From Octopus sinensis (taxonomy: Eukaryota), in the NCBI RefSeq assembly GCF_006345805.1, contig NC_042999.1, positions 78,492,001 through 78,556,000 on the forward strand: DNA of 64,000 nt. The letters are read 5' to 3'. The notes below the pieces were generated by a model. The model made no database searches, was not told where the DNA came from, and saw only the letters and a list, made by a program, of their open reading frames with translations. A program made the translations under genes and the position numbers. Of this stretch, positions 1-64,000 are shown one piece after another. Within the stretch, counting starts at the first letter, position 1; each line of letters starts with the position of its first letter.

Positions 1-457
1 CTGTTTAATGGTAAACTAACCTGATTAAATTAAATCAAGCCAATCTTCCATAGGCCCTTAGAATCATCAGTAGAAATAGCCAAGTCGGAACAGATATTTT
101 CACGAGGCATTTCCGTCCCTGCCTCGGCAATATCTGACCTAAAATTTTCAAATCATCGCACTCGCGCCAAATTTATCGGCAGCAAATAAATATAAGCCGC
201 CGATTCCATTACGGAATTAACCAGAAAATTCATAATTAATCAATATAGGGTGGCAAAAAATTTTGTAGAATTTTTTTGCCACCAGCGGCCTAGTGGGAAA
301 AAGTTAAATAGTCATAGACCATTTTTAAGTTCAACATCACAATCAAGGAACGGCCATAATAGGCCATTCACCCACTAGAAATAACAGCCAATGCTTCAAC
401 CGCAAAATAACATCAATTCCGTAAACCAGGAGAAAATTAAAAAACATTTACCCTGTA

Positions 458-564
458 ATTTCTTATACGATGCACCGTTTCATCTACTGTTTAATGGTAA
501 ACTAACCTGATTAAATTAAATCAAGCCAATCTTCCATAGGCCCTTAGAATCATCAGTAAGAAAT
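458..564 (-). ncRNA. Type I hammerhead ribozyme (array copy)
   Basis: Minus strand reads AUUUCUUA-CUGAUGA-[long stem II]-GAAAC-GGUGCAUC-GUA^UAAGAAAU. Perfect 8-bp stem I (557-564 with 458-465), intact core (550-556 and 477-481), quasi-palindromic stem III, GUA cleavage triplet at 468-466. Confidence 0.85.
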
Positions 565-944
565 AGCCAAGTCGGAACAGATATTTTCACGAGGCATTTC
601 CGTCCCTGCCTCGGCAATATATGACCTAAAATTTTCAAATCATCGCACTCGCGCCAAATTTATCGGCAGCAAATAAATATAAGCCGCCGATTCCATTACG
701 GAATTAACCAGAAAATTCATAATTAATCAATATAGGGTGGCAAAAAATTTTGTAGAATTTTTTTGCCACCAGCGGTCTAGTGGGAAAAAGTTAAATAGTC
801 ATAGACCATTTTTAAGTTCAACATCACAATCAAGGAACGGCCATAATAGGCCATTCACCCACTAGAAATAACAGCCAATGCTTCAACCGCAAAATAACAT
901 CAATTCCGTAAACCAGGAGAAAATTAAAAAACATTTACCCTGTA

Positions 945-1051
945 ATTTCTTATACGATGCACCGTTTCATCTACTGTTTAATGGTAAACTAACCTGATTA
1001 AATTAAATCAAGCCAATCTTCCATAGGCCCTTAGAATCATCAGTAAGAAAT
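945..1051 (-). ncRNA. Type I hammerhead ribozyme (array copy)
   Basis: Same sequence as the 458-564 copy, shifted by 487 bp. CUGAUGA at 1043-1037; predicted cleavage between 953 and 952. Confidence 0.85.
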
Positions 1052-2439
1052 AGCCAAGTCGGAACAGATATTTTCACGAGGCATTTCCGTCCCTGCCTCG
1101 GCAATATCAAGCGCGTGTCAGCAACTTGGCTACGCTGAGTTAGAATCCTGATTGAAGGCTATGCGTGCAAAGGCTTATAAAGCAGAAGTTAAAACGAACT
1201 TGGAGAGGCACTACTAAAGAGTTGACTTCACGACATGTCAACAGAATACACTCAAGACAGCTATAAAAATACAAGCAAGATGTCGAACCCTGTAAGCTAA
1301 CGAAACACTTAAGAGGGAACCTTTACGTGTTGGCTCAGGTTACAAGAAATAGCAGCCAAATTTCCCTGAGTTCCTTGCTGAAAAATAATCCACATTGAAT
1401 AATGTGATCTAGAGTTACATAGTGTCTGAGAAGATGGCGGGAATGTCCTTTTCCGTATGTCCACTCGATCTGGGCTAAGGGCTGCATTGGATCTAAACAA
1501 CAATAAAGAAGCACTCAACAATGTTCTTTTGCTTTGTATTTACAACCGTGAATCACGCCTAGAGTGTGGGTAGCAGCTATCAGTTTTCTCGGGTTTCATA
1601 AACATATAGTTAGAAAATCATCTGAGAATTATTTTAGGAGACGAACTCATCACAATGCATCTCATAAAACGATATGGATCTCTGATCAGTCATATAAATC
1701 GCTACTCTCAATACAGCAATCAACTTTTTTCTTCTTCATTCACCCTAGAAAACTTACCCAACCAGTTTATTTTAGATTCTGTTCGTCTTCCATTTTCACA
1801 GGAAATTTCTTCCCTTTTTTTAATTCCACTACAACGGTTCAGGTAACTTACTTAAAAAACGCTACTGTTCAGCTCTTTAACAATTGCATTCAACACAGAT
1901 AATTTGCTATAACACAGATCTCTCTAGTCTCTTCTGTTGACCTTAAGATCGTTAGTTGGCGTCAAAACATTGAGCATGAAGCTTTACTTTATTTACGACT
2001 AGTCAATAAAAATAGCAGGTAATCTCCCAAATATTACCACTACAGAAAACTTATTTTGTCTCAGAATTCTAAATACGATTTTCCAATAATCACAGAGCTC
2101 ATACCTGTATTATACGGAAAACCCATGTCACTCTTATGAGTTATTAAACAAAAATGATTTCCCCATATTTCTTAATGATAAAAAAACAACCAAAAACTCA
2201 TGCAATAATTTATTTCGAAAGTAATGACAAAAACCGTTTTTTAATAAAATAAAATTAAAAAGAAAATGTTTAAAAAGAGATTTTATCATAGGTAAACACA
2301 GGCATTAATCCTAGATGTGTTATGTCAAAAGAAAAAAAAGACAAGACGGTTACGGTTGGAAAGCTTTCGGTCACGATTAGAAACCCATTTTGCGAAATCT
2401 TGCAATCATCGGCAACTCTTAGACCAATATATCTTCCTT

Positions 2440-3090
2440 TATCGAGGACATCTATCCCACTCCAATCGCTCTCCGAAGTCATCTTCCTCAATGATTTCAA
2501 TGTCTACAATTATTCTTGGATCACACATTCATCCCATACTCGATGTTGTTAGTGTACAAACCAAATACTTCACAATTCTCAACTTTATACAATTAATTTT
2601 GTTCCCTACATTCATCCATGACCAAATACCCTTGATCCCTTGCTGTGAAGTCTTGGTCATCACGAACTTATTACGACTGTGGGATAAACTTTCTGTAACT
2701 TCTTGACGGTTGCATAACTCGCTGCTATTCGTAAAGGACCGATGGATCACGCAGTCTGTATTTGTACTGAAAATGGAGATTGAACGAGCTTTTACTCCTT
2801 GGCTCAACATGTGGTTTTTGTTGACATTGAACTCGCTTTGTGATGCCTGCGTCATCGTTTGGTAGACGTACTGCTTCGCTCAAACTCTCCGGTCACTGTT
2901 TCCAACCAAGAGTCGTGCATCGGTTGCATTGGAGCCTGTGAAAGCACATGGCTTGCAGTACATGCTTTGTACCAGATATTAAAAAAAAACTGTTCGATGA
3001 CGGTTCAATTCCATTCCTACGGAATGTACGAAGAAACTTTTCTAGTGACGGGTTTTCGTCGTCTCCGAGGCGCCTAATATTCGACAAGCA
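2440..3090 (+). mobile_element. Decayed LINE (Jockey/CR1-group) AP-endonuclease and linker remnant
   Basis: Fragments SEVIFLNDFNVYNYSWITHSSHT and FTILNFIQLILFPTFIHD resemble the GDFN..W and L.QLV..PTRIPD motifs of LINE endonucleases. Frameshifted. Confidence 0.5.
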
Positions 3091-3169
3091 ACATTTTTAA
3101 AAACAAAGAATGCAATGGTCTTGTGTTCTCTTGCAATGTAATTACTACCATGTACCCTCATAAAACCGA

Positions 3170-5016
3170 GCTGGTACTTGTATTATCAAGCTCCGCAAGG
3201 ATGAAAGGCAAAGTAGGATCAGTCAGAATTTGAACTCAGATATAATTACGAATACTGCAGTTTGTTAATCTGTCGCTTTACCACTTCAGCCGTCCTCATT
3301 CTAGTGAATATAACACAGATTTCTCATGTTGGTATACAGGTTCACATTTTAGCGATGGGAATAGTTGACTATATTAATTGTAGTTATTGTCTGATATTTA
3401 TATTATTGACCCTGGAAGGGTGACCGGAAAAGTTACCCCGCCAGGATTTGAAATCAAAATGTCAAAGGCCGTAATTAAATATAGCAAAGAATTTTGTCCG
3501 ACACTCAAGCGATTCTTTCATTCAACCGATATCTCAAAGTATTGCTTACTCATATTGACCAAAATTGTCATTTAGTAAACTGCATAAACATGATATTTTA
3601 TTGGCCCAACACAGTGGAATGAAAAGAAAATTTGATTCATGTTATATTTGAACTTAAAACATATTAATTCTAGATAACCTTCAAAAACTTGTTACAATTT
3701 TGTTATTGAGTTTGTCAAAAGTTTATAGGCTCAGAAGGCCGGAACCGATCCTAATCCCAGTTTCTATTGCTTATAAACGACCAAGAATACAGAACTCCCT
3801 CCTGAACCTTATATATGTCCGTCGCATAGCTAACCCTCAGCTGTAGAACATATTCAACTGACTGAACTGCAACAACGGGAAATAAAGTGCTTTATCTCAA
3901 CAACACAACAAGCAACTCAGGCCTGGAATTGAAACTTCATCTTTACGATCTCGAGCTCAACACCCTTAACCACTAGACCACGCGCCTCTATATTTTGTTA
4001 TGCACAAGTATAGTTGATGGTTTCTGATTTAGTCATAAGGCCATCAATTTTGATAGTAGGGTAGGGGAATAGTCGATAATATTGACTCCTCTAATCTATT
4101 AGTACTTTGTTGAATCGATCTCAAAAGATTAAAGGCAACGGTGAAAGAGTCGGAACAAAAAAAACAAAACAAAAACAAAAAGCATTAAGTATTTTGTCCA
4201 ATGCTTTAATGATACTACCAGGTTGCGCAAAAATATGATAATTTACAAGTTAAGCACAAATCCAGCAATCTTGAGGTAAGAGAGGTTGTTGATACTATAA
4301 AAACTAATACTTGACTACTACCCTCCGCAAAGATGAAAGACAAAAAAAAAAAAAAATCCGATTCCATGGGATTTTAACTCAGAACGTGAAAAACCGGACA
4401 CACTAACGTTACTGCATGCTTGCCACCTTATATACTAATATAATTAACTAAACAAGGTTAGGGGGTGGACTGGCAGATTCGTTAGTATGCTAGGAAAAAT
4501 GCTTAGCGGCATTTCGCCCATTTTTGCGTTCTGAGTTCAAATTCTGCTGAGGTCGACTTTGCCTTTCATTCTTTCGGAAACCAATAAAATGGGTACCAAT
4601 TTAGCACTGGGATCGATCTAATCGACTCTGCTCCTCCACCGAAATTGCTGGCCTTGTGCCAAAATTTTAAACCATTTAATAAATAAATCAATAGTTTTTC
4701 TTTACATATTTTTTCTAATTTTCTAAACTTCAAAAACTTAAAAAAACATAACTTTCCTTACGAAGTGGACCAGTAGTTTTTTTGGCTTGATTTGCGATGA
4801 AGGTAAAAATACTGTTCAAATTTTGGCACAAGGTCAGCAATTTCGGGGGTGGGGTAAGCCGATTACATCGGCCTCAATACTCAACTGGTACTTATTTTAT
4901 CGACCCGAAAGGATGAAATGCTAAGTCAACCTCGGCGAAATTTGAACTCAGAACGTAAAGACGGACGAAATACTGCTAAACGTTTTGCCCGGCGTGCTTA
5001 CAATTCTGCCAGCTTG
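3170..5016. mobile_element. Cluster of tRNA-derived SINEs (Meta-domain-like family A), plus a fragment of another tRNA-SINE at ~3720-3990
   Basis: Repeated core ctgagttcaaattc..gaggtcgactttgcctttcatcctttcgg..gtaccag. Best copies are 4461-4675 (+) and 4815-5016 (-). Confidence 0.85.
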
Positions 5017-8000
5017 AAAGTAAAAATATTGAAAACTACTAACAATCTAGGGGCTCATTGTCTCGAATAGAGAAATTTTCGTAGCTCCGACGTATCCCCA
5101 TATGTCGTTCATTAATGAAGATGAAAAAGCAACATGACACCCTCTTTGTCAGGGTGGTGAAAATGTTTAATATCCCGACCGACTTACAAATACATTACAA
5201 CATCTGGCGAAACATCTATACCGAGAACAGTAAATCTTTAAATTTGTACATTATTGCTGTTTCAGTTTTAAGGCTTAAAACATTTTTTGGGCATGGCATT
5301 CTAGAGACTGCGACAACAAGAAGTTTAATGTTTGTGTATGGGTGAAATTTCGCTTGTGAACGAGGAGTTTCTCCCTACTACTTTACGTGGTTGCTCAACC
5401 TGCTAAAAATAACAGACCCAAAATCTCACTCATTTCATGCTCTACCATTTTGAATAAGAAAAAGACATATGGCATAAGATAATCTGAAGTATGTTGTTGA
5501 CATTAAAAGTAAAATGGTCTTACCTGCATAAATCGAAGTAAATACTGTGATTATATATATCACTCCCCAAATTTTCTGGATCATCCTTGGTCTTTTTTGA
5601 AAGAATTAATTCGTGTTATTTTTGTCTTCTTCGTATATGTATATATACTTTTCTTTTGCAAAGGAAATATTTAGTATCCTCTGCTGATGTAAAATTTGGT
5701 TGATGGTCTTTCTAGACAGTGATTCAATAACGATGTTCTAGAAACTTTACTGACCTCTCTTCTGTAATTGTGGGTGGTTAATGGCCGTTATGTATAAATA
5801 GCTTCTAGTGGTCGGTCGGTTGGGTCAATTGGATGAGAGTTTGAGCAGGAAGCTGTTTTTCAAGTGGTCAGTGGACAGTTTTAGTAAAGTGCGGAAAGAA
5901 GCAACGTTGTTGACTTTTGTTTTCATATTTTATTTATTTTAAACTGTATGTATGTGTGTAAAAGGACACGGATGCCTAAGTCAACAGGATAAGTAGCCAA
6001 CAGGTCGACAGTTCGTATCTTATCAGAAACACTTCACTGACTCTGTGGCCAGGACACTCACTTTTAAATGGCTCAGATCCCTCATCTGTGAATAGGTGTC
6101 TTGCATCGTGTAATACGCATCTGTAAGAAGCAACAGTATTGGGAAAGTGACGTGTGATTCGTTGGCTCGTAGTGCTACAAGTAAAAATTACCTGCAGTTG
6201 ACTGGCATTCTATCTAACGAGAGAATTTATTTTCATCTCGTAAAATAAAGTCCAGTGGTCTGCATCGAGCTGTGAGGTATATGTTATATGTTCATCTGTG
6301 TCAGTGAGAATATTAGTTTAATGTATCACTATGTGTATGTACTTACATAATTGTGTCTACGTATGTAGAAAGATATAGTCTGTGTGTGCCTAATAGTAAT
6401 GCACTAACTTCTTCAACTTTCCAAGACGTGATGGAGTGAAGGACAATGATAAGTATGTGAGCTTAAGAGTTGATGTTCAGCTCAAACTCTTGCAGTTGAA
6501 AGAAAACAAACACAGAAACAGGTGTTGAGTTCCCTAAGGTGAAACAGTGAAAAGAAAATATTAGTAATCATGTTATATCAAGATTAGGCTTGTAACACAA
6601 CAGCGAAAAATGAACAAAGAGAGAATATTTGTATTAAGTGAGCTTAGCTGGTGGGAATATGAAACCCTAGCAAGTATGGAGGAGCAGGTATCATTGTAAT
6701 ATAGTGGTAGAAGTAACAGGAGTGAGACAGACCTTGAGTTTGTTGTCGATGACTAAAGACATTCCTGAAGACGTACTATCTCCCAGGAGATAGTACCTAG
6801 AATATTCGTTGGGTGATGAGTGTATCGCTCTCGATGTGAGCGCAGTACACAAGCATATGGCATTGTTGTCTTGCAGAGTTAGTTGCGTGAGCGTCAAAGA
6901 ATGATCGTTGAGTTTGGTACATGTTTGAGTACCAGTTGAGTCAGTTCCCTTATCCTTTATTAATCTGTAATTCGTAGATTTAGACGAATTCCTGGAAACA
7001 AATGGGGATAGGCTTTACTGCGCAGACTTACTCTTGACACGCTAGATGAATGCGAAGTCTGAATTCGCTTGACCTTCAAACCTCACCTAAACACCTTAAA
7101 AATGAAAAATTCATTGGATAGTGCAGTCGTAGACAGATTATCTGAAAATATAAGAACTACATCCCACAAGACGGGTTTCTTTTTAGAAGAGCCATGTAAT
7201 ACTTCATCTCTCAACATCTATTGACTATGAAAACATATAATTGCATAATCTTTAATTGGTCAACAGGTCACTGGGTCACCAACGAAGATTTCGTCATCGT
7301 TGATGTTTATTTCCAGATCAAACCTGAAATGATAAAAAGAGTTCCAGCCGTGGCCATCTGGTTATTTTGTATATGAATGGCTACATTGTTAAGTACGTCT
7401 TTTAAGATGCTTGGGTCGAGTTTGGACTAGATCTTGAGACGGACAAGAATTGGAACAAGTTCATGAGAAGTTACATCTAGAAATGTGCTGAAAGGAATCT
7501 AACTCTGAAATGTCGGACAAAAGAGACAAACACATGCATCTCTTCCGTTATTTATTTCTGCCTGGCCATCGTTTCTTAAACCAATTTTCGTTTTGACCAG
7601 ATTGGTGCATCTGCTTTTAAATTTCTTGTGGAGAGAGGTATTCCAACTATTTCACCGCTCAGAAGGTATCTCTTTTGCTGACAACATCTGCGCAGGGAAC
7701 CCGGTATGTTGTGGTTCATGATGAGAAAGTATGTACTGATGATACAGAATATACAGAAATTCCTGGCCGGCGAGGAGGTGAAGTCACCGTTTGGGAGGCA
7801 TATTTTCTTGCAGTGCTTCAGTTTGGTATTGTTATATTTGCGATACGTCGACTGTGCAATGTGAGTTGCGTTACTTAGTTGATTGGCGTTTGTGTGTTTT
7901 ATGCGTGGCATAATTGGTGTTATGTATTTTAGAGTTAGTGTTATGTCAAGTATGTGATGTGTGGGTTATGTTACAACAAGTTTGTAGGATGTGATTTTAG

Positions 8001-8361
8001 GTGTTTTTAGTATCGAGTGTCGACTATGTTATAGTATGCAATATGCTATCTTATGAGGTGCTGATTGTGTCGAAAATGTGTTGTGTGAATTGTGTTTTTT
8101 TTTATTAAATAGTTTTTAAATAGGATAAGTGTTATGTGCAGAGACTGTATTCTTTGAGACGTGCTCTAGAATTGAAGGTGTCTTTAGTGCCGTCTAAAGG
8201 CATGGGCACATTGGGAGGTTGTCGAGGGAACTCATGGTCCTAGAGGCCCAATTCTGATCTTTGCATGTTGTGGATTGCTGTCAATAAATAAATACAATGG
8301 AGCTCAGTGCACAGATTAGCTCAGGGGCTAATCACTTTAGCCAAAGTCTAATCAAATTAGT

Positions 8362-8691
8362 CTAAGGATCTTGAAACTGAAATAAGCAAGATGTTGGATA
8401 TGAAAGTAAAAACTAATAAGTGAAGCGTTATATATAAAAAAAATATGAATAGGAACATGTAAAACGCAATAGGGTTCCCAATAGTATACTGCCCCCAAAA
8501 TAGCTCTACTAGGCACAGCCCACATTGTAAGCAAGGTACCCAGGGTCATCTTAACAGTATATAATACTGTTGGGAGCCCTTGTATGTTTTGCATGTTTCT
8601 TTTCATATTTTTAATATATCTAATGCTCCACTTATTAGGTTTTACTTTCATACCCAACATCTTGCTTATTTCACTTTCAAGATCTTTGCAG
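8362..8691. mobile_element. Foldback/MITE-like element with ~150-bp inverted arms
   Basis: gatcttgaaactgaaaataagcaagatgttggatatgaaagtaaaaactaataagtg at the left end is the reverse complement of cacttattaggttttactttcatacccaacatcttgcttatttcactttcaagatc at the right end. Confidence 0.8.
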
Positions 8692-8939
8692 TTGTTTAAT
8701 CTCTCGACCTGGCAATGTTTTCTTCATAAGAGATCGAAATGTCTATCAGCGTATAAAACTTTTGTTCAGTCCTTGATAATTATATCTGTTGTTTGCCTTG
8801 ATCTCCTTGTCGTTCTTTCCAGGCATGTTCAAGATAACTTTATCAAAGTAGCTGGAATGTACCATTTTTGGACAATATTTAAGCTGCTTCTCCATTTTAA
8901 TGCCGAAGTGTCAGTATATTATCTAGTGGACATAGATTC

Positions 8940-9175
8940 TTTTCAGCTACCTAATACTTTCTTGATTATTCTGTCCGTGCCAAGGAGGAAACCTTTTGTA
9001 ACAGTTCTATTGGGCACTCTATTCTGATTTCCTTTATATTCCTCTTGATGCCTTCTGATACTGTCCTCAAGGACCCAACAATAATTGACACTATCTTCAC
9101 CTTCTTCGTTTTTCGCAGCCAGGCTATTTCGTACTTAACAGGATTTTATATCTATTTGTTTTGCCCTCCTTCTTC
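8940..9175 (-). mobile_element. R4/Dong-like (restriction-like endonuclease) non-LTR retrotransposon C-terminal remnant
   Basis: Minus-strand translation KYEIAWLRKTKKVKIVSIIVGSLRTV...ELLQK resembles the W..KV.VVPIVIGALG...LQK terminus of RLE-type LINEs. Confidence 0.5.
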
Positions 9176-12100
9176 ACTATTCGTGGCTCAAAGAGGCACG
9201 CAACATCAACTATATAGTACATATGGTGCACATTGTCCACCACCACTAGGTCCGGTTTGTTTCCTGTGTAACTTTTTGAAGATAGTTAAGAGGTTTTTCA
9301 TGGGCATGTTGGCTCTGCATTCGCTCCGGCTTCAGGAAATATTTAGCTTATTGTCAATATACAGTTGCCATACCTTCAATGCTTCCCCAGTAGTGACCAT
9401 GCCTAAAAGAATGGTTGGCAGGGATGTGTTCTACTTTTGAAGAGTTGATATTACTCCTATTCAAAGTGGTATTCGGTTGGTCTTTAAGCCGCTTCTTTGG
9501 AGTTCCAGACAGGCATTGACTAAGATGCAGCTGAGAAAAGAATATCCCATGGGAGAGACAAGAGTCAGATACACCCACTATATGAGTCATCTGTGTCTGA
9601 ACTATCTTAGTTGATGCATGTATAGTATGAATCCAATGTTTATGGTGTTAGTTCGTAGGAAAATGTCTGTGTGGATAACCATATTTCGCTAGAGGAGTGG
9701 AAAGTTATTCTGGAGACACTGGATATTAAAGGCTTCCAATTTCTTAGTGTCGGGTTTATATTGCCCATGGAGGTTAATATTTAGACAGGGTCTCCTCATA
9801 AGCCTTCCAAAGGATGCAGAAGACTGTTAGAGGTTTATCTGAGGCTGTTTTGAATTTTCATGTCCAGCATACAGATGATGGAAATGATGGTGCAAAATGT
9901 AAATAATTGCTGCTGTTAGACTGCGAAAGTGGGGAGGATGGAAGAAACTGTGCAGTGAGCTATTAATATATGGCATCAGTGTTCTGGTTGTTAACTGTCA
10001 GAGCTATTCCCTTATAAGTTGTAATACCTATTAAAGTGATGGCCTGCAGGTTTTCGGACTGTGATCGGCTATACCACGGTCATCAGCATACTATAACTCA
10101 ACAATCTGTTCAAATATCAGTTTGATGGTAGCCTACAACCTTCTGATATTGAAACAGTTCCTGTTAGATTTGATTTTAAGAGTTACTCATACTTTTTGTT
10201 TTCTATCCCTGCGTGATCATACAAATGAAACATGTGAGCCCGCATAGAATCTTGCCTGATTTTCGTTTTCACATTGAAAGTCTCAGATTTTGCCATCCAT
10301 CAACAACTTGGGACATCATCCATTCAGAAGTTGGTTGAGGTGATTCACAATATGCCAGAAAACCAAATTACCTAAGCACAAATTCATAGTTCACAGTGTC
10401 AAAAGCCTTTGATAAATCCACAAGTGCTATGAACAAGACCTGATGTTGCACCTTATAAAGATTATGTCTTAATGGATGTAATGTTTTCTAATATTGATTA
10501 AATTTATCTTTTGAGCGTGATCTGATGGAAAAAACAGAACAATTTTGTCACCCTTGTTTTTGTAGATGTTGAGAATGTTGACTTCCTTCTAGCATGACTC
10601 TACATCACTGTGATGTAGAGATAAAGTGTAATGTGCTGGGGTAATCAATTTCCTTCAAATTCTCGGCAGTAATATTATCTGGTACAGAAGATATTCTTTT
10701 TCTTCTCAACGTTTTGACAACAGCACTAACCTCGACAAAGTCCAGTGATTTATGAAGATAATGGATAATAAGAATTTCACAAATTCCCGTAGGGTTGCTA
10801 GATCCTCTGATTTTGGCTGTTTTAGGATTAAGTTCAAGCGTTCAACACAGGACACTACAGTTGGTGACTAATATTTCAGTAGAGATGTGGACTCCGATAT
10901 CTTGACTGTTTACACCATAGCTTCCCAACGTGGACGATTTCAACTTACAGGTGGGCTATGGGTGAATTTCTAGAAAATGTTGGGCGATTTGAGATTTTGG
11001 CGGGCGATATGAACATTTTGTGGGTGAGAATGAATTTTTAAAAATTAAGTCTGCATTTACTGATATCTAGGCATGCCTACAATAAGGATGCACTCGCATG
11101 ATACATCCCTTTGTATTAAAAACGCGAACTTGTTTATCGATCGAATATTTTTGTTGCAGTTATTGAGATGTAGCCAAATAGGCCTAGGCCTTAAATCACA
11201 CTCCACTACAATTTTTTTTTCTCAAGTCTCGCGTGTAGAATTCAAATTCGCAAAAAGTTCCTGAAAACTCCGAAAAATAAAAAAAGTTATGAGGGGTTAT
11301 ATGTCGTGCGTAATTCTGTGGCTTCATATCAATAACACAAGTGCTATTTTCAGGATGTTGACAAAATGTGCAGTCAGGCACAAAATGACAGCTTTGAAAT
11401 CTTGTTTCTTGACTGGGTGAAAATGATCAAACTTTAAACTTCTATAACTTTTTTAAAACATTTTTTTCTGGGAAAAGTTGAATAGCTCCAGCAATTTAGC
11501 TTGGAAAGGTACATTAATGTGCCAAATTTTAAATTTTAGATAAACTTGAATTTTTGAAATGCTGGCAGCCAAACGAACTAGATCCCTATTTGCTCCAGTA
11601 AAGACGTGCCATCTGACTCTGCTCTATTGACTTCTTCTTCTCTTTGGGAATACCATACTGCTTTTCTGTCGCCATCTGTAGAAATTCGTTTTCACATTTT
11701 CACGTTATTGATGCCTCCAGTTAAGTAAGTTTGTCGACAGTACAGTAGTCATTATTTATCGTTTGGATTTATTCCCTCTCCTCAGAACTGTTAGTTACCA
11801 ATGTGCCTTCTTTGCCATCAGACATTGACCAACGAAGCAATGAAACCTTCACGCTTGAAGTATCACTTTGATGCAAAGCGTTCTGACAAGAATGACAAGC
11901 CGTTATACTTTTTGCAACTGAGCTCCTCTTTCAAAAAGTAAATACAAAAATTCAGCACACTACTCCAGGAAACTAGTAAAAAGGAGAATGACGGGTTGAA
12001 TTGTCTTGTACAACATCGCATTGCTTGTTGCTTAGTCTGGGAAGTTTCACACAATTGGAGAAACATTAGTTCGCCCAGTTATCGAAGAAGTTTTGTCAAC

Positions 12101-14160
12101 CGTTATGCACGAAAACCCGATGACATGAAGATTCCACTTAGTAATAACTCAATTTCTCGAAGCTTCGATGAAATGGTCAACAATGTCAAACATCAGCTCA
12201 ATATTCTCCAGCATTCTGAATTTTCTATACGAGTGAATAAGTCAACTGTTGTGGACAATCAAAGTTTGATGATGGTATGTGTTCGGTATTTCAGCAAAAT
12301 CTTGTGAGGAAATGCTGTTCACAGAGAAATTTCCACTTGATTCAAGAGGTGCAACTATTTTTCACACTCTCAAGTCTTTCCTTTTTGAACATAATTTCAC
12401 GTTTTAGAACATGATATCCTAAAACGTGAAATTACGCACCAGATACTAACTGTTCATTGCTTGGCACATCGGCAGCATTTAGTGGCAAAAAATATGAACA
12501 GTTGGTTGAATAATGCGCTACTGTTAGTTATCAAGACTGGGAACAAATTGAAGTCCAGTCCCTTGTCTGATCGAATTTTCTTCCAACTCTGTCTGAGAAA
12601 TGATGAGAATCATACCAAACTCTTATACCATACCGAAGTGCGGTGGCTGCCAAAAGAGAACTGTGTTTTACGCTTTGTTGAACTGTTTTATATAATCATA
12701 TCTTTCTTTGAAGATACTCCACTATCCGCTTCATTGATGGCTGCAAGGTACGATAGCTTTTTTCTTTGTAATATATTCACAAAATTATATAAGTTATTGC
12801 AAGGAAACAAAAAATTCCGCTGATTGTAAATCATTTATCACTACCTTCATTTCAAAATTGGTGTTGTATAAGACTAACATTTCAAAATGTCAATTCCATC
12901 AATTTCCACAACTTGATTCTTTGAAAGATGAGTTAGTTGATGAGGATTTAACTACATATCACAACTATTTGCAATCATTGCATGATAACATGGTGGAGCG
13001 ATTTTAAGATGTTATTGTGCTGAATATTCCAAATTGGTATAGCAATCCATGTGAGGTCGATGCAGTTATTTGCAAGGATGACATTCAGTAGGAATTGATA
13101 GAATTACAAAATGACAATGACGCCACAATGCGATATTGCCATAATGGCAAAGAAGGTTTGTAGTACCATCAGAGAATATTGAATTCTAACCCGAGTCTAT
13201 GGAAACCTCTGAAATTACTTTTGCTTGCCTTCCCTACCTCATACCTGGTTCAATCTGGTTTTAACCATGTTGGAACTTTACTTTCCCATAAAAGAATTGG
13301 ACTGGATGTGACACAACAAGGAGACTTACGGCTAAAGTTGATAAGTTTGAAACTGAATGTATCTGCACTATCTGCATTGCACCAGACACATGGTTCTCAT
13401 TAAAAAGCTTTATTCTTTTCTGTTATAATACAATCATTAATTATTTTTGCATTGGTAGTTCTGATCAATGGTTCACTTAGGGAAAATGATAATCAATGTA
13501 AAAGAAAGCGAAAGTTTCCAGAAGTTAATCTGTCTGAAAAATATAGATTTAAAGTTAGAATTTTCTTGACACTAATGGCAAAACTAAACCCACAATAAGG
13601 TGTTTGTAAACAACTGCATATTTAGTACAAACGGCACTAACAGGGCAACGAGTCTACGATATAGTGTGTGTGTGTGTGTCAAATGATATGGGGGGTGGGG
13701 TAGGGGATTTTGTGTTGGGGGGGGTCGAGGTTTTTTTTACACAGGTGGGCGATGGAGCATTTTTTGGCCGATAGGTGGGCGATATTGCAATTTGGCGCGA
13801 AAAGTTCAGGAACACTGGTTTACACGGGACATTTTCTGAGGCCATAGAGGCTATATATTGCATCACTGAAATTGTGCCTGTCATGAATATTTGTATGCAT
13901 CTGGATTTCTTGGAATTTTTCAATCCACCAAAGTCCAAGGGCAACTAAAGTCTCATTATGAGGGACTCGTCTCTGGTTTTTTAAAATATATGATTAGAGA
14001 TTGTCTAAAGTTACTATGTGGCCCTTTTACATATCATTCAGGAGATTGGTGATTGTTCTAGAACTCACAGCAAACTAGTCTTGATGTGTTTTTTTTTAAA
14101 ATCTGATGATATCATCGGCAGCATCATCATGTGGAATTTAGAGTGGCTCAGTCATCTGGG
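9175..14160 (-). mobile_element. Decayed RTE (BovB-like) LINE, split by the hAT insertion
   Basis: Minus-strand RT motif LFIALVDLSKAFDTVN at ~10390-10445, C-terminal GTPKKRLKDQ (ORF 9354-9590), and upstream QEIQMHT-like linker at ~13830-13930 on the far side of the hAT element. Confidence 0.75.
10916..13817 (+). mobile_element. Buster/Charlie-type hAT DNA transposon with decayed transposase (ZBED5/SCAND3-like)
   Basis: Perfect 8-bp TSD GTTTACAC (10908-10915 and 13818-13825). Ends catagcttcccaac...gttcaggaacactg. Transposase fragments NEAMKPSRLK, IPLSNNSISR, HCLAHRQHLVAK, LLYHTEVRWL, AFPTSYLV.SGF and GDLRLKL, with stops and frameshifts. Confidence 0.92.
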
Positions 14161-14689
14161 GTTGATATGTAATGTCAAAATAAATACATCAAATATAATT
14201 TTACACTTTTTCGACAATAATTAACCATTGTGTGAAATAACGAAAAAGCAGTAATGTAGTTTCTATTGTGTCATTCTATTTGCTAGAAATAGTAAGCAAA
14301 GCTTCTCAAATTACTAGTGTCTTAAAAGACGAACATATTGACTAATGTGGTTCTAGGCAGGGTTTAAATGAAAAAAAAAAAAAAGGTCAGAATGGTTAAG
14401 ACTGAGGTGCCTTTGATCAGCAATGACTACAGCAACAATAACAACAATAATAACTACAAAAACAGTATATATAATGTGGTAGTGTCAAAAAAGAAGGAAG
14501 CTCCTGTTATATAGAGACCGCAAATTCATTTCCTCTACCTGACAACTCAACACCCTTACAATAGGCATGAACATCACAATATCTCGATTCCATTATATCC
14601 TTAAATCTTTGCACCTAATAAAGCTAAAAATAATAATATTTTTCAACACGTAAATAGTAACATTTCTTCCTATTTTACCTTATTGTATA

Positions 14690-14771
14690 TATACGTATGT
14701 ATGTATGTATGTATGTATGTATGTATGTATGTATGTATGTATGTATGTATGTATGTATGTATGTATGCATG

Positions 14772-14863
<92 letters not shown>
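14690..14863. repeat. (TATG)n plus (TA)n microsatellite
   Basis: Direct inspection. Confidence 0.95.
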
Positions 14864-14865
<2 letters not shown>

Positions 14866-15243
14866 TTATCATTTTTTTCTCTCATTAAATCTAATTAAAT
14901 ATTTGTCAATTGACTCTTATAACCAGGAACAAAATCTCACAAAAGCATTAAAACAAATTCAGAGATAAATCAAACTCAGATAAAAATAATAACCAGTTTC
15001 TAGTTTTACTTTATATATTTTTGATATGTTTTTTTTGTTTCTCATTTTGTTGTTGTCCTGGTTATTATTTCACTTTTCCTTAATTTCATATTAAATTACA
15101 ACATCCTTAGTGGTCTGTTTATATCACAGTTTCCTTAGTTGTGAGATCTTTTCCTTCCTTCACTTCACTCTTACTCCCTCTACACACATACATAGACTTG
15201 CATGCATTCATTTTCACGTCTAAATGAGTATGCACACATTTAA

Positions 15244-15244
<1 letters not shown>

Positions 15245-15336
<92 letters not shown>

Positions 15337-15516
15337 TTACATATATATACACATGCACACATTTCTATACTCTTGAAAGTGTAAGTACACCCACAAAATA
15401 TATAAAAAAATACTTGTTTACGTATTCACACACACACACACACACAGATACACACACACACACATAGATACACACACACACAGATGCACACACACACACA
15501 ACACACACACACACAC

Positions 15517-15567
<51 letters not shown>

Positions 15568-15790
15568 TATATATATTATATATATATACTTACATATATA
15601 TACACATGCACACATTTCTATACTCTTGAAAGTGTAAGTACACCCACAAAATATATAAAAAAATACTTGTTTACGTATTCACACACACACACACACACAG
15701 ATACACACACACACACATAGATACACACACACACAGATGCACACACACACACACACACACACAGAGATATACACACACACACAACACACT
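15245..15790. repeat. Local tandem duplication (~253-bp period) embedded in (CA)n/(TA)n
   Basis: catttctatactcttgaaagtgtaagtacacccacaaaatatataaaaaaatacttgtttacgtattc occurs at ~15360 and ~15613. Confidence 0.85.
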
Positions 15791-16510
15791 CACATTCCCC
15801 CCCACTAAACATATATAAAAACTTCCACACATGCACACATCTCCACGTCCACACACGTACATATACATCTATTTTGACATCTATACATACTTGTGTAGAT
15901 AAAAGAGCACTCACTTTCTTTGTCTCTCTCTCTCTCTCACTCTCTCTCTCATGCATGGTTACACACTTGCACATACACACTTGTACAGATAGGTGTAAAA
16001 AAAAGGGCACATAACACATGTGAAGCCCTTCAAAATACGGAGACAAAGAAACTTCAGTTTCTTGTCCTATTTAATTTGGAGGTCCCGGTACCAGAGAAAT
16101 GCCATACCCAGTATAACCTGGAATGTTCTCATCAGAGCCACTCCTTGTTCACTTGCAGAGTGGGATTGTCGTCCTAATCTCTGCGAGGGACTGCACATAT
16201 TGCAACAATTTACTGTATCTGTTTCAGGAATACTGAACTGTCATTATGCTACCACCAGCAGGGCTCTGTGTTAGCTAATTAATCCATTAACCAAAAATCG
16301 ATGACATATTCTTGGCTCCAAGTCATACAATCATCTACAGAGTCCTTTACAAGAAAACTGAACAAAATTTCATTGGAATTTATAACCATCACCAATCATC
16401 ACAAAGCCATCTCCATACTTCATAGTAGGAGCCAAACAATCAGGACTGAATACTTCTTTGAGTTGTCTTCAGGCACAAACTCACCCCGAAGTTGGAAAAT
16501 GGGTGAATGG

Positions 16511-16731
16511 TATGAGGGAGTGCTGAAAAGCTATTGGCTTTAAGGGTTTTGCAAAAGGCCTGGCTGGAGGCCCAACCTTCCAAGTTCTTTCACAGGACTT
16601 AGAAAAACTGAAGGACTGCTGCCATAAGTGTGTGAATCTGAGAGGAGAACATGTTGAATAAAATCACAATTAACTGATCCTCTTGTGTTTTCCTTTACAC
16701 AAAGCCAAGAACTTTGCAACACCCCCTCGTA
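16511..16731 (+). mobile_element. Mariner-derived MITE (~220 bp)
   Basis: TIRs tatgagggagtgctgaaaagctattggcttt and aaagccaagaactttgcaacaccccctcgta with TA ends. The interior retains the mariner C-terminus KCVNLRGEHVE*. Confidence 0.8.
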
Positions 16732-17174
16732 ATTTATCAGAAAGAGATTACGTCGTGCCATTGAACCATAGTCTTCTTCTAATAATAAGATGCCACTTTT
16801 TTCTGCCTGTCAATGTTGATCGGATGAGGAGAGATTTAGCAATTCTAACCCTCCCATGGTATCCAACTGTAGGGAGCTCATGATGAATAGTTTTGGTTGG
16901 CAAAGTGATGGTTTAACTTTACTGTAATATTTTGATGGTCTTTAGACATAGTAAGTTTCACTATTCTGTAGTCACTCTCTATGAGCTTAGCCCCCTATAC
17001 AAAAATATGCTTGTCTGAACGGATTCTACCTTGGTATTAAAATGCCAACATGATTTTAGAGACTGAACCTCTTGAAACATTAAAAAATTCAGTTGATTTA
17101 GTGACTGAAATTCCCTCCATCCGCGCTTCAACAATTGCCCTCTTGGGAAATTAGATAGGTCGAGCACTTTAACT

Positions 17175-17655
17175 TATCATCATCATCGTTTAACGTCTGC
17201 TTTCCACGCTAGCATGGGTTGGACGATTTGACTGAGGTCTGGCGAACCAGATGGCTGCACCAGACTCCAATCTGATCTAGCAGAGTTTCTATAGCTGGAT
17301 GCACTTCCTAACGCTAACCACTCCGAGAGTGTAGTGGGTGCTTTTACGTGCCACCGGCACGAGGGCCAGTCAGGCAGTACTAGCAACGGCCACGCTCAAA
17401 TGGTGCTTTTTATGTGCCACCTGCACAGGAGCCAGTCCAGCGGCACTGGCAACGACCTCGCTCGAATGTTTTTTTTTCACGTGCCACTAGCACAAGTGCT
17501 AGTAAAGCGGCGCAGGTAACAATCACGCTTGAATGGTGTTTTTAACGTGCCATCGGCACAGAGGCCAGCTTGTTGCTCTGGCAACGATCTCATTCGTATG
17601 GTACTCTTAGCGCTCCACTAGCACGGAGGCCAGTCATCGAATTTGATTTCGATCT
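17175..17655 (-). mobile_element. RTE LINE 3' tail (5'-truncated) with internal repeats and (GAT)n end
   Basis: Highly similar to 31450-31935, where the same tail is attached to RTE ORF2 sequence. Confidence 0.85.
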
Positions 17656-18258
17656 AAATATAAATATCTGATAAAATGGAAAGAGAAAAATAGAAGGCTA
17701 TATCATGAAGTACAAGATATACATATGCATATGAACACATATGAACTAGAACAGTTCTGAATTCATCATATTGATAATAAAAGAATAGTTAAATAAAAAA
17801 AATGGTGTTTCCATTATTTTGTCCAACACCTGTATTTTCTCAGTATTTTTCTTAGTGATAATTCTTTCCGGTCATATTGTTCGTGGACCTAAAAGGGAAC
17901 TGTAATTCATGAATAATACTTTTTTCTATAACTCAAGTACTACGCCATCGACTTTGCAAACATGAATATATGTACACACTATTTTCTACAACACAGAATC
18001 ACTTCACTTCAGTTATGAATTTACATAAATTATATTTTAATATACTGTAATTTTAAATTTGTTACTTTTTCTATGCATGAACAAATATTCATTTTAAAAG
18101 TGTTTTTTAGTACTCTTGTTAGAACCCATACTATTTAACTACTTTGAATTCTAGTACCACTTGTACCAGAAGGAGTTTACACTTCTCGTGGCACGTGGAA
18201 AATAAAGGAAAATTTACCGCAGTTGATTGGGAAAAAATATAAGAATAAAGTGAGAGAA

Positions 18259-18306
<48 letters not shown>

Positions 18307-18369
18307 AGAGAGAGAGAGCTGGAGAGGAAGAGATGTGGTAGGAGATAAAGAAAAAAGGTATGCTCACTT

Positions 18370-18808
18370 GCTCAATTATTCATATTGCTAGGGCATCCCA
18401 CTTTAAAATCTTTTGAGACATTCCAAAACATTCACGGTATTATTGCAGGTGACAGCAAGGCTGAGAAGCTAGATCAGCCAGGCACCTTCCCGAATATTAT
18501 CTGCTATTTCAGAGAGGCAGGATGTTAACGAAGTCAGAAACCTCTTTGTCAATGATCTGGCACCTACCAACATCTCAAAAACCATTGGTTGAAAATATAA
18601 TTTCCTTTATTTCATTCAGCTACGAATGAAGTAAATCTCATCACCATCGCAGCATGTGCGATGGATTAAATGAGCTGCTAACATAACATCCATAGACACC
18701 TGCCTGTAGCTCAAGTGTAAAGAATGAAAAACAGATACGTAAATTTATTGTTATCTCTACATAACTTTTTGTTTCAAAAGCTTTGATATCATCCATCCAT
18801 CCATCCAT

Positions 18809-18842
<34 letters not shown>

Positions 18843-19200
18843 GTCCATCCATCCATCTAGGCTGTGTAGACCTTGTTTTTTTGCCTGAAGGGTAACTGTT
18901 TGGAGGACTTGGGACATTGAATTTTTGCTGCATGTGGGATGTCAAAGGACGTGCCTAAAACGATAACTCAGTCACATGCCTATCTGTTTCATGTGCTGCC
19001 ATAGATAACTGACGTAACACAGGCAGAGCTCTGACCTGTTGGAGGTAAACTCCGTTGCTGGAAATTGAATAATAAAAATGATATGTTAGATATTGAACTT
19101 TAGCAAAGTTTTGGATTTCTTTACTGTTCCGCTTACAAATTGGATTTGTAGAGTGCGTCTTGGCTACATACATTTCCTTTGCCTGAACATCTACGATTTA
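18370..19200 (-). mobile_element. Highly decayed hAT (ZMYM1-like) transposase remnant, interrupted by (CCAT)n
   Basis: Minus strand near 18380-18500 resembles the hAT dimerisation motif LPVT...ERSFS.LKR.K, with stops and frameshifts. Confidence 0.35.
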
Positions 19201-19223
19201 TGAGATTTTCATCTGCATCAATA

Positions 19224-19225
<2 letters not shown>

Positions 19226-19282
<57 letters not shown>

Positions 19283-19424
19283 GTATGTATGTATGTATGT
19301 ATGTATGTATGTATGTATGTATGTATGTATGTATGTATGTATATATATATATATATATAATATGTATGTATATATATATATATGTATGTATATATATGTA
19401 TATATATATATGTATGTATATGTA

Positions 19425-19478
<54 letters not shown>

Positions 19479-19496
19479 ATATATTATATATATATA

Positions 19497-19533
<37 letters not shown>
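19226..19533. repeat. (TATG)n/(TA)n microsatellite
   Basis: Direct inspection. Confidence 0.95.
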
Positions 19534-19535
<2 letters not shown>

Positions 19536-19950
19536 AGATAATGGTGTCATTGAGACCCAAAGGTGTCAGGTAATGCTGAATAAGTGCTATAGACAGACCA
19601 TAGTTAAGTTCCAGATTCGGTAATATTGCGAATAAAGGGTTCAACCTTGGTTTTATGTCAGCGTGTGTATATATGAATTTTTTGTGTAATGAGATAAAAA
19701 ACCCCCAAAGGCTGTATAGATATTAGAGCATTTATAGATAAAAGGTCTTACAGGATATTATTACACATACACGCAGAGAGACACACATATTCACCTCATC
19801 CTAACCCCAAAATCATTGATGCTTGAAGGAAAGCCAAAAAAAGAAAAAAACGGGTACATCTTTTTCAATTCTACATTTCTGCTAAAACGGACAGGTCAGT
19901 AAACAAGCTCGCCTTGAATTCATAATATTCTGTACTGACCCTGAGATGTA

Positions 19951-20238
19951 TAATATATTTGTTTTAATCTTTTCTGCCCATTTTTTCAAATATTCTCATC
20001 ATACTGTTGTACTTTCTTATGTCCTTAACATGTCCTTGTTACCAAAGACTGTATATATACATGCAATGTGGCAATTTGCAACAACCAATAATTAACGCAA
20101 CCAAACTTCCAATAATATATTTGTTTTATTCTTTTCTGCCCATTTTTTCAAATATTCTCATCACACTGTTGTACTTCTTTATGTCCTTAACATGTCCCTG
20201 TTACCAAAGACTGTATATATACATGTAATGTGGCAATT
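19951..20238. repeat. Direct duplication of ~126 bp (162-bp period)
   Basis: taatatatttgtttt...gactgtatatatacatg..atgtggcaatt occurs at 19951 and 20113. Confidence 0.85.
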
Positions 20239-20489
20239 ATGTAAAAAAAATTTTTGAATTCATAATATTCTATGTTACTTTTGACAATCTTTTTCCAAAG
20301 AGTGAAACCGGTTAAGCAAATAAACATCTTTCAAATTGCATTTTCAAACCTTCTTTCGTATATAATTCCACTCGTGCGATACCCCACAACTCAACTTTGT
20401 TATATATATATATATATATATTAGACAGAATGAGATAACAAATCCAAGGCTGTAAGTTCCAATAGCAGCTCATGTTTAGTCATCTATTT

Positions 20490-20559
20490 CCTGGACCATG
20501 GTTTCAGACTTTTTTTTAGCAAATAAAATAATTTACTAGGCAAAGTCTTCGTCAACAGG
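20490..20559 (-). ncRNA. Hammerhead ribozyme-like motif (C3U variant) in a solitary relative of the 487-bp unit
   Basis: Minus strand: CCUG-UUGACGA-AGACUUU...AAAGUCU-GAAAC-CAUG-GUC^CAGG. Stems I and II are perfect and stem III is the palindrome ACCAUGGU. Adjacent 20580-20776 is homologous to the array unit. Confidence 0.7.
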
Positions 20560-21396
20560 TACACCAAGATTAAACATATAAGTACGAGGCTAATCCAGTA
20601 TGTGCCTCTTGCTTATACATTTTAATTTTTTTCAAATCCACCGCGCAAGCGCAGTTTTTTGTTGGCGGCAAAAAAATACTGGCAATTTCTTCGAACGATT
20701 TTCCAGAAATCATTATACATAATTAATAATATCAGGGTAATAAAGATTTTAGAAATTTTCACTACCAGTGGTCTAGCGTATAGCTGCTGCATTCATTGCA
20801 CATACCAGTAACGCCCCCTCCCCATACAGATATAATAAAGGAAGAAAGATCCTTCCCGGACCATAGTTCAGAAAGGCGGTTTCCCTCTGATTGGGACGTT
20901 GGTTCGATGTAGGATTACTAAATTTTGCCAACGGAGTGGACTTGGAGTAAGAACACCACGCATTGCCTGGTGCAGGAATCAAAACCACAATCTTAAGATC
21001 ATGAGTGCAACATTCTAACCACTAAGCTACACACTTCTACACACATATACATATAAAAAAAAAATACGAAAATTATGAGTTGAGGAGGTTTTGAAGGTAC
21101 TGTAACAGCTATGGGTATTACTTCCCTTTCTCAAATTAACTAAAGAAAAGATAAGACCGCTAACGTGCCTTTCCTGTCACTCGTTTCCTCTCTCTCAACA
21201 TTGGTTGCTGTGTCAAGTGGGTGCCAACACCTAAATCTCTTGTCTTACTATTCTCTCTCTCTCACACACACACACACAAACTTTCTCTCACTCTCACACA
21301 CATTTTATCTCTCACATACATTCTCTCTCTCTCTCTTACACACACACTCTCTCTCTCTCTCTTACACACACATACAGGCATTTTCTCTCATACTTC

Positions 21397-21433
<37 letters not shown>

Positions 21434-21883
21434 CAGACAGACAGACACACAAACATTCTCTCTCTATTTCCCTTTCCTCCCAGCATATTTAAATCTAGAC
21501 ACCCTTTAACCATCATTCTCAACTAGACCCCGCCCGTCACCACATTATCATCCACAACACATCCACACCCAAATGTCCAGTCACACTACCCCTCCACACG
21601 TCAGCTCCACTTGCTGTAATAGCTTCCCACCCACCTACAGCATCAACTAGCAGACCATTAAAACATATAACTACCACCCACATACCTCTGTCACTGCCCA
21701 CACCACACCACACCACGCCCAAACGCATCGCACCGTCACTTCCATTCACCTCATCCCTGGCTGTAATCTCACCGACACCATCTTCGCTCATATAGACTAT
21801 TCAACACATCACCACCGTCTTATCACAGCCGATACCACCATCCCTATCTCCATCCATGTTAATACACACGCACACACACACAT

Positions 21884-21944
<61 letters not shown>

Positions 21945-22067
21945 CACACACACACACACGCACACACACACCAGCAAATTAAGGACACAGTGGATATTGT
22001 AGTTCAAAAAACAGACAATGCTGAATATGGCTGGTAGGCCTTTGATCATAAGTTTGCTCCATTGGGG

Positions 22068-22234
22068 CACTAGCGCAGCTAGAGTGTGTGCCGCTCGGAG
22101 CGGCCCTTCCGTTTGCCGACCCCCCGGACCCCTCAAAAAATTACATATTACCTACAGCAGATCCAAAAGTACCGCTCCTTTAAAAGTGCCGCCCAAGGCG
22201 GACCGCTCTTGCTCACCCCCTAGCTACTTTAGTG
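22068..22234. mobile_element. hAT-type MITE
   Basis: Imperfect TIRs cactagcgcagctag and ctagctactttagtg. Flanks cattgggg and catcgaag match at 5 of 8 positions (possible decayed TSD). Confidence 0.55.
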
Positions 22235-22400
22235 CATCGAAGTTGACATGGGATCTTTATTTAGGTGTAACATTCATACGCACGCACGCGCGTGCTCACA
22301 CACATACATTACTTACACTGACATATCCATTAGTTTAAACGGAAGTGTGAGTGTAATTCAGAAGAAAGTACTCAATACTACAGTTAAGTGTAGTAATGTA

Positions 22401-22966
22401 TTGGGTTGTCCGGAAAGTTCGTGCCGATTTATAGTAGCATACTTTTTGACTTATTTTAGAACATGGTTGAGTCCATAAAATAGGATTTGACTACACCTCC
22501 ATTTAGAGCACAGTTTAAGCTATCTTTTCGTGGAAGAAGGTTTATGTTCCTATAACCTGTGTTAATTCTGTAACCCTTTAAAACGGAAGATATGAAAGTT
22601 CATTTTCGGCACTTGATGCTTTGGGAACCAAGCAAAAATTGCTGCAGCTCGGCTGGGATGTGTTACCCCACCCTCTATATTCACCAGATATTGCTCCTTC
22701 GGATTTCCACTTATCCAGGTCTCTGCAGAATAGTCTTAATGGTAAAAATTTCAATTCCTTGGATGACGTAAAAAGATACCTTTATGAATTCTTTGCCATG
22801 AAACCACCTCAATTCTAAGAAGAGAGTATTTTCAAGTTAAAGGAAAGATGCAGACGCATTGTGCAACAAAATGCTTAATATATATTTGATTAAAAATGTA
22901 ATGGCAAGTATTTATTGACCTTTTCCTTTCCTTTAAAAATCGGCACGAACTTTCTGGATAACCCAA
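22401..22966 (+). mobile_element. Internally deleted mariner element
   Basis: 30-bp TIRs ttgggttgtccggaaagttcgtgccgattt and aaatcggcacgaactttctggataacccaa, with TA on both sides. Transposase N-terminus (KVHFRHLML) is joined directly to the C-terminus (GWDVLPHPLYSPDIAPSDFHL). Confidence 0.92.
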
Positions 22967-23250
22967 TATTTCGGCTGATCCAGAAACCTGCCAGTCAGAA
23001 GCGTCGCGTCGCACGGGGAGGTAGGACCTCGATGAAATTTTGGGGCAGCTGCTGATCACGTATGTGATGTCTTCCATGGAAATTTATTTTCAGTTACATC
23101 CTGGGTTCTCAAGGGTTCATTGTCTCTTGTTTGCAAGGTATTTCATAGTAATCTGCGCTTGGATTGCAAATGTCCAGTCTTTGAAGTGTGATGTAGCGGT
23201 CGAGTGTGCAAGACAGGCTGTACTTCATGTTGATATTACTGTCTCATTAA

Positions 23251-23830
23251 GGCGGTGAGCTGGTAGAATCGTTAGCACGCCGGGCAAAATGCTTAGCGGT
23301 ATTTCGTCTGTCGTTACGTTCTGAGTTCAAATTCCGCCGAGGTCGACTTTGCCTTTCATCCTTTCGGGGTCAATAAATTAAGTACCAGTTACACACTGGG
23401 GTCGATGTAATCGACTTAATCCGTTTGTGTGTCCTTTCTGTGTTTAGCCCCTAGTGGGTAGTAAAAGAAATAGGTATTTCGCTCATCGCTACATTTCGAG
23501 TTCAAATTCCACTGAGATCGACTTTGCCTTTCATCCTTTCGGAGGTCAATAAAAAAAAAAACTACGAGCTGCGTACTGGGCTCGATCTAATCGACTGGTT
23601 CCCCTCCCCGCAAATTTCAGACCTTGTGCCTAAGGTAGAAAGGATATTACTGTCTCATCGAAGGCTCGAGTTGGCAGAATCTCAGTTCAAATTTCACCGA
23701 GGTCGACTTTGTCTTTCATCCTGTCGGGGATCATAAAAAAAAAGAAAAAAACCAGTTAAGCACTGGGGTCGCTGATAATCTACTTACCCCTTCCTCCGAA
23801 ATTGCTGGCTTTGTGCCAAAATTTGAAATC
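23251..23830 (+). mobile_element. Tandem cluster of family A SINEs
   Basis: Three head/core copies: ggcggtgagctggtagaatcgttagc...gttcaaattccgccgaggtcgactttgcctttcatcc. Confidence 0.9.
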
Positions 23831-23976
23831 GATATCATTGTCTCATCTTGACGTCTTCGGGAAACATACCCCTGCATAGTCTTCTTTTTGGTATGCTGTG
23901 CGTTTCATATTTATGTCTTCTTTAAGGTACGTTAGTTGGCAGTTTTGGGACTGTATGAGATGTATACATGCATGTA

Positions 23977-24053
<77 letters not shown>

Positions 24054-24554
24054 TGATACATATAAATTCGACATGGGCGATTCTTTCTTGTCTTGGGATT
24101 CACGGTCAAACGGCTGGGTGGAATTGCGTGATAGATGAATAAGGAAGGAAGGGGTGATGTCATACTTTTGGTAGTGGGATGATGAAAATTGTACGCTGAA
24201 AAAATAAATCAAACAGCGTTTCAACTCTGTGTGAATATATGTGTATGTAAAGGGTGGGGTATGTGAATGTGCATGTGTGCGTGTGTGTGCGTGCGTGCAT
24301 GTGCGCGCGAAATGGAAGCGGGATGGTTCATCTTTGCTCGCTTAGTATTTGGGTTTATTTTTGGATTTGGTTGAATCTTGGTTGTTATTTTTGTTGGTCA
24401 GTTATTTTTAGCGTTTTGACAGAAAAAAGCCATCCTAAAATTGTTTTTTAACGTAAGTGGGCCCAAACAAGTCGAATGCTTACACAGAGTAGGTTTTACA
24501 GCCACATCATCCAAACCGATCAGGTGAAACCGGGCTTAACTGCTGGTACATATA

Positions 24555-24899
24555 TATAGGGTGTGGCAGAGAGGACGGACGTTTTTGAAAAATGCGCAAA
24601 ATCATTGATTTTAGATGCAAACAAATTTCATTGATATCAATGTGTTTGTATTGAATTAGCATTTGTCAAAATCAAGTGTGGAAAAAAACATCCATTATGT
24701 GGTATCCGTTTTCATTGATGCATTTCTGAAGGCGTTCTTGGAAGTTGGCCTCCGCTCTCTTCAGCATTGCTCTGTGCATAGTCCCATGGTTTAAACTGTT
24801 GCCCAATGACCAATTTGTATGGGTGGAAATGCAGGTCTTCATACAAAATAAGCTTTACCGATCGATTACCGATGCCAAGTTCAGTGGAATGCCTCCGAG
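24555..24899 (-). mobile_element. Tc1/mariner-superfamily (DD37D-like) deleted transposon fragment
   Basis: Translation RRHSTELGIGNRSVKLILYEDLHFHPYKL matches the HTH-to-HPYK region of such transposases. End sequence ta-gggtgtggcagagagg. Confidence 0.65.
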
Positions 24900-25239
24900 C
24901 AGTGGTTCTTAACCAGGATACGTATGGTCCCTGAGAGTCCATATAAAATTTCTGGGGGTCCACACAACAAAATAATAAATTCAGGATCAACAATAGCATT
25001 TTAAGGAACCTCGAAAGAATTTTGCTGTAGATGTATGCATTGGTGATGTACTGCAAGAAAAGGGTTTCTTTCTCTAGCATTTTACATAGTTCAACCCACA
25101 CAAGTTAATGTGTGAAAAACAATGTAGGAATTTGAAAGAAGTTTCTATAAAACTGTTTTTAAACATCGAATGGCTCATCAAAAATAAAATAGTAACCAAA
25201 TGGGTCCATAGATAAAAAAAAAATGGTTGAAAACCCCTG
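24900..25239. mobile_element. Charlie-type hAT MITE
   Basis: TIRs cagtggttcttaacc and ggttgaaaacccctg. No matching 8-bp TSD seen. Confidence 0.7.
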
Positions 25240-25883
25240 GGTTAGGGTATTGGTCTCAAGATTGTGGTTTCGATTTCTGGACCGGGCCACGTATCCAAAA
25301 ATCAAGGGACTTAAAACACTTCATTTTACGTTGCTTCGATCCACTCCGCTGGAAAAAAGGAGTAATCCTGCGATAGACCGGTGTTCCTTCCAGAGGGGAA
25401 TATATATACGCTACAGAAACCGGCTCTATGAGTATGTATAACCGAGAAGGAAGAAGGACCGTTATCCTTGATACGTTGTCTGAAAATACACTTATAAAGT
25501 CTAATTTGATGGGAATTTGGCTGCTATTTCGAGTGAGCATGTAGATACTCACTCGCTGGCTCATGTTATTTAACTGTAAGTGGGCTCTGGGCATAGCATT
25601 CAAAACAATGACCATTTTAGTTTTCTAAAATAACGTGCAACGCATGTATTAACTATGGGACATAATTCACATATTATATGTAAGAGTCATTGTTCTTTAT
25701 AGAAAAATAAGAATAATAATACAGACTAGGAGTAACTACGTATTACGTAAAATTTAGACATTACAAAATAAAAAAAAAAAGTTAATGCATATATATCTTA
25801 AATGGCTATAAGAACAAAAATATGATTTCATCTTTAAGATATTTTTATGAGAAACCAAAGAGTGCAGCATGGTTTCGGCATAA

Positions 25884-27695
25884 CTACAGATGTGTACCCC
25901 ACCGACTTTGTTGCTTATAACTTCCAGAAAAATGGATACATTTTAACGAAATTTTCAACAAATACCGCTTAGATGCTGTGGATTAAGAGTATATAGGAAT
26001 TTATGGGAAATAATTTTATTGATGGGGTGAGGAGGGGAGTTTCAGAACATTCACACGATCCGACTTTTTTCCCTCATAACTTTCAGGAAAATGGATATAT
26101 TTTAATGAAATTTTATACAAATACCTTTCAAACGGCATAGATTATATTATGATGAAAGTTGTGGGGAAATTTTGTTTCCGAGCGGGGGCGTGGAGAGGAG
26201 TTTCAGATCAGGAAGACCAAATAAGTTGGGACTACTTCGTTTTGATGGGGAGTCTTCCCATTTTTTTAAAATGTTAACAAAGCCTTCGAAATGATGGGTG
26301 GGGGTGGGGGGATATTTTTATGGAAAAGTTTTGAAAATTTTTACCCCTCCCTCCTTCCTCACCATTCCAATCAGGACCGATTTTGGCCAATTTCATTTAG
26401 CTTAAAAACCTCGGGAGGAACCTTTTCGGTAAAAAAAAAAAAAGAAAATTGTAAATATTTTCAGGGGAAAAGTGAGCGATTGAAGGGAGATTTGGCTGTT
26501 GTGTCTAGCACATCCCAAAACACCTTCCATTTTCACTCTCACATGTATTGATGTTTTCTCAATATTTTCCTCCCATTGTTCACATTTTATGGAACGATGA
26601 TGCCGAACTAACACACACGTGGTCCATTGGTGGAATATAAACAAAAAACACCCCCCCCCAAAAAAAACATGTAATTTAAATTTTTATCCCCACATCAATC
26701 AAGCGAAGTCGTATGTGTGTGTGTAAGAAAAAGAAAAAAAAACATTTTCTAACAGTAAAGTATGCTATTAAAATGAATTATCTTTTGCATACCTCTTTTT
26801 AAAAGTCACTGTGGATAAATGCCTGCGATGACCTCAGGCTCTCCAATATTTTAAATTATAGACAGAAACAATCGGTTGCAAAAAAAAAAAAAAAAAAATC
26901 ATAATTTTCAAATTAGTTTTTATAGCATATAAATGTATTTATGGGAAGAAAAAGATTGGTAAATATCAATACATTCGAGAGTGAGAAAGAAACGAGGAGA
27001 GTTGTCTTAGGATGTGCTAGAAACAACATCCAAATTTCCCTTCAATCACTCACTTTTTCCTCTGAAAATATAAACAATTTTAAAAATAGTTTTTTACCGA
27101 AAAGTTTCGTCCCATGGTTTTGAAATGATAAAAAAAAATGGCCAAAATCGATCAGGAGTGGGATGATGAGTAGAGGTTGTATAAAAAAAAAATTTCAAAG
27201 TTTTTTGTCATATAGAGATGCCACCCACCACCATCATTTCCAAGGCTATGGTTAAAAAAATGTAAAAAAAATCCCCCGTCAAAACGCAGTAGTTCCGAGC
27301 CTATACTGGCCGAACCCTATCAAAGTTAAAGTTATTTGATCTTCCTGATCGAAAATTCTGTTTTTCCGAAACTCCTCTCCCCACCCCCTCGGAAAAATTT
27401 CCCCACAAATTTCTTTATAATCGTAATCTATGCCGTTTGAAAGGTATTTGTATAAAATTTCATTAAAAGATATCCATTTTCCTGAAAGTTATGAGGGAAA
27501 AAAGTCGGATCGTGTGAATGTTCTGAAACTCCCCTCCTCACCCCCTGAAAAAAATTATTTCCCATAAATCCCTATATACTCTTAATCCACAGCATCTAAG
27601 CGGTATTCGTTGAAAATTTCGTTAAAATGTATCCATTTTTCTGGAAGTTTTGAGGCAACAAAGTCGGGTGGGAAGTGGGGGTACACATCTGTAGC
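25884..27695. repeat. Large inverted repeat (arms ~25884-26575 and ~26945-27695)
   Basis: ctacagatgtgtacccc...gaaaaatggatacattttaacgaaatttt is mirrored by aaaatttcgttaaaatgtatccatttttc...ggggtacacatctgtag. Each arm has an internal ~160-bp subrepeat. Confidence 0.9.
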
Positions 27696-28254
27696 TAAAC
27701 CTCGGTTTCATTCTTGTTCGTTCCGAGTAGAAATCTTTAATAAACGTCGATCCTTCATAATTAGTGTTGGTAAAATAATTAACAAACCGAAAAGATCCCA
27801 ACAGGGGTTGATTTAAGACCCCTGCTAATGGAAAAAGGCGGTAGGTAAAAGGTGTAGGTAAAATGTTCGCTTCACAATAACGTGGTTTTTTTTTTAGATC
27901 CAGTCCCTTGCATGACCCCTTGCACGGACGAAATTTGGTAGACGGAAATTGCATGCTAACGCGACCCTGTACTTTTGGTGTAAAACTTCATCCGTCGTCC
28001 AGTTTAACATCATCTGGATTTTGTATGATAAAAGAAAAAGAAAAAGAAGTCATTTATTTTTAGAGTACTGTTAACTCTGTTGCAAATGTTCGATCTGGGA
28101 ATGACTTTTCTTCTCACCAATCTCAGTTGCTTGGAAAAAAACACCGCAGGCACTGTCATTCCTCTCCTGACCATGTCATGTAATAACAAATAACCAAAAT
28201 AAAATATAGATATATAAATAAAATAAAATAAAATAAAGATATATAAAAATAATA

Positions 28255-28318
<64 letters not shown>

Positions 28319-29057
28319 GTTATATTTCGGAATGGTCATATTGCCAGTTTAGCCAATAAATCTTGCACAAGAAATATTTAAACGTACTAATATATATATA
28401 ATATTATATATATAATAAATAACTTTATGTATATATATATATGAAATTTACAGAAAAACAACAAAAAATCATTAATTTAAATTTGTAGTTTGGTTTACGA
28501 ACAGATATATTATTAAAAAAATAGGCGTTTAAATTCTACAATAAATTTTTCATGAAAATTTTATATGTTACGAAGAATTATAAACTGCTTCAGTTCTGTA
28601 AAAGTGATCTGTCCCTCTTCCCTACCCCTAGCCAAATCTAGGTGGCTTATACCACTGACTATTAACCTATGTTTCCGCAGGCATTATTTGAATTAGGTGA
28701 AGGACGAGACGAATCTACTTCAGGACAGGGTGGTATTGGAGTACACACAAAAATTTCTAAAGGTCATGGCACCTATTCCCTGACTGGTAAGCTAATATCG
28801 AGATGCGTAGAATAATGTTTAGCAGCGGGGTTTATCTTTCCTAAGGTCGTAAGTCTATGAAGAAGGGGAGATAATCCTTACCACAAAAGAAGAGGTAAAA
28901 TTTGTAAGGGATATAACTAATATTGATACCGGTCAAGTTTCGTTGCATGTAAACCATAAATCAACTGAAATATTATTTTAACAAAGAAGAAAATTTACTT
29001 CGTAAAATCTCCTCACGGGAAAGAGAAAGCGGAGTGTATGGAAAGTAACCCCAAAGA

Positions 29058-29540
29058 ATGGTTACCGTTAAAGAAAAACTATTTCAAAACAGTTGGAGGA
29101 AAATGGTTTCCTGGCTATGTAAAGTTCGCGTTTTAAAATTATTTCTATTTTTCGTTTTGGTCCTTGTGATTTTTATCAACTTAGGTCAGTTTCTGAGGCG
29201 TTATATGCCTCGATCGGTAAACAACGTGATAAATAGCCCCCTTCTCAGGGAAGGCACTACTTATATCAATGTTGGTCATATGAGTGTGGACCTCTTAACA
29301 TCCACGCTTACCTTTACTGATCCTCTCTGGGTTCCTGACCCGGCAGCCGCGGCGGCAGACGCAGCGGAGATGGCGGCCGAAGGAGAAGAAGACGAAATTG
29401 GCGATGGTAATTATTTAAAAGGAACATTTCCGACTTCTGTCAAAGACCACGCTCACCAAGTTAAGGAGTGCGATTCCTATGACCCCGGAGATAGCACAGC
29501 ATCATTTTGTCGACAATTTGGGACCCACGTTCAACTTCAA
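29058..29540 (+). CDS. MYORG: MYORG-like GH31 glycosidase, coding exon 1 (cytoplasmic tail, signal-anchor TM helix, stem)
   Basis: ATG preceded by an in-frame TAA at 29046. TM segment VLKLFLFFVLVLVIFINL. Donor CAA|GTAATA at 29540/29541, phase 0 (483 nt). Confidence 0.85.
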
Positions 29541-31449
29541 GTAATATATTCTTCTTCTTCTTCTTCTTCTTCTCATTGAGTCAATCACATCTCTGTTAAA
29601 ACTTTAGTGAAAATTACAGAAGACACCCTTTAAAATATATATTGTTGTGCTAAAGCTATGATCAAAGATATTTCAGCCATGACCAAAGATATTTCAGCCA
29701 TGACCATCTCGTTGTATATCTAGAACTTCGAAATATATGTTTGTTAAAAAAGCAAAACCAAAATAACCCTCCCTCAATTTATCGTTTAGTAAGAGGAGTT
29801 TAACTGTAGTCATAGCTTTTAGAGCCCCCATTATTGGTGGCAAGCAGTGAAGGCAGGAGACCCAGCTTGAATATTTACAACAGTGGACTCAGCTTACTGT
29901 ATTCGTGTGTCCTGATGGTGTTAAACTGTACACTGAATTAAGTCTACTTGGCAAAATTTGAGTGGGATCTTCCACCATAAAATGTTTAGCCACTAGATCA
30001 TCTCCGAGCAAGTAGATTTATAATCCAAAGGGTTCCATAGTGCATCTAAGACTACATTATCCAATGTATCTTTTCATCATTTAGCCAGAAGTATGTAATT
30101 TAAGGAGGATTTGGCTGCTATTTCTAGTAGGTCTTACGACCATGTATATGCTCATATGCTGTTAAGTTGTTACTATTGAAAGCTATTATTAGCTTTTTCT
30201 TCTTCTTTTGAATTAAGTATGACTGTTATATTCTTGTAATTTAATTACTATATTCCTAAGTTATTAATATAAGTTAGGAAAAATATCCCAAAATATTGAG
30301 TGTTCTGCATCCTAAATATAAATATGAAGGTAGAAGGGTCTCATGTTTGTAATATAGTGAACTGAAAAACACTGTGACTAGATTATTTGAGTAAGATAAT
30401 TGATCTTAAATTCTTGTTTAGTCCCTGAGACCAACCCTAATCAATCAAACTTGTAATCAGATGTGTTCCAGCTCTGACCATTCTTTTCTTTCAAGTATAA
30501 TGTTTCTGTCACTACATCAGCCTATGAATGCCTTTTTTTTTTCAGATAGTAAGATGTATGTGAGATTTGGTTGCTAGTTTTTGTAGGTTAAGCAATTGTA
30601 TAGATGATTCTTTCAATAACTTAGATTCTTGTGTATACCTGCTGTGAAAGATTTTAGCAGCTAGATAATAGAAAAGTGTAAGATTTATTGGATTTTGAAT
30701 TGTTAACTTAGTTGATAGGCAGAGTGCAGCTGAGCCAAAGAAGTGGTTGGCTAACAAAACCATCAACTGATGTGGGTAACTGAGGCATCTGTACTAAAAT
30801 GGACACAACACAAATGATCAACACAAGATGATATATGCTGACAGTGTAAAGTACCTGTGGTAGAAGATCAAAGGAAACCTAAATAGAGATGGTGAGGTAG
30901 GATTTTAGGATACAGGGCCTCATAGACCTGAAGGACCGACCGACATGAATGTGAAGAATAGTGATATGTTTTATTGCTGTTCTCTTCAGTTTATTCTTAT
31001 ATAAAAGATATGATGATGGTGGTGTCAGTTGTCACTGAAAGGCATCCTGTGTAGTAGGTGGTATGTGATGTTGAGGCCTACTGCATTTGAGAGACAGCTT
31101 CATAATTTCATTGGACCATCATATTGTCATGGGTTTTGTATGCCACTGGTAATTTTAATTCAGTATTTCTTACTGACAAATTACTAATTATCCAGTGCCC
31201 AAATTACAATGTAGATGAATAAGTCTGAGTAAGACTGTAATAAGTATTACAGCATAGCTCCAGTGTTGACATGTGGATTATTGACTCTTTTGCTTGTGGA
31301 TTGATATTCTAATGACTCTCATTAGAGTAGCCCTATTTCTTCAACAGTATAAAGAACAGCAACTGAAATGATTCTAGCTGATAATATAGAAAGATGTTTT
31401 CAAAGTTTTTATTGCAAACTGTATAAATAAACATTTAACAAGTAACAAG

Positions 31450-32820
31450 CATCATCATCATCATCATCATCGTTTAATATCTGCTTTCTATGCTAGCATG
31501 GGTTGGATGATTTGACTGAAGACTGGTGAACCAGATGGTTGCACCAGGTTCCAATCTGATCTGGCAGAGTTTCTACAGCTAGATGCCCTTCCTAACGTCA
31601 ACCACTCCAAGAGTGTAGTGGGTGCTTTTACGTGCCACCAGCACGAGGGCCAGTCAGGCGGTACTGGCAACAGCCATGCTCAAATGGTGTTTTTTACATG
31701 CCACTTGCATAGGAGCCAGTCCAGCAGCACTGGCATCGACCTCGCTTGAATATTTTTTCATGTGGCACCGGCACAAGTGCTAGTAAGGCAGCGCTGGTAA
31801 TGATCATGCTTGAATAGTGCTTTTTACGTGCCACCGGCACAGAAGCCAGTCAGCTGCTCTGGCAACAATCCTGCTAAGATGGTGCTCTTAGCACTCCAAT
31901 AGTGCAGATGCCACTCAATGAATTTGATTTTGATTTCACTTGCCTCATCAGGTCTTCGCAAGCAGAGTTTAGTGTCCAATGAAGGAAAGGTACACATAAG
32001 TGGGCTGGTTACGTCCCTGCCATAGGCCACGGGTTATGGTCTCACTTGGCTTGCCGGGCCTTCTCAAGTACAGCATATTTCCAAAGGTCTTGGTCACTAG
32101 TCATTGCCTCGGTAAGGCCTAATGTTCAAAGGTTGTGCTTCACCACCTCATCCCCAGGTCTTCCTGGGTCTATCACTTCCACAAGTTCCCTCAACCGCTA
32201 GGGTGTGGCACTTTTTTACACAGCTATTCTCATCCATTCTTGCCACATGACCATACCAGCGCAGTCGTCTCTCTTGCACACAACATCTGATGCTTCTTAG
32301 GTCTAACTTTACTCTCAAGGTCGAGTATGCACACTGACATTACACATCCATTGGAGCATACTGACTTCATTCCTTGCAAGCTTACACATGTCCTCAGCTT
32401 TCACAGCCCATGTTTCACTGCCATGTAGCATGGCTCTTCGTACACATGCGTCATACAGATTACCTTTTACTCTGAGCGAGAGGTACTTTGTCACCAGCAG
32501 AGGTAAGAGCTCTCTGAACTTTGCCCAGGTTATTCTTATTCCAGCAGCTGCACTTTCAGTGCACCCACCCCTGCTACAGAGTTGGTCACCTAGGTAACGG
32601 AAGCAATCAACTACTTCTAGTTTTTCTCCCTGGAATGTGGAAGAAGTTGTTCTCTGCACATTTTCAGTGTTTATTGCTCCTGAGTATCTGCCACATACAA
32701 AAACTATCTTCCCAGTTAGCCTTCCTTTGATATTGCTGCACCTCTTATGTGTCCCTAGCTTACACTGGGTACAACTTATAGAGTTTCACCAACAAAGTAA
32801 ACCTATCACATTTCTACTGC
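31450..32820 (-). mobile_element. RTE LINE 3' part (ORF2 C-terminus plus tail) in intron 1
   Basis: EKLEVVDCFRYLGDQL...WAKFRELLPLL...LYDACVRRAMLHGSETW, followed by the repeat-containing 3' UTR and (GAT)n tail. Confidence 0.9.
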
Positions 32821-33039
32821 CTTAGCACATCTCCATAAAATATTTCCACTGACTCATGGCTGTAAAATGCTTGTCATATGCAAGTTAACAAGAACCTTAA
32901 GATTATTAAAGGAAGGTACATGGAAGCTATTATGCTATGAGAAATGAGGAGGATCAAGTCTCTTGGAGTTGTGTGACTTAAACAAGAGTAATATGGTAGT
33001 GGAATGGTTTGGTAATTAGATATGTGAAAAGCTAAGACT

Positions 33040-33480
33040 TAGGAAGAAATGAAGGAGCTGGGAACAGTTTCAAGTAACTAGAAGAGAATCTTGATGTCAG
33101 GTATATGTTGCATAGAAGGAAGCCGAAAGTAAGAGATTTGCAAATGTTCTGTGACAAGGTGATCAAAGATGTGAGGTGTTATGGATTGCAAAGTAGTGTG
33201 TCAATGCAAATCAGGATGAAGTTAGAAAGATTGTGTTTGGAATGACAGTGGTACGCTTAGTGACACTGAGAAGAAAGGTACTTGGAAGTGTTAGTACAAT
33301 AAGTTACTGAATAAAGAGAATGTGTGGGAGAAAGTGTCACTACCACAAGTAAACTCAACTGAGGGAGCAACTATCAAAATTGACAGCTATTTTTGTTGAA
33401 AGTGCAACCAGAGGTATAAAGACAGGTAATAGCTGGCCCTTTGGGAATAGTCACTGAAATGTTGAAAATATCTGGCATGA
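33040..33480 (+). mobile_element. RTE ORF2 fragment (pre-RT region) in opposite orientation to the adjacent RTE
   Basis: Decayed translation LLNKENVWEKVSLPQVNSTEGATIKID...GPLGIVTEMLKISG is typical of the region just before the RT domain. Confidence 0.7.
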
Positions 33481-33772
33481 GTGCTTTTAAGTGGCACCAG
33501 CACAAGTGCTTTTTACCTGACACTGGCACATAAATATATAGGTGTGTGTGCATGCTGATCTTTTATGAAGATTTTGTGTACTAAGTCCATATACAAGGCT
33601 ATGATAGAAGACAGTTGTCATGCAGTGACGCTTTGAGCAAATATCTACAAATATAGCCTGAAATGACATGCTTTTAAAGTAAACTCCTTATTTATGCTGT
33701 CATATCTTTTCCTAATGGCGATATCAATAATAAAAAATATGTTAATTTTTAAAGATAAGGTCTGTATAATCT

Positions 33773-35100
33773 TAAAAGGCAAATTCCAGAAGTTTTGAGA
33801 CTTTTTCAGGCGAGCCTTTAATTTCAAAGAAGCACATGACTCTGATCTCCTTCAAAGTAGGATCCTCTGACTTCAATGTACTTGTAGCCCACTAGCCTCT
33901 TTGTGAAGGCCCCATGGAAGTCCTCCAAAGGGAAGATGTTCAAGATCGTTGTCACAGCCTCCTTCATCTTCTCAGTATCTTCAAAACAACTGCCCCTGAG
34001 GTTTTCCTTCAACTTGGGGAACTACCAAAAGTTACATGGAGCAAGGTCTGAACTGTAGGGAGGGTGAAAGATAGTTTTGATGCCCATCTCTGTCAAGTAG
34101 TTGGTTAGTAGGATGGAATTATGGACTGATAGAATGTCCTGGTGTAGGGGCCACTGACCTGAGTGGAAGGACTCTGGCCTTTTGTGACAAAATCTCTTCC
34201 TGAACTCCCTCAAAACCCCAGAAAGTACTTTGATGACCCTCTGACCAGAGGGAACCCAGTAGATGTAGATGATGCCCTTGTCAAAAATGGGAAACATCAG
34301 CTTCCCTGTGGACTGGCTTTCTTGGGTCTGGGGAAGCCAGAATGCTTCCTTTGGGTACTCTGTCTCTTGGTCTTTGGATCATAATGGTTGATCCAGCTTC
34401 CATCACAGGTCACCAAGAACTCCAGTACTCTTGGATTGGAGGTAGGGAGCGGGTTCATCTCCCTGCTGTCACCAATGTGTCTTACCTTCTGTTTGTCACT
34501 GAGCACCCTGGGAACTAACTTTGCACAGATTTTGCATATGTTCAGATCTTCATGATTAATTCTGTGCACAAATGTCACACCAACACCAAACTCTGTGCTC
34601 ATTGTCTTTATAGACACTCACTGGTCTTCATTCAGAAAGCTAAATTTTCTCAACCAGTTCTGACATTCTGATGCCTCTTCCTTCCACACTGTTCATCATC
34701 TCTCACCTCCTCTCTACTGACCTTGATCCTCTTGTACCAGTGAAAAACAAATGCTTGACTCATACAAGTTAATCTATAAGCTGTTGAAGCATTTTATAAA
34801 TTTCTGTAACAGTTTTTCCAAGTTTAACACAAAACTTTTTTGCATAGCAAGCTTCCAAATTGTCTTCATGTCCTGGCTGCATTCTGCAAAACTAATCAGC
34901 TGCAAACAATAGTGTTTAGTAGAGTGTATTTAAAGTACTGTTATAACCATCTCCTTCAGTTTGGAATAAAAAAAAAATGGCAGGTCAGCTTATTAGATGT
35001 TTGGTAATGATATACTAAAATTAGAGTAACCTGTAACTAAAATTACAGTAACTGCTTCTCCTAAAAATAGTCTCAAAACTTTTGTAATAGACCTCAAATA
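33773..35100 (-). mobile_element. Near full-length decayed mariner (DD34D) in intron 1
   Basis: Fragments KICAKLVPRVLS, LVTCDGSWI..YDPKTKRQS and HPPYSSDLAPCNFW. Degenerate TIRs share aagttttgagact (~33790 and ~35069-35082). Confidence 0.85.
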
Positions 35101-35237
35101 TATTGTTTCTTTTTGGTAAATTATACTTCTGTCAGATAAAACAATTATTGAACCTGAAGTGATAATATTTCTGTCAACTCTTGAATCTTTAGTTTCTTTA
35201 ATTTCGTTTTCCTCTTTCTGTTTATTTTGTATTTTAG

Positions 35238-36645
35238 GTGACTGAATCAAAGAAGGAAAACCAACTCATCTGTTATCACATTATTTGGAAGTCTTTAAAC
35301 ATGGAGTTCATTCCACAAAGTTGTTTCTACATGGATAATGCTTATTGGTATGGAGGCCCGGAACTAATGCAACCTATGTATCCTATTGAGAAAGGAACTT
35401 TCTCATGGACATCATTTGTACCAGGTTTCAACCCTAGTGACAGCCAAAGTAACCAGTCCATGGGACCAGTTGTAGAACGCTACTGGATTAATTCTCAAGG
35501 AGCTGGTATTGCAGTTGATAACTCCATAGCCCTTCATACCAGTATGAATTACAAATTTGAGAATAAACTCTGTTTTAAGGCCGTCATTAGTGATCACAGT
35601 CTCCCTACTCTCAGCTATACAGTGTGCAAAGCCAGCAATGTACGAAATGTACACGACTACATGAGGAAAAGTATATTTGAAAATCCTACTGCATCTCCAG
35701 TTGATTTAATAGGCAAACCTCTTTGGACAACTGAAGAATATTTCGGGAGTTCAATAGACCAACAAAAATACTTATGGTATGCTGATAAAATTACTAAAAC
35801 TGGTTTTTACAATTCACAAATCCAACTTGATACGTATTCTTCTGTGGTTGGTGATACTACAGTCTCTTCAATTAAGTTTCCAAACTCACATCAAATGTTT
35901 GGTCAAATGAAAGAGTTGAAACTTTATGTACGTCTCAAAGTGTGTATGTGTGCTAGTCCTGATGTATCTTATTTTGCTGAGGGAAAAGAGAAAGGATTCT
36001 GGCTAGTAGACAAGAAAAGCAAAGCAATAGCAATGAGTTCATCAAAAGATGGAATGGTAGCATTGGTGGATTTCACAAATCCTGATGCTGTGAAATGGTA
36101 CCAAGACAAAATATCTCTCTTTGGAAAAGATTATGGTATACAGGCTTTTACATTTGATTTTAATGAGATTCACAATTTGCCACTTACGGTCTCATTCAAA
36201 AGTATTTTTAAAACTCCTGCTGATTACTTGACAAAAAGCTCTGAAGTTGTTTCTTTCATTGATCAAAATGCTATAATCAAATTTGGCTTCCAGTCTCAAC
36301 ATTTTCCAATATTCATTGAAGCAGTTCCAAAAAACATGACCTGGGATTATAACAGTGGCTTAAAAAATGTCATTCCAAACATGCTAACTTTAGGAATTCT
36401 TGGTTTTCCATTCATTGTACCAAGTGCTATTGGGGGTACAAACTATACTGGGACACTGCCTGCAAGCAAAGAACTGTTTATTCGTTGGGCACAGATGGTC
36501 AGTTATTTTCCTATTATGCACTTCTCTGTCCCGCCGTGGCACTATGATGAAGAAACTGTGCATATTACACAAAACCTAGTCAAGCACCATCAACAGAACA
36601 TTGCTCCTTTAATAAAGCATTTAATGAAAGAAGCAGAAGTTACAG
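35238..36645 (+). CDS. MYORG: MYORG-like GH31 glycosidase, coding exon 2 (beta-sandwich plus TIM barrel)
   Basis: Acceptor ttttag|GTG, phase 0. 1408 nt open frame with motifs WYGGPE, VVERYWINS.G, VDFTNPDAVKWY, F.FD..E, GLKNVIP..LTLGILGFPF and ELFIRW. Donor ACAG|GTAATA at 36645. Confidence 0.95.
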
Positions 36646-36761
36646 GTAATATAGTTTTTTCAAATGTTTTCTGAAATATATATATATGTGTGTGTGTGTG
36701 CATGTGTGTGTGTACATGTATGTATATGTATGTGTATATATGTGTGTGTGTGTATATATAT

Positions 36762-37212
36762 ATATTGGGTAATCCCATAAATAATGTGGTTTTTTTTATA
36801 CTTTTATCTTTCAAAATTAAGATAAAGTTCTTTTTTAATCTAAAATATACTCTCCTTCATTTCTACAATGCTCTTCCATCCATCTGGTAGACTTGCAAGG
36901 ACCCACTTCCAAAATTCACTTGTCCATAATGAAAAATACTCTTCCAGTACAGTTCTGACCTCATCTACAGAATTCATATTTTTTCCGTCCAAATGATTTT
37001 GAAGACTGCAGAATAAATGATTATCAGATGGGGCAATGTCTGGTGAATATGGTGGATGGGGCATCGTTTCCCATTCAAACTGCTCCTATCTTTGGAATGT
37101 CATCTTCACTATGTGGCTGGGCATTATCTTGATGGAAGAACACCTTCTGTCTTGAAACAAAAGACGGTCGTTTTTCTTCTAGCACTGACTTAATCCACTC
37201 AAACTGCTGAAG
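36762..37212 (-). mobile_element. Mariner 3' fragment in intron 2
   Basis: VFFHQDNAQPH and PHPPYSPDIAPSDNHLFCSLQNHL. TIR-like end tattgggtaatcccataaataa. Confidence 0.85.
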
Positions 37213-37682
37213 GTAAAAACAATACCAGTAATAACTGGAGCATTGGGCTTGATAAAAAAACATGAGCAAAAACATACTACACTATCCAGAAAATAGCCCT
37301 GCTAGGAACAGCCTACATCCTATGCAAGATAATATCAATTCAATAATACAACCTAAACAAAGCAACCCACAAACACAAGACACTCTATACAGCAATTACC
37401 CAGTGAAATAAACTTCCACCAGCAAGCTAGATAACCCCTGCATTACACACTCAACACACAATACAAGCAGTAATACAACAAAAGACTGCACCACACCCCA
37501 AGACAAAAAGAAGACAGCAGAAAAACTAACAATAAATACCAGGAAGAGTTTTGTGCACGCTCAACAACAGCAAAGAACACACATTGCTGCACACATCCCA
37601 GAAATATGGAAGTGTAGCAGGTGGGGCAGTCGAAATTTGTCTTAAACAATCAAATGTTGAACAATTATATAATAATAATAAT

Positions 37683-39129
37683 GCTGAAATTTGAGCGATG
37701 GGGAAAGTTGATTACATCAACCTCAGTGCTCAGCTGGTACTTACTTCATCAACCTTGGAAGGATGAAAGACAAAGTCAACCATGGCCGAATTTGAACGTA
37801 ATGGTGGATGAAATGCTATTGGAGGAATTATTAGCTCTTCAGATAAATGCCTTGGTATTGATAGATCCTATCTGATCAAGCTTACTAGCCTTGTGCCTAA
37901 ATCAGAAGCCACTCTTCCTTGTATTAAGATGGTAAACTGGCAGAGTGCTTAGCACCCCAGACACCAAGACAAAATGCTTTGCAGCAGTTTTTCTGGTTCT
38001 TTATATTCTGAGGTGAGATTCCACTGAGGTTGACTTTGCCTTTTATCCTTTCAGGATCAATAAAATGATTACTTGTTGAACATTAGGGTTGATGTAATCA
38101 GCCTAACCCAGAGTCAATAAAATAAGTATCAGGGGAGCACTGGTGTCGATGTAATCAATTAATCAGCCTCTGCTCCCCAAATTTCAGGCCTTGTGCCTAT
38201 GGTAGTAAAGATTATTATTATTATTATTGTCAAAGGTTGTAAGCTGGCAGAATCATTAGTGTGTCAGACAACATGCTTAGTGGTATTTCTTTTGGGTCTT
38301 TTTGTTCTGAGATCAAATGCTGCTGAGGTCGATTCTACCAAATCGCCATGCTTGCATGGCGATTTGGCAGAATTGTTGGTGCGCCAGACTAAATGCTTAG
38401 CAGTATTTTGCCCATCGCTATGTTCTGAGTTCAAATTCCACCATGGTCAACTCTCTGCCTTTTATCCTTTCAGGGTTGATAAAATAAATACTAGTCAACT
38501 AGTGGGGGTCAATCTAATCATCTTGCCCTTCCTCTCAAAACTACTGGCCTTGTGCTGAAATTAGAAACAATTATTATTATTGTCAACTTTACCTTTCATT
38601 GTTTCAAAGTTGATGAAATAAAGTACCAGTCAAGTACTGGGGTCGATGGTATTAGTTAATTCCTTCTCAAAATTGCTGGGTTTGTGTCTAAATAATAAAA
38701 CCTGCACTACTATCATGATCATTAAGATGACCAGCTGGCAGAATTGTTGGTGAGTCGGACAAAATGCTTTGTGACATTTCTTCTGTTTCTCTCTACATTC
38801 TGAGTTCAGGTTCCACTGAAGTTGACTTAACATCCCTTCTGGGTTGGTAAAATAAACACCAGTTGAGTACTTGGGTTAATGTAATCAACTTCCCCACCCT
38901 TCAAAATTGTTGGCCTTGCATGGTGATTGGGCAGACTTGTCGGTGCGCCAGACAAAATGCTTAGCAGTATTTTGCCCATCGCTATGTTCTGAGTTCAAAT
39001 TCTGCCATGGTCAACTTTACCTTTCATCCTTTCGGGGTCAATAAAATAAGCACCAGTTGAACACTGGGGTCGATGTAATTGACTAGTCCTCTTCCCCAAA
39101 TTTTCAGTCCTTGTGGCAAAATTCGAAAC

Positions 39130-39161
<32 letters not shown>

Positions 39162-39260
39162 CAGTGAGGTCAAACTTTCATCCTTTTAGGGGTTGATAAA
39201 TTAAGTACCAATGTAATTGACTAGTCCCCTTCCCACAAATTTCAGGCCTTGTGTCGCCAG
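37683..39260. mobile_element. Dense cluster of decayed family A SINEs in intron 2 (one minus copy, many plus copies)
   Basis: Repeated tggcagaat..tgctta..ttctgagttcaaatt..cctttcatcctt..gtaccag cores separated by (ATT)n. Confidence 0.85.
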
Positions 39261-39336
39261 CAGAAAAAAATTATTATTATTACTATTATTATTATTATTA
39301 TTATTATTTGTGTTGTCTACTTGTTTCTTTTCTCAG

Positions 39337-39599
39337 GAGCTCCGATAATACGACCTGTTTGGTGGATAGCACCAGAAGATCCTGTTGCACTGAAAATCGA
39401 CTGTGAATTTCTTGTAGGGAACAATCTGTTGGTGGCACCGGTACTTGATTCTGGCAGTACATCCAGAGATATCTACCTCCCTCATGGCAGCTGGAAGGAC
39501 AATCTCAATAACAGGGAAATTAAAGGGGCTAAACTGTATAAAGATTTCAAAGTTGAACTTCACCAAATTGCTACATTTTCAAAAATGAAGTCTTTCTAG
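39337..39599 (+). CDS. MYORG: MYORG-like GH31 glycosidase, last coding exon
   Basis: Acceptor tctcag|GA completes the phase-1 Gly codon. PIIRPVWW..P.D...FLVGNNLLVAPVL..RDIYLP.G.W is the GH31 proximal C-terminal domain. TAG at 39597-39599. Spliced CDS is 2154 nt, giving 717 aa. Confidence 0.95.
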
Positions 39600-39808
39600 T
39601 TTTTTTTTTTGCTTTGGTTTTTCTCTATTAGATCTTAGTCCTCTTTTCTCTTCGTTTTCTTCCACTTTTTTTCCGTCTGTTTTCTGATTCTTCCATTTTC
39701 TTCCTTCTATCATTTCTTTCTCTCCTTCTTTTTCCTGTCTTCCTTCTTCCACTCTCTTCATTATTTTTTGTTCATTTTGTTATATGTATTTTCTTCATGT
39801 GATTTGTG

Positions 39809-39854
<46 letters not shown>

Positions 39855-40580
39855 TATATACGTACGTACATACATACATACAAGCACACAAACATAACAT
39901 TGGATTAAAAAGTTTTTTTTATCTTTTAATGTTTGGATGGTTCTGTGAGTGAGAGTAAGTTCTGAGGCAAATGCAGTCTGTGGGTAGTAGCTTGGTGGGT
40001 GTAATTTCAACTAATTCTACTAATGTGCCAATGAGATTATTAAAAGACTTGAGTGCTGTAACATTCCATATACTTCTCTGCTTGACGAATTCAGTACATT
40101 CCATAATCCTTACACACACATGCGCGTGCACGCACTCATGCACACACACACACATGCACCTAATCAAAGCTTTTGCCTCATTGACATAATTCTCATTCAT
40201 TTGGTGTACCATCATTATCATCATCATCATTTTCATTGCTGTCATCAGTATCATCATCATTCGATGAGTAAAAAGCAGTAAAAGAATGAGGGCTTCCGCC
40301 TAATTATCCTGCTGTATTTTTTGGAATACAAAGTGAATTTTTTTAGATTAAAATTTACTATAAAAATAAAAAAGATAGTTTGACTTCTGTGCCAAGATGA
40401 CTTTAGAGCACCAAAAATTCCAAGTGAAATGCGTCAAAATTTGGCAAGATAGTGGCGATGTTTGAATCTTTACACTACATGTTTATTCGGCATGTTGTGT
40501 TGACTTGTATGCTGGAAAATACAGTAGCCATTATTAAACTTTTCTTTACCTGGAGTAAACTTCTGCTACTGTAACACATA

Positions 40581-40612
<32 letters not shown>

Positions 40613-40939
40613 CTGTTGTAATCATAACTGTTGTTGTTTACGTTGTCATCATTACTTCCTGAGTATAGGCTGGTGGAATTGGCTGAGATAGTTAAATTGC
40701 TTGGATAAATTTTGTCCTTCTCAGTCACGAGTTCTGAATCTGCTGGGTTTGCTTTTGCCTGGGGTATGGGTGGCAGGTTATAAAAAATATATACAATGGG
40801 AGTCAATGGAGTCTGATAAATCTCAAATTCTCTGAAGAGAGAGAGAGAGAGAAAAAAACATTGAATAAAACCAAAAGAATGCAAAAAAGGAAAAAATGTC
40901 TTGCTGCTTGTTAAAAATGGGGACAAGCATAAACACAAA

Positions 40940-41265
40940 GATACACACACACACACATGTACACACATGCACACATACGTGCACATAATCAATCATGCAC
41001 ACTTGCACATGCATACATGTACATGCACACATGCACATACACAAACATGCATGCACATACAGAAAGGCATGCACACATGTGCACACAGACATGTATGTAC
41101 ATGCACACATACATGCACAAATACATGCACACATGCATGCACATAATCAAACATGCATACTTGCACATGCACATACACAAACACACGCATGCACATACAC
41201 ACATGCACATACACATGGGCATGCACACATGCATGTATGCACATACACAAATGCATGTGCACAAA
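40940..41265. repeat. Degenerate CA/CATG-rich low-complexity repeat
   Basis: Direct inspection; explains the stacked spurious ORFs here. Confidence 0.85.
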
Positions 41266-42061
41266 AACACACTTTCTCTCTCTCAAGACATACTGCTGCT
41301 TTTTCTCTCTTTCTCTCTATATATATTTGTGTGTGTGTGTGTGTGTGTATCTTTGGTAAAGACATTTAACAAACTCTCTGAATAGGTTATTGCTGTTGAT
41401 TTTTTTTTTTACCTCCAAGTCAGCCTTGGTTGAGTTGAACTTTCCTAATGAAAGACATTCCAGCTGTGGCGATTCTGTCTAAAACAACATTGTCCAATGT
41501 GTACTTCCATTGTTTTTTACGACAGAATGATGCGAATAGGAGGAGGGGGAGATATATGAGATACGTTTGCTGGTCGAACCGTTCTGCATAGGTTCACTGA
41601 TTGACTGCCAAGGGGATTCATGCAGAAATATTTCATTAACTTGTAACACTAAACACCATATTATTGTCTGTGGGTGTAGAAAACACCAGGGACATCATTC
41701 CGGTGTATGCTGTTCTTGGAATAATAATAATAATAAGACGGGGAAGTCACTAGTGCTGACTGATTCCCCTGTGGAGTTACAGGTCATTTTGTTGATACAA
41801 TGTAAATTTACATTGAATAAGCTTTAACAAGAAAAAAAACAAACTTTTTGTGATTATTATTTATTATTCGTTTGTATTATTTTTGTATTACTTTCAATAA
41901 AAAGATAATGATAAAAATTACATTCCAAAGAAGTCTTGTTATTATGATGTCAGAAAAATCTATAGTTGAGGTTCTGCTGCCTGAAAGCTTTGTGTATGTA
42001 ATGGAAACCGTGTGTAGAGAACAGGTGCATAAATGCGGACATGGTTGTGATGTTCACCTCA

Positions 42062-42431
42062 TTCTTTTATTCTTTTACTTGTTTCATCCATTTGACTGTG
42101 GCCATGCTGGAACACTGCCTTTAAGGGTATTTTAGTTGAAGAAATTGAACTACTTATTCCATCAGCCTTTTTTGCTGAATTGCTAAGGTATGGGGATGTA
42201 AACACACCAACATCAGATGTCAAGTGATGGTGGGGGACAAACAGACACAAAGACACACAAACATAAATGTATACATGCATGCATACACACACATATACGA
42301 CGGGCTCCTTTTAATTTCTGTCTGCCAAATCCACTCAAAAAGCTTTGGTTGGCCCAAGGTGCCATGCAGTGAGACTGAACCTGAAATCATGTGGTTGGGA
42401 AGAAAGCTTCTTATCACACAGCTGTGCCTGT
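42062..42431 (-). mobile_element. tRNA-derived SINE family B (decayed)
   Basis: Reverse-complement similarity to 45167-45559. Confidence 0.8.
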
Positions 42432-42855
42432 GTATGATTTTGTTTTCAACCCTTTAACATTTAAACCAGCCACCTCTGCCTCAAATATTTTACCTGTTTT
42501 ATGTTAATGTGTGATTAATGCAAAACTGTGTGAATAGATAAGCAGTACATTTGACAAAGAAATCTGGATGCTAAAGGTTAAGGAACAGAGATCATGTCGA
42601 TACTAACAATCCCAAAATGTGTGAAGAATTCTGAGTAGCCAAATGAAATGTCTCGGGCCATTAATATATACATTAGGTCATTGAGTCATCATTTGATATT
42701 ACAACATGGAACATCTTGTATTGCATGTGCTAAATCTCTTTCACATATCAGCCATTACAGCAGCCACTCACTGTCAAAGGAAATAAAGAAACATGATAGT
42801 AGAGAATATGTGTGTGTGTGTGCATGTGTGTATATGTATATGAATATTTTTTTTT

Positions 42856-43158
42856 ATGCGCCCTTTTCAACCCTAGCCAGGCTCATGTGCCCGGTTTCCC
42901 CGTTTCTTTGGCGTATGTGTTCCTCCCAGCTGGACAGGATGGCAGTCCATTGCAGCGTTACCCAAGAAACAGGAAGAAAGAGTGAGAGAAAGTTGGGGCG
43001 AAAGAGTACAACAGGGGTTGCCACCACCCCCTGCTGGAGCCTCGTGGAGCTTTAGGTGTTTTCGCTCAATAAACACATACAATGCTTGGTCTGGGAATCA
43101 AAACTGCGATCCTCCGACCGTGAGTCTGCTGCCCTAACCACTGGGCCATTGAGCCTCC
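42856..43158 (-). mobile_element. tRNA-derived SINE family C (full length)
   Basis: Minus strand has a tRNA-like head ggaggctcaatggcccagtggttagggcagcagactc...gatcgcagttttgattccc. Homologous to 59586-59842. Confidence 0.85.
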
Positions 43159-43369
43159 TATATATATAAATATAAATAATGGAAAACAAAACAATAAATT
43201 GAACAATTATAATTCAATTATATTTAAATTGAATTATAATTGTTCATTTTATTGTTTTGCTTTCTATTTCTTATTTATATTTATATTTTAATAAACTGTA
43301 TGTTTATTTTTTATTTACCTATTGGAATAACATTGTTATTGATATAGGTACCCTTCAATCATTGAGCAA

Positions 43370-43840
43370 TAAACTGTGCTTGCGAAGACCTATATAGTCA
43401 AGTGAAGACATTTTTGTAGTCGATGCCAGTACCTCCTGACTGGTCCCATGCCAGTGGCATGTAAAAATCACCATTAGAGCATGATTATTGCCAGTACCGC
43501 CTAACTGGCTGCTGTGCCAGTAGCACGTAAAAAGCAGTCAATGCCAGTGCCGGCGGCACGTAAAAAGCACCATTCTAGCGTGGTCATTGCCAATGCCGCC
43601 TGAGTGGCACATAAAAAGCACCATTCAAGTGTGGTCAATGCCAGTACTGCCTGACTGGCATGTAAAAAGAACCCACTACACTCTCGGAGTGGTTGGCGTT
43701 AGGAAGGGCATCCAGCTGTACAAACTTTGCCTGATCAAATTGGACCCTGGTGCAGCCTTCTGACTTGCCAGCCCTCAGTCAAACTGTTCAACCCGTGCCA
43801 ACATGGGGAAGTGGATGTTAAACTACCGAGATGATGATAG
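43370..43840 (+). mobile_element. RTE-type LINE 3' tail with internal tandem repeats
   Basis: Repeats of tgccagt..gcc..actggc..gtaaaaagcacc, then actctcggagtggttggcgttaggaagggcatccagc and a gatgatga end. Confidence 0.8.
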
Positions 43841-44589
43841 GTAAAACCAGTAAATTCTTCGGATATTTAATATCCCTTAGGTGAATTTTACACCTAGCTA
43901 AATTGTTATATAGGGATATCTATCTATATAATATGAGTTCCCTCTTTGTTTTCCATATATATATATATGTATAAAGAAAGCGAAGAAATAACTCTTAGAA
44001 ATTCAAAATAAAAGAAACACAACTTCAATTAAAGGGAAATAACTTGTATTGGAGCAGGGAAGATTCATCATTCAAAGGGAGAGAACCTCTTACAACATCA
44101 CCTAGACAAGCGAGAATTGGGAAGCTGACAGATCTGTACTGAAAGTAACTGACCCGCCCATTCAGTAAATCCTGTATCTTACTAATTTATCGAATGTTCT
44201 TACAGATTAATTTGTTATTTAGAGCTTGCATACATTTTTTTAATAGATTTCTAGCCCTGGTGTATCTAACTCAAGAACAAGGAACATCATACACACACAC
44301 GTAATAAAGTCACAAAGTATCGTCAGTTATTCAGAATCACGCGAATACTGCTAACTTCACTTTTACTGTTTGTAATAGATTACAAATAACAAATATTTAA
44401 ATGAAATTAACAGCGTTTGTTTGTTATTGAACGACTAACTTGTGTCTACCACTCCGCAATCATTTTAGTTTGGTGAAGTAAACCGTAAAATGTAAGGGAA
44501 ATAACTTAGAAAACTGTTTCGGGAGTTATCGTTCTTGAAACCTGTTCCATATCGGCAGTCGATTCTATGTATTCATTTCAAACAATATA

Positions 44590-45092
44590 CAGTAACCCCT
44601 CGATTATCGCGGGTGTTACGTTCCAAAATCTCCGGCGATAGGTGAAAATCCGCGAAGTAGAAACAGTACTATACTGTATATATTTTTCTATCATCTTCAT
44701 AATTTGTATATATTTATTTTATTATAAGTGCAAAACAACACCACATACATACCTCCCAAGTTTCGTTTTCCATACAGCATGTGCGATTCTTTTTTTACGT
44801 GTCTACGGTACATTACGTATTTTCTCTTAATATATTTTAATTAATGTGTAATACAGCGCAGTACACAACTCTATTTTTATTTATCAATTTATTAATTTTT
44901 ATGCGTGAGAACGTTTATTTTACCACAGAAATAATTAAAACGTAAAAAAAATAAATAAATAAATAACTATCGGACGCAGAAACTCGCGATATAGTGAGGA
45001 GACCGCGATATAAGTTTACATATATTAGGCAGAAAAATCCGCGATGTACTGAGTGCGCGAAAGGTAAACCGCGATATGGCGAGAGAGTGCTG
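44590..45092. mobile_element. Pogo/Tigger-type MITE
   Basis: TIRs cagtaacccctcgattatcgcgg and ccgcgatatggcgagagagtgctg, flanked by TA on both sides. Confidence 0.85.
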
Positions 45093-45166
45093 TATTGATT
45101 TCAAATTTCGGTCCAAGAACAACAATTTCAGGGGAGGTGGGGGGTAAATATATTAACATTTACATA

Positions 45167-45559
45167 GGCGCTGGAGTGGCTGTGTGGTAAGTAGCTTGCT
45201 TACCAACCACATGGTTCTGGTTTCAGTCCCACTGCGTGGCACCTTGGGCAAAGTGTCTTCTACTATAGCCTCGGGCCAACCAAAGCCTTGTCTGTGAATT
45301 TGGTAGACGGAAACTGAAAGAAGCCAGGCATATATATGTATATGTATGTTTGTGCGTCTGAGTTTGTTTCTCCCCCCCAACATCGCTTGACAACCGATGG
45401 TGGTGTGTTTACGTCTCCGTAATCTAGTGGTTCGGCAAAAGAGACCGATAGAATAAGTACTAGGCTTACAAAGCATAAGCCCTGGGGTCGATTTGCTCGA
45501 CTAAAGGCGGTGCTCCAGCATGGCCGCAGTCAAGTGACTGAAACAAGTAGAAGAGTAAA
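45167..45559 (+). mobile_element. tRNA-derived SINE family B (full length)
   Basis: Head ggcgctggagtggctgtgtggtaagtagcttgc...ggtttcagtcccactgcg with A/B-box-like motifs; tail gactgaaacaagta. Several other copies in the window. Confidence 0.9.
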
Positions 45560-45986
45560 TTTGGTTCATGTATACAATCGACTATTCACCCAACCATTTA
45601 CCCGCTCGTCCGTCCTTCCGTCCCTGATTTATTGGCTAGTCAGCGCCCATGGCTCTTGATATTTTTTACGGGACCTGCGTTACTGGTGAGAGGAGTAATT
45701 CTCAAACCAGAGATGTAACCCGAATGCTTGGATTCGGCAAAGGCTCTCAGGAAATTATGTTAAGCCGGGTAGTGGATCAAGTCTTCTACCCTGTTTATAT
45801 CTCTTTGTACGTCTGTCCTCATATCCCTTTGTCCGTCAGTTTGCCTTTTTATCGTTTAAAATATCTGTTGTTTTCTATGTTAGTTTGTCTGTCTGTTTGT
45901 CTATCTCTCTACCCTTACCCTTTGACTATATATTTATACGTGAAGGCGTGTGGCTTATGTATATATATGTATGAATGTATGTAGAA

Positions 45987-46089
<103 letters not shown>

Positions 46090-46123
46090 GGGGGGGGTGT
46101 ATGTGTGTGTATGTGAAGGCATA

Positions 46124-47273
46124 TCAGCACAACAAACAACTCTTCGGCAACTATGAACCACCACAAGCCCATTTCAGCCACGTCATCATCGACCTTGTCG
46201 GCCCCTACCACCTTCACAGTGTTGCTCTTGCTCGTACCTACTGACCTTGGTAGACCGCTACACTCGTTGGCCTGAGGCTATCCCTCTCCGCAGCACTGAA
46301 ACACAAGAAGTCAGCCGACCCTTCATCGCAAACTGGGTCGCCCATTTCGGTATCCCAGACAGCACCTCTTCCAACCGGGGTTCACAATTCATTTCAAAGC
46401 AGTGGAATGACATGTGTGACCTTTTTGGAACCGCACAACAGCCTACCATCCACAAGCCAACGGGTTAGTGAAGAGATTTCACCGCCACCTGAAGGAATCC
46501 CTGACAACCAGATTTAACAGGCCCAACTAGATTGATCAACTCTAATGGGTGATGCTGGAAATCCGCACCACCCCAAAAGAAAATCTCAACACTTCCTCCG
46601 CAGAAAGGTGTATGGTGCCCCTCTTATAGTGCTATGAAAGTTCCTTCCGAATACGAAGTCAGATCCGGATGTCAAAAGGTACCTCGCTCAGCTGAGAAAC
46701 AGCGTGGGTTAGTTGCGCCCAATTCCCATGTCATCAGACGGTACACCCTGATCATTCGTACTAAACGACCTCTGCACGGCTAACTTTGCGTTCGTCCGAC
46801 GCGACAAACGACGAAAACCCCTACGATGGTCGATATGAAGTCATACGTCCGGGAGACAAATCATTTGAACTTCTAATTGACGGACGACAAGACACAGTTT
46901 CCATCGATAGGTTGAAACTGGCCCATCTTGATATTGACAGCCCTGTTTAGGTAGCCCAACCACCAAACAGGGGCCGCTCCAGGCAGATCAAACCAACCCT
47001 TGGCAAGGAACAGTCACCAAAGAGCCGAAGTCCCGGTTCCAACGACAGTCAACAGTTCTGGTGTGGAGTTATGAAAAGGACAAGATTTATGACAGACGAA
47101 CTGAACTTCACTGCAGGCCAGCTAGGGAGCTGGTCTGCAGCGCGGTAGACTTCTGGTTGAGCGGGCTTCGAGAGCAGAAGTAACTGGCGGTTGTCACCCT
47201 GATGTACTTAAAGGAATAAATCTTTCACTAACGAATTCTCGTCTGCATGAGTTTATTTGTGTATAGCTTAACA
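46124..47273 (+). mobile_element. Gypsy LTR retrotransposon 3' remnant (integrase plus putative 3' LTR at ~47072-47273)
   Basis: Integrase motifs FSHV.IDLVGP, VDRYTRWPEAIPL, FGIP...S.RGSQF and YHPQANGLV.RFHR.LK, with stops. Degenerate purine-rich tract, then a TG...CA segment containing aataaa. Confidence 0.88.
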
Positions 47274-47735
47274 AAGCTATACGCGCATGATTCCCCCTGT
47301 CTTGTATGGAACCGGTTCATGACGGTCGGGAACTGCTGACTTAGAGTGTCCTGAATGTTGAAGTACAATGCACAGATCTTTAGTATACCATGGTATCGCA
47401 TGGTGGAACACCATACTATATGCACCAAGGCGTTTATTTATGATGTATATGTAACCTCAATTCCAAGGTCATCAATTATCGTGTAGATTTTCGAGCAAAG
47501 GCGGTCTGATTACGGCTATCTCATGTTATATGTTTAAACAGTGTATCTGAGATTACGGACTCGAATGTGTCTTGCCTTTAATTGCAGACAGTAAGATTTG
47601 AATTGAGGGAGATTTGGCTGAGGTTTCTAGCAGATTAAACGACCACGTATCTGCTTCTAGCAGTGGTAATGACGGTGGGGATGATGGTAGTGGTTTTGGT
47701 GTTGGTGATGGTTGTGGTGCTAATATTGAAGGTGG

Positions 47736-47781
47736 TGATGATGACGATGACGATGATGATGACGATGACGATGATGATGAC

Positions 47782-47819
<38 letters not shown>

Positions 47820-47830
47820 CAACGACGACA
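47736..47830. repeat. (GAT/GAC)n trinucleotide microsatellite
   Basis: Direct inspection. Confidence 0.95.
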
Positions 47831-48004
47831 TATACACTGACACAAGCGTAGAACGTAGTTTTTGTCATGTGACAGGTGTCAACCAACTTGTTTCTTGTCA
47901 TACAGACAACTTTTTGCGCACCTCTCTCGCTCTATCCTTCCCTAACCACACGAAATGCCTGTCTATGTATATCCACACGCGCACACACATAGACAAACAC
48001 CGAT

Positions 48005-48041
<37 letters not shown>

Positions 48042-48107
48042 TACAGTTACAAAGCTATTCATGTATGTATGTATGTATGTATGTATGTATGTATGTATGT
48101 GTGTGTA

Positions 48108-48167
<60 letters not shown>

Positions 48168-48168
48168 A

Positions 48169-48733
48169 TTCTTTTACTTGTTTCAATCATTTGACTGCGG
48201 CCATACTGGAGCACAGCCTGAAGGTTTTTTTTTCTTTTAGTCGAACAAATCAACCCAAGGCTTATTTCTTAAGCATAGTACTGATTCTATCGGACTTTTT
48301 TGCCGAACCGCTAAGTTACGGACGTAAATACACCGTCACCGGTTATCAAGCGGTAATGAGGGAACAAACACGGACAGAAAGACACACACATATATAAGTA
48401 CATACATACATACATACATACAAACATGCATACATACATACATACATACATACATACATACATACATACATACATACATACATACATACTTATATACATA
48501 CATGCATACATACATACATACATACATACATACATACATACATACATACATACATACATACATACATGCATGCATGCATGCATACACACACACACACACA
48601 TATATATATATGCTTATATACACGATCGGCCCGAGATGATAGTAGAAGATATTTGCCCAAGGTGTCACGCAGTGGGGCTGAACTCGGAATCATGTGGTTG
48701 GGAAGAAACTTTTTACCATACAGCCACGCCTGC
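48169..48733 (-). mobile_element. Family B SINE with expanded internal (TACA)n
   Basis: Both SINE halves flank a ~200-bp microsatellite. Confidence 0.85.
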
Positions 48734-48860
48734 ATATATATATATCTATATATATATATATTATATATATATATATGTATGGTGTGTATGTATTATATGC
48801 ATATATGTGTATGTTGGTGTCTATATATGTGTATGTATGTATGTATGTATGTATGTATAT

Positions 48861-48895
<35 letters not shown>

Positions 48896-49700
48896 TATCT
48901 ATTAAATGTCAGGAGGTATGAAAGGTGAATATATTTATTTAACCACTAGTTATCTTTAGGTTTACGGCCGTTTCGCAGACTTCATCATGTAATAATAAAC
49001 ATCGGGCTTCTTTCAGTTTCCATCTACCAGATCTACTCACAAGGCTTTGTTCGGCACGAGGCTATTGTAGAAGACACCTGCCCAAGTGTTAACTGCATAT
49101 TCTTTGAAAATCCTGGGCCCACAGAGAAAATTTATTTAAACAAAAAGAGTTTTTGACGGTGAGAAGTTTTGGAAATCATTGCTATAATCGAAGTGAGAAT
49201 AATGGATGAGTGAGTCTCTATCTCCGCGGGTAAACAGATGATATGTTATTGGATATCTCTCACTTGTGCTGTTCATGGTTAGAATACACAGAATCTCGAC
49301 ACCCCGAGTCTAGGCCATCTAACAGATAACAAAATGTAAAATGAATTTGTTGATATAACAAGTAGAGTGTTGTAAAATTGGAGAGTATTTTGCAAGCTTG
49401 CAGTACTGCACAGGCGGATCAACTTTGCGGTAGTCTACAACAAACTGACAGATAGACTAAACGGTAAGCTGTCTGATACACTAAACGAACACGAAATCTT
49501 CAGAGGTGCTCCACAGAGCCTATGGATTAAGGGACCGACTAGCATAATCAACTGAAGTTTCACTGATGACCGAATCAGTATAGCATCAAGAAACCAACCC
49601 AAGTATTCTCTATATCACATTTTCTTATGACATTTAAATTTCCTTATTCTTTCTGTATCGAACAATAGTTTACATAGAGCTGAAGGAAACTGAACAACAT

Positions 49701-49744
<44 letters not shown>

Positions 49745-50624
49745 GGAGAGAGAGAGAATCTGAGAACTACGAAGAAGCCCAACAATGCAACATGAAGCCC
49801 AACATATGCAACATGTTCTAATCCAGTAGTAGCTAATGTAGGATCTGCGGCAGCAAATTCTTTGGCAAAAGAACTGAAATTTACTTAAATTTTCATATAT
49901 TTTCTGATTGTCTCTCTCATCTCTCTACTCTACACCTTCATCTCACCTTCACTTTTCTCCTCCTTCCCCTCTCTACGTTTTTACTTCTACTTTATAACTT
50001 CTGATTACCTACCTCTTCTCTCCATTTTCATCTCTTCCTACTCAACCTTCTTTTAAATTCACTCCTCACGCTTTCACACTACAGTTCTTTATTTTCTCTC
50101 ATATTAACAGTTTTCAATATATCCATTTACTTCCTTCTTAATGAGCCGTTACCTTCCTCCATGCCTACCTACCTACCTAATTTTTCAATGACTTACTAAG
50201 AATCGAAACCGCATTGCAGTCTTTGTTGTTCAATAAGAGCTTAAATCTCTTGCACCGAGTTGCTCACGGTTTCAACAGCTTAATAGCAGCATTGAAGTTT
50301 TTGATCCCTGCCTTAATCTCAACTTAAACTTCTCGCTCTGCCGACACCTTTGTTAAAAACAAACGAGATCTGTATTTTGACGCCATATTTCATATTTTAG
50401 GAAATGAAGGAAAAAAGAAAAAGAAAAGAAAATATGACAAATCCATTGATTTTATTTAGACAAACACTGCTTTCTTTAATCATTTCACCGCCGCCATTCT
50501 CACTGCTAATTCTCTGAAATTTATCTTTGACATGTGTGTTTGCGTACGTGAATATGTGTGTTTGTGTTTGTATCTGTATCTCTCTGTGATATTATATGTG
50601 ACACCTATATCATAATAATATTTC

Positions 50625-50659
<35 letters not shown>

Positions 50660-50796
50660 TTATACAAAACAAATACAAGCTCATTCAAGGAACTGTTTGG
50701 GTTTGTATTTACTCAACTTGTGTCCATTTGTTGAGCAAACACACACACAAACATACACATGCACACGCACACGCACGCAAACGCACATACACGCGG

Positions 50797-50837
<41 letters not shown>

Positions 50838-51009
50838 AACATGCATAACATGCATGTACATAGATGTTACACACACTAAAATTACACAAAATATATACTC
50901 GTGCCATAAGTATATCGATACATACACTGCATACGCAACATATACAAGATAGATTTATCATCAGATGACATATAAGATATGTACTCACCTGGTATTATAC
51001 GGGATATAA

Positions 51010-51225
51010 AGGCGGCTAGCTGGCAGAATTGTTAGCATGCCGGGCAAAACGTTTAGCGGCATTACGTCCGTCTTAACGCTCTGAGTTCAAATTCCGCCGA
51101 GGTCGACTTTGTCTTTCATCCTTTCGGGGTCGATAAATTAAGTATCAGAATTTCACTGGAGTCAATGTAACCGACATTCTCCCTCTCCCCGAATTTCAGG
51201 CCTTGTGCCTACAGTAGAAAGGATA
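51010..51225 (+). mobile_element. Family A SINE (full length)
   Basis: Canonical head and core. Flanked by the direct repeat tattatacgggatata (~50993-51008 and ~51224-51239), a likely TSD. Confidence 0.9.
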
Positions 51226-51568
51226 TTATACGGGATATACATTACCTGCATCTAATATCTTAATATACATACATAATTCATTCTATAGGCCATACACACA
51301 CACACACACATATATATATATTATTACAAATTTGGGATTTTACCAATAAGGCCACAACTTCAATTTCAGGACAACCTTATTTACTGGAGTACACATAGAA
51401 AGTTATATCCAAAATACTAATCTAATAATATAAGCATTTTAAAGACTACTATAACGTACAATAAAATAAAGTACATTAGAATTAATTAAAAATTATTTAA
51501 ACTTATTTAAAAAAAATATATACACCTTACCTGTTATTTGTCTGTGGGGAAAGAAGATAACATTGATC

Positions 51569-51652
51569 AACGCTACACGTGTTTCCGTCCTGGTGGTTTG
51601 TTTTACCAGCCTATACTTAATACATAAATCCACCAGCGCGTCCTCGGGCTAT
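51569..51652 (-). ncRNA. Degenerate hammerhead-like motif (Penelope-type)
   Basis: Minus strand: GC-CCGAGGA-CG..CUGGUGG...CCACCAG..CG-GAAAC-ACGU-GUA^GC. Core has U4C, stem I is weak, stem III is the palindrome ACACGUGU. Confidence 0.5.
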
Positions 51653-51926
51653 TTTTCTTTCTATTATTATTAACGGATCCAACTTAATCATACAAATTCT
51701 AATATATCTTCATTAAAAATAAGAATAAAAATAAATAAATAATATATATATATATATATATATAACTTCCTAATATATTTTTACAAAATTTAAAAGATTT
51801 TAAAAATTAAAAATTATATAATTTAAAAAGATTAATAAAAATTTAATAAAATTAAACAGTTAAAAATATAATAGCGATATATATATATATATATATAATG
51901 CTAAACATAAAGAAACCCTTTACGTT

Positions 51927-51957
<31 letters not shown>

Positions 51958-52635
51958 GGCTGTATAATATATGTATATATCATAAGATCCTCGATAATAT
52001 CAGGTGTTTATAAACCTTATATCATCAAAAGTATATATACATCCTATATATTATCAGATGTATCGTCTCTAATTTTCACACACTGAATATATTAGATTGA
52101 TTCTCAGTGAAAGTTTTTTTTATGGAAAATAGGAGTGACTTTCCGAACATGACTCTTCGTCGGAGGGGGAAAAAAGTCCAGAAAGAAGGGAAAGGAAAAA
52201 GAAGTGTACGAGAAGAGCAAGTGTGCCGTTACAAGGCCGAAGAATAACTGACCGGAAGTTGGAGAAAAATAGATAATGTAGTTGGAGAAAAATAGATAAT
52301 GTAGTTTTTGAAAGAAGGATTGTCTGTATCTGATATTATCCAGTTGGTCTTGTGCTGCCCAAGATTTTAGTATTCTTGAATCATTCGCCTCGACGCCGCC
52401 ATCATCCATATGTATGTATTATTTTTACATTCCCCCAAGCTCTGTATTTACCTCTTCGTCCAATCCTTTTCCTCCCCAGAACCTCGGTCCTCCAGAATTC
52501 CTTCTATGCACTTGTTTTCTTTGCGGTTTTTGACTTTAAGAGGAACATTGTTGGCATTGATCTTGGCAAACTTGAAGGACTTGCACCGGCCGCCATTGGT
52601 TCAAAACATTCCTCACACCAAACTAATTAAAGATA

Positions 52636-53020
52636 GGCGCAACAGTGGATGTGTGGTAAGTAGCTTGCTTACGAACCACATGGTTCCGGGTTCAGTCCCA
52701 CTGCGTGACATTTTAGGCAAATGACTTCTACTATAGCCTCGGGCCGACCAAAGCCTTGTGAGTGGATTTGGTAGACGGAAACTGAGAGAAGCCCGTCGTA
52801 TATATGTATATATATGTATGTGTGTATATGTTTGTCCCCCAAACATCGCTTGAAAACAGATGCTGGTTTGTTTACGTCCCCGTAACTTGGCAGCTCGGCA
52901 AAAGAGACGATAGAATAACTATTAGCCTTACAAAGAATGAGTCCTGGGGCCGATATACTCGACTAAAGGCGGCGCTCCAGCATGGCCGCAGTCAAATGAC
53001 TGAAACAAGTAAAAGATTAA
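52636..53020 (+). mobile_element. Family B SINE (full length)
   Basis: Colinear with 45167-45559. An inverted partial copy follows at ~53270-53485. Confidence 0.9.
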
Positions 53021-53490
53021 AAGAGACTAGAAAACACACATTTCATATGCATACATAGATGTATCTATATCTATATATATATATAAAATCATAAATGATT
53101 AGAAATAGTTTGATAACATTTTATTTAACAATAAGAAATTACTAATATTACGACAAATTGAATCCATATATCGTGGCACACACACACACGCACATAGAGA
53201 GAGATACATACACACGCATACCTTCAATCATATATATTCATGCATGCATATAGACATATGTATGAATATATTCTATTCTTTTGCTTGTTTCAGTCATTAG
53301 AATGAGGCCATGCTGGGGTAGCGCCTTAAAGAATTGTAGTCGAACGAATCAACCCCAGCACTTATTTTGTTTAAAGCTTGGTATTTATTCTATCGGTCTG
53401 TTTTGCCGAACCACTAAGTTGGGGTGACCTAATCAAACTAGCCCCAGTTGTCAAGCCGTGGTGTTGGACAAATACAAACACAAAGGCACA

Positions 53491-53533
<43 letters not shown>

Positions 53534-53582
53534 ACGAACACACAAACACATACACATACATACATACATACATACATACATA

Positions 53583-53745
53583 CATTATTAGGGCCCTGGT
53601 ATATGTGACACGCTGCCTAAATGCCTATCTTGAGAAATTAAGCTTCTCAAAACCAGAAAGAAGAAAGCTGATTCGAAGACGACTGATCAAAGCCATCATT
53701 GGAACTGTAAAAATCTGTAAAACTTTCCAGAAGTTTATCATTTAA
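53583..53745 (+). mobile_element. RLE-type non-LTR retrotransposon C-terminal fragment
   Basis: IIRALVYVTRCLNAYLEKL.F...IGTVKICKTFQKF* resembles the IIGALG...GT..I terminus of RLE-type LINEs. Confidence 0.55.
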
Positions 53746-53899
53746 ATATATTTGAGCATGTCTAAATATGCAAGCATATGCATGAGAAGACTTACATAAA
53801 ACAAAACATACAAATCTGCACTATACATACCTACCTACCTACATACATACATACATACATACATACATGCATACATACATATATATATATATATACATA

Positions 53900-54110
53900 G
53901 AAGGAGCATTCCGTCGGTTGCGACGACAAGGGTCCCAGCTGATACGATCAACGGAACAGCTTGCTCGTGAAATTAACGTGCAAGTGGCTGAGCACTCCAC
54001 AAACACGTGTACCTTCAACACAGTTCCCGGGGAGATTCAGCGTGACACAGAGTGTGACAAGACTGGCCCTTTGAAATACAGGTACTACTCATTTTTGCCA
54101 GCTGAGTGGG
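53900..54110. mobile_element. Interspersed SINE-like repeat fragment
   Basis: GC-richer block between (TACA)n tracts; looks like a dispersed repeat body. Family not assigned. Confidence 0.5.
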
Positions 54111-54894
54111 CATACATACATACATACATACATGCATACATGCATACATACATACATACATACATACATACATACATACATACATACATACATACATACA
54201 TACATACATACATACCCAGTTACTGATGTTGAACTTCCAATGAAGGATCCTTGGATCTGGGTTATAAACCGGTTCTTTCTCTATTGGCAAGAAGTCTTGA
54301 AATAAAACTGATTTATGACATACATACATATGATATGCATGTGTATTTGTGTGTGTGTGTGTGTGTTTGTGTGTGTGTGCGCGTTTGTATTTGTGTGTGT
54401 GTATGTGTGTGTGGTGTGTGTGTATACATACATACGCGCACAGACATCAATACAAAGAATACTGGTGGAACATCTCCATCAAAATGTCTGTCAAGTGTAA
54501 ACATAACAGGCCGGATACTGTTGTTTGAGACAGACAAGTAAAAGTAGGTACCGCCATACAGAGCCGTAAACATTATTAACCACACAGACTCCGAGGCATA
54601 GCAGTAAATGGTTTTTCCACTATTTGCATATAGTCATGGACTGGCGATTCAGTTCGCCCCCGTTTCGGCTCAGGTACGTGATGTTAATAAGCCACAAAAA
54701 TGGCGAAGTAACAGTATCCATCTTTCCTGAATGAGATTGAGAGTGAATTGTCTTGCCTTTCTATGACTTTCATGTGTTTTAACAGCCAGCGCTTTGAAGG
54801 AGTCATCTCCACAGCGCGATAACGCAGCCTACTAGCGAACAAGCTAACCACATTCATTGAATATGTGCTGTCGATAATACACACACACATACAC

Positions 54895-55476
54895 ACACGT
54901 ACGTACGTATGTATGTATGTATGTATGTATGTATGTATGTATGTATGTATGTATGTATGTATGTATGTATGTATGTATGTATGTATGTATGTATATACGT
55001 CTTTCTGATTGTATGTATGTATGTATGTATGTATGTATGTACGTATGTATGTGTGTATGTATGTATGTATGTATGTATGTATGTATGAATGTGTGTATGT
55101 ATGTATGTATGTATGTATGTATTTATGTATGTATGTATGTATGTATGTATGTATGTATGAATGAATGTGTGTATGTGTATGTATGTATGTATGTATGTAT
55201 GTATGTGTGTATGTGTGTATGTATGTATGTATGTATGTATGAATGTGTGTATGTATGTATGTATGTATGTATGAATGTGTGCATGTGTGTATGTATGTAT
55301 GTATGTATGTATGTATGTATGTATGAATGTGTGTATGTATGTATGTATGTATGTATGTATGTATGTATGTATGTATGTACGTACGTATGTACGTATGTAC
55401 GTGTGTATGTACGTGTGTATGTATGTATGTATGTATGTATGTATGTATGTATGTATGTATGTATGTATGTATGTAT
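54895..55476. repeat. Long (TATG)n microsatellite with variant units
   Basis: Direct inspection. Abuts a family B SINE head on the minus strand (55480-55625). Confidence 0.95.
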
Positions 55477-55864
55477 ACGCCACGTTTCTGTTAGTTTGCA
55501 CCTACCCCACCCACTTACAAAGCTTTGGTCGGCGTGCGGCTATTGTGGAAGACATTTGCCCAAGGTGCCACGCACTTGGAACTATGTGGTTGGGAAGCAA
55601 ACTTCTTACTACGTAACCACGCCTACACGCACGTAACGTTAAGTATACGCAAACGCATCTATGTCACACTTAAATCACACTCGCATATGTTACAAATATG
55701 TCAAAAATATGCATACATGGACATGCACACAGACTCATATGCATACACACACACAGACATGTATATGTTGTATGTACGTATGCATGTATGTATGCATGTA
55801 TGTATGTATGCATGTACGTCTGTATGTATGTTGTATGATTGTCCCATTTTGTATTATATATATA

Positions 55865-55986
<122 letters not shown>

Positions 55987-56579
55987 CAAAATGGGACAAG
56001 AACGCAAAACATTCGGACAACAAGGTGATACAAAAAGGGACAACAAAACATCCAAATAGACGATACAAAAAAACAAGGACGAGTCATTTGAAGCTTCCTA
56101 TCCTCAGTCAAGAACCGGATCATCCTCGCAATTTCGGCTGATTAATCTTTATATATATATATATATATATATGAATATATGCACACATATATACGACGAG
56201 GTGCCCAAAAGTAAGCGGAAACGTTCTGTGTGGGACAAACCCGTTGTAGTTCAGGTTTCCGCCGCTAGAACCAACTTGATGCGACCCTCAGGCATCAGTC
56301 TGCCGACCAGCACCTTCTTGTGGGTTCGCACAGCCAAATGGTGCGTCTTTGTTTTGCAGTGTTTCTCTCCTGTTCGATTTTTGCGGTAGCTGAAACGAAG
56401 GGACAGCCTGCACACGCATGCGCAGTCATGCAACAATACATAGAAGGTATACACTTTCATACGTGACATAAAGGCGTCATACATAACTTCAAGCACACAT
56501 ATACGTACACACAGATAAACTTACACGACATACAGCATAAATACATGTCAAGACGGAAGCCTGAAAGCACCCTTCCTCC

Positions 56580-56945
56580 CACACACACACATACACACGC
56601 AAACCACACACACGTACACGTACACACACACACACATACGCGTACACAACCACGTACACACACATACAGAGAGAGAGAGAGAGACACACACACACAGGCA
56701 CACACACACACACACGTACGCCACACACACGTACGCGTACACACACGTACGCGTACACACACACGTACTACGCGTACACACACACGTACACACACACGTA
56801 CACACACAGAGACACACACACAGAGGCACACAAACAGAGGCACACAAACAGAGGCACACAACACACACACACATACACACACACAGAGACACACACACAC
56901 AGGCACAGACACATACACACATACACACACACACACACACACGTT
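56580..56945. repeat. (CA)n/(CACGTA)-type simple repeat
   Basis: Direct inspection. Confidence 0.9.
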
Positions 56946-57309
56946 CGATGCATGCAGCATAAATATATGTAAAGACGGAAGCCTCAAAGTACAAACACAC
57001 GTCTTAAGATCAGAATGCAATAGTTTGTGTGGTAAAAAATAAAGGAAAGGAAAAAAAGGAACACCACCACCACCAACAACAACAAAAAGAAAACCTTTTT
57101 TTTTGTTGTTGAGGTGTATTGCCATCAGACGGAGCAGGTTTAGTGGTTCTGTTGACTTAAGACGAAATAATAATCTTTGTTACAGATTGTCCTCTCTGTA
57201 GCTTCAATACATGAAAAGTTTAACTAAATTACGGCCTTGTTTCTGCTTTATATTCTTCTTTCCTTTTTAAAGGAAAAAAAATGACTGGGTGAGACTGAGG
57301 AAAAAAAAA

Positions 57310-57787
57310 TGACTGGGTGAGAATGAGGGATAGAGAGAGGGAAGGAGAAAGAGAGAGAGTGTACATGTGTGTGAGAGAGAGAGTGTGAGTGTATGTATGT
57401 GAATGAGAGACAGAGAGAGGGAAGGAGAAAGAGAGAGAAGTGAGAGAGAGAGAGAGAGAGAGTGTGTGTGTTTGAGAGAGAGTAAGTGTGTGTGTGAGTG
57501 AGTGAGAGAGTGAGTGTATGTGTGTGAGAGGGAGAGAGTGAGTGTATGTGTGTGTGAAAGAGAGACTGATAGAGAGAGAGACTAACTGAGAGAAAGAAGG
57601 AAGGAGAAAGCGAGAGAAAGAGAGAGTGTGTGTGAGAGCGAGAGAGTGAGTGTGTGTGTATGTGAGTGGGAGAGAGAGAAAGAGTGAGTGAGAAAGAGAG
57701 AAAGAGAGTGTGTGTGTATGAGAGAGAGAAAGAGAGAGAGCGAGAGAGAAAGAGCGAGAGCGAGAGAGAGAGAGAGAGAGAGAGAGA
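57310..57787. repeat. (GA)n/(GT)n compound simple repeat
   Basis: Direct inspection. Confidence 0.9.
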
Positions 57788-57849
57788 TTTATTCTTTCTA
57801 TAGGAAAGATTAGTTCAGTAAAATGTTTCCTTGTGGTTGTGTTAATGTT

Positions 57850-59040
57850 GCGAGCTGTCACGATCGTTACAGTGTCGGAAAAAAAAAAAAACCCTTGAAA
57901 TATTTTTTTCCGACTCTTCACGTTCTGAGTTCGAATTCCACCTTTATCAACTTTGCCTCTCATCACTGCGAGGTCATTAAAATAAGTACCGGTCAAGTAC
58001 TGGAGTCGATGGAATCGATTAGATCCCCCCCACCACAAAATTTCAGGCCTTGTGTCTATAGTAAAAAGGATTATTATTATTATTATTGGTGGCAAGCTGG
58101 CAGAGAAGTAGCATGCCGGACGAAATGCTTAACGTTCTGAGTTCGAATTCCGCCGAGGTCGACTTTGCCTTTCATCCTTTCGGGGTCGATTATAAAGTAC
58201 CAGTTACGTACTGAGGTCGATGTTTGTCTGTCCTTGTTTGTCCTCTCTGTGTTTAGCCCCTTGTAGGTAATAAAGAAATAGGCATTTCGTCCGTCGCTAC
58301 GTACTGAGTTCAAATTCCACTCGAGTCGAATTTGCCTTTCATCCTTTCGGAGTCGATAAAATAAGTACCAGTTGAGTTTTGGGGTCGACTATCCCCCTCC
58401 AACAAAATTGCTGGCCTTGTGCCAAAATTTGAAATCCTTATTATTACTATTATTGTTGGTGGCGAACTGGCAGAATCATTAGCATGCAGAGCAAAAGGTT
58501 TAATCCGAGTATTTCGTCCGTTTTTATGTTCTGAGTACAAATTCTGCTGAGGTCGACTTTGCCTTTCATCCTTTCGGAGTCGTTAAAATAAGTACCAGTT
58601 GTATAGTGGAGTCGATGTAATCGACTAGCTCTTCCCCAAAATTTCAGACCTAGTGCCTAGAGTAGAAAAGATTATTATTATTATTATTCTTTTCTTCTCT
58701 AGGAAGAAACTTTGGGGGAGGAGGAAAGTCGATTACATCGACCCCAGTACGCAACTGGTACTTAATTTATCGACCCCGAAAATATGAAAGGCAAAGTCGA
58801 CCTCGCCGGAATTTGAACTTAGAACGTAAAGACAGATGAAATACCGCTAAGCATTTTGCCCTGCGTGCTAACGTTTCTGCCGGCTCGCCGCCTTTGGTGG
58901 CGATGTGTCAGAATCGTTAGTACGCTGGACGAAATGCTTAGCGGTATTTCATCTGTCTTTACGTTCTGAGTTCAAATTCCGGCGAGGTCGACTTTGCCTT
59001 TCATCCTTTCGGTGTTTCATCTGCCGCTACGTTCTGACGC
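57850..59040. mobile_element. Cluster of ~6 family A SINEs in both orientations
   Basis: Plus copies at ~57870, 58089, 58280, 58459 and 58896; minus copy at ~58710-58892. Confidence 0.9.
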
Positions 59041-59585
59041 CTTCGTTGGCTCGATGCTCCAAAATAATTCCTCAGTTTGCAGGAGAAACTCTAAAAGTTC
59101 ACTCTGAGTTTGTAACCACTAATAAACGTCAACACCCCTTCACAATAACAAGAGTCTGTTTTGTGCAACCACAGTTTTTGTAAAAATGCATATTGCAAAT
59201 TTTATTTGGCCTTCGAAAACCGCGACAATTTGCGATTGAAAGAATGGAATATTAAAATAGTGACAGTAACTAAATTCTTAGAGCTCGGATAAGATGTACT
59301 GTGGTATTTCATTTAGCTATGGCCCTTTATATTCTGAGTTCAAATTCCGCTAAATACCAATCTAATACTAGATGGTTGATATATTTGACTGCAGACTGAT
59401 GCCACCTGGGAGTGATGGTCCGATTAGATTTTTAGGTATGGCAAGTTTCGTTTAATGCAATGTAAACGCCTCTTGGTCTTTGGTTTTAGAAAAGAAAAAG
59501 AATGGGATTTTCTGAGTTGGATAGCAGTAATATTATTACTGTTCGCTTCAATGAAGCTCTTTATAATTGGGTAAATGTCACTTTG

Positions 59586-59842
59586 TGGAGGTGCATGGCC
59601 TAGTGGTTAGAGCAGTGAACTCGCGGTCGAGGGATCGCGGGTTCGAATCTCAGACCGGGTGATGTGTGTGTTTATGAGCGAAGCACCTAAGCTCCACGCG
59701 GCTCCGGCAGAAGGTAATGGCGAACTTCTGCTGACTCTTTCGCCACAACTTTCTCTCACTCTTTCCTCCTGCATCTTGCAGCTCACCTGCGACGGACCGG
59801 CGTCCCGTCCAGGTGGGGAACCTATACGCCAAGAAAACCGGG
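59586..59842 (+). mobile_element. Family C SINE with 13-bp TSD
   Basis: tRNA-like head (tggcctagtggttagagc...ggttcgaatc). aaatgtcactttg occurs at 59573-59585 and 59843-59855. Confidence 0.92.
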
Positions 59843-61744
59843 AAATGTCACTTTGAAAGTATTTTTCATTTAAAGCCTTCCGTATGTTGCTACAGCTTTG
59901 ATGTTGCCTCTTATGGCAGAAAGGCACGGTTTATAATGGCCCACATAAGCAGCATACGTGCTCGTTCTGCCATGTTTTATAAGGTGTTTCACAGCGAAGA
60001 TGTCTTGTATAGTAGCTAGTCTGCTGCTACTGGTACACATGATACGGAAATATCACAGCAGATTGACTCGTATGATGGAGATTTTATTGGCTTGTCACCG
60101 TTTGTGATATCACGACCATAGCTTATTGTTTGTTTTTCAAATTGTTCACTTAAGGTATCGTTTATTTAAGTGTATATGAAAAGTGCCAAATCTGTGTTAA
60201 TTCTCTACTGACCTATTCATATGATCTTGTATCTGACAGTATGAGGAAGCACAGTGGTGTATAAAGCTAGGTCGAAAGCTTTGGAGACAGCTATATTTTT
60301 CAATTAAATTTCTTCTACTTCTTACACAATTTTCCCTACATTCTTTATCTAGACAGAGGATTCTAGTCTTTGAGTTCCAGCTGTTGGCTCTAGTTTGTGT
60401 CTGACAATATTGAGTAATAATCTCTTATTTCTTCCATTTTTCTTGTCATATGGCTTCGCATTGGAGCAAACAAATGTATGGAGTGCTTTAACTGATTTTT
60501 AGCTTAATGTTAACTGTTGCCCTGAAATGCGTGATCGGTTAACTTTCATTTGTCGATATTATTGTGTAACTCCAGATCAACTTTGATCTAGTGGAGCTTT
60601 TATCAAAGATGTTCCAAGCTCAATCGTCCAATCTTTTATTCAGATGTCTTAGAAGACATTACATAATGCGTGAGTTTTATTAGAGACACCTTTGTAGACT
60701 TGTGGCTCGTTGTTGTTGTCATTGTTGTTCAACCCCAGGTCAGCCTTGCTCGAGTAGATTTTTCATCAAAGCAAAGCGTATCTTGGATGTTGGTTAGAAA
60801 ATTTGTCAGTATTTATGTATGAAGTTGGCAATATTATAACGAACAACAAAACTCCGACTATTTCGTTGTAAATTGACGAAGTGATAGTTGCCGTGTTGTT
60901 TCACTGGACAATTCTTATACTTGTTTCTTGAAAACATGTATCAATACGTGTACAAATCAAGCCAAAGTGGGAAGCCCTTAAGTAGCCTCTCGACTTGCGA
61001 ACGACCAAATCGCCTCAAATGACATCCTATTATGTTAAAAGAATTGAAAGGACTTTGTAGATAATGAAGTGATAGATACAGAAAAGGTGGAACCGACATG
61101 GCCCTAACATTTGTGATCATAAGTCAAGTCAGTTAGGGTCGACATGTGATTTAAGAACAACATACGTTGCAGCACCAATTTCACTTATAGTAATGATTAA
61201 TAGAATCATTAGAACGTCAGACAAATTCCACGCAGTAATTGTTCTGGCGTTCTGAGTTTACGTCATGCCGAGATCAAATTTATTTTTTCATTCTTTTCGG
61301 TTTCGATAATTAAAACATCCGTACGATACTGGAGCAAATTTCTCTAGTTTTCTCTTATATTCGCTGCTGCTGCGTGAGAGATTTGCCCGATGTCATCATA
61401 GTGTTACATCCGTCTAAGAAATGGAGAAAGATTGATCGGAAAGCTAACAACTTTTTCTAATCTAGGAAGCATGGCAAAAAAAAAAAACTGTTTCAAGAAA
61501 GCAGAGATACCAGCAATGTTGTAAGTGGCATTAAGTAACTAGAAAAGGATGGAGACTTTATAGTTACGAAAACTCAAAGCACATATAAAATGATTTCGTT
61601 AAAATTGAAAAAAAACATCCATGTAAAATTTCTTTCTAAGTGGGAGCTCTGCGAAGAGACGTTCGTTCAATGCAATTTTCAAGTAAAGTAATGATGATGA
61701 TGAAGACGATGATTATGATTAGTAGTAGTAATAGTAGTAATGAT

Positions 61745-61927
61745 TTCAAATTTTTGCTCAAGGCCGGTAATTCCGGGGGTAGAGTAAGTGCTCAACTGGT
61801 ACTTATTTTATCGACCCCGAAATGATGAAAGGTAAAATCGACCTCAGTGGAATTTGAACTCATAGCGTAAAAGACGGACGAAGTGCCGCTAAGCATTTTG
61901 CCCGGTGTGCTAACGAATCAACCAGCA
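61745..61927 (-). mobile_element. Family A SINE
   Basis: Reverse complement of the family A core. Confidence 0.85.
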
Positions 61928-62392
61928 GAGTTACCAACAATGTTCTGGTATCGACGTATCGTATACTCTATTGCTAAAACGGTTAAAAAGAAAGGGAATC
62001 GTAGCATCCTCCCACATAGGGGAGGCTGAGTACCTACTCAAGAAACCGATGCTTATAAAACGTTAACTTCGATGCCCTACCGATTTTTGCTAACCCACAT
62101 TGTTCGCAAGTTATAAACACTAACCCCTACGTATCAGTAATTGTAACTAATTACATATTTCTTTCAGTAATTAGTACGATTCAGTTGTATAATGCTTTCG
62201 TATGTCCTATTCTTGGCACCAATAGGAAGTATTTTCAATCCTCTGCGGTGGCTGTAAATCAATTTGCTCTTACTTCGTTTCCAGTGTGGTCCGCTGAGGT
62301 GATCGGAATTTTCCTAAGATTCATTAATAAACAAATAAGTCATACCCCGTAGTAACGTTAATGTATTTTGTTGAGCGGAAATATGGAATTCG

Positions 62393-62449
62393 CTTTCTTT
62401 CTTTCTTTCTTTCTTTATTTCTTTCCTTTCCTTTCCTTCTTTTCTTTCT

Positions 62450-62493
<44 letters not shown>

Positions 62494-62706
62494 TTCCTTC
62501 TTCCTTTCTTTCTTTCTTTTCTTTCTTCTTTTCTTTCTTTCTTTCTTCTTCCTTCTTTTCTTCTTTCTTTCTTTCTTCTTTATTCCTTTCCTTTCTTTCC
62601 TTTCTTCTTCTTCCTTCCTTTCTTTTCTTTCTTTCTTTTCTTTCGTTTCCTTTCCTTCCTTCCTTCTTCTCTTCCTTCCTTCCTTTCTTTCTTTCTTTCT
62701 TTCTTT

Positions 62707-62737
<31 letters not shown>

Positions 62738-62745
62738 CCTTACTT
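62393..62745. repeat. (CTTT/CCTT)n polypyrimidine repeat
   Basis: Direct inspection. Confidence 0.95.
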
Positions 62746-63150
62746 TCACTTTCATGCTCAACCTGTTCACGCAATCACTTATTTCTTCCTCTCTCTTACC
62801 AACAAACACACTCCTTCTTTCTCTATAACACATCCTAATTTTCTCTTTTTTGTTTTACATACATGCAAACATACACTTGTTCTCTGTCTGTCTGCCTGCC
62901 TGCCTGTGCGCGTGCGCGCCTGTATGCGCGCGCGAGTGTGTGTGTGTATGTGTGTATGCGCGTGTCTGTCACTTCCTTTGCATATATTTATATATATTTA
63001 TATTAATACGTATCTATATTTCTGTACACATACATATATATACATATATGTGTATATATGCATGTGTATATATGCGTATATATATATATATTTATATTTG
63101 TGTATATATATATATGTGTATATATATATATATATGCTTATATATATATG

Positions 63151-63193
<43 letters not shown>

Positions 63194-63702
63194 AAATATA
63201 TATATATTACATATACATATATATATGCATATATGTATAGATATGTAATATATATATATATATATATATACACTGTAATATATGTTCCTAATAAACACAC
63301 TCTTATTTTCTTTTTCCTATACATACACACTCATTATCTCTCATCACTCACACACCTACTCTTCTCTCTCTCCTCCCATCATTCACTCACTGCTACGCAT
63401 TTTGTCTTTGTAATTTACACACACACACACACACACAAACACACACATATACACATACACACACATACACACATACAAAGACACACAAACACACACATAC
63501 ACACGCATACCCAGAGTAAAATGGGTGCTTAACAACAAAGAAAACAGCAACATAAACAAATAAAAGCAACGACAATACGACGACGATGACGACCACGACG
63601 ATCACCATGACCACCACCACCAACAAGAAAAATCATAACAACAACTATAACAAAATCACTGCCAACGTTAACAAGAAAAAGAAATCAGTGCAACAATTGC
63701 GT

Positions 63703-63703
<1 letters not shown>

Positions 63704-63733
<30 letters not shown>

Positions 63734-64000
63734 GTCATCATCATCGTAATCATCATCATCATCATCGTCATCATTATCATCATCATCATCCTCCATCATA
63801 TCAAATATCATCATCATCATCACATCAGAAACTCATTCATCCATCGTCATCATTCATCATCAATCATCATCCATCATCATCATTCATCATCATCGGCATC
63901 GGCATCATCATCATCGTCAATATCCCATCATCATCCCATCATCATATCATCGTCGTCTCATCTCATCATCATCATCATCACATCATCATCAAGAATCATC
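63704..64000. repeat. (CAT)n degenerate microsatellite running to the window end
   Basis: Direct inspection. Confidence 0.9.

Follow-up and report, generated by a model that had tools for sequence, protein, structure and literature searches.

A dispersed octopus retrozyme with compensatory changes in its ribozyme-strand helices, likely copied into (AT)n tracts from two fixed sites by a Penelope-like enzyme

The window analysed here, a stretch of 64,000 nucleotides from Octopus sinensis, opens with a tandem repeat whose unit is filled with nested inverted repeats. Such a unit raises the question of whether its self-complementarity serves an RNA or a DNA, and how the repeat has spread. A sequence-only reading had proposed that selection acts on the RNA structure of the ribozyme-sense strand, as in a compact, viroid-like branched RNA rather than a DNA satellite. 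The answer that we consider probable is that the repeat is a non-LTR retrozyme in which compensatory changes keep the ribozyme-strand helices intact, and that the enzyme of a Penelope-like element (PLE), starting from two fixed sites, likely copied it into (AT)n tracts. Comparisons with published work below refer to the accessible portions of the cited texts. The element in the window comprises:

1..1107, minus strand: 487-bp retrozyme units in tandem, of which 2.3 fall inside the window; 99% identity between copies
466..952, minus strand: monomer RNA predicted from sequence and folds, between hammerhead cleavage sites 953/952 and 466/465

The array reaches beyond position 1 by 258 bases, to an (AT)n tract (the "long" end, see below), is truncated at its 5' end at position 1107 and forms a single arm. 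The flank at 1108-1700 is nearly single-copy, so that no second arm or partner lies beside the window copy. No frame of at least 80 aa overlaps 1-1107, and arrays bounded by (AT)n have no LTR organisation. Among 242 matches from 40 of 1,428 candidates scored, unit arrays are dispersed over 40 loci on many contigs with 94-99% identity, and a hammerhead pattern search of the 2.7 Gb genome returned 592 strict matches (0 in the control) and 3,992 looser ones (1 in the control). A sister family of about 473 bp (family 2) is about 70-75% identical to the 487-bp unit (family 1). Judged by its sequence, the 487-bp unit is a dispersed non-coding non-LTR retrozyme with a predicted hammerhead: it combines short tandem units, each with a type I hammerhead, no coding or LTR sequence, recent mobility and a highly self-paired monomer.

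Two other kinds of element have to be weighed against this assignment. A DNA satellite, or a derivative of a DNA transposon, with palindromes acting as DNA would account for the tandem organisation and for four perfect inverted repeats that function on either strand. However, a satellite forms long, clustered and locally homogenised arrays, whereas here dispersed arrays of 1-17 units are found in which neighbouring units are no more alike than distant ones. Short dispersed arrays with fixed 3' and variable 5' ends, inversion centres, a conserved ribozyme and a strand-asymmetric comparative fold largely refute the DNA reading, which we regard as scarcely credible; the earlier rejection of a satellite is thus borne out, the copies having been dispersed by a retrotransposon-type process. 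Hammerhead viroids (Avsunviroidae) are small, branched, hammerhead-bearing RNAs, and the size, branched fold and hammerhead of the unit would also suit an endogenised viroid-like RNA with RNA-to-RNA replication. Ribozymes of both polarities and replication without a DNA form would then be expected, but the ribozyme is seen in one polarity only, thousands of genomic copies carry retrotransposon-type ends, and the branched fold has an ordinary paired fraction. We therefore consider this origin very improbable, and "viroid-like" is better replaced by "genome-encoded retrozyme".

The predicted hammerhead and its periphery are composed as follows:

459..563, minus strand: predicted type I hammerhead, from sequence and covariation over 20 haplotypes; second copy at 946-1050
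563-557 with 465-459, minus strand: stem I
556-550, minus strand: core CUGAUGA
548-545 with 486-483, minus strand: base of stem II, with U.U at 549/482
481-478, minus strand: GAAA
478-475 with 470-467, minus strand: stem III, with a palindromic loop
468-466, minus strand: GUA triplet, cleavage predicted after GUA
500..531 (531-519 with 512-500), minus strand: distal stem II hairpin, 13 bp including 5 G.U; 98% of cells paired in 20 homologues, two pairs with double changes
539..568, minus strand: predicted pseudoknot, GGCU at 568-565 (just 5' of stem I) with GGCC at 542-539 (internal loop of stem II)

Rfam returned no hammerhead match, neither at the gathering score nor at E up to 10, probably owing to the long stem II. 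A total of 312 matches gave 91 haplotypes; in the 20 that were seen at least three times, the sequence of stems I, II and III varies while their pairing is kept. In 7 haplotypes the four pairs of the pseudoknot include two compensated positions and are mismatched in 1 of 28 cells, compared with 23 in 168 for swapped partners (permutation P = 0.02, relatedness ignored). In the monomer fold, stem III is given a probability close to zero. These sequence comparisons offer good support for selection on the ribozyme, and the maintenance of such a large ribozyme by compensation suggests that cleavage matters. It had also been claimed that full pairing of the distal stem II hairpin is a property of the minus strand alone, and this is what we find: all 13 pairs form there, 5 of them by G.U.

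Five further inverted repeats had been listed for the unit. All ten arms lie at the coordinates given for them; four repeats are perfect, and the second has one mismatch, which is G.U on the minus strand and A.C on the plus strand:

590-596/607-613, minus strand: repeat 1, hairpin; 89% of cells paired, no double change
662-670/683-691, minus strand: repeat 2, hairpin; 99% paired, one double change
696-705/902-911, minus strand: repeat 3, long-range helix; formable in 19 of 20 homologues, no double change
736-747/759-770, minus strand: repeat 4, hairpin; 94% paired, two double changes, directly 5' of the second start signal
777-784/858-865, minus strand: repeat 5, helix; 99% paired, two double changes, closing a domain that contains the first start signal

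Strong prediction of repeat 3 is limited to the youngest subfamily; the consensus fold lacks it, and an alternative hairpin competes with it. Extensive self-complementarity is evident on both strands. Circular folding yields -146.8 kcal/mol for the minus strand (z = -7.1) and -101.7 for the plus strand (z = -5.7), values equalled by 0 of 60 shuffles; linear folding yields -150.9 (z = -5.9) and -105.6 (z = -4.3), equalled by 0 of 100 dinucleotide shuffles. The fold is branched and not rod-like, with about 60% of bases paired (63% in shuffles). The gap of 45 kcal/mol between the strands is mostly due to composition: the minus strand is G+U-rich, and the shuffles themselves differ by 34.

Could selection be confined to the ribozyme and the two start signals described below, the remaining fold and the G.U bias being by-products of a G+U-rich strand and of the history of the element? 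We hold this to be unlikely, although several results are in its favour. G.U makes up 14% of minus-strand pairs, below the 19% in shuffles, and when G.U is disallowed z is better for the plus strand (-7.3) than for the minus strand (-5.8). A strand-neutral helix count (16 G.U vs. 7 A.C) is not significant (P = 0.09; P = 0.45 against composition). Within family 1 no constraint was detected, as variants occur at 110 of 272 paired and 72 of 205 unpaired sites, with G.U vs. A.C at 17:11; repeats 1 and 3, moreover, are without double change. G.U enrichment is rejected as stand-alone proof of RNA selection, since 16:7 is within composition and the G.U share is below that of shuffles. Against the by-product explanation, repeats 2, 4 and 5 and the hairpin before the first start signal, which has double changes too, remain 94-99% paired over 25-30% divergence. 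Inherited variants also show no G.U-creating excess of A>G (17 vs. 19 T>C), and on the same counts A-to-I editing of templates is rejected as the source of the G.U pairs.

The comparison between families bears most directly on selection. In 20 real copies (11 of family 1 and 9 of family 2), the 63 pairs made up of the previously noted helices plus stem III are 96% paired, compared with 30-52% for slid controls; 8 of the 63 have double changes, a number equalled by 51 of 500 shuffles. Compensatory changes, as anticipated, are found in stems I-III, the pseudoknot and repeats 2, 4 and 5. The predicted strand asymmetry also emerges in the comparative fold: the circular consensus of the ribozyme strand reaches -99.9 kcal/mol (covariation 8.2, 117 pairs), whereas the other strand reaches -41.8 kcal/mol (covariation 1.8, 66 pairs). 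Watson-Crick pairs of family 2, which are defined on both strands, correspond in family 1 to G.U rather than A.C at 12:1 (L095) and 8:1 (L087); in the reverse direction, from family 1 to family 2, the ratio is just 13:6. Most of the covariation signal comes from one deep split between the two families. As far as these alignments go, selection is moderately supported for repeats 2, 4 and 5 and weakly for repeats 1 and 3. Selection on the ribozyme-sense RNA is thus upheld in part, by the compensatory changes and the strand-asymmetric comparative fold; the G.U pairs by themselves are no proof of it, constraint does not appear within the family, and two of the five repeats show no double change.

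To describe how the retrozyme inserts, 86 insertions were mapped in 85 loci, which were best-scoring or first-listed and are therefore biased to intact copies. In the RNA, two positions account for their 3' ends, one about 130 nt past the cleavage site (window ~823, "short") and one about 234 nt past it (window ~719, "long"). They are 104 nt apart; we call the interval 719-822 the "tail". Among 51 two-armed, back-to-back insertions of family 1, 46 combine a short with a long end, in no case do both arms share an end type, and in the other 5 one end lies elsewhere; another 20 insertions of family 1 are one-armed. The same rule holds for 11 of the 12 two-armed insertions of family 2, whose short ends were taken from a separate mapping because the 86-insertion mapping runs them too far into the AT tract. 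An AT-rich flank adjoins 138 of 149 3' ends, and the target is (AT)n, inside which target-site duplications are unreadable. At one locus (L052:2700) an arm stops at a third position, 59 nt downstream of cleavage, following an incomplete copy of the motif described below. PLEs are known for tandem and inverted 5'-truncated copies with a tail at one end only and a bias to microsatellites (PMC8557442), and reverse transcription by a PLE in vitro starts at two internal sites, the tail being the stretch between them (PMC11167929). The two-armed pattern matches the footprint of a Penelope "tail": tandem and inverted 5'-truncated arms carry a tail at one end, the target is an AT-rich microsatellite, and an autonomous PLE is present in the genome.

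Each of the two ends follows a copy of the same short motif:

823..835, minus strand: first CCUNNAUUG motif at 835-827 and short insertion end at ~823; inferred reverse-transcription start 1
719..736, minus strand: second CCUNNAUUG motif at 736-728 and long insertion end at ~719; inferred reverse-transcription start 2

Of 20 copies of the unit, 18 carry the motif, which was defined after the ends had been seen, two times per monomer, immediately ahead of the two ends. A genome search for twin CCUNNAUUG alone gave 5,861 matches vs. 1,648 in the control (about 28% chance). One recurring dissimilar sequence from this search is two-armed in (AT)n at all four of its loci, with one motif before each end, and one further locus with another sequence is likewise two-armed in (AT)n, its arms ending after one motif each. 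A search for CCUNNAUUG followed by an AT run gave 1,769 matches vs. 34 in the control, overlaps counted. Eleven loci were read from it: six more are two-armed insertions of the recurring sequence, which is a 585-594-bp hammerhead family, one is one-armed, two belong to a 445-bp hammerhead family with weak similarity to family 2 (E = 0.002), and two are chance-like. In all, 10 two-armed insertions of the dissimilar 585-594-bp family each end at one motif. Loci of these same-motif families are L158-L161, L187 and L196 (585-594 bp), L176 and L180 (445 bp) and L167 (unsized). These sequence patterns suggest that CCUNNAUUG is likely a start signal for a borrowed Penelope-type copying enzyme, common to several repeat families. 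More tentatively, and as something we would sooner doubt than assume, twin CCUNNAUUG copies about 100-110 nt apart, each 3' of a hairpin, could serve as a transferable signal at which a dimeric Penelope-type reverse transcriptase starts, carried by several dissimilar retrozyme families, with each cut DNA strand using a different copy on one RNA. If true, this would explain the PLE tail and the inverted arms, and a minimal RNA tag would be at hand for target-primed insertion with circles as templates.

What served as template can be read in part from variants within insertions. In 13 of 14 testable cases locus-private variants are present on both arms, and divergence is 0.78% across arms and 0.74% within the same arm; these results suggest that both arms derive from one source. 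The longest tested arm (L015:3647-8039) has a 4-unit periodicity (P = 0.012), as the only one of five informative arrays; 2-unit alternation occurs within single arms at L034 and L026, and some other arrays are homogeneous. The 4-unit period contradicts a pure monomer-circle origin for every array and suggests that templates are sometimes multimers or that blocks were duplicated later, an assembly artefact being also possible. These periodicities would fit an alternative with the same element and enzyme but no circle, in which the templates are linear, as multimers or read-through transcripts, and block duplication later lengthens the arrays. It would also accord with insertion by a PLE in vitro, which did not need hammerhead cleavage (PMC11167929), and with the slower cleavage that accompanies a U.U at the base of stem II in axolotl (PMC7229834). 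On the other hand, arms reach 17 units with neighbours no more alike than distant units, the compensated ribozyme suggests a role for cleavage, and other retrozymes produce abundant circles. We regard templates without circles as possible but rather doubtful.

Open PLE frames with reverse transcriptase (RT) and GIY-YIG domains are present in the genome (775 and 781 aa). At L031 (230-3366) one arm runs from the 3' end of a PLE through its ORF into the retrozyme, in the same sense, without an AT tract and with 2-nt microhomology, and the other arm is retrozyme with the short end. This chimera, 1 of 86 insertions, is best read as a template switch; two insertions and a deletion could also have produced it. 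Its PLE, 91% identical in protein to that at L067, belongs to a family with RT and GIY-YIG, a minimal hammerhead with a CUGAAGA core, (AT)n targets, ends without an exact CCUNNAUUG and a tail of about 37 nt (one inverted copy). No blastn match to the unit was found in 32 GIY-YIG loci (from 150 scored of 5,029 candidates), and five singleton loci gave no autonomous partner by homology. Since no PLE homologous to the unit was found, the PLE partner is, on sequence, a candidate. An older family (L058, L202-L221) has a hammerhead whose long stem II resembles that of this unit; a PLE with such a hammerhead behind it was rejected as partner, because an upstream PLE frame occurs in only 1 of 20 loci. 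Full-length PLEs at L069 and L073 have an unassigned 479-aa frame upstream of the 781-aa RT-endonuclease frame and, read by eye, a hammerhead-like motif with a U3/A8 core near the 3' end.

The retrozyme reading with a PLE enzyme could operate as follows. Arrays would be transcribed from the minus strand, and the hammerhead, aided by the loop-loop pseudoknot, would cut after GUA to release 487-nt monomers and uncut multimers, with circularisation possible. The branched fold would shield the RNA and display two U-rich stretches with CCUNNAUUG, both of them immediately 3' of a hairpin. A PLE RT/GIY-YIG protein would nick an (AT)n tract on both strands; each of the resulting DNA ends would prime at one of the two sites, giving back-to-back 5'-truncated arms from RNA of one source. 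Long arms may arise from repeated laps or multimeric templates, plus some later block duplication.

Traces of such an RNA may be present in sequencing runs. A>G and T>C changes, counted on both strands, account for 63 of 98, 44 of 71 and 78 of 107 changes in three runs guessed to be RNA, vs. 15 of 36 in a large run taken as DNA (P = 0.03, 0.06 and 0.001), with individuals differing between runs. The molecule type of each run is a guess, contigs cannot show strand, ends or circles, and tandem copies and circles share the same junction. When positions 620-1107 of the window are compared with runs X18, X14, X2 and X19, clustered T>C and A>G changes in the runs guessed to be RNA span the predicted cleavage site; cluster positions absent from X19 include 936, 950, 951, 965, 966 and 979. 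The excess and the clusters, on both strands, are hints of transcription and of A-to-I (hyper-)editing of long double strands from inverted arms.

Beyond the array, window 2691-2914 (minus strand) holds a degenerate piece of eukaryotic large-subunit rRNA (Rfam, 66 bits), with 13 other weak matches in the genome at 73-87%; it is probably an old rRNA pseudogene. Broken frames at 11942-13400 resemble what we take to be a decayed hAT-type (SPIN/Buster-like) transposase.

The retrozyme class is already known, and self-complementarity is expected for it and is the less surprising part of these results. The accessible literature (PMC7229834, PMC8557442) treats the mobilisation of animal retrozymes and the origin of the PLE tail and inverted ends as open questions. 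To these the present family offers a basis for in vitro tests, with two mapped start sites, a candidate shared signal, the strict pairing of one short with one long end, an open-frame candidate partner and a ribozyme model supported by covariation. In the literature we found no description of octopus or cephalopod retrozymes, although supplements of retrozyme papers could list such repeats, nor of a one-short-one-long rule, a 104-nt tail or a start motif common to families; the accessible text of PMC7229834 and bioRxiv 10.64898/2026.07.22.740005 holds no description of two-armed insertions, fixed ends, microsatellite targets or a start motif.

The unit resembles the metazoan non-LTR retrozymes of these two sources in that its tandem units are non-coding and carry a single type I hammerhead, in its GC content below 50%, in its highly self-paired predicted RNA and in its coexistence with PLEs; the U.U at the base of stem II is as in axolotl HHR_Amex2 (PMC7229834). 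At 487 nt it is longer than the tested retrozyme RNAs (170-400 nt) and within the range of 51-972 bp in bioRxiv 10.64898/2026.07.22.740005. It differs from metazoan retrozymes in its stem II of about 70 nt with a pseudoknot, and no homologous PLE terminal repeat was found for it among the 32 GIY-YIG loci. A stabilising Watson-Crick contact between the peripheries of stems I and II is predicted in about 40% of hammerheads (PMC3088659); the pseudoknot of the unit shares this contact but differs in being a prediction of 4-5 bp that reaches into the internal loop of an extended stem II. Unlike Avsunviroidae, the unit is genome-encoded, has a ribozyme of one polarity and would be spread by reverse transcription. 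As for PLEs, the unit has no ORF, its tail is 104 nt rather than 30-40, and its predicted starts lie in U-rich segments after CCUNNAUUG, whereas PLEs start in an AC-rich stem-loop; it shares with them tandem and inverted truncated copies, a single-ended tail, a preference for microsatellites, cuts in AT-rich DNA on both strands and two internal reverse-transcription starts (PMC8557442, PMC11167929).

What the first reader, a model, noticed from the sequence alone, without database searches (positions are those of the whole stretch)
20490..20776. Diverged solitary relative of the array unit whose hammerhead stems are fully rewritten but still paired
Seen in sequence: the module order matches the array unit. 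First comes the hammerhead, then a gaggc/gcctc hairpin, then ttttcaaatc..cgc...gcgc, then cataattaat..aatat.agggt...tagaa.tttt...accag.ggtctag. The hammerhead has different helices (stem I CCUG/CAGG; stem II AGACUUU/AAAGUCU extended by UAGUAAAU/AUUUGCUA; palindromic stem III ACCAUGGU; GUC triplet) around a core with a single C3U change. Inference: conserved fold with diverged sequence supports a real, older and dispersed ribozyme-bearing family. It is independent evidence that the array motif is not chance.
Basis: partly seen in the sequence, partly recalled or inferred. Interest (0 to 1): 0.7.

Follow-up and report, generated by a model that had tools for sequence, protein, structure and literature searches.

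The report
Older sister hammerhead retrozyme fragment
This is a broken 303-base piece of a scattered, protein-free jumping repeat, the older sister of the array at the window's start; it carries a predicted self-cutting RNA fold whose odd core base is the family norm, and intact copies of both sisters end at the same two places, which likely mark where a borrowed Penelope-type enzyme starts copying them.

Summary
Real and homologous, but not solitary. 20481-20783 is a doubly truncated piece of a 470-nt dispersed tandem family (B; 2288 candidates, 40 scored, about 85-92% identical), sister (about 72%) to the young 487-nt array family A. The type I hammerhead is on the MINUS strand. U3 is the family state (33 of 37 copies; 109 vs 26 exact genome matches), not this copy's mutation; stem I is half changed, not fully rewritten; the hammerhead alone aligns only weakly. 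Both families insert into (TA)n as two inverted arms ending at two homologous sites about 100 nt apart (A 17 of 19; B 14 of 28, 10 with a degraded end): the Penelope two-start 'tail' signature. Each A insertion carries one haplotype on both arms. Best reading: non-LTR retrozyme, likely copied by a Penelope-type (Neptune-like) reverse transcriptase. This copy is fused by microhomology to two pieces of an unrelated hammerhead family. No autonomous partner found among 50 loci; cleavage and expression untested. The scan already noted the two-armed pattern on other families of this genome. New member of a known kind; interest 0.33.

The parts
20481..20783 (-). Fragment of family B (positions 168-470 of the 470-nt L004 monomer; in RNA order from inside the tail, through the hammerhead, to 13 nt past the cut site); lacks both normal 3' ends
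20490..20559 (-). Type I hammerhead motif: 4-bp stem I, core UUGACGA (U3 at 20555, G8), long interrupted stem II, GAAA, palindromic stem III ACCAUGGU, predicted cut between 20494 and 20493
   Evidence: (z -2.8, 1 of 200 shuffles)
20586..20608 (-). GAGGC/GCCUC hairpin shared with the array unit, core of a longer predicted helix upstream of stem I
20736..20766 (-). Conserved hairpin just before the outer 3' end site; 9 pairs, 2 changed on both sides and 1 on one side between families A and B
20718..20727 (-). Outer 3' end site (S2, AUUAAUUAU) at which sister copies stop and join (TA)n; run through in this copy
20453..20483 (-). 31-nt internal piece of unrelated hammerhead family D; shares CAT (20481-20483) with the B piece
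   Evidence: (167 matches at up to 3 mismatches)
20422..20456 (-). 3'-terminal piece of family D; joined to the next D piece at a shared TAAG with about 240 nt, D's own hammerhead included, missing
20401..20422 (.). (TA)n target shared by the D-B chimera (right) and a family C copy (left)
1..1107 (-). Family A array (487-nt units, canonical CUGAUGA hammerheads cutting after 953 and 466); single-armed; its 3' end lies 258 nt before the window start, in (TA)n; end sites fall at about 823/336 (S1) and 719/232 (S2)
   Evidence: (L135)

Best explanation
The stretch is a truncated copy of a 470-nt protein-free tandem repeat family with a type I hammerhead motif, the older sister of the 487-nt array family, and it likely spread as a non-LTR retrozyme copied by a Penelope-type reverse transcriptase. 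Shown: homology around nearly the whole unit, dispersed tandem and inverted copies, (TA)n flanks, two homologous 3' end sites about 100 nt apart with one at each end of a two-armed insertion, one haplotype per family A insertion, U3 as the family state. Inferred mechanism: tandem transcripts are cut by hammerhead dimers (palindromic stem III) and probably circularised; a Penelope-type RT-endonuclease binds the conserved branched structure downstream of the cut site, nicks both strands of a (TA)n tract, primes one strand at each of two internal start sites and runs round the template, leaving back-to-back arms. The U3.G8 wobble would slow but probably not abolish cutting. This copy has lost both end sites and is predicted to be inert; it sits in one strand-consistent chain (TA)n - D end - D middle - B joined at 3-4 nt microhomologies, somewhat more likely made by template jumps of one reverse transcriptase (about 55%) than by two later deletions.
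For: Homology: (71% over 527 columns). Family and tandems of 457-473 nt period. Ends: family A 17 of 19 two-armed insertions end one at 130-131 and one at 231-240 nt past the cut site; family B 28 of 45 loci two-armed, 14 S1/S2, 2 just past S1/S2, 2 S1/S1, 0 S2/S2, 10 with one non-canonical end; the sites align between A and B. PMC11167929 (parts 1-2 of 4 read) shows a Penelope RT starting at two internal sites that delimit the tail, after cutting AT-rich DNA on both strands; PMC8557442 (passages) describes inverted 5'-truncated copies, a tail at one end and (TA)n bias. Single template: A units differ 0.46% across arms of one insertion, 0.93% within an arm, 1.57% between insertions, with insertion-specific variants on both arms (64 full units). 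Structure: majority monomers fold as circles at z -6.6 and -4.9, 0 of 40 shuffles. Enzyme source exists: 147 GIY-YIG matches and a 636-aa RT + GIY-YIG frame with a CX4CX2C linker. Internal skips occur in other B insertions.
Against: No autonomous element sharing sequence with A or B among 50 GIY-YIG loci examined of 147 matches / 5029 candidates. Cleavage, circles and expression are not shown. The compensatory-change test depends on the alignment (broken pairs p <0.001 to 0.11; double changes kept p 0.007 to 0.66). B's stem I is only 4 bp and the predicted folds do not form the full three-way junction. Ten of 28 two-armed B loci lack one canonical end, and B's inner site is loose (135-148). 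A homogeneous linear multimer would give the same haplotype pattern as a circle. 8 of 9 retrozyme dimers tested in the 2026 preprint did not cleave. The 20 A regions were my pick where arrays were visible.
Confidence: 0.82

Rival explanations
1. Family B's hammerhead is dead: U3.G8 plus an A.A mismatch under stem II and a 4-bp stem I abolish cutting, and B spread as uncut linear multimers or by borrowing cuts from rare C3 units; the ribozyme is a passenger.
For: U3 in 109 of 135 exact matches; A.A in 23 of 37 copies; hammerhead mutants did not reduce insertion by the anole Penelope RT in vitro; B arrays seen here are short (mostly 1-2 units) against up to 15 for A; C3 is commoner than background T-to-C change predicts (4 of 37, p 0.007).
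Against: UGA, GA, GAAA, the palindrome and UC are otherwise near-invariant in B; a natural U3/G8 core with an upstream insertion is mentioned as a functional candidate (PMC7151607 passage); a mismatch under stem II is tolerated in an axolotl retrozyme and in natural variants; B loci were only +/-1.5 kb and older arrays decay.
Confidence: 0.3
2. A and B are solo or tandem pseudo-LTRs shed by coding Penelope elements and were never mobile on their own.
For: 5'-truncated Penelope copies leave lone terminal repeats (PMC4209133, parts 1-2 read); same end signature.
Against: Units run head-to-tail up to 15 times with no reading frame between them; no coding sequence adjoins any B or A locus in the BLAST maps; no match to 50 GIY-YIG loci.
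Confidence: 0.08
3. A satellite DNA spread by DNA-level recombination or rolling circles, with the ribozyme look incidental.
For: Tandem organisation; the 2026 preprint allows local amplification.
Against: Fixed 3' ends with variable 5' ends, inversions at the 5' junction, (TA)n on both sides and strand-biased folding (sense -146/-119 vs antisense -106/-108 kcal/mol) fit target-primed reverse transcription; conserved catalytic core.
Confidence: 0.04
4. The D-D-B chain at this locus arose by two microhomology-mediated deletions after separate D and B insertions, not by template switching.
For: 3-4 nt microhomologies are also typical of end-joining deletions (established knowledge); (TA)n tracts collect many insertions (three families meet here).
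Against: All three pieces lie on one strand in the order one cDNA would give, starting at D's own 3' end on (TA)n; skips are frequent inside B insertions.
Confidence: 0.45

Closest known systems
Metazoan non-LTR retrozymes (Cervera and De la Pena 2020, PMC7229834: passages and part 3 of 6 read; Li, Clavereau and Pollet 2026, bioRxiv 10.64898/2026.07.22.740005: parts 1-3 of 5 read)
   Same: Non-coding, AT-rich, self-paired tandem units with one type I hammerhead each, dispersed monomers and multimers, weak stem III predicting dimer cleavage, mismatch under stem II as in axolotl HHR_Amex2, coexistence with Penelope elements.
   Different: Units of 470-487 nt are above the 170-400 nt circles of the 2020 paper (within the 51-972 range of the preprint); family-wide U3.G8 core; two-armed (TA)n insertions with two fixed ends are not described in the parts I read; RNA circles not shown here; no cephalopod among the preprint's species as described.
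Penelope-like element pseudo-LTRs and their insertion signature (PMC4209133; PMC8557442; PMC11167929), Neptune/Nematis-type linker
   Same: Type I hammerhead with short stem I, long stem II, palindromic stem III; partial tandems; inverted 5'-truncated arm; tail at one end; two internal start sites downstream of the ribozyme; AT-rich targets.
   Different: No reading frame; tail about 100 nt instead of 30-40; described core variant there is U3-A8, not U3.G8; G10.1-C11.1 is replaced by A.A, A-U or U.U; parent element not found.

Membership tests
Non-LTR retrozyme | Non-coding tandem units of a few hundred bases | tested here: met
   470-nt period in L004, L017, L018, L026; no frame of 120 aa or more over 20481-20783 or 1-1107
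Non-LTR retrozyme | One type I hammerhead motif per unit | tested here: met
   37 B hammerheads aligned; A core CUGAUGA in 76 of 78. B fails the strict C3 consensus in 33 of 37; Rfam gathering finds none
Non-LTR retrozyme | Dispersed copies, no LTRs | tested here: met
Non-LTR retrozyme | Highly self-paired monomer | tested here: met
   circular folding z -4.9 (B), -6.6 (A), 40 shuffles each
Non-LTR retrozyme | Self-cleavage in vitro | not testable with these tools
   needs transcription assay
Non-LTR retrozyme | Linear and circular monomer RNAs in tissue | not testable with these tools
   only assembled contigs of runs of unrecorded kind were available
Penelope-mobilised element | Inverted 5'-truncated arm and tail at one end only (two start sites) | tested here: met
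   A 17 of 19; B 14 (16 loosely) of 28, 0 S2/S2
Penelope-mobilised element | AT-rich / (TA)n targets | tested here: met
   flanks printed
Penelope-mobilised element | Sequence shared with the pseudo-LTR of a coding Penelope element in the same genome | tested here: inconclusive
   none among 50 of 147 GIY-YIG matches; most of 5029 candidates unseen
Autonomous Penelope-like element | RT and GIY-YIG reading frame between the repeats | tested here: not met
   units abut directly

The most novel reading that the evidence does not exclude
Family B is a retrozyme lineage that kept amplifying, through several subfamilies, after its hammerhead took an uncompensated U3.G8 core, while the roughly 100-nt two-start tail and the branched structure around it stayed conserved across a 28% split: the tail, not the ribozyme, is the licence for Penelope-type reverse transcriptase, and that one enzyme jumps between unrelated retrozyme RNAs, as the D-B chimera at this locus would record.
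Probability: 0.3. Interest if true: 0.58.

Novelty: new member of a known kind. Interest (0 to 1): 0.33.

Why it matters
How animal retrozymes are mobilised is still called unresolved in the 2026 preprint. A pair of sister families with homologous start sites and compensatory changes in the intervening structure gives a defined, short RNA substrate for testing recognition by a Penelope-type RT, and natural C3 and U3 copies give a ready test of whether cleavage matters for spread. The class, dimer cleavage and the two-start tail are in print, and this scan has noted the two-armed pattern on several other families in this genome, so the gain from this copy is comparative, not a new system. Searches for octopus + hammerhead ribozyme, retrozyme + cephalopod terms, retrozyme + inverted/microsatellite/template switch and hammerhead + C3U listed no paper whose title or abstract start describes these families; subscription journals and repeat libraries were not searchable.

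Tried and rejected
Rfam at gathering thresholds: no hammerhead hit, only a 28S-like fragment. Autonomous partner: BLAST and local alignment of A and B against 30 + 20 GIY-YIG loci gave only chance AT-rich words; two of the 30 (L070, L071) look like a host nuclease gene, not a Penelope element (recalled motif). Expression: no RNA holder listed; contigs of runs only guessed to be RNA cover family A and little of B and show no starts, ends or circles; not used as evidence. C3 as a separate subfamily: not supported, 8 changes against 8.2 for shuffled labels on a poorly resolved 39-row tree, so polarity rests on family A and the canonical core only; C3U is not a CpG site. A target-site duplication around the fragment: not found; the apparent 23-nt filler turned out to be family D; the right flank is unique. 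Homology of families C or D to A/B: scores within shuffle range. MAFFT cannot align A and B hammerheads, so stem comparisons there are by hand. Papers on U3.G8 kinetics and on dimer cleavage of small variants (Lunse 2017, Przybilski and Hammann 2007, Nelson and Uhlenbeck 2008) were not held; that a lone C3U lowers the rate is recalled. The preprint's supplements could not be seen and may list relevant families.

Full report
Observation. Window 20486-20776 aligns with 458-780 at 203 of 277 aligned columns; the score is 114 against 28.3 +/- 4.6 for 1000 dinucleotide shuffles, none as high. The signal comes from the non-ribozyme part (99; 0 of 1000); the hammerhead part alone scores 30 (10 of 1000). 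The hammerhead is type I and lies on the minus strand, as do those of the array. It folds at z -2.8, but Rfam's gathering thresholds detect neither. Against the array unit, stem I keeps 2 of 4 pairs and swaps 2 from U-A to C-G; stem III is a different palindrome (ACCAUGGU against ACGGUGCAUCGU); stem II differs.

What it is. A search of the genome (2.7 Gb; 'octopus' is the label in the scan's earlier notes and my recall of its repeats, not a result of mine) returned 2288 candidates, 40 scored, mostly 85-92% identical. Sister copies continue beyond both ends of the window piece, which is positions 168-470 of a 470-nt unit that occurs in tandem and in inversions. I call this family B and the 487-nt array family A (1431 candidates, top copies 96-99%). 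They align around nearly the whole unit at 71-72%. Copies depart from their majority by 9.2% (B) and 1.1% (A), so B is older.

The core. U3 is in 33 of 37 B hammerheads, G8 in 35; the base closing stem II gives A.A in 23 and A-U in 13. Exact patterns find 109 U3 and 26 C3 places genome-wide; several of the 26 are duplicates of one insertion. The nearest-copy sample is biased towards the window copy, the pattern counts less so. C3 is not clustered on a weak tree (8 changes, shuffled 8.2) and is somewhat commoner than background T-to-C change (p 0.007). So B amplified mostly as U3.G8, and natural 'revertants' exist. Family A has CUGAUGA in 76 of 78. Published core variants in Penelope elements are U3-A8 (PMC4209133, parts 1-2; PMC3088659, section 8); a natural U3/G8 case is mentioned in PMC7151607 (passage). 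Stem III of B is unfavourable as a hairpin (+2.9) and stable as a self-duplex (-11.2 kcal/mol), which predicts dimer cleavage as described for such motifs.

Insertion signature. Counting from the cut site, 19 of 20 family A regions that I picked have two inverted arms with 3' ends outward in (TA)n; 17 of the 19 end once at 130-131 and once at 231-240. Of 45 B loci (window copy and 9 duplicates left out), 28 are two-armed: 14 S1/S2, 2 just past S1 with S2, 2 S1/S1, none S2/S2, 10 with one other end; 17 show one arm within 1.5 kb (8 S1, 6 S2, 3 other). The sites are homologous (A130 with B148, A234 with B245). Between them lie a small GUC/GAC hairpin and a 9-pair hairpin with two double changes (in effect one A-against-B comparison). 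Mapping each family's predicted fold onto the other, fewer pairs break than when the same changes are placed at random in 4 of 6 settings (p 0.005 or less; 0.06 and 0.11 with the loosest gaps). This matches the two internal start sites that delimit the tail of an anole Penelope element (PMC11167929) and the inverted arm, one-ended tail and (TA)n bias of these elements (PMC8557442), with a tail of about 100 nt instead of 30-40. I had this reading before consulting the scan's notes, which report the same pattern for other families in this genome; no note matched A or B by sequence.

Template. In family A, variants private to an insertion recur in all units and on both arms (for example L131, L130, L133); units differ 0.46% across arms, 0.93% within an arm and 1.57% between insertions. 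That fits repeated copying of one circle, or of a homogeneous multimer.

This copy. It has neither end site. Leftwards (downstream in RNA sense) it joins, at a shared CAT, a 31-nt inner piece of an unrelated hammerhead family D, which joins at a shared TAAG the last 35 nt of D, which ends on (TA)n; about 240 nt of D with its hammerhead are missing. The right flank is unique. One cDNA primed on a D RNA and jumping twice would give this order and strand; two later deletions would too. A third family, C, ends on the other side of the same (TA)n.

Enzyme. The genome holds many GIY-YIG elements, including a 636-aa RT + GIY-YIG frame with a CX4CX2C linker of Neptune/Nematis type. None of 50 loci examined shares sequence with A or B, so the partner is unidentified.

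Comparison and verdict. It meets the sequence-level features of metazoan non-LTR retrozymes (PMC7229834; bioRxiv 10.64898/2026.07.22.740005) and the Penelope insertion signature; cleavage and RNA circles are untested, and no RNA run on record was available. It is a new member of a known kind. Its value is comparative: conserved paired start sites and structure across a 28% split, a family-wide U3.G8 core with natural C3 controls, and a possible cross-family chimera. Interest 0.33; the boldest open reading has probability 0.3 and would deserve 0.58.

Noticed in passing
window about 19759-20421 (+); hammerhead core 20281-20287, GAAA 20304-20307: A younger repeat family C (2801 candidates, 40 scored, mostly 95-98%) with a U3-A8 hammerhead and palindromic AACCGGUU, an internal 162-nt duplication, and two end sites 57 nt apart (20364 and about 20401-20421) in inverted copies; it ends on the same (TA)n as the D-B chimera.
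   Followed up: partly
window 20422-20483; full copies in L175, L193, L194: Family D: canonical CUGAUGA hammerhead with palindromic ACAGCUGU and an A.A mismatch under stem II, like most B copies though unrelated in sequence.
   Followed up: partly
L129 and L122 (family A arrays): Variants alternate between successive units (L129: C217A+C351G, G327T, C217A+C351G, G327T; L122: C481A in units 1 and 3), hinting at dimer-length templates.
   Followed up: no
L017 and L025: Two units of one B insertion differ at C3/U3: mixed template or later mutation.
   Followed up: no
window 2691-2914 (-): Decayed 28S rRNA-like fragment (66 bits) with only 70-87% partial relatives elsewhere in the assembly (19 matches); probably an old pseudogene piece.
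   Followed up: partly
L067, L068, L077, L081-L083: The commonest coding Penelope family among the GIY-YIG hits (19 of 30 loci) carries a U3-A8 hammerhead with ACAUGU palindrome about 600 nt after the nuclease domain.
   Followed up: no
window 35238-36674 (+): 478-aa open frame with a glycosyl hydrolase family 31 domain (E 1e-21).
   Followed up: no
runs X19 and X20 (two organism labels): Family B contigs are abundant in both (971 and 1051 laid) and no change at the U3 position 20555 reaches the 10% listing threshold, so U3 appears to dominate there too.
   Followed up: no
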